64,000 nucleotides of DNA from Podarcis pityusensis (Eukaryota): assembly GCA_964106645.2 (NCBI GenBank), contig OZ067048.1. The stretch is one strand, 5' to 3'. Of this stretch, positions 1 through 64,000 are shown piece after piece. Made by a program: the position numbers and the translations under genes. The notes beneath the pieces are model-generated. The model was not told the origin of the DNA. It saw only the letters and a list, made by a program, of their open reading frames with translations, and did no database searches. Numbering within the stretch: position 1 is the first letter of the stretch; the number at the start of each line of letters is the position of its first letter.

Positions 1-547
1 TAGAAGCTAGGAAGGGCTGTACAAACAGGAGTAGGCTCGATTCCTAGTGGGCTCAAGTAGGGTTTTCATTCCTTTAAGAATATAGTACCACTACGACAAT
101 TCACTTTTACTAGACGCCTCTGAATGTTTCTCCTTGTGGTGCCATAAATGTCAAGATTAGGCAGGGTAACTGAAGTTCATACAGTATACCAGTTTCTTCA
201 ACGACAATGTTTGCCTTGGGCGGCATCTATTATGAACTAGATGAGGAGGAATAATGGTATACCCTTCAAATGTTTGAACATTATATGCTTGGCCAGAGCA
301 AAACCACAGGCAATCCATTACTGTTCCTTCTTCTGCTAATTAACAGCTTTTACTACAATATCTGTTCTATGCAAAATTACTTGGTGAATTGATTTTAAGA
401 GAGACAAAATTACTTTAGGCTAAACAAATTATTGCATAAATAATTCATATTACTAGAAAAAGCTAAAACAAAAATACATCCCATGTAAATACTGTAACAA
501 GGGATGCAGAAGATCTGAGTGCTGACATTTTATAGAAATTTACCCAC

Positions 548-641
548 TTTAAGTCCTTCCTTTTTCAAATCCTGAGCAAGGTCACTGCAAAGTTCTTGAC
601 ACAAGCTGTATTGTTCTGCAGCACTTATTTCATTAAATGTC
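548..641 (-). CDS. POLK: POLK exon 11 (start of PAD/little finger); gene continues beyond window start
   Basis: (R)TFNEISAAEQYSLCQELCSDLAQDLKKEGLK; 94 nt; ggcacacag / GTGGGT. Confidence 0.92.
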
Positions 642-837
642 CTGTGTGCCAAAAGAAAAGTGATCATAATCATAGCAATGACTAGTAATAGTCTATCCTC
701 AAATAGCATAGAGAAACTTGATCTTTTTTTACTGATCCATGTAGTAAAAATATTAAGGTTTAAGCTAAGCTGCAGTATACTTTCAGTATACTACTGAATA
801 ATAAAGGCTTAAGAATGAATGGAGTGTCTGAAATGAT

Positions 838-1071
838 GTTGGGTTGGATCCTGACTAAGGGTTGCATCCGGGACCTCCATACTGCTCATGCAACAGACTT
901 CTGTTTTTTGCAGTGGAACTTCCCCACTTTTTCTCCCCTGCACCCACAAAATCTGCTCCCAAGGGTTGGAGGACCCTCTGGAGCAGATGTTGGCACTATG
1001 CAGGGAAAGGAAAGGAAGGGGCGTGTTGTTGTATGAACAGAACATTGCTTCTGCAGCACTGAACACAACCC
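838..1071. repeat. Old palindromic MITE-like interspersed repeat; related copies near 2115-2560, 6420-6650 and 28015-28150
   Basis: Central fold-back AATCTGCTCC.AAGGGT...ACCCTCTGGAGCAGAT recurs at several places. Confidence 0.6.
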
Positions 1072-1783
1072 TAGTTTGCTCTCAGTCTCCTCTGAAATTA
1101 GTGGGAATCAAGTTAATAATGACTTAACAGTTTACAATGATTTCAGTGGGACCCAAGTACAACTCCATTGGCCTGGCTCCAACCCATTAGGGTAATTTTC
1201 TCTTGATTTTTTTTTTTAATCTTAAGAGATTTTGCACAATTATTCTCATAAGGCCTTATGAATCTTGTTTTATAAATGCTTGAACAGCTTAAGGAAAACT
1301 AAACTTCTGAGAGTTTTTTATTATTATTAAAATGTGATTCTAACATAATTGAGCATTTATCTATTGGAGACCTAGGCATTCTTCTGGAAGACTGTTCTTT
1401 CTACCAGATTAGAACTGCAAACCAAATGCTCGTTACTGTTTCAATAAAATAGAGGGAAACCAGCTCAATAAGTTTTCTTGGAACAGTAATGAGCATATTA
1501 TGTGGCATTACTAATCTTCAAAAAAAGATAGCTTTCAGTACAGTTCTCAGATTCCCTAATTGAAAAAGACTTGTTTATGCTAGAATCACATTTTTATCGC
1601 CAAATAAACAAAATTATTTTTCCTCAAGCAGAAGCAGCTCCACATTTTGTGTGGCAAGCATGTTAGTTCTATATGCCCTAGTGGGTTTTTAATCCTGCTC
1701 TTCCTCCCAAAAGGAGCTTGGCATTGCAAACAACAAAACAGTGAAATCAATACAAAGGTTCTAAAAGCCAATTGAGCACATAC

Positions 1784-1816
1784 CTTTCAGTGCTCATGCT
1801 TTTTCTTTCTCCATCC
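1784..1816 (-). CDS. POLK: POLK exon 10 (33-nt small exon)
   Basis: (R)DGERKSMSTE(R); ttttctttttaaag / GTATGT; phases match exons 9 and 11. Confidence 0.93.
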
Positions 1817-2209
1817 CTTTAAAAAGAAAAAAAGAAGTGTAAGTGTCCAGGTGCGTTTATTTAACATTTATATATAATGATTTATCACCATTATTACAAA
1901 TATACAGAACCCCACGTGTCGTTCCCCCCCCCCAAAAAAAAAATTATAATCACTATATCTGGCTGTGACCCAACAGGAATAAAAACATCTGTAATTTAAG
2001 TTTCACCAGTTTTGGTAAGTTGTCAGTTTCATAGTGCTCTTGAAAATGCACTTAGAAGAGCACAATAAAATTGAAAACATACGAAGACTCACCAGCTAAG
2101 CTTTGTTCATTGAAAGATGCTGGGCAGAATTCAACACTGTGTAAGCAGAAATCACCATCCTCTCCCCTACTCTGCAGCCCCTTGCATGTACCCAATATTT
2201 GCTCCAGAG

Positions 2210-2428
2210 CATGGGTAGACAAACTAAGGCCCAGGGGCCGGATCCAGCCAATCGCCTTCTAAATCTGGCTCGCAGACAGTGTGGGAATCAGTGTGTTTTT
2301 ACATGAGTAGATTGTACCCTTTTATTTAAAATGCATCTCTGGGTTATTTGTGGGGCCTGACTGATGTTTTTAACAAGCTCTGAGGGACAGTGGACCGGCC
2401 CCCTGCTGAAAAAGTTTGTTGACCCCTA
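2210..2428. mobile_element. hAT MITE nested in an older palindromic element
   Basis: Imperfect TIR CATGGGTAGACAAACT / AGTTTGTTGACCCCTA; perfect 8-bp TSD CTCCAGAG. Confidence 0.82.
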
Positions 2429-2770
2429 CTCCAGAGGGTCTCCCAACCCTCTGGAGCAGATTTTGTGGCTGCAGGGGAGCAGGGAGGAGGAGAGGGAAAG
2501 TCCCACTAAACAAGTGGTAATCTGTTCTGCTTGTGCATGGACAGCATTGGACACAACCCACTATTTAAAAAAGATATAAGTGTATGTTGCTATTTTACAG
2601 TTAAGGATCTTAAGCAGGGCTGTGAAAGACTTCAAGCTCAAGAATACTGTGGGAACGGTTAGAGGAAACATATTATTGACTTGGCTTTGTTCCTTTTATG
2701 TAACAATGTTACAAGCTAACAAAAAATTTGAAAGCATCTAAAATGAACACAACCCATTCACACAAAATAC

Positions 2771-2937
2771 CTTTCTAAATGGGTGGAACCCAAACCAAGG
2801 GAGATTTCCAAGAAATTACGCCAAGATGTTTCAGAGAAGAGAAGAGAAATTAGTGCCCTCTGCTGGTAAAGTTCTGAACAAGTCACAATGTTCAGAGCTT
2901 TAAGCATTTTTTCTGTTACTTTTCCTATGCCAGGCAC
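2771..2937 (-). CDS. POLK: POLK exon 9 (thumb, HhH)
   Basis: VPGIGKVTEKMLKALNIVTCSELYQQRALISLLFSETSWRNFLEISLGLGSTHLE+AG; 167 nt; ctcttccag / GTATTT. Confidence 0.96.
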
Positions 2938-3695
2938 CTGGAAGAGAGTTAATGCACACTAATAAAACAATGAACTTCCAGGAAAACAATTAAACCATAG
3001 TTTACAAACATTTCCTTTGGAAGTGAGAATATTCATCAGTCATAGTTATTTCCAGTGATTAAAGGTGGACAAGGTTCTGAGATTTGGAGCACTTAACATA
3101 AATTAGAAAAGGGCAACATGTGCTTAATTCATTAACTTAAAACGTAACTTTTTTAAAAATAAAAATGAATAATTATATGGCCCTGTTGAGTTCTGTCCAT
3201 GGCTGGTGAACCTATTACATTCTTCTGCATTGACATTTGGACAATCTCCAATGTTCAATGAATTAGAAGAGAGGCCACCAACCTTTTTGGATCCGTGGGC
3301 ACATTTTGCATTTTAAGAAGGTAGTGTAGGCACCAGTCACAACATGGTTGCCATGGGGTGTGGCATAACACAAAACTAGTGAGCACATTCATTGCTGCTT
3401 CATGCCCTCCCTCCTCTTGAACAACCGCCTGCACCCAGTAACTTTTGTTCTGATTACACAATATGGATTTCACACACACACGTTTTTGCTGCTAACAACA
3501 TTCCCAAGTACCAGAAAAGATATACAAGGTGGCCACACCAAACTAACTCCCTCTCGCACTGACACACAGACCACAAATACATACATCCGTCTGTTTCTCA
3601 CACATAGATGCAGACATCACTCTTCCTCCCTCCCTCCCTCTTACACTCACAGAGACACAGAGACCACACACACATACAGACTGAACATATATGAA

Positions 3696-3932
3696 CATGG
3701 GGGTGCAGGGGGGCAGCTCTCCCCCCAAAAATCAAGTAAACAAATAAAAATAATTAAAAGTATAAAATTGTAGAAAGATTTTGACAGATCTTTCTGAGCA
3801 CTTGTGATTAAAAGAAAGTAATTAAAAAAAACCTGTATTTGAGACATCGCATTCTGAATCTGCTAGACTGAGCCAGACAGGATGATGACAGGTGGGTGTC
3901 CTGCCCCCCCCTAAATCCTGGCTACGCCCATG
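3696..3932. mobile_element. hAT-like MITE
   Basis: CATGGG...GCTACGCCCATG termini; degenerate 8-bp flanks TATATGAA / TACATGCA. Confidence 0.55.
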
Positions 3933-4053
3933 TACATGCAGACCTCATCCCCTTTCTTTCTCTCTCACACACAGAGCACACATCACAAACTTCCTCCTTA
4001 GTCTCACACATGTACAGACTACAGATACACACACACACACATGTATTTACATA

Positions 4054-4245
4054 CAGTGGTACCTTGGGTTACATATGCTTCAGGTTACAGACTCCGCTAA
4101 CCAGGATGAGAACAGAAATCGTGCTCTGGTGGCGCGGCGGCAGCAGGAGGCCCTATTAGCTAAAGTGGTGCTTCAGGTTAAGAACAGTTTCAGGTTAAGA
4201 ATGGACCTCCAGAACAAATTAAGTACTTAACCCGAGGTACCACTG
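4054..4245 (+). mobile_element. Tc1/mariner (Tigger/pogo-like) MITE
   Basis: TIR CAGTGGTACCT...AGGTACCACTG; TA on both sides. Confidence 0.88.
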
Positions 4246-4255
4246 TACTTGCCTT

Positions 4256-4271
4256 CTCTCTCTCTCTCACT

Positions 4272-4298
<27 letters not shown>
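4256..4298. repeat. (CT)n(CA)n microsatellite
   Basis: Direct reading. Confidence 0.9.
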
Positions 4299-4302
<4 letters not shown>

Positions 4303-5286
4303 TCAGGAACGCCCATCTACTGAGTGGACAGGACAATTTCTATCACTCCTACCCGCCACTTAAATTAAAAATTTTAAGCCACTCTGCAGGGATAAGCAAT
4401 TGCCTGTTACCAGCTCCATGTGGCTGGTGGGCAAGATATTGCTGATGAGGAATCCCCGCCATTCCTTTTCTCCCCTCTCCCCTTGTTGAAAAAACCCTCT
4501 GGGGGCTAAGCAACTGCCTGCTCCACTTGGCTGGTGAGATAATATTCCTTGAGCAAACAGGATGATGCTCACTGCTCCTTCTCTCCTCACCCCAAGACTT
4601 TGCTGAAGGAATCTCTGTGGGGCTAAAGCAACTGCACACTGCAACCTTGATGTGGCTAGCAGGCAAAAAACCACTGAGCAAAGAGAGCAATCCCTGTTAC
4701 TGCTCCCAAACTCTGAGGGGGAAAAAAGCTCTCTGTAGGGCTAACTGCTCTCTGCCTGCTCCACAAATAGCCATTGTTTCTTCTGCCACCACTCCCTCCC
4801 TCCCTCCCACAATCAATAAAGCCACTCCACAGACTGAAACAAAGAGAAGCAATTTAATTTACAGACACCCCAGGTTGCTTCAGAGACCCCAAAAAGGCCT
4901 TCAAAGATCCTGCAGTGGTGACCCCTGAGCTAGAAGATAGAAGATTCAGCTGAACTGTAAAACGTGCATTCAGATAGTTAAGAAATTTTATGCTTTATAA
5001 AATGCATACGTTCTACTGTGTTCCAACTCCAGCATAATTCCAAGAGCAATATTAATATCAGTGCTTAAATTGAAAGGGGAAAAAAGAGGTTTCAGGGCTA
5101 CAGCTTTCTGGAAGTTGAATATTTTATAGAAGCCCTTGATCTCTGTACCTTTATTGGGGCCAGCTTCTTCAGACTGAACATTAAGCAAAAACAAATGAAC
5201 AGACAGCTTGGGGGAGACACACACACAATGCTGTTGAGCTTAATGATAATAGCCCAAACTTCAGATTTTAGTAGACTACGCTAGTA

Positions 5287-5941
5287 CAGTGGTACCTTGG
5301 TTCTCAAACACCTTGGTACTCAAACACCATGGTTCTCAAATGTCGAAAACCCGGAAGTAAGTGTTCCGGTTTTCAAACGTTTTTCAGAAGCCAAACGTCT
5401 GATGAAGCTGTCAGCTGTTGTTTCCAGGGCACCTGCACCAATCAGAAGCTGTGCCTTGGTTTTCGAACATTTCAGAAGTCAAACAGACTTCCGGAATGGA
5501 TTAAGTTTGGCGCTTTTGTTTTTGCTATTTTGCGTTTTTGTTGGTTAATTTGTTTTTGTGACTGTGTGGAACCCAGTTTAGCTACTGACTGATTGGTTGA
5601 TTATGTGACTGTGGAAATGGATAAAAGCTCCCCATCGAAACAATGACTATTGTCAGTGCAGGTAAAAAATAATAATAATTTTAATTTTTATCATCTACAA
5701 TACTGTCTTATTTAATTTATAGTACAGTACATTGATTATTGCTTTCATTTTATGGATCAATGGTCATGTTGATAGTAAAATTAATGTTAAATTGCTGTTT
5801 TAGAGGTTGTTTTTAAAAGTCTGGAATGTATTAATCCGTTTTGCATTACTTTCTTTGGGAAAGTGTGCCTTGGTTTCAGAGCGCTTTGGTTTTGGAATGG
5901 ACTTCCGGAACAGATTAAGTTTGAGAACCAAGGTACTACTG
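5287..5941 (+). mobile_element. Longer Tigger-like non-autonomous element
   Basis: TIR CAGTGGTACCTTGGTTCTCAAAC / GTTTGAGAACCAAGGTACTACTG; TA TSD; internal repeat of the subterminal GACTTCCGGAA..GATTAAGTTTG motif. Confidence 0.88.
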
Positions 5942-8090
5942 TACATATATCTGATGACGGCACCCAGCATGGTCATGCAAATTGTAGGGCCCACCAAAGC
6001 CCACTGACATCACTTTTTCTTTTTTTCAGGGATGTTATAGGGAAGATTATGTGGGTGGCTGCAGGCTCAGCCTGTGCTTTGCAGCACACTTCCATATAAA
6101 GAATAAGGAAAAGGAACTTGCCCACTGCTGTTGGGGAGGGGGTAGGCACAAGGGAGTCCACAACTCAGTCTGCCTAGAGCCCTCTCAAACCTGTTAGCAT
6201 ACCCTCCAACATTTCAGATGAAAACAGACACATTCCACATGCAAGGTTTATTTTGCAAGCTGCATCCCTCTGCTATGAGCACATTGCAGAAGGCTCTTAA
6301 ATGCTTGCAGTGTTCATTTGCTCTGCACATTTTTATCCTCCACTGAAGACAAGAGGATGATTGTTACTTTGGTTACAGTTGTACTAGGAAAACATAATGG
6401 GTTGGAAACAGAGAAACACATTTGGAAGGAGGAGAGCAGGTGATTTTCCTGTCCTTCCTCTTAAGCAGTCCTCCAAAGCCTTGCAGCACATTCACTAAAT
6501 ATTTGTTCACCTCATTTTTCAGTGATTCCCCCAGGCCACTTGTGTTACAGCCCCTGAAAACAGCTTTTCAGGGGTGTTGGGACAGGGTGGTGGTGGCTGG
6601 AACAGAAAGAGGTGCAGAAAAAGACATGGGCATTTATTTCTCTGGAGCCAACCTATTACATTAGCAAAAGCACTGCACTGCATAATGTTTTAGTATTCCA
6701 TGTGTATGCTTTCTGTGCCCTTAAAAATATCTATTTCCAATTTTGGGGATTTAACTTCTAGAGACTTGGGGGAGGGAGCTAAATCATGAAGAATGACAAC
6801 ACGAGTACCTCCCACTCACATTTTAACATTTTTGCATATGTGCCAAATGCAGAAAAGGATCTGAGGTCACATCAAAACTACTGGGGCAAAAAACAACAAT
6901 AATGCAGCTCTCTCTTTGGCAGCAGTTACTCTAAAACTAATCGGGAACACAAAAGTCCTTTGTAAGGTAGAGAGCAAAGGCAAAGAAAAAGTGGTAATCT
7001 TTATATTAGCAAAATCAAAGTTTAATATAGCACATTGGGATAGAATAACCAGAAGCCAAACTAGATAGTATTACATGCTGGCAGAAAGCATATTTAATAA
7101 ATTTCACCTATATGCAAAGTTATTTCACAGTTTGATCACTTTGTAACTTTTTGGCTGATCACATAAAAGGTATTATAGCTAGCCATACCTGATTCTTGTT
7201 GTTTTGAGCTACCCCAAATGTTTGTCTTATTTCATATTTCTCAGATTTTTATAGCACTTCCTAGCAAAATACTCAATGCAGTTTTTGAAAAGTCTAAGTT
7301 CATAAACAACAGAACCATCATGAAACAACAAAATGAAAATATTAACAGCTCTGATTTTCTTGGTTCATGCTCTGGATAGAGAAAAGAATATAACATACAG
7401 ATCAAATTATTAAATTAAAAAAGGGTCCTCAAAATCACAGGTCAACATCACAGCAAGTAAGAGGAATCTTACTCTTTGGAAGATATAAGAGTATTAGTCA
7501 CACTGTGATGTTACAGCATAGCATTTCAGTGTCCAAGTGTAAATTATTACTTAAATTTCAGACCCAGTATATTGTGTTCTTCATCTCCAGTGATGTTATG
7601 AGGACCAAGAGTTTCCCAAGGCATTTACTATATTGTTCACCAAATAGTAACAGAAAACACTACGGGTGTTCGTCACATTTTCCCAGCAGGATCCACACAG
7701 GCATCTTCAGTATATTCCTGATGTGGGAAGTCCTCAGCCAAAAAAGATCTAACAAGAAGCCATGGATGGCACACATGCCCCATAGAAACTGAGAAGTTTT
7801 GTATGTTCACTCAAACTTTGGCCTAAACCTTCACTTGCTCAAGTCCAATACAACAAATGGAAAGGGATACAAAAATTAAATGTTATCAGTGTATTTTGGG
7901 AGCATCCATTCCCTACTCCCAGAAAGCATTCAATTTTACAACAAAATGCACACAGTTTTATATGGGAGTTCATACTTCATTAAAGTATAAAATAGTAAAT
8001 GGTTAAATTTAGATGCAAAGAGGGTTTAAGACAGTAAACAAGTCTACCAGCAGTAATAAGGAACACTGAGTAATAAATAAATCAGCTCAC

Positions 8091-8215
8091 CTTTCTAATG
8101 GCTAAATCTTTGATAAAGTTCATCACAGCTTCTCTTTCTGGGGGGATTCTATATTGACCATTCGGTTTATTTTTATCACTGCACATTTTTGCTAACATAG
8201 TATTTGGAGCAATGC
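8091..8215 (-). CDS. POLK: POLK exon 8
   Basis: (G)IAPNTMLAKMCSDKNKPNGQYRIPPEREAVMNFIKDLAIRK; 125 nt; ttgcttag / GTGAGC. Confidence 0.96.
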
Positions 8216-9048
8216 CTAAGCAAGCAAACAAACAACAAACGTCAAACAAATATGAAACGCCAACCTGCTACTTCTGCTCCTAATGATTTTAGAAATAGTT
8301 ATGATGAGGTTTGTGTAGTAAACAATATTCATTTTGTTTTCGGTTGAATTTGTTTTTAAATATATATGCAGATCCTAACAAGTTTGACTGTAACAGGTCC
8401 TACGGAATTAAATATGTATGCTGCCGTTCATCCAAAGACTATTGAGCAGTTCACAACGTAAGAAAACATAACTGCAATTTTTTCTGCTGTTATTGTAAAG
8501 TCTCTGGACTAAAACTTTCCTACCCACACCCAGCAACACACAAGAATGTGAAAGGAACAGAAAGAAGAACATTAATATATGGCTCCCAACCACCTTAATC
8601 TGGCCTTGAACAGTGTTAATAGGTTGTTGAAGTGTGTGTCAGAGGTGCAGCATATGCTACCACCACTTGGGGCAGGCGCACAGTGCATGCCCCTGAGAGC
8701 ACCAGGGTGGAGAGGGAGCCTGCTGTGGCTTGCCTTGCAAAGTAGCGCAGAGGGTGCACTTGCATGCTGTAGCCCAGCCAGGCGAGGACAGGGGGCAAAG
8801 CTGCCACCAATTCTCATCTTCTTCGCTCCTGGGTCCAGCCTGACCTGGAAATGGAGCTGCGGCTGGCTGACAGCGTTGGGTCATTATGCGAGGAAGCCGT
8901 CTCTACAACTACCTCGCGTGCCGGAGTCAGGCTATGATGCACAAACCTGTCATGGTTGTGCCTGGTCATGACCCCTCAAAAAAATGTGCCCCGGGCCGTG
9001 GCCTCCCCAACCACTCCACTATACCACATTGTATGCCATTACAAAGTA

Positions 9049-9404
9049 AAGGTAAAGGTAAAGGGACCCCTGACCATTAGGTCCAGTCATGGCCGACTCT
9101 GGGGTTGCGGCGCTCATCTCGCTTTATTGGCCGAGGGAGCCAGCGTACAGCTTCAAGGTCATGTGGCCAGCATGACTAAGCTGCTTCTGGCGAACCAGAG
9201 CAGCGCACGGAAACGCCGTTTACCTTCCTGCCGGAGCGGTACCTATTTATCTACTTGCACTTTGACGTCCTTTCAAATTGCTAGGTTGGCAGGAGCTGGG
9301 ACCGAGCAACGGGAGCTCACCCCGTCGCGGGGATTCGAACCACTGACCTTCCAATCGGCAAGTCCTAGCCTCTGTGGTTTAACCCACAGCGCCACCCGCG
9401 TCCC
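9049..9404 (-). mobile_element. Sauria SINE, full length
   Basis: (ACCTTT)n tail at left, tRNA-like head with B-box (GGTTCGAATCC on minus) at right; TSD CCATTACA(A/G)AGTA at 9036-9048 and 9406-9418. Confidence 0.9.
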
Positions 9405-9688
9405 TCCATTACAGAGTAGACCAAGTTTAATAGCAAGGCTTTTATGTTGTTGGTTAAAGCTTGAAGAGTTCAGAACTTTCATTTATTGAGGTTGAGCACA
9501 TGACTCTGATACAGCAGTTTTAGCAAGTTGTTATGTTTAGGTCAGTTAATTTTTTCTGTAAAAAGAACCTGTGCATTTCTTCACATAACAAGGATCTTGT
9601 GAATCTACTTTTAAACTCTTGAGATGTACTGGAGAAGTATTACAGAACTTTAAAATATTTGTAATAATATAAATATAAATTTGTTTAC

Positions 9689-9940
9689 CAGCACTGGCAG
9701 TAAGTCTTGTTTTTTGTTCAATCCTAAAGCGAATTTCCTCCACCACTTCCTCAGCTGATGCTCCAAAGACAACTGGCTTTATCTGAGTTGTTGACTGTTG
9801 GTGTTGTTGTTCTAGGTGCAGCAGAGAAGGGTGAACAATCTGCTTATACATCAGAGTATCAACATCAAACAAGACTGGTGAACAGTCATGTGTATCTTCA
9901 CTCAAATTTGATTAATCACGTGTTGCTATATTCTGCTTGC
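9689..9940 (-). CDS. POLK: POLK exon 7 (5' boundary uncertain; in-frame TAA at 9912-9914 if the 9940 or 9925 start is used)
   Basis: ...NLSEDTHDCSPVLFD...VVFGASAEEVVEEIRFRIEQKTRLTASA+G; donor G|GTAAAC is clear; phase-compatible acceptors give exon starts at 9940, 9925, 9895 or 9874. Confidence 0.8.
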
Positions 9941-11671
9941 CTCAGAATAAAAAGGGTCAGAAGCTATCAGAATTCTATAAGCAAAACTAATCTCATTTGC
10001 TAGTTCCCTTACACAAAAAGTAAATGCCACCTTCCTTTTCCCTCCATTTTCCAAGCTCTTGTAAATATTTTTTACAAACAGGACAAAAAATTCTCATTGT
10101 TATTACTGTACTGCTAATTACCCCAAGGCTGGAAAAACCAAGTCCTGCTACTGCCCAAACAAAGGAGTACTGTATGTTTACTGCATTTAAATGAGCAACA
10201 TAAAAAATTGCATGGATTAAAACTGTGTACATTTACATAGATAATACTTCTTTAGATTTTTTTAAAAAAACCCTTTCAGCATTTACTTCTTATATGGTAT
10301 TAGTCACTTTCAGTTCAGGTTCACAATGGGATTCACTCTAAGCCCACATATCAAAAAGCATCATCATGCATCTGTATGGTACTTTCTCTAGGAAAACCAT
10401 GCTCAAAGTGGCTCACAAAAACACTGGAATGGTTTACATAATAACATGTTTCTCAACTGTTTTGACCAGTTTACCTGTTGTAAGAAAACTTTGTAAAGAA
10501 TTGATTGAGTACCTGCTCATCAGTTATAACTGAAGCTGTTGGGCAACATGATACATTGTATACAGTTGGAGTGTCACCCTGGTAATTATTAAACACTTGA
10601 TTGATGCTCATCAGCTGCTTAGCATAAGCAAGAATGCAGTGAGGAAATAACCTATTCTGAATGAATTATGCCACCAACTGAAATGAAATGGGGAATCTCG
10701 CGCAGAACAGCATAAAGAATTCACTTGGAATTCCAGACTGTGACATCATGATCCATAGCTTACTACTTGTCTCAACTTTGATAAGAAGTTCATAGGGCAA
10801 TGTGGGGCCTGACAGCTGCAGCACTGTGAAGAGAAGCATGTGAGCAACTTGCTCCAATGAAATCTAGGACTGGACTGAAGCTTTGTATTCCTCCAGTGCC
10901 AGGTTTACCTCTCCCAGACTCTGCTCCTTCGCTGAGGAATGTAATATCTTGAAGGAGAAGACCTTTGGCCTGTAGCCTAATATTTCCCATTCTCTCAGCC
11001 AATTCCCTACAGGTTCAATGACTGTGTTGACAGGTCAAAATGGGGATGTGCAAAGTCCCTAGTGTGGAGATGGATGTTTCCTAAGGAACAAAAGCTTCAA
11101 GGGTACAGAGTCACTCTGGAAATTCCAGTTCAAAGGGCTGTGACTCAAAGTATCACAGTCCAATACTCCCAGGTCTGGTCATGGTGCTGGGGCCTGTATC
11201 AGTTTCCAGTATCTCCTCCTCCTGCTGCTGCTGGTCTTATTAATCTGGCCAGGCCTTCCACATCTGAACAGAAGTCAGAGCCCAGACAGCTGCTCTGGAT
11301 GGGGGTTGTGACATTTGCTTCTATGCAGTGTTCACTTGGGTGCCAACACTGTTTTGAAAAAGTGATACCCTGAAAATTAGCACCATGAGACTTGTCGGCA
11401 AACTATTGCTCTTTTAACGATGGCTGCAACTCCCCACTTCTGAAAACATTAATTCCACTAAGTTTAATTACAATTGCAATATTAAAAAGGAAACTTCACT
11501 AGTGATTTCCTAAAGTGTTTCAACTAAATTGCTTCGAGATTAGCATTACATGCAAGCAGCTAATAATTACAACTAATATTTAGCCACATGATTTCCTGAC
11601 TTAGCAAGTCATAATATATAAAAGCAAGGTAAAATGTTCTTTTGGTCTGGCAGTTCCAGATAATTGCTTAC

Positions 11672-11825
11672 CATTTAGCGCAGAGTTGTATGTTTTGATG
11701 AAATGCTGCCTTTTGTCTTCAGGCCAGTTCTTTCTTTCTTCTAAGTACTCTGTTATGTTCAAGTAGGCTTCATCAAGCCCCATGGGCATAAAGTGGGAAT
11801 CATATTCAGCAAGTATTTCCCTAAC
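11672..11825 (-). CDS. POLK: POLK exon 6 (catalytic DE motif)
   Basis: VREILAEYDSHFMPMGLDEAYLNITEYLEERKNWPEDKRQHFIKTYNSALN+G; 154 nt; donor G|GTAAGC. Confidence 0.95.
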
Positions 11826-12471
11826 CTTGGTAAATATAATTTAAAAAAATGTAAAGTTGTGCTGCTATAGCAAAAAACAATTTTTTTAAAAAATCATTTG
11901 AAGTACCATGCATTCAGTCAATACCAACACTGTATCATTCATTCTTTTAAAATTCCATTATGATTGATCAATACTAGAAGAATTTTAAATCATAAATAAT
12001 TTATTGACTTTCCAAATTTGTACTGCATATGGTTCACAGTTAGAGCAACCTCGCTAGAAATAAATGTAAAGTTATTTACTCAGATGTGTGAATGTAATTA
12101 TTTTACTGTGTGTGAACCTCTTTTTAAGATGAGATTTATATACCAAAGATAAAGTGACAGATACTGGTTGATCTTTGCTACTTGCAAAATCAAAACGATT
12201 TTTCTTAAAATTTAAAGGAAGAAAATGGTTTCCTCACATTTAAAGAGAGAATAGGGGTATGTTAAGTAAGCATCCATTTCTTCTCAGAGTTTATATAGGT
12301 TGACAGAAAAGAATGCTAATCTCAAATGAGAATGCCATTCAATACAACATTATTAGGAGGTGCTAATTGAGGAAATAAATTTCCTTATCTTAAGGCTAGG
12401 TCTGTTAGAAGGAATTCATCCAATCATGAAGAGGGAAGAAGTACCTTTCCTCCTCCTTCCCACCAAACTAT

Positions 12472-12856
12472 AAGGTAAAGGGTAGGTAAAGGACCCCTGG
12501 ATGGTTAAGTCCAGTCAACGGAGACTATGAGGTGTGGCACTCATCTCACTTCAGGTCAAGGGAGCTGGTGTTTGTCCACAGACAGCTTTCCAGGTCATGT
12601 GGCCAGTATGACAAAACTGCTTCTGGTGCAATGGGACACGATGATGAGTGACAGAGAGCACAGAAACGCCATTTAACTTCCCGCCACAGCAGTACCTATT
12701 TATCTACTTGCACTGGTATGCTTTCGACCTTCAATGATAGAAGCTGGGACGGAGCAACAGGAGCTCACCACCATCATGTGGATTTGAACCTTTGGCCTTC
12801 CGATTGGCAAGCCCAAGAGGCTCAGTAGTTTAGATCACAGCGACACCCGCATGTGC
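12472..12856 (-). mobile_element. Sauria SINE, more diverged subfamily
   Basis: Homologous to the 9049 copy; TSD CCCACCAAACTAT at 12459-12471 and 12857-12869. Confidence 0.88.
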
Positions 12857-13130
12857 CCCACCAAACTATTATATTTATCAAACTATAAAGGCATTTTTAA
12901 CACTTTACTTTTTCAGAACAAACTTAATAAATTAAAACATGAAGCTTAACAATCACCATTTGCATTTCAAGGAATACGTGTAACAAAATAAAATCAGCAA
13001 GGCTGATATCCTAACCATATCTACTCAGAAGCAAGTCCCACTGAATTGAATGGGGCTTATTCCTGGGTAAGTGGGGTTAGGATTGCACTCTAAATCTATG
13101 TGCATTCTGCTGTGGGAAGAAATTACGTAC

Positions 13131-13262
13131 CTCTTTACTTACTTCTTCATATTTCTTAAAGTTTAATGGCACTATAGTAAGATGTGGGCAGAGTTTCTTG
13201 GCAATAAACCCAGGCATGGCTGCACGTACCCCAAATCTTCTGGCATGATAATTTGAAGTGGA
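13131..13262 (-). CDS. POLK: POLK exon 5
   Basis: STSNYHARRFGVRAAMPGFIAKKLCPHLTIVPLNFKKYEEVSKE; 132 nt; ttttaag / GTACGT. Confidence 0.96.
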
Positions 13263-14314
13263 CTTAAAAAGACAAGACATACTTTAAAATCATGCACTGA
13301 AGCCATTTTAAATGGCTTGTACATTGCGGTCAGAATACAGTAACTAATTAGGTATGCTGGGTGGAATCTACACATATATTTTTAAAAAGCTGTGAAAATA
13401 TATTTTTTTAAATGTTTTGAAAAATTCATTGATTTTTGCATAGCTCACTTTCACCATCTAGTGTCACATTAATATACTGCACTTTACCACACATTTAAAA
13501 CGTCTTATTTGCAGCTGTATAGCTGAGTCCCTGGGCAAATGTAGAATCACCAAAATCAGTGCAAAAGAAAAAAGATGGCCAATTGCAGCTGACCTGGAGA
13601 TCTAACTAAGCATTTTTAGAAATATTCTGTTAGTATCTTAGGATCTGGCCTAGGTAAGTTCAACTCCATAAATGCAACAGTTTCAACCAGTAGTTCAATA
13701 TAAGCTCAAAGGAGGCGAGTTTACCTACAGATACCAATATATTGAGCCAGTATGGGAAACCTCATTCCTGAGTGCCAAATGTGGTCCTCCATGCCGCTCT
13801 GTTTGGCTCTCAGACTACTCCCCAGGCCACACTCCTCACAGAATCTATTTTGCACCTTTAGTATTTTGGCCTGGATAAAATGTGCCCTTGAACATGCCTC
13901 TTGCTTGTTCAGCTGGAGGACTAACAGGAGCATGTGGCTTTGTATAGAAACTAGCCCACCATATAAAGGTAAAAGTGACATTTGTTGCTCTGCCCACTTT
14001 TGCTGCTGGCCCCACCCACAAATGTCTTGTGGCCTTTGGAAGGTTACCCAGAAAGATTTGTAGTACTCAGGCTGAAAAAGGGTTCCCCTGATGCAGTTAG
14101 ACTGTTTGACTATGGCTATATACACACTCTTGTTTATTATGCATTCAGCGTACTCCCACCACCGGTTTGCCAAAATCTGCAAAATCCACACCTATCCTGT
14201 ATCTGTCTTTTCGTTCCTTAGGAAACACTGTGTTTTGATGTGTTTTCCCCCAAAACCAGCAGCAGTCCAAATTGAGAAAAAGAGTGACTTACCTAGCTAT
14301 GTTTTAAGCCAGTA

Positions 14315-14495
14315 TTATGTACACTGCCAGGTTCAAATCCCCACCCGCCATGAATCTCACTGGGTGTCCTTAGGCCAGTCACTATCTCTTGCCTAACTTA
14401 CTCTACTGGGTTTTCATGAAAATAAATGGTGGTGAGAGAACCATGCATGATACCTTAAACTTACTGAGGGAAAATGTGAGATTAAAATGTAATAA
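14315..14495 (+). mobile_element. Old tRNA/CORE-type SINE (Squam3/MIR-like)
   Basis: B-box GGTTCAAATCCC followed by CTGGGTGTCCTTAGGCCAGTCAC core-like segment. Confidence 0.55.
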
Positions 14496-14627
14496 ACAAA
14501 CAAACATAGTTTTCTGAACTAACTTTTTAGCTTGAATATCTCTTTACCACAAGTTTAGAAACAAGCTACTTGGAAATATCGGGCGGTGTGGGGAGAGAAT
14601 TGTAGCAAATGTTATATTCCACCTTAC

Positions 14628-14780
14628 CAGCATACTCATTGACCCCACTGCTATGGGCTTGTCCCTCAATTCAGGATTGTCTCTCAGTTCAACAGCTGCA
14701 TAAAAGGCATCCATGTCAATGTGTACAATGGTACAGCTAAGATCACGGCTCTGATCTAACTTCATTGCAAGCTTATCCAT
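14628..14780 (-). CDS. POLK: POLK exon 4 (Y-family motif I)
   Basis: [51 protein letters not shown], with the catalytic HIDMDAFY motif; 153 nt; AG/GTAAGG. Confidence 0.97.
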
Positions 14781-15586
14781 CTGCACATAAGTAAATATAT
14801 ACCATTAGATAGAATTAGATAAATTTTCTTGTGGCATACAATGATTCTTATCAATATAACACTCTAAAGGAAAGTAATATAATATACAGAGACAAATGGA
14901 AAAGATATTTCGGTAATCTAGCTGTGCGGGAAAACAGTATCTGATTTGGCCAAGACTATAAGAATAGCTTTGGCACTTTAGACGTTAACTATTTTAGGAG
15001 TGCTTTACAGCTTTACACACAAAGATAAACAATGTAAAGACATAATGGGCCTTGCTTCATGACCTCCCCATGCCATTACAAATCATTCAGTTTGCAATGA
15101 TGTGGAATAAATGACATTACAGCTTCTAATCAATGTCCCAAGTCACTGAGGTTTGTCTTACGAAGCAACCACCACATGGCTTCTATGCTACTTTTTGTTC
15201 GTTTATCGTGGCATGGGAAAATGGTGCACATACATATGGTAATTGTGGTACCAATCTTGCACTCTGTGTATGGGGAAAAGAAGGGCTCAGAGTAACTCAT
15301 ATGAAGCTCTAATATAAACTTAGTATGGCTATTTTATTTATTTAAGCAATTTATGTAATGCTTAACTACAATAGTCTCTAAGCAGTGTACAAGAAATACA
15401 GTACAGAACGGGGTGGTGGTTAAAACTTCATCTAAAATGCCTGCAGAAACAAAGAAGTCTGCAGTAGGTGGCAGAATTTCAACAGGAAGAGGACCTGTCT
15501 GACCTGAATGGGAAGGGAGTTCCACAACATTGGGCCCACAATACTACATGCATGGCTCCCTGTGAATATAAGCCATGCATCTGAAT

Positions 15587-15965
15587 TAGGCCTTGGCGGT
15601 GTATTGATACAACATCCAGGACCAGTATGAGGGGCAGACCATGATGGTGGCTTCACCTTACGGTATATTGGGGGTGAAACCGACGCCGCTTCTGAGTCCC
15701 TCTGCTACCAGTGCCGCTTTCAACATTGGGCCGCTGGTAGCAGAGGGACTCAGGAGCAGTGGTGGTTTTACCCGCGATCTTTAAACAGCTCCCAAACACC
15801 CAGCTGAGCGAGCCCCAATGCCTCAAGTGCAAGCTGGAGAGGTATGGGGCTTGCCCAGCTGGGGGGTGGGAGCCTTCCTGCCCCCCAAAAGAACCTTACA
15901 AAGAAGCTCCGAGGTCCTGCGGGTGAGCAGCAGGGACCCTGGGGCTTGCTCAGCTAAGGGGCGGG
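15587..15965 (+). mobile_element. Truncated relative of the 40621 hAT element
   Basis: Shares CCAGGACC(A/G)GTATGAGG.GCAGACCATGA and TAGCAGAGGGACTCAGGAGCAG blocks; right TIR not seen. Confidence 0.75.
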
Positions 15966-16653
15966 AACCCTCCTTTTCCTATCATGGACTTTGGGTGATT
16001 GGAAGATTTATACATAAATCTACTTGTTGATAATATACCTTATAACATATATTTAAAAACCAACAATATGAATATGAGCATAAGATCTTGAATATAATCA
16101 CAGGTACGGAATAGCTTTTGAAGTAAGGAAGAACAATAATATAAATTTCTCCCACAGTTTTTCTATTCTGTTTTCCTTTTAAACTACCAAATCATTATAT
16201 TAAATCCAATTCCAAAGTGCTCCCAGAATTGCATAATAAATAAAATTAAAGAACCTAAATTTGAATCTATTTTTTCTGTATCTAAACCACTGGTATTTAC
16301 AGATTTTTTTTCCTCAGTCATAATGGTCAAGATTGCTGGGAAGGTATGCACTGACCTCACTCCTCACTCCCACCATGACAAGAATAGAAATTCAACAATA
16401 GCTTCTGAGAGCATTAAAGCTGAAGGTTAGCAGACTTGAAAGACGAGTTGAGGCACTTCAGAAGTATGCACATTGAGTTTGGTCAAGAGATTGCTTCACA
16501 TATCATTCAGGTTTATCAAACAAGCTTTTATTTATTTAAGTGGTAATGCTTTGTCAAAAGTAATCTTAACTTCATGTTTACATAAGAGGCTAATACCATG
16601 GGTTGCCTAAAAATACTTTCCTCTCCTAAATGAATCAAGTTTATACATATTAC

Positions 16654-16773
16654 CTTTATCTGTGCTTTCATAAGCTGTTGGTCGGTTACTTTACTTTTTA
16701 ATTTCAGGATTTTTTCAATTCGCTCATTAACTTGTTGATCCTTCTTCAGCTCATTTTCATAAAATTTAGAACC
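16654..16773 (-). CDS. POLK: POLK exon 3
   Basis: GSKFYENELKKDQQVNERIEKILKLKSKVTDQQLMKAQIK; 120 nt; ttttgcag acceptor, GTAATA donor. Confidence 0.95.
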
Positions 16774-17531
16774 CTGCAAAATAGATTTAAATTATTTAAT
16801 ATCCATCATTAGCCTTATCTAGTCTAGTGCAGTTTGATATAATTCTTACATAATTATTTTTAAGTTATAGAGAACATTAAAAACACATTTTAAAAATTTA
16901 GTCAGCCCCAGTATTTGTTACACCAGCTTTCAGGATGCCAGACATCACAGCAGTTAGCAGCAAATGAAGGTGGAAGTGGAGTCACTCAATAAAAATTATA
17001 TGAAGATACACAGAGCACCAGCAAAAGACGCTGCCTGAATATTAATTTGCACACACATTTTGTTTGTGTGATGATGCATTATTTTTGATAAGCCACTGAG
17101 CAACATGGTAAAATGTTATAAATATTGCACTAGGCTAGCATAATGTTACCAAACACAACATTTCATAGGCATTGCAACATTACATCTGTGTTACATGCAC
17201 AATATTCAAAATTTGCACAGAAGGCAGCAATTTTAAAAAGCAATCAATTATTTGGCATCTCACACTGATTAGAAATAATTCAGCTTCATTTTAATTTACA
17301 GCGTGCCTAAAATTTGATAAGCACTGCACAGAGATTAAAGATGAGTCAGTACTTGCCTGCAGACATATTCTCTTAACACAGATACACATCCCCCCAAAAA
17401 ATGGATGTGGACGATACCTTGCCTTCTTCACTAAACAATAAAGCATGCTAGTAAAAACCCTACAGTTTTTATTGAATGTAGTCAATACCTGTGAATAGCT
17501 AAAGCATTTGTGAGAGTTTATACAAACAAAC

Positions 17532-17666
17532 CTTGGAAGCTTCCATTATGATTTTGTTGATCTTCTCCTTATCCAGCCCCTGCATTCCAGCTTTGTTATC
17601 ATTGAGGCCCAGTCTAAGCAGAAGTCCCTCTCTGGAAGAAGCATTGCCTTTATCTGCATTTTCCAT
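17532..17666 (-). CDS. POLK: POLK exon 2 (first coding exon; ATG at 17666; exon probably extends as 5'UTR to acceptor at 17702-17703)
   Basis: Encodes MENADKGNASSREGLLLRLGLNDNKAGMQGLDKEKINKIIMEASK (Pol kappa N-clasp); 135 coding nt; donor AAG|GTTTGT; acceptor tttgttttttttcag. Confidence 0.95.
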
Positions 17667-17740
17667 TGCACAACCAACTGAACAGATTCTCAGTTCTTGC
17701 CCTGAAAAAAACAAACTGCATAATTTTGCTAGATGTACTA

Positions 17741-17982
17741 CAGTGGTACCTCAGGTTACATACACTTCAGGTTACATATGCTTCAGGTTACATACGCTTC
17801 AGGTTACAGACTCCGCTAACCCAGAAATACTACCTCGGTTTAAGAACTTTGCTTCAGGATGAGAATAGAAATCGTGCAGCGGTGGCGCAGCGACAGCAGG
17901 AGTGGTGCATCAGATTAAGAACAGTTTCAGGTTAAGAACGGACCTCCAGAACAAATTAAGTACTTAACCCGAGGTACCACTG
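17741..17982 (+). mobile_element. Tigger-like MITE (same family as 4054)
   Basis: Same TIRs; TA TSD; tandem 16-nt CTTCAGGTTACATA(C/T)(A/G) subterminal repeats. Confidence 0.9.
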
Positions 17983-20407
17983 TACTGACATTATCACATC
18001 ATAATGCTACAGTACAAGAGAGGGGAACCTTTTTATGTGGCCCGTGGATGCCCTCCCTGTTGGTTGTGGCAACTCCTCTGCTACTGTGGCAGTGTCAGCA
18101 GAGCTATCAGTGCTCTGAAGTCTGGCCCTTTCTTCCCTACTATTCAGCTGTGGTGGTAACATCAGGAGACAACAGCCTCGCTACAAAGAATTGTGGGTGT
18201 GAAATACAGTAGTGACTACTGCTGCTCTATGAATGCTCAAAAGTGTACTCAGTGCTGTAATGGTTCGGTTCCACAGCACACATTAGGGGCTGGACTCCTG
18301 TTCATTCCATTTGCCAGCCCCCTGCTGTTCTCCTATTCTCCTAAAGTTTCCCCTTCCCACTCCATGCAACCACCAAGCTTGCTTTTCAACTTCCCAGTTC
18401 CATATCTGAAGCCACTTCTCTTCTATTCTGCAGCCCTGCTTTGCACTCCTTTTCACCTTCAGCCCCCATCTTCATGCTTCCCCACTCCTTTTGTGCAATC
18501 CCCTGCACACAAACCACCCCGTGGTAACCTCCTACAACATCCTCCTGTCACTCAATGCAGCTACTAAGCACCCTTTTCACCTTCTACCCAATTATGAAGC
18601 AGAAGAAGCGTGTCTCGTATCTCAGGGAGCTGCCAAGATTTCCCTTTACAGTATATAATGTAAATAACTGTACTTCATATTATTATAGATTTATTTTACT
18701 TTTTGAATGGATTGTATACACCTTTAGAACCATAGCCCAAAAGATAAAAATAAAAATAGGAAAAATAAGTCAATTGCATTGGAAGATTTTCAGTACATGA
18801 ATTTCGATCTGCTAAATTTCTATGGTAACAACATAGAGCACAGGAATATTTTCTATACTACCAAAGTTGGTAAAGTTCAGTTATGATTATGTTACTTAAG
18901 AATGTTTATACTAAATGTCTATCCTTTCAAATTCTTCATTCTACTGAATTCTAATTCTTTGACTTTTCTTCAAGTGGAGTACTAATCTTTATTTTATAAA
19001 GAGGTATCCTTAAAGCAGATTTTTAGCTAACTATTAAAGTGAAACTCAATTCAGCAAAAGGCATTCACCAAAGCTTAAGGATCATCAAACCACCTCCACC
19101 CATATCTGGGCTCCTAAATACAAGAATCCTAGAGAGGCACTGTTTGTATCCACTCATAAAATCCTTTGGAACAATCAGGAGCATTCTTTCCACTCAATAG
19201 AGCTTTTGCAATTTTTAAGAGCCCTGGTGGAACACAAGATTCTTGTCAGTTTCAAGAATAGTAATAATGTCAAGGAGAAAGTGTGATTAGCTTGCATGTG
19301 CTCAGGAGCTTAGGATGTTTGGTTTGCCTTCGGCTCTTTCAGATGAATGGCTAAAACTACAGCATTGTTATAGCCTTCATTTAGCAATGAGAGCAAGCGT
19401 AAGCATCTTAAGCACAGCTTGTAATGCACAATATATTATAGTGTACAACTGAATATTTTTAACCATAGACTAGTAAAACTGAAGTTCTAGGCATAATTTC
19501 CTTCAAATGGTTGTAGTTCAGAGTGATCTTTTGATAGCATTAATCTAGGCTAGCATTTTTCAATTATGACAGGTTATTCAGATTATTTTGGTTCCATCAG
19601 AGCTGACAAGAACTTGAATACAAATCCTTTAGGCTTCCCTTGCACCCACACACGTACCATTTGGCATATACAAATGTGGATGGAGAAAATCTTAGCTTGA
19701 AGCTATAGAGAAAGCAAGGCTTAAAATGCTTTAGAAATAAGATTATGTTGAAGCATCAACAAATAGGGCAACTGTAATTTATGAGACAATGAAACGTGCC
19801 AAAATGTAATATAGGTTTTTCATTTGTTTTCTAAATGGTAGTAACATCCATAGACAATGGCCTGTATACCTCCTCTTCTCCTTAAGTTATAAAAGTATCC
19901 AAAGTATCTGCATAGTTTGAATTTGTGAAGTCATGGAACTGAAAGCCCTTTGCCACTGAGCTACTGCAGCCCAGCCAGTAGCTTTGTGCCACAGAAGTTA
20001 ATGGAGAGTTTATTTTACACCAATCAATTTAATGGGGACTATTCATTCTTACTGTAAAAACAAAATACTGTAGACCTGATGTGAGGGACATTGAGAAGGA
20101 AAGAAACTGAAAGAGGGAGGAATGTAAGAGATACACTACCCCTTTCCCAGCAGCCCCTCCAATATACTTGCTCTTCCTGGTTGTCATAATTTCAGACACC
20201 TCAGTACCATGTATAGGATGTGGAGGGAACAGAGAAAGCCCTCTAAGTACACACCTTCAAGATAAGCAATTATGTAATTTGCTCAGTTAATTGTCAAGGG
20301 TAAAATTGTAAATCCAACCTGTAATTAGCTATATACCCAGGACAGTGTTGCAAATTACTATTACTGTGGGAAACACACCTTTGTTTTCAGCAGCAAAGAT
20401 GCCAAAT

Positions 20408-20460
20408 GGTTGGACTAGATGGCCCCTGTAGTCTCTTTCCAACTCAACAATTCTATTATT
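20408..20460 (+). mobile_element. CR1-type 3' tail fragment
   Basis: GGTTGGACTAGATGGCC...TTCCAACTC..AATTCT. Confidence 0.6.
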
Positions 20461-20742
20461 TCCATCTACATTTGCCTATAAATGGTCATGTAGGTATTTC
20501 TGGAAACCTGGCCCAATCAAACTGTGCAAGGCTATTTTTATTTATTTATCTTATCTTATTTTATTTATTAATAGAGATTAATTTGCCTAGATCAGAAGCT
20601 GTTGGGTATCAGGCCTAGGCTACCACCTATACACGGAAAGCTTCTACAGTTAGAAGCAGAGGGTGAACAGTAATCCTCCCACAACTACAAATCTCTTGCC
20701 CATCACCCATTACAGTAATCAAGCTGGATGTGTGTCACAATA

Positions 20743-20982
20743 CAGTGGTACCTTGGTTTACAAACTTAATCCATTCCGGAAGTCCGTTCTTAAACCAAAA
20801 CTTTCTTAAACCAAGGCGTGCTTTCCCATAGCAACAGGGGACTCAATTTACAAATGGAACACACTCAACATGTTCTGCTTCCAAGGCAAAGTTCACAAAC
20901 CAAAACACCTACTTCCGGGTTTGTAGTGTTCTTAATCCAAGTTGTTCATAAACTAAGCTGTTCTTAAACCAAGGTACCACTG
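20743..20982 (-). mobile_element. Tigger-like MITE, reverse orientation
   Basis: TIR CAGTGGTACCTTGGTTTA / TAAACCAAGGTACCACTG; TA TSD. Confidence 0.88.
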
Positions 20983-21036
20983 TAGTGCTAAAGGGGAAAT
21001 TATCCCCACAGCTCTTCATCTGTAAGCAGCCAAAGG

Positions 21037-21390
21037 AAAGGGAAAGGGAACCCTGACCGTTAGGTCCAGTCGCAGACGACTCTGGGGTTGCAGCACTCAT
21101 CTCGCTTTATTGGCCGAGGGAGCCGGCATACAGCTTCCGGGTCATGTGGCCAGCATGACTAAGCTGCTTCTGGCGAACCAGAGCAGCGCACAGAAACGGC
21201 GTTCCTTACCTTCCTACCTTTACCTCCTACCTTATCTACTTGCACTTTGACGTGCTTTCGAACTGCTAGGTGGGCAGGAGCAGGGACTGAGCAACGGGAG
21301 CTCACCCCGTGGTGGGGATTCAAACCGCCGACCTTCTGATCAGCAAGCCCTAGGCTCTGTGGTTTAGGCCAAAGCGCCACCTGCGTCCCA
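21037..21390 (-). mobile_element. Sauria SINE
   Basis: Homologous to the 9049 copy; TSD TAAGCAGCCAAAGG at 21023-21036 and 21391-21404. Confidence 0.9.
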
Positions 21391-22887
21391 TAAGCAGCCA
21401 AAGGTTTGTTTAAAAATAAATAGCAAATTAATTTACATTGGGAATTCAGGTGTCAGGTTACATACTGCAACAGGAAACATATTCCCTAAAAGTTGCTTTT
21501 CCAAACTCTCCAAAGTAGCAATTTAGCAACATTTCTAGGCAAAACATTATTCCTGGTTTGTTGGCTTTGCACTGGAAATTATCCTAAGATTTCTAACAAG
21601 GCAAAGGGCAGCAAAAGGGGAACAATTGTTCTTCACTTCCTTATGGCAACCCTTCTAAAATACCTTGTCATTAATACTATTTTCGCAAGGCAGGCAATTC
21701 TTCCTTTCCTATTTCTTACAGCCAATTTCTCACATTCTTATCTATTTCTACTCTCCTCTGAACTGTCGCCAGTTTGTCTGCATCCTCCTTAGGTGTGGCT
21801 ATCAACACAAGACAAAATCGTTCCAGCAAAAGCATGATCAAAGCCAAGCAGAAGATGGTTACTCCCTAAGTGGTGGATGCTGTGTTTCTATTAATGCAAC
21901 TCAAAACAGTATTTTTTGTCTAAAACAATAGATCAGGCTATTAGTTTGCTATGTTTTTTTTTACTGTCATTTAAAAATAGGCTTGATATAATTTCAAATC
22001 TTCATCCACCCTAGATCAAGCTTCATAAATAATTCCCAAAATTCCTATTTTCTGCAACAAGATCCCTGCCACCAGATCTTCCTGTTTCTTTAAGTAATAT
22101 TGTTTCCTCTTCTACAAAGACTTGTTCTAATGCAATCTTGCAAAGAAGCCCACAAAAGTTAATAGCCTACAAACAAATTTACCAGCCCTCTTATCCACAG
22201 GATAGTTAAAAATAAAATAAAAAGAACTTCTATCAGAGAGGTCTTGCACCAGCCTATTTAGTTCCTGTGCTAGATGTGCATAAAGGGGCTTTCCTGCTCC
22301 ATGGCTATTATGGAGACCAAATAAATATATCATGATTCTACCAGGTCACTTACTCATCTGCATGGAATTTCTGCAGCAGGATTCTTGGCAAGGCTATTCA
22401 TTATCTTTAATACCAGAGGTAGTTTGTCTCTGAATACCAGTTGTTGGTATAAATAGGGGAGAACTGTAACATTTTTCTGCAATAGTGGGCTTCCTACAGG
22501 CATCTGGCTGGCCACTGTGAGAACAAAATGCTGCGCTAGATAGGCTATTGATTTGACACAGCAGCTACCAGGTTGAGTTGCTGAAAACCTTGGAGCTACC
22601 ACAAAGCCTTTTTGGAAGTGGCATCTGAGTCGCAAAACAAATTCTGCAAAGATGCCTCTCCAGTCCCTTCTTTACAGCCTTTTTGGTAACAGGGGAAGAT
22701 TTTCTGAGGTTTTTAAGCAGTTTTTTAACACCATACTGCAAACTATTTTATGCTTTTATTAGGAAGTTATTTTATTGTTTTGTTTTTTAAATGTATTTAT
22801 TAAATTTTCAGATATACATTTTCCATCATTAAATACACAACAGTACATCCAATGACTTCCCTTCTTCTCTTTCCATGGTTCCTTGTA

Positions 22888-23113
22888 CAGTGGTACCTCT
22901 GGTTACAAACTTAATTCGTTCTGGAGGTCCATTCTTAAACTGAAACTGTTCTTATCCTGAGGCGTGCTTTCGCTAATGGAGCCTCCTGCTGCACGTGCAC
23001 CTCCAGTGCATGATTTCTGTTTGCAGCCTGGGGCAAAGTTCACAACCAGGAGCAGCTACTTCCGGGTTAGTGGCACTCGTAACCTGAAGCGTTCGTAACC
23101 AGAGGTACCACTA
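22888..23113 (-). mobile_element. Tigger-like MITE, reverse orientation
   Basis: TIR CAGTGGTACCTCTGGTTAC / GTAACCAGAGGTACCACTA; TA TSD; body is similar to the reverse complement of the 17741 copy. Confidence 0.86.
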
Positions 23114-23167
23114 TACTTCCAAAAGTAACTGCATAGTCTATTTCCTCCATCTAGTTCCCCCCTTCAG

Positions 23168-23474
23168 CAATGGTGGAAGCCTCTTGGGCACCTGGGGCAG
23201 TGCGCCCAGGGGCAGGGCGAACTGCCTATAGGGATGGGGGGCGCGGCGCCCTTAGGGAGGGGCGGGACGGGTCCCGCCACAGGGCCTCAGCCGCCCTAAA
23301 GCTGGGGGGGGGGGGAGAGTGGGAGGACAGTGTGGAGCCTATGGGCGCCGGAGGTGTGTGGCTCTAGTGCGCTGCAGGCCCCATAGTGAGTGCCGCCTGC
23401 CATTTTGTCACCCCCCTCAGTGGGGACACCCAGAGCAGATCACACCTACTGCACCCCCCCTTGCTACACCCCTG
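23168..23474. mobile_element. GC-rich hAT-like non-autonomous element
   Basis: Right end CCCCCCCTTGCTACACCCCTG; CpG-rich body sharply bounded by AT-rich DNA; TSD degenerate. Confidence 0.55.
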
Positions 23475-24335
23475 CCCTTTCCTTTATATCTTAATCTACA
23501 TTATACTGTTGAATGTAGATTAAGATATAATGGGGAATGGGAAAACAGCTGGAGGAAATCAAATATACAGGTAGTTATTTTGGGGCAGGGGGTTGCTGCC
23601 TTTTATTGTTGATTACTAAGCTTTAATTATTACTGCATACGGTCTTGTGATTCTAGTATGTTTGCTGTCAGCCACCCCATGCGTGTTTATCGATAGGTGG
23701 CTATAATAAGTCTAATAAAGAACTTCGTGTCACTGGCTACCTGTGAAGAGGGCAGCGTATACCGCAAGATGCATTTTAGTTCCTTAAGGCTGGATGATTT
23801 TGCACACTCCCCCCAAAATGAGAAATTGCTTTTCCCTGCTCTAGCCTAGTCCAAAACCAAGCACATTTCTCATCCCCCCACAATTAGCAGCGCCACAAAA
23901 TGTCATGGTAAAATAAATAAAAATCTGAAATCGGCTTCTGCCACTTGGGAACGAACCATGGCAACAGAGGCGTCGCTGCCTGTCTCTTACGGAGCGAGCC
24001 TGCTGTGCATGTTTCCTCAGAAGTAACTATTTCTCCCACGTAGCTATTGCAAAGGACTGCAGTTTCCCTTTCCTTCGGTTTAAGCGTTGGTTATGCACAC
24101 ACTACATATGCACGGCTGCCCGGAGCCACTAAAACCCCCTATATGTGTTTATCTGCCTATATGTGGCTACACAGGCAGCTGCCCCATTGCTGAGAAGGAA
24201 CTCCTTCGCTTCCCTTCCCATATTTGTTTCTAAACGAGGTGTGGAGAGAAAAGTTCCCTTTCAGGGGAGGCGAGAAGAGCAATATAGCAGGCGAAGGGAA
24301 AGCAAAGCTCAGGTAGACACACCTCAGTCTCTCAC

Positions 24336-24440
24336 CAGCCCCCGCTTCCGCAACAATTAAGCCGCGCCAAGATGGCGACCACCCGAGGCTTTAGAAAAGA
24401 GAACGGACGACGGCCGGCGTCTTGAGAATCCCGCGCCCAA
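24336..24440 (-). other. POLK: Candidate non-coding POLK exon 1 (5'UTR); TSS not determinable
   Basis: Minus-strand donor CTG|GTGAGA at 24335 inside the CpG island; an alternative donor TCC|GTAAGA lies at 23990. Position inferred from the known head-to-head layout. Confidence 0.4.
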
Positions 24441-24705
24441 GAACTACAGCACCCAAGAAGCCCCGAGGAACGCGACGACTCGCTGGTTCCACCGACCCCG
24501 CCCCGTTTCCCAGAGGGCAGCGCGCCGCCAGAAAGCAACCCCTCAGCGGACTACACCTCCCAGCATGCCGTTACCCAAAAGCCTTCGCTGCCAGGGCGGG
24601 TAGGGCTTGGCGAATTATAGTGGCTGAGAGCGAGTTTCTCGAGTAAGATGGCGGCGGGAGCGGTGGCGGCGGCAGCAGCAGCAGCGTCGCTTTGAGGAAA
24701 GAGAC

Positions 24706-24724
24706 GAGAGAGAGAGAGAGAGAG
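24706..24724. repeat. (GA)n microsatellite in the probable CERT1 5'UTR
   Basis: Direct reading. Confidence 0.85.
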
Positions 24725-25009
24725 GCGAGCGCTCGCTCCGCGGCGTGGCTGCTTCAGATGGTCGGCACTATCTGCCAGCGTGCGCTGAGCGGGGTTGGGG
24801 GTTAAGTCGGGCGCTGCGGTCCCGGCGTCGGCCAGAAGGGGACAGGCAGAAGGGCTGGGGCGGCGTCGGCGACAGCAGCAGCAGCGAGAGCAGCGGCAGG
24901 AGCAACAGCGGAGCCTCGCGGAGAGAGGCGCCAGGCAGGTAGAGCGAGCTCCCGCGGCGGCCTCGTCGCTTCGCTGCCCGCTGGCAACGGCTGTGAGGGA
25001 GGCGCCTCC

Positions 25010-25105
25010 ATGTCGGACAACCAAAGCTGGAATTCCTCGGGCTCCGAAGAGGATCCCGAGACCGAGTCCGGGCCGCCTGTTGAGCTCTGCGGAGTCCTCA
25101 GCAAG
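25010..25105 (+). CDS. CERT1: CERT1 (COL4A3BP/GPBP/STARD11) coding exon 1
   Basis: [32 protein letters not shown]; 96 nt; donor AAG|GTAAGG. Confidence 0.97.
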
Positions 25106-26493
25106 GTAAGGAGATTCCTTCCTCTCGCCGCCACGGAGCGGTCGTGCTCGGCTTGGCTTTTCACCTGAGCTCCCCCCCCCCTTCGTCTCCTTCGTGGTCG
25201 ACGGGGGACATGCGGGGGGCGCCCCCTGCGGTAGGGTATCCGGTTGTGGGAGCCTGGCGCCGAGTCCCCCCTCTCCCCGCAATAACTGGCCACCTCGCCT
25301 GGTAGGGTGGCGGCCTAGGAGCCTCCTGCCCTCTTCCCCAGCTTGGAGGGAGGTCTCCGCACATCTCCTTCCCCGCCTCCCACTGGGTGTTGTGGCTTCT
25401 GTTTTTGTTATTATTCCGGTTTGGTGGTGGTGGTGTGTTAAAAAAAGGCTTCACCTCCGCAGTCTTGGAAACCATTTATCCGGGTAGAGGGGCGGATTGC
25501 TTAGTTTCAGAGCGAAGCCTTCGCCCTTTCTAGGTGGAAAATGTCTGTGAATGTCACTTTCTCTATTCCCCAGGAGTCCACCCGCCGCTGCCACCTTTCC
25601 TTGATGATCAAAGTATGAGTCTTGGTTTGAGGAAGGGTGACTTGGTAAAATAATATTCGTGCTCATTGGAGTGGGACTTTTATTATTTAATTTCTGTGTG
25701 TGTGTGCATGTGATGCAGCGGAGAAGGAAAAAAGATCAATCTGTTCCATCAGGTTCTTCTCAAGAGCCTGGTAATCCTGACTAGATTTCACTTGTAGCCA
25801 CAGCTTGGCTGAGTAATGCTGCCGAGGCAGCCTGTATGGGGAATCGCTCAGGGCGCTTCCACTCGTTGATTCTGTACGACTGGAAAAGCTAACTTCTTGG
25901 GCCTGCGAATCGAAACCTTACACGGTTTTCTCCCTCTTTTAAAAAAATGAAGGAAACAAAATCATGTGATATGCATGAACACATAACGCACAATTGTACC
26001 ACAGAGAAGAGTGGTGTGACCTTTGCTCTAAACAAGGCAGTAAAATAGACTGACTGGAGGGACAGTATAGGGAGAAAGTACAGGAGAAAGCAGCTGTATA
26101 CACAACTGGAGGACTTTAAGGCTTCAGTCCCTGTATTATTTCTAATTTTTAGCGTGAATCCTTTGCAGTTTTGCTATTTAGAAATTGCAAAGGAGTCATT
26201 ATTCAGACAGAAAGCTAAGTTTTTAAGCAAGACATCAAGTTTTAGCAATATGATTAAGCCCTTCAGAAACTGAATGGTAATTTTGCTTTTTGAAGCAGTT
26301 TCACTTGCACTATGCTTTTGACCCTGTTTTGTGTACTGAAGCAAGCAGTGAAAGCACAAGCTGTGAGATGCTCGAGTTGGAAAACGTTATTGCTGAAAAA
26401 GCTTTTGCAGTCCAGTTAGTTTTCACGTATTTATAGGGAAACTAAACATAAATTCCCAAGTATTGTCATTTCTGAATTAGAAGGTAGATAAAG

Positions 26494-26849
26494 GTAGAGG
26501 GTAAAGGGACCCCTGACCATTAGGTCCATTCATGACCGACTCAGGGGTTGCGGCGCTCATCTCGCTTTACTGACCAAGGGAGCTGGCGTACAGCTTCCGG
26601 GTCATGTGGCCAGCATGACTAAGCCACTTCTGGCGAACCAGAGCAGAGCACAGAAACGCCGTTTACCTTCCCGCCAGAGCAGTACCTATTTATCTACTTG
26701 CACTTTGACGTGCTTTCGAACTGCTAGGTTGGCAAGAGCAGGGACCGAGCAACGGGAGCTCACACCGTCGTGGGGATTCGAACCGCCGAACTTCTGACTG
26801 GCAAGTCCTAGGCTCTGTGGTTTAACCCACAGCACCATCCGCGTCCCGG
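26494..26849 (-). mobile_element. Sauria SINE
   Basis: Homologous to the 9049 copy; TSD TAGAAGGTAGATAAAG at 26478-26493 and 26850-26865. Confidence 0.9.
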
Positions 26850-28519
26850 TAGAAGGTAGATAAAGTGCTGCAAATGGGGACTCTGGATCAGGTAACAAGA
26901 ATATGACACATGGCATGCTGTCCAGATCTCAGAGATTGGAAACTCATGCAGCCCTTTAGCCCAGTATGACTTTAGATAATAGTTAGCTGCCAGAAGGAAT
27001 TTAGGCATCTTTGTTACAGCAAAGATATGAAGCAACTCTCTGCCATTTTTCAGTAGGAATGGAGACTCCTGGGGTTGAGTCTAGTGCAGCTTTCTTCAAA
27101 ACTGACTATTCCTGCTGGCTTTAGCTAAATGGCCTGATTTTTGCTCTAAAGCATAAGCACAGAATGCTCACCTGCACTCATCTTTGAACAGAATTGTAAT
27201 GCTCACAACCAGTGTGGATTTAGACTGTTGCCAGGTGCAGGTACTGACGGTTGTGTACAGTATGTAATGTGGCAATTATTCAACATCCTTGACAACTTTC
27301 TTTTCTTGTCAACTGTTTAGTTTTAGTTTTTGTTTTAAACTCAATCTGCAACTTAATGCAGCTTTTATTATTAGCCAATGTACAATTTATACCAACATTA
27401 TTTCAGCTCCTTGTCATCATGTGACTTCCAAATGTTAAATCTCAAGGTTGAAATGTATGTTGCTTTTCAGGCTGCCCACCCCTGATGTTAGCCAGGATGC
27501 CTTTCCTGTTCTCATCTATACAGGAATAAATGAAAGGAAATCTAAATTGCAAAATGTCTCTAACTTGTTGCATATTAAAAAGCTGAACTACATTATTGCA
27601 TAGTTTTTAGAACTTTCTTTGTGATTTGTGTCTTCATTAATTAAATGAAATAAATTGAAATTAGTAGATTTTCAAGGATTTAAAAAGCAATAATACAGTC
27701 TTCTGCTAAATATAAGGTACAGGAACAAAAAAACCCCATTTGTTTTCTTATAGAATGCCCAGTTGAATAGCAACTTATGCAAGTGCATATTATGCATGCA
27801 CATATATTATCACTGTAGAATTCTATACAAAGAATAATTTTCTGTATGTTAGCTTGTCAAACTGCTAAGCTTGCTTCTATCTTTAGTACAATCTTTTTCT
27901 CTTTATACATTTCTAATTTAAGACTTTCTATATATTTTAACTTATAGAATGAAACTCATTGTTGTGGAATAGCTTTTGATCTAAGAGATGTCCATTAACA
28001 TAAGGGAATGGGAGATTGTTTTTGCCAATCCCCTCCTCCTGCTGCAGCCCCTGAACCTCACAAAAATGAGTTCCAGAAGTTTGGAGGACCCTTCAGAAGA
28101 ATGTGGAAGATGACATGAAAAGTTCAGGGGACTGCAGCTGGAAGAACTTGCAAAAATTTCTTTCACTCTTGATCAAATGCCTCTCTACAAGGTTATTGCC
28201 CATTGCATATATATTTTAAGATCTGGATTATATTATTAAGATACAAGTAGCATTAAAAGTGAAATCCTCAGTTCAGTAATTCTACTGAACATTAATTAAA
28301 ACTAGATTGTTTGATGATCCATTGAGGAAGGGTTAACCAGTGAGTGTTCTATTATGATCTTACTTATCAGTGGTGGAAACTTCATTGCTATTTAAGTTAC
28401 TTTTATTTAATATTTTAATATTATGTTTACTTAGTTACCTGAAGTAACTTGAAGTAACTAATTCTCTTTGGGTTAGTCCTAGTATTTTGTTACAAGTTAA
28501 GAATAATTTGAAGAGTTCC

Positions 28520-28656
28520 AGCTCAGTTGGTAGAGCATGAGAGACTTAATCTCAGGGTCATGGGTTCAAGTCCCAAGGGCAAAAGATTCCTGCATTGCAG
28601 GGGTTTGGACTAGGTGACCCTCGTGGTCCTTCCAACTCAACAATTCTGTGATTCTA
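28520..28656 (+). mobile_element. tRNA-derived SINE with CR1-type 3' tail
   Basis: A-box AGCTCAGTTGGTAGAGC, B-box GGTTCAAGTCC, tail TTGGACTAG.TGACC...TTCCAACTC...ATTCTGTGATTCTA. Confidence 0.8.
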
Positions 28657-29138
28657 ACCAGGGCATCTTTACATTTTGATGAATTTAATCTGGGACAGTG
28701 GTATGGATTGTCTGGAAAAGTTTGAGTGGAGATATTGTTTACCCTATATCAGCTTGTTAGCATGCTAATTTAGCATGCTTAGATTGTATAGTTGGTTCGG
28801 TATCTAGGGGATAGTAGTCTGAAAAGGTTAGTTGCAACTTTGAAATTGCCTGTTTTGATACTGTATCCATTCATGATGTTGCAAATAAAATTTAGGTAAC
28901 AATGTACTTTTAAAACAAAATTAACTGCAGAAAAGGGTGATACCAAACAATAGGCATACTACAAGTAGACCTACTGAAAACAATGAAAACATTTATCTCA
29001 GTTAGTCAACTCTGACTTGAATGCCACCAATTGTAGTGGCAAATCTGCTGTCTCACTCACATCATTACTATCTGCAAACATCTGTCTATATAAAAAGTAT
29101 AATTCATGTTATGCTGCAGTAAATTCACTGATCAATTA

Positions 29139-29300
29139 CTGTATTTTTCCGTGCATAAGACTAGGTTTTTTCCCTAAAAAATAATGTCAAAAATTAGGGA
29201 ACATGTTTTACACAGATACATCTCCCCCTACTTTCTCAAATCTGAATCCCCTGAAATAATCCCCTGAAATAGGGGGCGTCTTATAGACGGAAAAATACAG
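29139..29300. mobile_element. Tc1/mariner-type MITE (C(T/C)GTATTTTT termini)
   Basis: TIR CTGTATTTTTCCGT / ACGGAAAAATACAG; TA TSD. Confidence 0.82.
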
Positions 29301-32300
29301 TAAATAACTTTTCATCTTAGTTTCAAGACTCCTCATACTGGTAGGGAATGAGTTCATTTATTTGGGAAAGAGTAAGTTATTTTCTCTTCACTTTTGCCAT
29401 GCAAATGTATAGGATGATATCTGGTCATACTTGGAATAGACGCATCAAAATCAATGGACTTGGGTAATTTAAATTGATTGGTTTCAATGAGTCTATTCAT
29501 GAGTATGACTAACACTGGCTATTACCTATAATCTTGGGTCCATCACATGACCTGTGAAAATTGTGGTGATGATGTCTGTTTTCAGCAGTAAGTAGCGTTC
29601 ATTAGAAAATCTCCAAAATTCCTAAATTGACTCTTAAACTGACACCACCTTCCTCTGTAACGACTGTACACCCACATAATCTATTCCAGATGATTGGGAG
29701 AGGAAATTTATTCCACCATCAGTGTCCATTCTGCCAGTAGATGAATACCATTGAATTTTATTCATAATAAATTGGTGACTTATTAGGGCTATCTCAGATG
29801 TCACAAAGTAATGAAAAATCAAAACTCTCCGCAATACTTTGTGACACTTTAGATGATTCTAATAATTGCATTGGCCCACTGATAGGGGTTCCTTGCAATA
29901 TGCCTAAATCTTGGTTGCTCTTTGTACCTGTTCTTGCTTGACTGCAGATGGCAAGAATTGAACTCTGTATTCCAAGAACTGCACTATGGCTTTGTCTATT
30001 CATGTTGTTTTCTATGCTGTGATGAATAGTTCTGTTTGCCTTTTGAGCAGTGAAATGTGTGGAACTGATTATTGTATTATTGGAAATAAATCCTGGTGGC
30101 TTTTCTCAATTATAATGTTTACTTAAGTTAAAAGAAATGAAAACTTTTTTTAAAACTAAGAAATGAATACTTTTTTATTTCGAGTGTATGTATAAAACTT
30201 TGTGTTTGTTTCTAATGATTAATGTATTGTACTTGCCAATTTGAATTGTTTAAAAACGCAACTTTACAGGCACAAAGGCATGCTTCTGTAATTAACATTT
30301 TCATTCACTATGACAATCCTATGAGGACACAATGGCCTGGTTCAGAAATCATGGTAAGACAAACTATGACTTAACCAGGATTGTGTGGGATTCCAAAGAG
30401 AAACTTGTGGTCACATTGCTCCTTTCCTGGCTTTATTCCAATGCTAGGTCAAGGTTTTACTTCAAAATGATTTCTGAAACTCCGCCTTTTTATAAAACAA
30501 AAGAAGAACCCTTGTTAGCTGGAAAAACTCAAGGCATTGAGTGTTGCCCAGGCCCTTAAAACTGACTGCTAGTGGTCCCTAAGAATTCTGACAGTACCCC
30601 ATACCTAAATAGGACTGCCTATTGTTGATCTAAAATATTTTCCTCAGCTTGCTGTCAATTAACTTGAACTCAATTAACTTGCAGTCCTTTGGTACTTAAG
30701 TTGAATTAGCTGTTGAATTCTCAGAGTTCTGCTGTCTCATTTGGGTGTCTGCTTAGAATGCACAAAACTGGTTGCTTACTTCAGTTCAGTCTCTTTGGTT
30801 CAAAAATTGAAGTGCTAACCCATGAAGCTTATATGTGACTATTTGTGCTTGATTATTCTTCATTAATTTAACATAAAAGTTGGAGTTCATTGTTTGACCT
30901 CTGAAAAGGACCTCTAAGGTTCAGTGTTGAACCAGTGAAATAGTTTATAGAACTTTATATTTATTTTGGCAGGCATTAATCTGGTTAGTTTTTATGTACG
31001 TTTTATCTACTGCTGTGTTTATGTTTTAGTATTCAATTGGCTTTTAACATTATGTTTCTTAAATTGTGCTTAGTTTAATTGTTAGCTGCCTTCAGCATCT
31101 GTTGGACAGAAAAGCAGATTGTTTAAATAAAATATTTCTTATAGAACTAAAACCTAGGGATATCAAGCACATAGGAATGAATTGGCAGTTTTAAAAGCCA
31201 GGAAGATTTTTGGTCAGCTTTCCCCCATACCCCACTACTGTATGCCAGGTATTTTAGCACTCAAGCAGCTAGTATCTGTAGATTCCTATTTTGATACAAG
31301 TATTACCTGCAGCAAAATGTTGCAGTATACTCAGCTCCTGTTCTTTTTAGTCTTCTTTAGGCAGGGTTCAGGAGGATGGGAAAGAATGAACCCTCTTTCT
31401 TTCTGATCCATCTTTGAGGCAGTATCTACTGTACTAAAGAATTGGGTGGCAGGTAGTAGAAAAAGATAAATAAAAGCATTTATTTCATTCCATTTATGAA
31501 TTGCTTCCTGTGAAACAGCTCAAAGCAATCTAACATTAAAAAACACGGGCATTTTTAGCTATTAAGCTTGGATGAGAATTCTGGAGAGTAGTAAATGGAA
31601 AAATCAACTTTATTCATTTTCTTTTCACCTCAAACATCACTGTGTAGACTAGGAAATAAAGGGCTTTTTATTTTTTTGAAGAACACATCACAACACCTGC
31701 TTCCAGAATGCTTTTTCTAAGCTGATAGGTATTTGAGCTGGCTAATTACCTCCCTACCCCCATTGTAAACACACCCCATGCCAAACTAGCACCTCAACAG
31801 CTTTCTGTCGGGAAGCTAACAGATGCTTGTCAGGTTTTGGATGTGGAAAAAAACTTAACTTACAGATGAATATATTTATATACATGCAGGGAGCCCCCAA
31901 GAAAAAGTAGACAGCTCTGTCTTATTTTGAGGTAGTGTTATTCCACCTCACCTCGTTCCCAGTGGAAACCAGTGCTGGCAGTTTCACCAGCAATATCCCT
32001 TCCCTAAGTCATTTCAGGAAATCATTAGTACTCATCATCCTGTGGGCCATACTCAGATTTGGTACTCTACCCTTGCAGAGGTTACAGATCGCCTGAAGCT
32101 AAAATCTGATAAAGTCTGATGAAGCTAGTGAATCCTTCTGTACTTATGATTGATTGTATGAATCTGTTTTCATAGACGTTAATGCAGTATTACCAATAGT
32201 ATTTATTTTAGGAACCCAAAATCCATTGCACAATGCTGATGGAGTGTTAATGCCAAATATTAAATGTATATTCAAATGTTATTTTTATATACTTTTGTTT

Positions 32301-33195
32301 ATTGTGGAGCTTTGTATTAAATTTTCCTTTCAAGCACATGGAGATCACATAGTGATCTACTCATTGAGCTTTCTGCCCAGGTGAAACACGATAGCTCTTC
32401 TGAATAAACTACCGTATGTGCATCAGTGTACATTTTAGTTATATGTACTGTTTTATTGTGCTACTCTCATTTCACAGTGATGACTTTTTTGACAAAGAGA
32501 TGAGATAGAAAGGAGACTAATATATGTGGGGGGGGGGAATAGTTAAGTCTAGGCTAGCAAACATAAACATTTAAAATCTGTGTCCAGTTTTTGTTTCTGA
32601 GCCTGCAACATATTTATTCTGTACAATCAGTTTCTTCATGATGACGACTGTAGACTAGCCTCTTCTTAAAAGGCAGCCCAGATTTACAGGAATACAAACC
32701 ATGTATTTCAGTCTAGAGCTTATAGTTGGTGATAGGATATAACCACCTAATGTTTATTGTGAATTGTGGCAGATCTGCCGCTTCTGAAATGGTATTGTTA
32801 TGATTGTCCCTACTACATCTGATCTTGTTTATTTTGAACACTTATTTTCTAAGGAATTGGCATTTCATTTTCAGATTGTCTGCATCAGAACCATTTTTTA
32901 CTCTATGTTGTAACTTTTGATTAAAGCACTATACATTAGCATATAAATTGTAACAGTTCATTTATTTTTATGGGGGAAATTTTTAAAACAAGATTTGGAA
33001 AAACTATGGGTGGTGTTTGATGTTAGTCATACTTGGAGTATGTATAGCTATTGAAGTAAATGAATTTAAGTAACTTTGATTTCGCTGGGTCTATTTTCTG
33101 AGTATGACTTGGTTGGGTTTCACTTGTAAGAAAATTATGCACAAATGGTATGGAGCTTTGTTTGATTAAAAAATGTATGTGTTTGTTTTCTTTAG

Positions 33196-33393
<198 letters not shown>

Positions 33394-34046
33394 TAGAAGC
33401 GAATATGGTAAAAAAATGAATAATTTTTAGTGTAATCTTCTGTCAGAGCAGTATGGTTTAGAAATACTTGCATAAGAGCTGTCAATTTTTTTAGTTAGCT
33501 ATAGGAAGAATAGAAAATCTTTGCAATAATTTTTTTTACAGTATAAAATTCTGAGCTGCACAGCAATCAAGCATGTGCCTTGGATTCAGGTGAATCCCAA
33601 TTCTAAGTGGGGTGTCTCATAGGGTTTTTGGGATCTGTTAGAATTGAAATGGGAAGTATAGGAGAGAGCAAGAGACAAAAGCAGGGACACTGAAGCACTT
33701 TACGGTGCCTCAGCAATCCAGACATCAGAACAATTTCTGCTTACCTGTATCTGTCAAAAATTAAAGTAGCATCTTCAAGCTTACCATACAAGGAATAATA
33801 CTGGGGTGGTTGATGAAGAAGAGAGAGCAGATACCACTGACAGTTCAAGCTTACAATCAGTGGGAATGATATTACCCCCAAAATAAATCCATTTTAGTTA
33901 TTTGTGACTCCCAAATCAAATTTAAATATGCCTAGCACAAAAGCCCCTGGACCTATTTGCCTATTATTTGGCAAGCTTTATCCATTCTGGCGGGGCTAGT
34001 ATGCTTTCAGAATTCATCCATTTATCTTGGAGGGGGAAATGCTAAA

Positions 34047-34048
<2 letters not shown>

Positions 34049-34081
<33 letters not shown>
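34049..34081. repeat. (AC)n microsatellite
   Basis: Direct reading. Confidence 0.95.
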
Positions 34082-34085
<4 letters not shown>

Positions 34086-34832
34086 CACTTCCAATAGTGA
34101 AGGGTGTGGAGGACAAAGTAGACCTGGTTGGACTGCAAAGTGAGTTAGGCAATAAAGTGCCTTGGATGCTAATGTACTGTTTTCTAGAGTACCAGATTAT
34201 GGTCTGAACTGAATCTTGTGACCAGTGTACACACCTAAGAGCAATATTGCAGTAATTCTGAAACCATCTTAAGATCAGCATATCAAGTGACCACATGATT
34301 GTTTCCTGATTCATCAGCAGATCTGCATGGAAGCACCCATGCTCTAGCAGCTCTCATGCTCTTGGTATTAATGTATGATTCAGGCTTCAGGTGGCTTCAT
34401 CACATGTTTCTTAAAGTGTATCATGGGGCTTAAAAAAAAAAAAGCCTTGTCCAGGCCAGGCTCAAGAGACCTGAATCGCATGTGTAAGAACCACATGTAC
34501 AGCTGGAGCTTGTTTGTTTTTTAGTGCAGTGTTTCTGCTGCCAAGGAGACAAGCCACTTTTGAAACAGCAGCCTGTCTCTTTTAAAAGTGGGAAAGATAT
34601 GTTTTCTAAGAAGATTTTGCCATTCATTAATTTGTAAATATTTGTGTTAACAAAAACACTTTAAAATGTCTTGTTGCCCCATTTATTGGGGTCTTCTTTT
34701 ACATCAGGGGTTGGGAACATTTTTAAACTCCACAGACCAGATCCTTACTGTTACCAGCCTAAACTGGCAGGTGGGTGGCCATGAAACAACATAATTATGA
34801 TTTCACATGGTTGACAGATGGGCAATGTCTCA

Positions 34833-35660
34833 AAATTGGTTAGTATTGAACCGTAGTCACTTAATGATATAACAGTGTTTGCTGTTGTGGTTTCATTAAC
34901 TACACACTACCAAATTTTATGATTTTGCAAAAACAGCCATGGAGTTTGCATCCTAAAATATATTTGGTAGCTAGTGTAAAGTTGCAGCAACAGCTACCTG
35001 TAACATGGCAGTAATTTAAAGCAGTTTAATAGTAACCCTCTTCTTTCCTGAATAATCCCTGGGATTATATAGATGATATAACTGGTGACTTCAGCTGATG
35101 GGCAGGAGGGCAGGGTTCAATCCTGCATTGGTTGTGCACCCTGTTGCCACATATTGTTTAGGACAAAAACCCAATAAAGAGGCTCCTGTCAGTTTATCTC
35201 TTTGGTTTCTATGTCTTTGAAAGCAGGCGGATCCCATATTTGATTATATGCACTGCTAGTTAATAATTAGCTTCAGCTGTTCCTCCATTAGTACCATAAC
35301 AACTTTATATGATACCAATCTGTACTGTTCAGATTTGTCATTTAGAATGTTAAGTGAGAAAATTATTGTAGCATAGGATTTAGAAAACCATATTGCTGCA
35401 GATTCACTGTCCAGACATGAAGAAAATGTTTTAGGTTAAAATTACATTTTAAAGACCTCAGATTGATATGCTAGAGTTACACCATCCCTCTTCCTGATAC
35501 TGAAAGAATTTTTTTCACAGATCTTTATCTGCTGTTTATAATAAAATGTAATATTTGTGTCATAAATTGGTTAGTATTGAGCCATAGTCACATATAGCAG
35601 TGTTTGCTGTTGTATTTTCGTTAAGTACACACTACCAAATTTTATGATTTTGCAAGAACA
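34833..35660 (+). repeat. About 100-bp diverged direct repeat (34833-34935 and 35564-35660)
   Basis: Shared AAATTGGTTAGTATTGA, CAGTGTTTGCTGTTGT and TACACACTACCAAATTTTATGATTTTGCAA. Confidence 0.9.
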
Positions 35661-38600
35661 TATAATCTGGTAACATTGCAACTACATCTTTTAAAAATCA
35701 GAAGCCCTCATCTTCTTAGATTATTACTTAAAAATGCTCCAATCCCTGTAAATTTGAAGCAACTTGTGAAACTACCTCACTGGTGGAACATGCCCCTTCA
35801 CAACAATTGTTCACAATTGTGAACAGATGTACGGTTTCTGATTCTCTTTCCTTGACCTGATTGTTTTCTGATTATTTAGAGAAGGCTTGGCAACTATTGT
35901 TTGGAATTGCTGTGGAACCTGAGAGGAAGTGTAGTGGAAGCAGTAAATCTTCTGTATAAACACAGTAGATGTTGCACTGCACATTTATTTACAGCAGAGG
36001 CACAGGTTTGCTTCCTTTATAGGCTGGGGAAATAGCTGTGAAGCAATTGCTTTGAAAGTTTTTAAAGGAAAAATGTAATTTATAATTTTAAACTCACCTC
36101 CCCCCCCCCAAAAAAAGAAAAATACCCTTTTAAACTGCATCTGTTCTACTAAGATGTAGATGCCAAATGCAAACCAACTTTGTGTGGCAACTGAATCTCT
36201 GAAGATAACCTGTTGGCAGTGATATGCCCTCTAACATTTCAAATGTGAAAATAGGGACCCTCCTGCTCATGAGTGAATGGTACAAAGCAGAGTGTAACAG
36301 CCCAATTAAGATTGTCCCCAGTGGTGACTTAGCACTAGTAGAGGCGTCTCCACTTGTGATAGGCAGGACACCTATTTATTACTGATCCCTCCTACTCAGT
36401 GCAGCCCCTGAAAAGCTTCTCTTGAGTATTGGGAGGATATTGGGATATACCATAGATGGCTATAGGTTGGAGTGCCTTCAGTTGCCCTGTAAATTAAGAT
36501 TTGGGGGGGAAAGTTTATTTAAAAGGGGAGAAGGGTCAGGTGATCCACACCTTGGAGCATGAATCTAGTGACTCCCCACCCCCCACAAATAACATTCCTC
36601 CCTGTCTGGCTGTTGCATTTACAGACACCTTAGTCAAGAAGCATCCAATCTCCCATTCCTTATTTTGTGCAGCAGTTGCCAATCAGGCTGCTGCTTGGTC
36701 ATGATACTCCAGTCACCTTAACTGAGAGGCACCAAGGAGACTCTCCCTCTCTGTTTCCCTTTCATCTCTGGAAATCTTTCCAGTTGGTTAGGTCTTCATG
36801 GTCAAGGCATTCTGATTATAGTAGACAAATCACCTCCATCCTTCCTCCCCACTTTAGAGCCAGGGAGGGGCAGGGATCATTGCACAATTGCCAGGGTGGT
36901 TTCCACCCTCTCTGTCATTTCCAGATTGAGTACAAGGCTCACTCTCCGTGGCAAGCAACACTGTGGAAACCTGACTTTGAAACTCCTGATACAAGCACAA
37001 TGTTACAGCTGCATTTGGCCCTAAAAGCACTGTGGTGTTTTTACAAAAATTTGCTTGGGTTGAGTGAACATGGTTGCTGGGTTGTAAAATAGAAGGGTGG
37101 GGGGAGTTGTTGGTCTGTTTGCCGTTGCAATACAGCCAAAAAATGTTTCCCTCTAGTAGTTTTAAAAAAAACAACAAAATAACATTTTGATAGAAAGCAT
37201 TGAAAAATAAATCCATGGCTGCAAAATGTTGCCTCGCTGAGTATTTGTTGTTTAATGTTAAAACTGTTTTTTAGTCACGTGTGCAGAATGAGAATGGGAA
37301 GGTGCAAGTTTCAGTATTTAAGGCTTATTGGAATAAGAAAAATCACATACTTCAAAACAACTATGATAATACTTAACAATTGTATAATGCCTTCAAGTGC
37401 TCAAAATGTCTCACATACGTTATGTAGCTGCAATCCTTACAACAGTGCTGTGAGGCAGTGGTAGGGAACCTCTGGCCCATGGGCCAATCTTGGTTTGCCA
37501 TGGGTTCTAGTTTTGTCCTTGAGGCTGGTTTCTTTTTTAAAGCACACCCACTTGTCCATCAGCTGACAGCACTCCAATTAGCTGGGGTGGGAGTTTCAAT
37601 TCCTCATGGAACTGGCATGTGTAGTCATGGCAGCAGGATTTAATCTTCCGCTCATCAGCTGTTGAGAGGAGACTTAAATTCTGCTCAGTTCGGCAGGATT
37701 CAGTACAAGCCCCTTCTTGGTGACAGGGGTTTGCATCGAAACCTATACTAAAATGGAGGGGCAACCCTTCGTTTTAGCAAGGTGTTCAGTACACACCACT
37801 TGTCATCAGGAAGGGGTTTGCCTTTAACTGCCTACTTAAATTGAGCTTTTGTCTTCTGTTTTAGCAAAGAGCTTTGAAGTGCTACCATAGTGACCTCAGG
37901 TGATTGTTAAGTGGATAGCCCTACCCACCTGTCAAATTTTGTCTAAACCTAATAAGAACCTGATCCATGGAGCCAAATGTTTTCCCACCCCTTCTGTAAG
38001 CCAGGTCATATTTAAGTCGTATTGCAGATGGCAGTGTCTGAGGTTGGGGGTGGGGGAGCTTTAGTAAGGTCACCTAGAAGTTCGTGGTAGAGACAAGATT
38101 TGAACCAGGTACCTTCTGATGCAAAGTTCAGTCTTTTTACCATTCCATGGTACAAAGAAGATATAGACTGTCTTCTTTGTCAGCACCAGGACTTTACAGC
38201 CAATCGCTTCCTGCTCATACATCTCACAAAAGCTGCCCTTACAACTTAGGGTACCCTCCAGAGCAATATTGCACCTAGGGGCTGCGGTTGGAAAGGGAAA
38301 TTGACTGAAGCAGCAACAAACACTGAGATTGTAATAAGTTATTTGTACAGAAACCTCTCTGGATCTCTGACCAATGTTTTGAATGAAGAAGGGATTCCAA
38401 TAAGCAAACTGAAAACTTTATTGGAAGAATGACAACATTTTGGCCAATTCGCTGGACTTTAGTGCAAGATTATCTGATCATTAAGTAGACTGGAAAGCTA
38501 TCTAAAACTTGCTACAAGTGTCACACACAATAGAATGTTGTGGTATGGAATGCTGTTGTTCAAGCCAGGATTCAATGCACACTGAGCATTCTACGTGGGC

Positions 38601-40344
38601 TGTTTGAGTCCCCCTACTGATATCTCCCTCTTGTGCATGGATGGGTCTGTTTTTGCTACATAAGGACTGCCACTCAGAATTGAGATCTTTGTTTGTATAT
38701 CTGATAAAGAAAGCAATGTCGTTAAGAACGCATCTTTTTAAAGTTAATCTCAGTTTTGCATATACCTACGTGGTTATAAGTGGGCCAGAATTATGGTGTC
38801 AGTACAAAATACTCAGCAGTATTTTCTGTAGCTAGCTAGGTTTGCATATTATCAGTGCTTGGATGGGACACCTCGGAACCTTAATGTATGTCACTTTACG
38901 TTGTGTTTAAGAAATGTTGCATGTAAATGTGACCAATAGTTGCAGTGATAGACATTGTAATGAACTGAAAATAATTGCAATGAAATGTCATCCTGTGTCA
39001 CCCGAAAGAGCTGTATGTACCTTGTGAAAGCCGTGTTTGTGATGTTAATAAGGTTCTTAGTTCATAATTAATTTGTATACTTTGAATTTATTTGTTCCTG
39101 TATTGTGTTTGACCTGATTAATAGAGCTAATAAGAGTATTAGCAAAAATTGAACTTTTATAACCTGTGGTGTGCTTTGTGCATCCATTAAAGATTTAAAT
39201 ACTAAAAGAAGAGGAAATTAGGTGCAGTTAATTAGGTACTGTAGTTTAGGTCCAATTACAAAAGGTGGGGTATTTATGAATTGGTTATATTGGTAGTAAG
39301 GTTTAATAACTATTCAAAGGAACTAATATTGAAAACAACCCTAAATCTCTACTAGTGACAAAACAACAACAACCTAGGGAGCACATTAAATACCAAGCAG
39401 TGTTGCCAGCTAAAATAGTTCTCGATATGGAAATTCAGGAAACAAAATTAACACGTTAATTTCAATCCAAGACTTGTAGTGCCTTCTTGAGTTTGCTCAA
39501 GTGCCAGAGCTCTATGGAAGGGAAAGAGAAAGAAAGAAAAAAAACACTAACATGAGGAAAATATGTGCTTCCTAAACAGCAGAGGCCAACTGGTCACTTA
39601 GCAGAGGTGCAAAAGGGCCAATTTCTCTGGAGCAGATGAAGCTTGAGGAGAGGGGGAAAGAGGAAGGAAGAAAAGGTTCTGCATTCATCCATTTTTCTAC
39701 ACACTCTGCTAGGTCAGATGCTCAGAAGAACTAAATTCATTTGGTCTACTCTGAGCATGAGTAACATTGGATACAACTCCATGCAACTTCTTAACAAATT
39801 GAATCACACACCTTTGTCTTTTATAAAATGGCTCTGCATGACATGTGAATGCAGCCAAAGTCTAAAATCCAGTTGTAAAATATTAGTTTTAGCAATATCT
39901 TTTGTGTTCCTAGACCTGACTAACTTTGTATCATCTATTTTTAATATTTAATGTAGATGGAACTGTGTTTTATAGACTCTTAAATATTCTGTCACCTATA
40001 GGGTTTCCAGACTCTGAAACAGACCTTTTTAAAAGATAGAAAGAAGAAAGGATATTCTTTGGGGGCCATTTTTCAGACAGAAAAGTAAAGTTAAACAACT
40101 CAGCTATGTGCAGGGGCCTGTAAAATAAGCTCTGAAGAGCAGCAGTGATTGTGTTTGAATATGAAGTAAAATTCTGACAGTATGCCTGCTGTGTTTATTG
40201 CTGGTTGAACAGGAAATCAGTGATTAATCTGCCTGGCAGAATCATTTCCCAACAGCATTGGTAATCCACCATACAAAGCTACTAGCTTTCAAAGAATACA
40301 ATATCGGAAGTGGCAGGACTGCTAGACAAAAAGTGATGGAATTA

Positions 40345-40513
40345 CCGTATTTTTTGCACCATAACACTCAACTTTTTCCTCCTAGAAAGTAAGGGGAAAT
40401 GTCTGTGCGTGTTATGGAGGGAATGCCTATGGGTGGCATGCCTACGGATCTTCCTCCTCTAAAAACTATGTGCGTGTTATGGTCGGGTGCGTGTTATAGA
40501 GCGAAAAATACGG
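40345..40513. mobile_element. Tc1/mariner-type MITE (CCGTATTTTT termini)
   Basis: TIR CCGTATTTTT / AAAAATACGG; TA TSD; internal TGCGTGTTAT repeats. Confidence 0.82.
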
Positions 40514-40620
40514 TATATATCCCTTGGGTAGGACATGGTCTCAGAGCCTTCAACTGGTGAATTTAACAGACAGTTGCCTCTCAAACTAGGAAGTTTGAGC
40601 AATAATACTCAACTGGGCAC

Positions 40621-41330
40621 TAGGCCTGGGCAATATATCAGTATATCACCCAGGACCGGTATGAGGAGCAGACCATGACGTCAGCTTCACTCAGTGGTAT
40701 ATTGCTGGGGAAACCGCCACTGCTCCTGAGTCCCTATGCTCGCAGCGTTGGCTAGAGTTCCTTCCTCCAGCGGGCGCTGCTAGCAGAGGGACTCAGGAGC
40801 AGCGATGGTTTCACCAGCGATATATCGCTGAGTGAAACCATCATCCCACTCTGCCCTCATACAATGCAAAGGTAGAAACAAGCAAGGTGCCAATACAACT
40901 TGTTCCTCCGTCTGCATCTTTAAACTGCTCAGCCGAGGAGTGGGCAGCTGCCCTTACCTCAGTCGAGCAGTTAAAAGAGCCCCAGGCCAGCGTTGGCCCC
41001 CACAAGCCAGTGGCAGGGTGGGGGCTCAGTGAAACTGCTCAGCTGAGGGGAGCGCGGTTGCTGCTCCCCGCAATGAATAGTACCACCGAGGCTGTCTCAG
41101 CTGGGGAAGGGGAATGTTCCTGATCCCCAGCTGAGCAGCGCAAACAAGCTGCATTGTCCCAGCCCACAAGTGCCTGAATGAAACCCCCAGAACTGGGGCA
41201 GTTTCACCCAGTGTCTCGTGGGCAGAGACCAATGCATTTTGGTTTTTTCAACATTGTGATATATCGCCAAACCGCAATGTTTGGCTGGCGATACACTGCA
41301 ATGTTGAAAAGCTGGTATCACCCAGCCCTA
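40621..41330 (+). mobile_element. hAT non-autonomous element, 710 bp
   Basis: TIR TAGGCCTGGGCAATA / TATCACCCAGCCCTA; 8-bp TSD CTGGGCAC / CTGGGGAC. Confidence 0.85.
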
Positions 41331-43123
41331 CTGGGGACTTGAGCTGGATGTTTCTTGTAGCCTTAGTCATGATTCTGCAGTAACTGACAGTGGTGTCATA
41401 AACATACATTAACTTCTGGAAAAGGAGGAAGAAAGGCTGCATGAATTAGCAAGTTCACTGGCCCTTCAAATAGGGCTGATGCTAAATGGTGAATTACAAG
41501 TAGCATGTAATGGTAGGCTTTATTGCACGTTGAGCTTGTAAAAAAGGATGCCATGTGGTGCACTGAGATTTTGTTTTCTGCTTGGCTTTGATAGTCACTC
41601 ACAGGCAGTTTCAAATTATTTGTTGATCAAAATGCTCCCTCTCCTGTGTTTGTCTAGATTAAGATTTACAAAGATACATCCTGCTTTTACAAACTAGCAA
41701 CTCGTCCTTTAGAGAGGCATCCTGGAAGGCCTAGAACAGTCTACAGATAGACAAGTCTTTACAGCCAAAGATTTGGGTAAAGATAGTAATACAGCACAAT
41801 CCTAACCATCCCTAGTTGGAAGCAATCACCAACCTTGTTCCATTGTGGAAGTTCCATTGTAAAAATTACATTAATAAATCTGTTAATGATTCACTTCAAT
41901 TCTCCTTCAATTGAGGGAAGGCAGAATCTTCAACTCTGAGGCTCTTCTTCATTCTGTTACCTGACCTGTGGCAAATGTCTATTGTGATGTTGAAATTCTA
42001 AATAAGCAGTGCTCATTGTTATGAACCTGTCAGAGAAACAACTGCATTACTAGTTCCATGAGGTTTGAATGAGACTTAGTTCCAATAATGATTTGTAAGT
42101 GAACTGCCAAAAATGCTTTCAGATTTTCTTTTCATGGAAGGGGAAATGGAATATCACTCAGCTTCTGGCTTCCATATTATGGTGCTCAGGCAAGTAGACA
42201 GTATGCACAAGTAGCTGGGATGGCATTTCATCTCTGACAAACTTACAAGAGATTTTGTAGTGCTGAGGCTTCATCTTTCAAAATAAGTATTGGCCAATTG
42301 TATGGAAATGCGAACTATGGCATGTGAGTGTCATCTTCCAAGCAGCCACATTTAAGCTTGCATGAAACTCTGCATCTAAGAACCTTAGAACACTTCCTGA
42401 GGTTTTCATGAATCAGGAGCAATCTGTGCTGCTACTATGCAATCTTCTGAGATCTGGTGTCCTCTGTACCTCTCTTACCACAGTGCTACTGTATCTAGCT
42501 ATACTGGGTTGTTCCCCCTCCTCACAAGTTGCTGTTGTGTTTTTTTATAGAAACCTTCACTGGTGAGTCTTGAATAATCACACATTTAAGTAAAAGCTCT
42601 TAAGGAAGTAGCGGGTTAGGTGAAATATGGGAAATAACCTTATAGAGAAACTACCATTGAGGAGGACATTCTGTCCTGGTCCACAAACAGATCACAACTA
42701 ACATGTGATGCAATTATGTAAAAGGAGGTGGGAGGCGGCTATTGCATACCATTGGCTCTTACATGAAACAGACTACAATCTTTTGTATTGTGTGGCACGC
42801 CAATTTGTATAATACGATAGCTATAATTAATCATGCTACTGCTGCTTACCCTCAAGGGTCTGGACCCTGAGAGAGAACCTGGAGGCTGATAGATAGGGTG
42901 TGTCAGAAGGAAAAACCAATTAATACTGATTTATATATAGTTTATATATAGTAGTAACTTTGTGTTAATGCAACATTTTTATACGTAATTATTTTTGTTT
43001 AATATATCTGTTGTTGCTTCAGTTAAGAGATATTGTTAATATATTAAACAGTATAGAAATTAAATAATCATCAAACAAACCTCACTGCAAGGCATAATTA
43101 TTCTGTTCCTGCTCACTCTAGTG

Positions 43124-43252
43124 CAGCCTTCCCATAGCCTGGTCCTCTCCATATGTTTCATGTAGCAACTCAAATCATCCCCTGGCACTGGCTGTGCTGG
43201 CTGGGGCTGATGGGAATTGGAGTTCAAAACGTCTGGAGAACACAAGGTTCTG
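43124..43252. mobile_element. Older palindromic hAT MITE related to 54733
   Basis: CTCCA.ATGTTT...CAACTC..ATCA...TGATGGGAATTGGAGTTCAAAACGTCTGGAG fold-back. Confidence 0.6.
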
Positions 43253-44162
43253 CTCTAACGAAAAGTTGCATACCACTGAATTAATACTTCCCTTCCCATG
43301 ATGGTCTGAAGGGATCATTTTAAGCTTTGGGGCTGAAGGAGTGTTCTGCATGAATCTGCTCTATGCTGAAGTCCATCTGTTGTCATCATAATCAAGAAAT
43401 ACCATTTTAAAGGGAAACATCTAATGTAATTGGTTTCTGCTGCTTTCATTGGTTTGGTGTTGTATGTTTCTATGCACTGGTTTTTAATTGTAGTCTGGTT
43501 TTTATTGAATTGTTGCTGCCTTGGAGATTGGTGTCTCGGTCAAAAATACAGGATATTAAATGTGTCAATAAATTTTACTGCATTCTCAGTAGTAATTCTA
43601 CTCATGCAGTTAACTTATTTTGTAGATCTTCATTAATGTTCAGAGTTTGCTTCATTAATCTTTCTGTTTCATAAAGGTACTATATTCTGATTTTTCTTGA
43701 TTGGATCCTGACAGTGCAACATTAATAATCATGATTATCTCAGTTTGGCTGAATATAGCAACTGATATGAAACATAATGATTAACTTTTATTGGGTCTTT
43801 TAATGTGAATTGTCATCTGCTGTGGTATCTATGATAAAGGCTGGATATAAATATGAATAAATGAAAATACCTGTGTGGTGTGTGTTGTTGTTTTTTAAGA
43901 TTAAAGTAGCAAATTATGGAAAAGGCTTTATCTGAGATTTTAGAGAGCCACTGCATGTCACAGTAGTCCGTACGGGGGTACATAAACTGATGGTCTAATT
44001 TGGTATATGGTAGCTTGTTAAAGGACTGCTAAGACTGTCACAGAAAATGAAGCTGGTGAAATCAGGTTTAACATGATTTGGGCCCAGTGAATGGTCTGGG
44101 AGTATCTGGAGCGGCAGCATTGCCAAAACTAAGCAGGTATGAACTTGGTTGGGAAACAATGA

Positions 44163-44405
<243 letters not shown>

Positions 44406-47400
44406 TAATAATGGTGTGTGGTTATGGATGAGCCTCCAGGGGCTTTGATTAAACACTTCAGTGACATTTCTATGGCAAAACAGATGCTGATGTCCTCAAG
44501 AACTGAAAATCCTATTTAAGTATTGTAACCTGTGATATGAGAATGGGTATAATGAGTGATATGACAATTATGTAAGACTTTGCACTTGACAAATGTAGCA
44601 GTAATGAAAGGCTTGGTGATACTTGGAATCAATGTGTGGCAATACAGAAAATAAGCAACATCAATTATATCCAGCAAATAAGAATTTAAACTATTTTGAG
44701 CAAGCTATCATATGCTAATGGTAAAGTTTAAAAATAGATTGTTACAAGGATTAAAGTAGGAAGAACTTGTAGTGGTTGTTAAAAATACAATGCTAAAAGT
44801 GCTGTTGAATTGATCTTGAAGATAATGACTGGATGTGATGTTAGTTTTCAAAGGTTTTTGAAACTAAAACTGAACTATGATTTAGTTTTTTGTGTTCTTG
44901 TATAGTGGTTAGGCATAAAGATAACATTCCTAATTAGATTAAAGTCACACGGTTAAAACATTTAATATTCTGATTTGGGTCTGAATGATGGATCTGGTGC
45001 TCGTGTGGCAGTATAAGCAACCAGCTGTTGATTTTTCAAAGGGTATTATGAAGTTACAGAAGGAGTGAACTTTCCATTAAACATCTTTCCTTGAAAATCA
45101 GATGTGCTTTTCTTTATTCAGAACATTTATAGGATGCATATTTTGCACGCAAGCCAGTGTTAAATAATATACAATAGAATGGAAACACTAAATGCATTCT
45201 TTCAAAAGGCTATAAAGTCAACAAAGCCAAAAACTCACAAAGCAACATCTAAAAGAGCCTCAGCAACTGAACTTGGAGAAAAGGGGGGGAAATGCATGTG
45301 ACCCTTCAGGTGATAGACTTCAACTCCCATCAACCTCAGTCAACATGATTAATGGTGTTGGATGTTTAAAATGTTGCACAAAATCATAGTGTTTTTGGTA
45401 TCTGATGAAAACAAAGAAAGTAATACAACAATCCAGAACTGTGTGTGAAAAAATAATAGAAACAATAATACAATGAGTCTAATCAGAAGTCAAATGTGTT
45501 TATTTTGTTTCTCTCTTTTTAAACTCTTCCTTTAACCCTTTTTTTCTTTTTCTTTTTTTCTCTTTTACCCCTTTCCTTTTCTTTTTCTTCTATTTCTTTT
45601 CCCCCCTCCATACCCTTTTTCTTTGGTCCTTTTCCTTTTGATCTGCTAATAAAGAGCTAAAGAGATAAAAGTTAAATATGAACATTTGAGTAAGTTAAAG
45701 TGACGTTCTGTAACTTGTCAATTATTGTTAAAGATGGGCAATTGTAATGAACTGATGTAGTTACTGTGGTTTTTCTTGTTACTGTTGAATCTTGAATAAA
45801 TATATGAAATTTAATAAAATAAAATGTTGAACAAAATCAGGGTGCAGGGCCAGGAAAATGCAGCAGAGGAGAAAACTCAAAACTGGTCAAGCATTATATA
45901 AAAAAACTAAGCATATATGAATTTATGTAGTGAGCCAAAAAAACACTACCAAAATAGCTCACACAGCACTAAAATGGCTCCAGTTAAATTAAGGTGGTGA
46001 GTTGTTGCAGTCTTTTTGGCACTGTACTTTGCAGTGTGCCCAACTATCCTATTAGCAAAGCTTAAAACAAGTTTTCAGTTATGTTTAAAACAGGGAAAGG
46101 CACAGGATATCCAGGGCCCAAACACCTGAGATGAGCACCTCCAGCAAGCACACCTGCATTTCCCTGAGGTGGCAAACTACATATCATATGCAAGAATCTG
46201 ATTGCACTTTTAAAAGTAAAAATAAAGTTGCTTTGGAAGTGGGAATATAACACAAGGAAGCAACATAACACAGAGAAGGTGGTCATCCCTGTCTCCATAC
46301 TAAACTGCTTCTCTGTTCCATGGGCTTTCAAATGAGTATCTGTTCTCTCAAATGGGTGTTTTAAACTCCACATACATTCAATCAAAAATTGAATGTATTA
46401 GCTTAACTATCCCATGAGGTTACAGCCCAAAGACTTCTGCCCTAACTGTTTGGTAACTAGTGGGCAAGCGACATTAACCCTTTATTATGTGATTGAAGAA
46501 CTACTTTTCTCTACTGATCCAGTAGAGAAATTCCTAACTGATGTTGAAATAAATGTATTTTTGCAACTGAGCCTTGTAACATGGGCTGAAATCTTAGCTA
46601 TGTTGAAGGAGTCAGTCCAGTAAGATACTATCTTTGCCTCTCCTTGGACTTTGAGTTGAGGCAGATAACTTTCTAGAAATACTGTATTCAGGACTTTGTG
46701 TACTGTACTTTGCTCTCATATCATTTTTTAAAAAAGTAAATCCACAAAGCAGCACTTAGAAAATCAAGCACTTTATTTTATTTTATTGGCTGCTTTTCTG
46801 CTAAGATTCCCCAAAAGGTTTCAAGTAAAATGTGTGTAGACAATGGAGATAGAAAACACAAAGGGCTAATTTCAAACCTATCTGATGTGACTACCCGAAA
46901 TTAGATTGCTCTGCAAGAAGAAATATAATATATGATATCCTTCATGATTAATCAGATTATACCTTTAGAGCCTTTGACAATACTACTAGGTTGTGTGGAT
47001 GGCAATTAGAGTTAATACAGAATCTTCCAAGTGTATCTAGAATTCTAGCAACTCAGAAATGGAGGTGAGCTTCACCACCACAGCTTGGCAATAGCTAGCT
47101 AGAATTTGGGATATAGCAGAGATTCTGAAAGAATACGTACTTTGGAGAGATAGAAGACAGAGAAAAAATTGAATTACTGGTAAACATTGATTCCCATTTA
47201 GTACCTGTATAAAATCCTGATGCAGCCTGGAAAAATTGATCAATGTAGAAATTTCTTCCTGCTGTAAAACATATCTATTTATACATAATTATATTTAAGT
47301 TACATATACCTTTTCTACTTTCACATTTATATATTGATTTAAGGTGATTGTTCTATGTCTGCTTAAAGATAGTCTGTTCTATTTCTTTATACACTATTCA

Positions 47401-50400
47401 AGTTTTTGAGATATCTAAAAATGTATGGCTAGAGAGCTATATGCAACTCTTGTTAAAAAACAAGTAAGCAAGCAAACTTATTTTCATATGCCTATTTCAG
47501 TACAGAGCTTAGTAGTAGAGCACATGTTTTGATTGCAAACCAAAAGGTGCCAGTTTTGCTCCATGTCTGAAATGCTGGAGAAGCATTTCCAGTCTATCTG
47601 GCCCCAATAGTCTCACTTGGTGTAAGCAGCTGTCTATATTCCTATTACCTATGCTTGTATGGGGCAAAGTGCCACGGAGGGTATAGAAGCCCATTTGCTT
47701 CTGACTCTGGGATCTGATACTTTGCTAGGCAGTACAACTTTCAAGACTAAATCTGGGGTAGGCAACTGGTGCCTTCAAGGTTGTTGGAATACATTTTCCA
47801 CCAGCCACTGCTTTGGGGCTTTCCATAGGCAGCTGGCTACTGTCCGAAAGGGGATGCTGGACTTGATGGACTTTTGGTTTGATCCAGCAGGGCTCCTCTT
47901 ACTATTTGATCCATAGCAATTTTTAAAAGCAAACTTTTATGCAAGCTTTGTTTATATGTAGAGCAAGCTGAGATTCAGGATGCAGAATTCTGTGCCCGGT
48001 GAAAAACTGTATGGTGCAGTTGTCACAACACAAATAATGAGGGTGCCCTTATTATATTCCATAAAGAGATGCAATAAATTCAATAGAGAGTGTTTCAGAA
48101 CAATAGAATTGGCAGGAGGGGTTTAAGCATTATCTTTTACAATGTGTCCAGAACCCTGAGGTCTGCCTTGTATGCAAGCTTTACTCTGAAGTAGCTAGGT
48201 CTGAACTCTCTATAAAAATAAAATCTAACCTTGATTTTAAATTAAGAAACCTGAAGCTGTACAGGCTTTTTCAGCTAAAGCCAGACATGTATGAACCTTT
48301 AATCATTTAAAATTAGGCTGTTTTGAAAACATTTGTAAATGCAGAGTAACCGGAATATAATAAAAGCATGATAAAGGTTACTGTTGGACTTTGACCAATA
48401 GTAACCTTAAGCAAAGTCTTCATCTTCTTTTTATTGCTTCCATCTAGTGGCCACTATTGTTCATGACATGTCATTCTTCATCATTATTTTCTTCCCAAGA
48501 TTTTAGTTTGCAGTCTGGTGTAGTCACTTCATCTAAATGGCATAGTTATGATTTTCTGTTTCAATATGAGGAAAGATAATAATAACAGTAATTTTATTAT
48601 ATATACTCTGCCCATCTGGCTGGGTTTCCCTGGCCACATGAAGTCTCATGTGATCCATGTGAGTGTGTGCTTACATGTAGATATGCATAGTTAGATCATG
48701 TGTAGGTGAATTGCTTTCCTGAAGCCAGTATCTTATCATTAAACCTAAATACATTTTCCTGATCTATCCATCCAGTTTGCTTAAGAAACTGTTTCTAATC
48801 TGGTCTCATAAAGTATTCCTGCAGCTTTGGTATTTGATGATTGTACCAGCCATATGTCAAAACTCTATCTCAACATGGTCATATGTGAACAACAAAATAC
48901 GTTTATTTCAAAGTATTTCAAAGTTTATTTCAAAGTATTTCCCATGCCTCTTTTGAGAAAGCAAGTGCCCAGTTTTTGTGGTTATGAAAAGAGCTTTTTC
49001 TTTACAATTCTTTGAACAGTTTCCCGCTTCCTCATCCATATGTGTCTCCTCAACATCCCATTGAGATCTGTTTGTGGATTTGTTCTAAGGAGTATGGCTG
49101 CTCTTCAGTGCCATCAGTCCCTTCTCAGCCAAGACACCCTCCTTGAGCAGTGCCAAAGGATGTCCTCTGTTCAATTCCTGTCTCTGTCATTTGGGGCAGA
49201 ACAGTTCTTCCTAATGAACTACCCCTTTATGTTGTCTGACTTTCTGCCCAATTCCTCTTCACCCTCTTGTTCTGAGTTCCATCAGATTCTAGGTGTATGA
49301 AATACTACTATTGGTGAACTTGCACCTCTCCTTTAAATCATTCAGCAGTGTCTTTGATGATATGTGTGTGCATTCTGTGAGAATCTTCATTGCATAACAG
49401 CTTTCACCAGTCTTATTTTCCTATGCCTTCCTGTTTTTATTCTGTTTTCATTCACATAAATCTTCCTCTTACCTACTTCAATATATTATTTCAGTTTGAT
49501 GCTGCTTAACTTTCTATCTCCTTTTATAACTTGATTAATAAAGTACAGGTCAAGCAAAGTGGTATTTCACATGTAAAGAGTGTTGCATAGAATTAGTGTC
49601 AAGCATCTGTAGTGTTTTATCCTGCTACTTCCCAATTCCTAGGTGTGGCTTTCTAATTGGAGAAGAATAGCTATTTGTGTGTAGCTGTTATGCAATATGT
49701 AGGCCAGGCTAAAAAAAAGTCAGTGGGTGAATACATTAAGCTTCATGAGGGGTTAAAGGAAATTTATCTAAATATGGGAAATCAGGGCGTGGGACCAGTG
49801 ATGCTTCCTATGAGTCTGTGCTTTTTCTCTCTGAAGCATTACTGACCCACTTAAGGAAATCCCTATCGGACGATTGAGTCAGCAGTGAAGGTCTGATGTG
49901 ATTGAATACTTAAGCTATTGTGTTGCTGGATGCTGTTTCACTGATGGTGTGCTTTGCTGCTACTGCCTGCACCAACAGAATATTACACAAGGCTTTAGGA
50001 TCATGTGGCTTTCCCCTCCTCGACTGTCAACCTATGAAAGAGCTTTCTGAAAGGAATAATGGAGTCTATTCAGAGATGCAAAAAGCTGGTGAAGATGTTG
50101 CAGTGTGCTTTGTTAGTTCTGAGTATAGCTTTGAGGCTACACCCATGCATGGATATTTGACAAAATGGCTTCTGGATGTTCAGCATGGTAATTGGCATTA
50201 GGGTTTAATATTGTGCATTGATTGCTACAATAAGAATGAGCAATTCCTTTAATTTCAAGGTAGTGACTGTCAGCTTTTCTGTTGAGTAGACTTTGGCTGC
50301 CTCTGTTTTAGCAACGTGGATTATTCATACTTAGGGTGGAAGACGCTTTTATCAACATTTTTCATCTTGATTATAACGGAGTTATTCCTACAGTGAATTA

Positions 50401-50889
50401 CTAATGATCTGCTCTGCAAGACATAAAAAGTTCGGCATTGAACTGCTCCGCCTTAGATGCTGCAGTCATAGAATGGTGGGGCTTTGCATGATGCTTGCTT
50501 TTTCTTCTTATGCTTTTTGCATGTGCCACTAACTGCTACACATATATCTCTATGCACTAATAATATTCCTTCCTTTTCTGAAGCCCCACTGCAATTCCCC
50601 CCATATTTAGCTTTATCTTCCCCCTACCCCACCGTGGTAACTAAAAATAATTGTTTTTGTAATTGTCATTAATAGTCTCAAAATATGCAGATGTTGACAC
50701 TGCACGTTACTCTCTTGTCCTTGGTTGTTGTAGCAGATAAAATTGTACAAGGAGTGCACATATTGTAAGTCTTAAGTACAATTAGCAAAACCTGACTCCA
50801 ATGACACACACCTCAGTTGCACATCAAGAATGAATTACTGCAGTGCACTCTGCACTGGGTTATTGCTGAAAAGTTTGGGGAAGGTGCAT

Positions 50890-51130
50890 TTGATTCATAA
50901 TGCAGCAGCAAGGATGTTATTGGGCACACACCCATGGGATCATGTTACTCTTGTCCTACAGTGTCTGCATTAACTTCTAATTTGCTTCTGGACACAAATC
51001 AAAGTCAAGCGTGGGAGCATGATTGATGTCCACAAGAGTTAAGGCCTTCTCAGTGACTGTAGCAATACTGTGGCGATACTCTGCCCTGTCTTTGTAAAGC
51101 AAATAATCCCTTCTCTGGCTGTCTCTCATG
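50890..51130 (+). mobile_element. L2 LINE remnant
   Basis: Degenerate NAAARML...DHVTLVLQCLH*L and AFSV motifs. Confidence 0.55.
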
Positions 51131-51684
51131 CTGACAAAGACATTTTCATTCTGGCAGGTTCTTCCCTGCTAAACTTCATCTGTGGTAGGCATTTTTATCT
51201 GTGAACTCTTGTTTCTTTAAAATGTATTTTACTATTTGTGTATTGAGTATTTTACTGTTTTGGAAGGTCAGGGAGGGTTAATACATGTATGCATACTCTT
51301 GACTTCTGGCAAACTCTTCATGACAGTGACTAGTTAAAATCCTGGGGAACCACAAGATTCAGGTAGGGAACAGAAGACTTATTAATAGGCTGCTCCAATG
51401 AAATACGCTTACTCTTGTGTTGAATTTACACGAGGTCTTGGCACATCATGCCATATATTGATACATATACTGCATCGCCTCCACTCATCTGTCCTCTTCG
51501 GCTCTCCTTTTTCTACTACACCAAATCGAGTCTTTCATGCTTAAAGTTGAAGTAGTATATATTAACTTGGCTGCATTTCTCTAAGCACTATCCTGTTTAA
51601 AGAATATCATTTTTGAAAAATCTCTTTAATGGGGATTTGCCTCTTTACATTTCATAATTAATGTATGTGTTCCTCTTTCTTCAG

Positions 51685-51792
51685 ACTGAATCTGGCTATG
51701 GATCAGAGACGAGCTTACGGCGCCATGGCTCTATGGTATCCCTTGTGTCTGGAGCGAGTGGGTATTCGGCAACATCGACCTCCTCATTCAAG
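51685..51792 (+). CDS. CERT1: CERT1 exon 4 (serine-repeat motif)
   Basis: [36 protein letters not shown]; 108 nt; AG/GTTAGT. Confidence 0.97.
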
Positions 51793-52030
51793 GTTAGTGA
51801 CAAAGAACGTAAAGGTCTTACAAATGATTCCTCATCCATACCCCAAGTTGCATGCATCCTGTGATAACCTCATAATGATGTATTTTTTGCTGTTTTGTCT
51901 ACTTAACTTTTTATTGATTTTTTTCGTTACATTATTGCCTTGTTAACTGCCTTGGTATTTCTTTTGAAATAAAAGTTGATATAGAAAGTAATACAGTAAA
52001 TAAAAATAAATAACAGCTGAATGGTTTTAA

Positions 52031-52207
<177 letters not shown>

Positions 52208-52750
52208 TAAACAAAAGGCATCACATTCTAGGGTCTGATAGGAAAGTAACAAGTGTTACAAACTGTCATATTTGTAACTTTTGTTTAAAAAAATTGACAA
52301 GTCTTTCAGCTGTCTAGCACAGCATTGCCCAACCTCCTTCATTAAAGGTAATTGTATACTTGCTTCCCATACACTTTATTCTGCTCTCTTCAGATCCCCA
52401 TCTTCTCTTCCTCTTCCCACTAATGCTGTTGATATGTGTGTTTTTCATAATTGCTCTTTCACTTTACCAGTCATACATGGGATGCATAGGCTTACCGCAG
52501 AGTCATTTGTAGATTGGCATTTATGCTGAGTGCACATACACAATGGACTTGGGTTACTGGTGCAGGATGTAAGGCCTTCCTACACTGATGTAATACAAGT
52601 TCCCTGTGACTATTCACATTCCATCACAATAGGGTTACATTCAGAAGTAACCCTGCAGTAAAATGCTAATAGAGTCATAATCACGAAAACAGAAACTTGT
52701 GCATTGCTGCTCTGAAGTGATACCCTTTGTCGGGCGGGCTTGCTCCAAAG

Positions 52751-52930
52751 TAGTAGCAGTAGTAGTAATAATAATAATAATAATAATAATAGTAATAGTA
52801 ATAATAATAATTTATTATTTATACCTCACCCATCTGGCTGGGTTCCCCCAGCCACTCTGGGCAGCTTCCAACAAAATATTAAAATACAATAGTCTGTTAA
52901 ACATGAAAAGCTTCCCTAAACAGGGCTGTC
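52751..52930 (-). mobile_element. LINE 3' end (probably L2) with (AAT)/(AGT) microsatellite tail
   Basis: (AAT)n next to TTTATACC..CCCATCTGGCTGGGTT.CCCCAGCCACTCTGGGCAGCT; second shorter copy at about 48577-48636. Confidence 0.6.
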
Positions 52931-53494
52931 AGTAAGTGTGGATTAGATGCAGCCTTAGTGAAAGCAGTGCTAAAATGTCTCAGGTTGGAAGGAAATGTCA
53001 CTACTAGCTTTGATGCACATTTTGCTGTACCTGGCCACATGTTCACTCTGTGTTTTCATATTTCACAGCAAAACTTAATAGAAATGTAGCGGTGGGGGTA
53101 GCCAAGGGTTCTTTTGTTTCCGTCAAGAATCCAAAGCTGCAAAGTTACTTTGAGTGATGTCACAGAGCACATGATGAAATATCACCTCAATTGTTTTGCT
53201 GAACAGATGTGTCAGAATAGCCCTCAGTGTGGCTGAACCACCAGTATCCCCAGCATTTGGATCCCTGCTAGCCTTAACTTCCTGTTGCTTGTACATGATA
53301 AAAAAATAATAATTTATGACCATGTTGCAGTGTACACTGAAATTATACACTGAAATTACACACACATAAGAGTAGTAGTAGTAGAGTATGTCTCGTTGAC
53401 TCTCCAGATACGACTGCACTGGCAAATTATTTTTCTACTGCTCTTTCAATTTCCTCCAAGGCCCAGTGGTAATCAATGCTTCTCTTTGTTGTAG

Positions 53495-53578
53495 TGGTAG
53501 AAGATGATGAAGATGATTTCCCTACAACACGCTCTGATGGGGATTTTTTGCACAATAGTAATGGAAGTAAGGAAAAAT
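53495..53578 (+). CDS. CERT1: CERT1 exon 6
   Basis: (V)[27 protein letters not shown]+T; 84 nt; ttgtag / GTGAGT. Confidence 0.95.
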
Positions 53579-54345
53579 GTGAGTACGCTTAAATGTATGG
53601 TTGTCAAAATGTTCTAAAGATATAAGAACAGTGATCCTGAAGCAAATTAGCCACAAAATAACTGTTCTTTAGAGACTTACAATGGAACCCTATGCATGTC
53701 TTCTTAGAAGTAAATCTTAGTATGTTCACTGGCACTTACACCCAGGTAAGTTGGCGTATATTGCAGCTACAGAGTTCAAAAATTCTTCAGAGTTTCAATA
53801 AATGTGCTCTGGTAATAAATTATGTGTTCCACTAATAAATTATATGTACTGATTTGTAGTTTAACCAACCTTCAGTTGCATCTCCTAGGTTAGCCTTCTG
53901 TAGAACTGTGGGGGAAGGATCTTCTCTATAAAACTAGTTAACAATCACAAAGTTTTATTTCTAACTTGAAATACCTCCCCATTGGCTGTATCTCTTTAAT
54001 TTGAAAATAGATAGTGACTAATTCCCATGTGATCAGATTTAAATAAAAGTTGCCTCATCCCAGTTGATTGTGCACAATTATGTTTAGGTGGGCATCTTCA
54101 GCTGTCACTTTGAACTCTCCTTTTTTCTTTTCATTAGCATTGTAAACTACACGTACATCTTGTCATGAAATATGACAGGTATTTTAAACTACTTAGACAC
54201 GTGTTCGGGGGAGGGGGTTAGTTTGCTTTCTTTCTGACTACTGATCTTGTACTTGGTTGTGTTTCCTTGCTTGAAAAGATGTAAAAACCTTTATCTTACT
54301 ACTTCCACCACAAGATGATGTGTTGAGAATTTATGCAAACATGTA

Positions 54346-54484
54346 TAGAATCCTATAATTGTAGGGTTGGAAGGGACCCTGAGGATCCAACCCCCCTGCA
54401 ATGCAGAAACATGCAGTTGTCCCATGCGGGAATCAAACCTGCAGCTTTGGCAGTATCAGCACTATGCTCTAACCAACTGAGCTA
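54346..54484 (-). mobile_element. tRNA-derived SINE with CR1-type 3' tail
   Basis: On minus: TAGCTCAGTTGGTTAGAGC...GGTTTGATTCCC, followed by a CR1-like tail. Confidence 0.75.
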
Positions 54485-54732
54485 CTGTGTTCTGTTCTAA
54501 AAGAGGGGCAAGAGCTAGGCTGCTCACGGAATTGTACAGATGAGGGAAATGTGGCCCTTCAGATGCTGATAGGCTTCAACTCCCATCAGACCAAGCCAGC
54601 ATGCCAGTAGTCTGTGATTATGGGATTGGTGGCCAACCAGGTGTTGGGCTGCAGGTTTTCACTGGAGCCAGGCTGAAAACAGGTTTTCTAAATTTATACC
54701 TGAAGAGCAATTTCTCTGGGGTCCCTCTTCAT

Positions 54733-54868
54733 CAGGTATAGGCAAACTCGGCCCTCCAGGTGTTTTGGGACTACAACTCCCATCATCCCTGACCGCTGGT
54801 CCTGTTAGCTAGGGATGATTGGAGTTGTAGTCCCAAAACATCTGGAGGGCCAAGTTTGCTTATGCCTG
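54733..54868. mobile_element. Palindromic hAT MITE
   Basis: Near-perfect fold-back CAGGTATAGGCAAACT...AGTTTGCTTATGCCTG; 8-bp TSD CTCTTCAT / CCCTTCAT. Confidence 0.88.
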
Positions 54869-54971
54869 CCCTTCATGGATCTTCATATGAAGACTTTGAT
54901 GCAGAATGTTACCATGGAGCTGCCACTTTGCCATGGCTTCCCTGTTCAGTGGTTTTTCAGATGCAATTTCA

Positions 54972-55046
54972 CATAGAATCCCAGAACTGTAGAGTTGGAA
55001 GGGGACCAGAGGGTCATCTAGTCCAACCCCCTGCAATACAGGAATC
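54972..55046 (-). mobile_element. CR1-type 3' tail fragment
   Basis: TAGAATC..AGAACTGTAGAGTTGGAAGGG...GGTCATCTAGTCCAACCCC. Confidence 0.7.
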
Positions 55047-56803
55047 ACAGCTAAACAGCAGATATACCAAAGGGCAGGAAACCCGTTCTGTATGTGGGCA
55101 CAAAGGGATCTTGTGACCCAGGACAAATTTTACTAGCATATGGTCACAGAAAAAACTAATACTACTTCTGTGTACAAATAATTAAATAGATAAATAAAAA
55201 ACAGAGTAATGACTAATTTTTAATCTCTTTTCCATTTTTTAAAAAATATCCAGAGCTGTAGAAGTGTACTTGACTAATGGGGGAGGGAGAGTTGGAATGA
55301 TGAGGTTTGTGAACTGCTATCCTTCATTTTAGCTTTGGAAGATTGAGTGATTATGAAGACACGGCTATTCTGTGCATAGTCGTCTTGATTCTTCCTGTGT
55401 GGCACTTTCTGTAGCTTATTTATTATTATTATTATTTTCTGTTTGTTAATATTGATTTAAGCCTCTTGTATAAAGCAAAAGCTTTCAGTAATGTGTCTGA
55501 AAAAATATAAGCTGCAAGAGGATTTGAAGCCGCATCCTCTGAAAGATTATGCTTTTTTTTGTATCTCTTTTCATTTTTAAAATGGTTTTGATCCCTTAAG
55601 ATGACTCCAAAAGCGACAGTAGGTGAGTGGACATTTTGGCTGTTTCATGTGCATTCCTTGAATGGAACATACTGAGCTGAAATTGTCAATGCCACCACTT
55701 CTCTTTGTCAAGTAATGGCAAGTCTGGAATGTTACCTTGATCCCTGGGCAGGGGGAAGGCTGAATGTGTCAGCTTTTATCGGAGCAGATTCTTTTGACCC
55801 AAGGTCTATCCACTAAATTTCAGAAGCTGCCATTAGCAGTTCACCCTATGATAGCTCTTACAGCATGGGCTGGAAAAATCTCTGCTTCAGACCTTGTCTC
55901 AGCTATAAACTTGCTAGGTGACCTTATCTTTCCGCCTCCACTCCCCACCTCCCCACTGTTTCTGATACATGGCAACAACCAAGTAGCTCTGGTACTCGCT
56001 GCAAATGTATGTGAAGCCTTTGGAGCAACTTTTAAATACTGAACTCCAGCCCTGAAAGGGGCTAGTTTCAGTTACCAATTAGATTACTGATTTAGATTGT
56101 ACATCTGATTTGGATGTGGTCGATGCTCTGAGTATGCCATATATTGGACCATGCCATTCCTAAATGCAGCCAGCTCCAGTCTTAGTGTGTCAACGCATGA
56201 TTTGAACAATATGTTTTGCCACAGTTAATATATGTTGATGTATTTTTATAACATTCTCTCTCATATACTTTTAAATAGATCACTTTTTTTTATTTAAACA
56301 AGCTTAGCAACAGATGGCTGATGCGGTATTCGAAATCACTGTAACTAAGGAGAATTCATTTGTTGAGGTATATTCAGAAAGTGTCCTTCCACTTCAGAGG
56401 ACATCTTTAGAAACCTGAACACTTTTTCTGAGGGCATTTTTCACAGTTCACGACAAGATTCTAGTGCACGTTAATTATTGGTTTTTAAATGCTACATCTG
56501 CTAGGCTTTAAGGTAGTTCTGTTTTAATCAAGCTGTCAAATTGGTGGTATTGTTACAAGAGTATTACCACTTCTGCCACCCACATGGCTTTTTTTCCTTT
56601 CAATGCTGCTATACGGCACAGAAGAACTGAGAGAATACAGTACACTAAAGATGTAGCTGAAGAAGGACATTTCTCCTGTTGAGTTTCCTCTATGCTTTCC
56701 AAATAGGTGAACTCTAATGGTTTAAACTGCACACAAGCCAAGCATGCAGTAAATGCTTTATGAGGTAACATGCATTTGAGCAAAGCACGGTTTGTACTGA
56801 TAA

Positions 56804-57010
<207 letters not shown>

Positions 57011-57397
57011 TAAATGGCGTGGTTTTGGCTTCAGGTAAATTAAGGGTGGTAACTTGTGTTTACATGCAGTTATGTACCTTAAGGTTGTTTTCGACAAAAT
57101 GGTTTAAAATGCCAGCACTTCCATCTATTGTAGCCATGTTATTTAGCAAATATCACATGTTGCTTGTTGGTTCTCCATCCGCAGACCTGATTGCAGTCTG
57201 TTAGTGTTGTATGTTTGAAGTGTGCTTCTTACAATTTGGTGTTTAAGAAGCTTTAAACAGGATTAAGCTTCTTAAAAAAATATATAAACATATTTGTGCT
57301 AATTTTCCTCATGCCCTGTGGTTAGCCATATTGCTTGTTTGTGAGTAGTGCTACATAACTCTGCAGTATGTTTTAACTCTGTGTCCTGGGGTGAAAG

Positions 57398-57556
57398 TCT
57401 TCTTCTTTGGCGATCACTCGTAGCCGAGTTAGATTGTCTTCCATAAATGCAGTTATTAACAATGAGTCCGTAAGTGACTGCGGAGGCCAATTCTGGATCC
57501 ACACATCCTTCACAGTGGAGACATAGGTTTCCGGGCGGAAGTTGATCAAGGTGAAC
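57398..57556 (-). mobile_element. RTE-clade LINE 3' end
   Basis: On minus, a frameshifted C-terminal Cys/His motif (NLCLHC..MCGSRIGLRSHLRTH), a short 3'UTR and a (GAA)n tail. Confidence 0.7.
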
Positions 57557-57820
57557 GTAACCTCTCAAAATCTGTTTTGTTTTCAATTGCTATATGGTAT
57601 TTTAGTTAAAGGCTAAAATTCCAGTTGCTCCAATAGCTTTCATCTTGAGAACTTTTTTTGTTGCCTATTCCTCTTACCATTTGCAATAACCCAACAGTTT
57701 GTTATGCCTCTGCATCTTGTGATGCAATATAGCAATTTATGAAGATGCTATCACAGTGTTCAATTCTTGTTCCAATATGAGATTAGAAATAAACTTTTGC
57801 CCTTGTGTGTATTCTTACAG

Positions 57821-57913
57821 GAAATTGAAAAAAGGAGGAGAATAGAAGAAGCCTACAAAAATGCTATGACAGAACTTAAAAAAAAGTCTCATTTCGGTGG
57901 GCCAGATTATGAG
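57821..57913 (+). CDS. CERT1: CERT1 exon 8 (coiled coil)
   Basis: [31 protein letters not shown]; 93 nt. Confidence 0.96.
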
Positions 57914-59607
57914 GTAGGAACTGGTGATACACGGTAGCTCTGTCCCTAGGTCATAAGCATAAGGTAGTCCTGAGGGAAATCTTAGAATACCAGGCAATGA
58001 AGTTCAAATATTTATCTTTTTTCAATATTTACCCTGGACCATGAATACCTGGAAGCAAGGTTTCAGTGCAGACTTCCTGCGCATCAAGAAAGGGTTGTGA
58101 CTTAGTAGATTTGAAAGCACAGTAGCTTAAATACACTTCTTGCTAAAACCTTTCCCTTACTTTTTAATCGGTGAATAATCGTAAGGGCGTATCCCCAATG
58201 CAATCCATTGTTCTATTTCTCATTCTAAGTCTCATTAAATATAAGGAGACTGAAACATTTGTAGCTTTTCCAGATTATGGACCCAGTTTCAAAGAATGTG
58301 GAATGCAAAAGACCCCACCTGTCCATTTTATCAGACATGTATATACTATAAAGCTTGTTTGAAAGAAGTGGTGGCGGTTAAAAGCATTGTAATTATTCAT
58401 TTATACTATGCAGATGAACCAAGTACTTCCCAGTCATGTGGTGATAACAAATACGACTAAGAAGTCGACTCCAGAGAGTTTGAAGAACGTTTGTTATAGT
58501 GTGAAGGTTTTTACAACTAAAATCTTGCATATAAACCCTTAGCTAGAATAGTAAGAGAGCTTAGGATTGTTCATCTTAAATCAGGATTCTGTTCTCATTA
58601 CTTAGGACATGTACTTTTATGAACAGCCCAACTTTCCATGTATGTGCTTAAGCATTATTCAGATTTGCTCTTGGTACTGCAACTCCTTCAGTTCCTCATG
58701 CTGTGTAAGAAAGAGGACTGGGGAATGTGTGTGTCAAACTCCAGAGTGTGGGTAGTGCCAGACATATATTGTATTAAAATGCATGAGGAGTAAGAGATGC
58801 AAAACTAGCCCAACTGTTTCATGCTGCTTATGAGCTTTATTCCCCAGCAGTTATGTGAATAAAGATGGTAGCAGAGACTGCAGCAGATACAGGCACTCCA
58901 AACCTTTGTGGGAGTAGGAGGACATTGCTCAGAAATGAGATATGGCCCCTCAAAGCACCCCTGGTGCCATCCAGTCAAGGCTGAGCTCTTTAAGAACCAT
59001 TTATTTCAGTAGTGGAGATTTTAGCATTAACTTCTGTGACACTTGACTATACAAGATGCACAGCGTGAATTGATATCAAATAATGCCAGCCGAGAAACAG
59101 AAGTTCTGGCCTTCAGAATTTCTAACACATCACCACCAGTTTGCATTTGATATTTGCTTGCTTAGTGGCATTTTCTCCCTTCCAGTATCCTTGATGTTTA
59201 CTGTTCCTTGTCCTTTACTCTTAGGTCTGTGTCCTCTTAAAATTGTGGTTGCCAGTGCTCACCTAGATCTAGTCTTGTGATCCCTGTATGGTAGTTCTCT
59301 TGCTTAACAAGCAGCTTGAACTACTACCTTAACATGGGAAGACAGTAATAGAATCCCATGTTCTCGCCACCTTATTATAAATATGTAAAAGGTCTATACT
59401 ATATATCATTACCTTTTATGCTTAATATTTAAACAGATCTGTAGAAAGTTGACGCAATTGTTTTATTTTTGTTTTGAACTGTCTAAACAGCTTTTTACAT
59501 GAGCATTTTTAATGAAATACTTTTTCCCTAATGAAGAACTTGGAGTGCATTTGGTTTATTAAAAAATGTCATTTTGTACCTGCTATCGTTACTCGTGTTT
59601 GTTATAG

Positions 59608-59718
<111 letters not shown>

Positions 59719-60201
59719 TGAAGAGCATGTATGCCACAGTGGAGTTTAATTAAGCCCCTTTAAGATCACATATTACGCTCTTGTCAGAAGTATAACCTTG
59801 TCTGTGGGTTCATGCAGCCAATATAACATTTCAGTTCATTTATTTTAGAACCTCACTTTATTATGTAAAAATATGTGTTCAGAGCAAATATTCATAGTAG
59901 TATTCTGCTGTCTATACATGTGAATGTGCTGCAGTACTTTTATTATGAGCAGAGTGAACTTAGGTCAGTTTACTAAGCTCCCTGCATTGTAACTTTTCTG
60001 TTTTGTTAATATTACAGACAAGAGACAATTGCTGTCTGTTTGCAGCACGGCCATTATCTTTAAGGCTTTGCATTCTTAACTTACGGGCTGGAGTGCCATG
60101 TTGTGCCTGCCATAGATAGATAATAATTTTTAGCATTTCTGTGGTAATTGTTCACGATATCTCCAAAATTACAAACTAATAATTATACCTTGTTATTTTA
60201 G

Positions 60202-60294
60202 TCCCAGAGTGAAAAGGTCAGATTACACTGGCCATCATCATTGCCACCTGGTGATGCATTTTCTGGTGTGGGGACTCACAGATTTGTCCCAAAG
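60202..60294 (+). CDS. CERT1: CERT1 exon 10; gene continues beyond window end
   Basis: [31 protein letters not shown]; 93 nt; attttag / GTAAGA. Confidence 0.95.
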
Positions 60295-60741
60295 GTAAGA
60301 TGTTTCCTAGGCTCTCCTTGATGGGAAATCATTTTGTTGTATTCCAGTGTAACTAGAATGAATTGCTTGTGATGTAATCCATTGCTCTTCCTAATAGGTC
60401 CTTGAAATTGCTTTTAACTTTGGGGAAGGAAGCTGGCTTGACCTTGAAACACTTCTTCTGTTAAACTTTTGTGCTTGGAAATTATGCTTTAAAAATTCAC
60501 AACTTGGGGAGAAAGTTTCTTTTTTCAGATTTCCACAAGCCCTTATTTTGCACGCTGTTGATGATGGTGCATTTTGAGCCAGTGAAAATTTATTTTGCAT
60601 CAAATCTAACCATCCTCATTTAGCATCAGGGAGAGAGAATTATGTACAGGGCAGTGTTGGGAGCATAATACATAATAGGTGCATGAAGTCAGCATTTGCT
60701 GCTGTACTCCCTGCTTACGATGCTTTTGTTCTTCCTTTTCT

Positions 60742-60929
60742 NNNNNNNNNNNNNNNNNNNNNNNNNNNNNNNNNNNNNNNNNNNNNNNNNNNNNNNNNNN
60801 NNNNNNNNNNNNNNNNNNNNNNNNNNNNNNNNNNNNNNNNNNNNNNNNNNNNNNNNNNNNNNNNNNNNNNNNNNNNNNNNNNNNNNNNNNNNNNNNNNNN
60901 NNNNNNNNNNNNNNNNNNNNNNNNNNNNN
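60742..60929. other. Assembly gap (188 N)
   Basis: Run of N characters. Confidence 0.99.
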
Positions 60930-62240
60930 TGGCTTTACATATCTTTATGCTGTATTTCATCTTCTTTATTGCCTCTGTTTCCCCTGTTATATTGCCCATT
61001 TGTACTTGTTTTAAACAAGTTGCAAATGAACCCATAAAAAGGAAGTGCATATTCCAAAACTTTTTATCGTTTCATTGTTTCTACACTTAGCACTCCATGC
61101 CAAGGTCCTCTTCTGGAAAAAGAAGCAGCATTAATTTATGGAAGATAAATTAAACATGTTAGCTTTTTCATATCCTGCTTTCTGGATATGAATAACTTAC
61201 CATAAAAGCAGCAGGACACCTGGTCTGTGTAGGATGCAGAGGAATTTGGTTTCAAAATAGCTGCTGTTGTATATAAACCAAAGATGTTCCCAAATGTATT
61301 TAAATTCTCCATTTGCAACAATTCAGTACTTCTAAGTTAAGCAGCACCACTTTTCCCAAGCATCTGTGCTCAGAAAATCCTAATTGTTAAATTTGTAAAT
61401 TTAGTTAAACTTAAGCCTAAACTGTCCTAATGAAATTTACCATGGGAGGTCTGCAGTTAGTATCTTCTCCCTTGTTTGGAAACAGCACAATACTGAATAT
61501 TTTCAATCTCTTAAGTAGTACCTCACTTTGGAGATATACTAGTGGTCAGTTGACTTTAGAATGGGATATCAACACAAACTATATTTGTAGCAGGCTCAAA
61601 CATACTGACTTCCTCTGTCTTGTCCAACCTTGCTTTTTTCTTTGCAAATGAGTTTTCTTTAGGTGCTCCAAATTGCAGAAGACTTCTCCCATCAGTTAGA
61701 AAGGAATACGGCTGTAAAATGTTTATTAAATTCTATGTAGTGGTTCTAGTAAAAGTCTGAAGATTTTTCACTGTTCTTTTTAGATAGTAGTTGGTTTGTA
61801 GTTAGAATTCAATTGAGAATTATGCACCACATGTTCCATATTAGAAACCAAGCCATATGGGAAACCAAACCAAATCTCTGTTAACTGTTGATGATGTACC
61901 TTCTTAGACCAATGCTTATGGAAAGTATTTTGGGTGTTCTGTGTAGACTAAAACGGTGCTATCCATTGTACTTCCGCTTATACAGCCAGAGGCACTACAC
62001 ACTGAAGCCCACCACAAAGTAGCCCAAACTAGTGTTTGAGAAACACTGATCCAGAATCTCTGTTACGTGTGTGAATGGAGGATCACATTGCTTGCATACT
62101 GTTAAATTGGACTGAAAAAATGCACATACCTCGCTCTGTGAACCCTTGTTTTCAGACTTTGTCATTTTGGGAGTTGGCTGCTTTATTTTGTTTGTCAACT
62201 TCAGTTTCTAGATGTTAATGCAATGTGTAAGCTAGATAGT

Positions 62241-62265
62241 GATTAGATTAGATTAGATTAGATTA
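62241..62265. repeat. (GATTA)5 microsatellite
   Basis: Direct reading. Confidence 0.9.
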
Positions 62266-63544
62266 TTTAAATTTTATACTGCTTAATATATTGAAAATAT
62301 CTCAAAGCGGTCTTCACACGAACATGCACTAGTTTGAGAGGGACATTTGAAGTGTGCAGAGGTAAGGGAAAGTCATTCTGCTTGGTCTGTTGCACATAAT
62401 AATAAATTGTTGGAATTTGATGGCTGTTTCAATAGGCACAGCTACCATTGTTTTTTACTTACTGTGTCTCTAGAATTATTGCTGTCACACTTGACATAAC
62501 TGGTGAATGTGACCTCTAAATTTCTAGGTGCTATGCAGCAAAGGATAAAATTTAGAAGTAGACTAGTGTCTGCTTTCAAGACTAGATTGACATTCCAGAA
62601 AGAGTATCATGGAAGTTTGGTTGTCACTATATAGCTGTCACTATATAGACAAGTAATATACAGCCCAGCATAAATTTATTACAGTCAACATGCAGTCACT
62701 GGTTGTGATACTTCTCTGTCTGGTGACAAAGGCAGGAGTGAAAAGATATCTAGGAAGTGGGTGGCCCCCTTCCATTATTTATTTATTTTACTTCTGACTG
62801 ACGAAGCAAACTGCATCTTCCCCAATCAGGCTAAAGATATGTGATGGTTAACTAGTAGAATATATGGTTTACTGACCAGGGTGCTAAAGAGTTTTGAATG
62901 CTGATATGGACAATGCTGTGTCCTTTTTTGTGATTCTGGATGAGCCCAGAAAAGGCACATAATTCACAGGAATCTTGGCTGATTGTTTTTAAAAAATGTT
63001 TAACCCTTACAGCTACAAGGATATATTTGAAATCATGTGGAAGATGCCTGCAAAGGATCTCACAAACAGGAGTGGTGGTATTTGTAGAAAGGGATTCAGT
63101 ATTCTGCACGACTTCTTGCCCAGCAAAAATAAAAATTAAAAAAAAATAGTAAACATTGTGAACAAATTCTGCATGAAAAAAGAATTCAACTTGCATAATT
63201 CATATTTGTTCAACCTGCATAATTTATAGGGGCTTCAAAATTGAGTTTTCATTGTTGTGCCGGAAGTTGGGCACGCACCGCACACAAACTGGGCTGGCTG
63301 AGAACCTCCCTGGCTAGGAGTCATTACTACTGACTGGCTTGGTTGGCACATAATGCTTTGTTTGATCATCCAGACCCAGTGGCTTAGCTTATTTACTGCC
63401 AGCTGACTAGAATCTGAAACAATTGTTTGTTGTTGGCTTACAGAATCTAGTTTCATAAATCTGGGGGACGAGTTAGCTTTATGTATGAAACAGAGCACTC
63501 TAAAAGAGAAAACAAGAAGTATGAGATAGAAATTCACTGTGCTC

Positions 63545-63890
63545 TGTCTGGGGCTGTCCAAGATGCTCCAGGGACTGCAGCTGCACAGGTGTCGATGTGG
63601 CCTGTGAGCAACAATTCTAAAGCATCTGCATTTGATGCCTTTATCTCAGTGAACCCAGTTTAAGGTGTTGACTTTGATATATAAAAACCTGGATGCCTTG
63701 GGCCCCAACTACCTGAAAGAGTGTCCATCCCAATACTAGCCAGCCTGTTTATTCAAATCTGTCAGGGAAGCCTTATTAGAAGCCCCATCACTGGTGGAGG
63801 TCTGGTTGGCAGGTATCTGTAGCAGGGCCTTCTCAGTAGTGACGCCCCAGTTCTGGAATCCCCTCCCCCCTGAGATTAGACAGGTATAGA
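63545..63890 (+). mobile_element. L2 LINE 3' ORF remnant
   Basis: Degenerate ILKHLH..P....QFKVLTLIYKNLDALGPNYLKE and RAFSVVTPQFWNPLP motifs typical of the L2 C-terminus. Confidence 0.75.
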
Positions 63891-64000
63891 CACTGGGAGG
63901 TGGTTAATGTGCCTTTTCTTAACAGTGGTGATTTTATACATTTCAGATTAAGGGAGATAGCTGGTAATGATTTTTTTAAAATTTACATTTGTATTGCTTG

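Follow-up and report, generated by a model that had tools for sequence, protein, structure and literature searches.

The gene for DNA polymerase kappa (POLK) of Podarcis pityusensis contains an in-frame TAA stop codon in what used to be the 5' part of its exon 7, and the combined evidence makes it very likely that splicing shifted, with the frame preserved, to an internal acceptor of this exon, at position 9811, that the leftover part of the exon then decayed neutrally, and that POLK is intact. The case is one of an ordinary alternative 3' splice site becoming fixed, not of a broken gene. Throughout, the window denotes the entire stretch of 64,000 nucleotides of DNA that was analysed; positions are counted from its first letter, and POLK is encoded on its minus strand.

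The visible coding span of POLK, 548..17666 on the minus strand, comprises the first ten coding exons (17666-17532, 16773-16654, 14780-14628, 13262-13131, 11825-11672, 9811-9689, 8215-8091, 2937-2771, 1816-1784 and 641-548); four more lie past the start of the window. With the acceptor at 9811, the ten visible exons form 412 open codons separated by nine GT-AG introns, and the product is identical at all 412 positions to the Pol kappa of Podarcis lilfordi (P0014) and at 409 of 412 to four other lacertid records. The nine visible exons other than exon 7, described as intact in the initial annotation, are indeed open, with GT-AG borders. Residues 413-805 are matched outside the window (L002) in four stretches that contain no stops. 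None of the 14 matched coding stretches contains a stop, and their similarity to annotated lacertid proteins is 95-100%. The frame is open across the whole gene and, to judge from the sequence, POLK is thus intact. Exon 7 has a single match in the genome, so that there is no second copy to account for the TAA. Elsewhere in the window, four copies of an interspersed repeat of approximately 360 nt that are 68-90% alike (9040-9404, 12469-12850, 21032-21389 and 26489-26847) probably represent what we take to be a lizard SINE, and the GC content reaches 0.57 at 24001-26000, compared to about 0.38 around it, presumably marking a CpG-island promoter of POLK, which in other vertebrates is shared with the head-to-head gene CERT1.

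Exon 6 (11672..11825, minus strand) encodes the catalytic DE motif and ends in phase 1, with the donor at 11671. Under the present splicing, it is followed by an exon 7 of 123 nt and phase 1-1 (9689..9811, minus strand), the same as in 15 of the 15 lacertid records. The in-phase acceptors listed for this exon in the initial annotation are correct as far as they go, but the list omits the one at 9811, which is found when every minus-strand AG is tabulated and is located 129 nt downstream of 9940. The acceptor in use (9812..9831, minus strand) consists of a pyrimidine tract and TAG, formed by what were once codons for Pro-Ser-Leu-Leu-His-Leu. The ancestral acceptor (9941..9960, minus strand) ends in GAG and is located where other squamate proteins have their long-form junction; no use of it is seen. 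These two sites, with exon starts at 9811 and 9940, each have 14 pyrimidines in the 17-nt tract, the corresponding numbers being 5 for 9925, 8 for 9895 and 10 for 9874. The base at -3 is T at 9811 and G at 9940, and the nine POLK acceptors in use all lack G at this position. The available part of PMC3095350 gives the order of preference at acceptor -3 as C, T, A, G, with GAG acceptors seldom used. When the exon 6 donor is read through (11664-11672, minus strand), it encodes Gly-Lys-Gln, which is also how the ancestral exon 7 begins (9932-9940, minus strand); this coincidence stretches tblastn matches beyond the true exon 6 donor, and the Varanus record P0033 seems to run into the exon 6 donor region.

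The junction is present in contigs from three runs, X15, X16 and X18, which represent three organisms from three studies, all of them relatives and about 3-4% divergent from the window in the intron where measured; the status of these runs as RNA is a tool's guess that is backed by the spliced contigs. In X16 and X18, the contigs connect 11672 with 9811 over a GT-AG intron of 1860 nt (depths 20.5 and 35.9), and in X15 the 9811 junction is represented by a loose end that equals the exon 6 end (depth 25.2). The contigs of each of the three runs join exon 6 to exon 7 and continue into exon 8 sequence; skipping of the whole of exon 7 is rejected, given that this exon is present in all three. No joints from 11672 to 9940, 9925, 9895 or 9874 are found in the contigs of X15, X16 and X18, nor is any junction that would include the 129 nt; contigs lose rare variants, such that minor use of 9940, 9895 or 9874 would escape them. 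Two raw RNA runs, X23 and X24, yielded 0 reads on the locus from about 12% of each run. Rescue by an in-phase downstream acceptor, the third option offered in the initial annotation, is accordingly what the contigs display, although the site employed is the strong one at 9811 and not the weak ones at 9895 and 9874 that had been named. Those two are in phase and give open frames, as had been claimed. Stop-codon read-through and selenocysteine were set aside, the codon being TAA and spliced out.

The 129 nt between the two acceptors (9812..9940, minus strand; 43 codons), which have passed from the 5' part of exon 7 to the 3' end of intron 6, are by their sequence similarity to coding regions an ancestral piece of exon, in agreement with the initial annotation. 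The 42 full codons of the segment, 9938-9813, specify 28 of 42 residues identical to those of the Rhineura Pol kappa, with no frameshift, and 25-28 of 42 matching residues in anguimorph, cordylid and snake proteins; the sequence past the TAA aligns with human Pol kappa 240-311 (E 6e-10). The TAA (9912..9914, minus strand) lies within this segment. Translation in the phase set by exon 6 bears out the earlier observation that it is in frame from both 9940 and 9925: it is the first stop encountered from either acceptor, at amino acid 241 and 236, respectively, and from 9938 to 9813 this frame contains no other. The ancestral codon at this site was likely GAA, for glutamate, the residue that occupies the position in the Rhineura, Elgaria, Candoia and Pituophis proteins. 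In a relative-rate test with 13 outgroups, the abandoned segment does not exceed the working segment of Rhineura in divergence, which, together with the lack of frameshifts, suggests that it stayed coding through most of the lacertid stem. On these comparisons, the loss of coding constraint on the segment is either recent or partial.

Contigs covering 9640-10040 in X2 (depth 10), X8 (depth 104) and X15 (depth 5.9) agree with the TAA; X2 is perhaps close to the source of the window, and X8 and X15 derive from other organisms and studies. In X16 (organism G), a single contig of depth 3.5 reads GAA at 9912-9914. A sense codon at this site, suggested in the initial annotation as the mark of an assembly error, thus occurs in one run, with TAA in the other three of the four. 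The X16 contig also carries TAG at 9933..9935 (minus strand), where the window has CAG; this may be a separate stop, but with one contig of depth 3.5 an error is possible. Four other differences are located near the TAA codon in X16, and four other letters differ within 9688-9811. The Arg codon two places before the TAA site is replaced in X16 by one for Cys, the residue of Elgaria and Varanus, which argues that the X16 letters are real. Over the segment, organism G differs from the window at 5 of 129 sites (3.9%; one silent, two missense and two touching stops), compared to 42 of 1031 sites in the intron (4.1%) and 1 of 156 in exon 6 (0.6%); the segment does not differ significantly from exon 6 (Fisher p 0.09). 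Because organism G splices at 9811 despite having a sense codon at 9914, the TAA would not have caused the shift, and it appears likely that the splice shift came first and the stops afterwards.

The following scenario appears to account for these observations. Pyrimidine-rich codons followed by CTA GAA inside exon 7 would have formed a latent acceptor that might already have served as an alternative site before lacertids, amphisbaenians and iguanians diverged. This inner acceptor would have become the main site in lacertids, where the weak GAG of the old one probably helped. The skipped segment then would have lost coding constraint and gained stops, different ones in different lineages, and any rare long transcript is predicted to be a target of nonsense-mediated decay. 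This pathway acts when the distance from a stop to the next junction downstream exceeds about 50 nt; for the TAA it is 223 nt.

This distance would also suit a regulatory alternative, which we consider highly improbable, namely, that the old acceptor is a regulated poison site, where the 129 nt are included in some transcripts that are then degraded, tuning the dose of the polymerase. Neither the segment nor the old acceptor has acquired indels, different stops apparently occur in two lineages, and low-depth contigs extend over the segment in two of the three RNA contig runs, all of which would fit such a function. However, those contigs continue unspliced for 57 and 90 nt beyond 9940, and hence represent intron or DNA rather than a long isoform; other parts of intron 6 are covered by similar low-depth contigs, no joint to 9940 was found in the contigs, and the divergence of the segment is intron-like (3.9% versus 4.1%, from one low-depth contig). 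A recent null or hypomorphic allele of POLK, the second option in the initial annotation, would be a natural reading of a TAA in frame from 9940 and 9925, but merits next to no credence given that the main transcript splices past the TAA, leaving the stop outside the spliced exon, that 14 of 14 matched coding stretches are open, and that the TAA is common to three other runs. The first option, a base-call or assembly error at the TAA, to which the sense codon of X16 (one of four runs) might seem to point, is refuted by the recurrence of the TAA in X8 and X15, with X2 in agreement and X16 being a more distant organism, and its probability is negligible.

Under the frame-preserving shift to 9811, the change in the protein is probably confined to a flexible part of the palm. 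By alignment, the removed codons correspond approximately to residues 230-271 of human Pol kappa, in the disordered palm insertion, as recognized in the initial annotation; according to the available part of PMC8526622, residues 225-281 are missing from the cryo-EM model, with 225 and 281 close together. Since these two residues are near each other, the approximately 20 leftover loop residues should span the gap easily. Lacertid Pol kappa, as predicted from the gene sequence, likely lacks just 43 residues of a disordered loop. The short form matches the Pfam IMS profile completely (1-148/148, 158 bits, versus 157 bits for the long form), and in P0014, a short form, IMS, IMS_HHH and IMS_C all score above the Pfam cut-offs. 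The alignment of the short form with human Pol kappa (E 1.8e-273) includes one long gap, in the insertion. The catalytic acidic residues (human D107, D198 and E199, the roles of which are described in the available part of PMC8526622) are aligned at the same positions in P0014, a protein that shows no differences from the window product over 412 residues. AlphaFold2 runs with 24-row alignments gave poor folds for both forms (mean pLDDT 43.9 for the short form, P0014, and 45.6 for the long form, P0024).

For comparison across reptiles, 202 protein records were gathered, and we determined the spacing between the DE motif and the conserved helix that follows it. These records are gene predictions that are not independent within a species, isoform use is known from annotation alone, and part of the sample consists of the best 120 of 1113 matches to a long-form query, so that short forms elsewhere might be under-sampled. 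The spacing is 60 in all 15 lacertid records (Zootoca, Lacerta and three Podarcis) and 61 in all nine agamid records (eight from Pogona and one from Phrynocephalus; P0104, P0137 and P0158-P0164). Rhineura has 58 in one of four records and 101 in the other three, and Anolis carolinensis has 61 in two, 81 in two and 102 in seven of 11. In the remaining 154 records with both motifs, the spacing is 79-105, after nine of 163 were dropped as partial records without a motif. The long spacing is seen in all sampled geckos, tuatara, turtles, crocodilians, birds and mammals, indicating that the long exon is the ancestral state. Two records, Sphaerodactylus P0175 (spacing 79) and Micrurus P0194 (92), have partly shortened loops, suggesting other inner splice sites nearby. 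The turtle records P0048 (1354 residues) and P0062 (1327 residues) also contain ankyrin-type Pfam families and probably are read-through models fused to the next gene.

In Rhineura, Anolis and agamids, the short junction coincides with 9811, and the middle form of Anolis corresponds to 9874. According to annotation, Rhineura (58/101) and A. carolinensis (61/81/102) use both the long-form and the inner acceptor. Unlike in agamids, the long exon is retained in Anolis and Sceloporus records, A. carolinensis having short isoforms as well. Splicing downstream of the TAA, which the initial annotation envisaged for all squamates, thus holds for the lacertid and agamid records, whereas most other squamate records have the long exon. 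In the squamate tree, lacertids are placed beside amphisbaenians, and agamids within iguanians. The plainest reading of these sequences is that an old alternative acceptor was fixed separately in lacertids and agamids. A parallel switch of the same latent acceptor in the two groups, deleting the same Pol kappa loop, appears probable; that this parallel loss was selected or regulatory is unlikely. If it was driven by selection, lizards would have their own means of tuning an error-prone polymerase, in the form of the short loop or of a long isoform coupled to decay. In either case, the lizards offer a natural series of exon shrinkage, from long (most amniotes) through both forms (Rhineura and Anolis) to short (lacertids and agamids) and then to stops, and the lacertid and agamid proteins are natural deletion variants for probing the role of the Pol kappa 225-281 loop. 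On the practical side, POLK would be miscalled as broken by gene-loss screens in which the long exons of orthologues are projected onto lizard genomes.

We found no report of the POLK splice shift in lizards in open-licence PMC articles and bioRxiv, supplements aside, and the available parts of PMC6181923 and PMC3250501 contain nothing on it. The short gene model itself is already in public lacertid records: the models XP_034955387.1, XP_028605113.2 and CAI5787407.1 have the same junction and the same 805-residue product class, and their names and sequences make no mention of the leftover segment. Like other vertebrate Pol kappas of the Y family (human PDB 7nv0 and 2oh2), the lacertid protein aligns in all blocks of the catalytic core; unlike most amniote Pol kappa records found, it has a palm insertion that is shorter by about 41-43 residues. 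Alternative 3' splice-site exons arise from constitutive exons, according to the available part of Koren, Lev-Maor and Ast 2007 (PMC1876488), and POLK resembles the cases described there in having a rival acceptor inside an ancestral constitutive exon and an in-between stretch whose length of 129 nt is divisible by three, but differs from them in that the inner site appears fixed and the in-between stretch has gained stops. As in intronization and acceptor displacement (e.g., PMC2586383, PMC2740785 and PMC5010894), a change in splice signals turns coding sequence into intron; in contrast, no new intron arises in POLK, and an existing intron lengthens at its 3' end.
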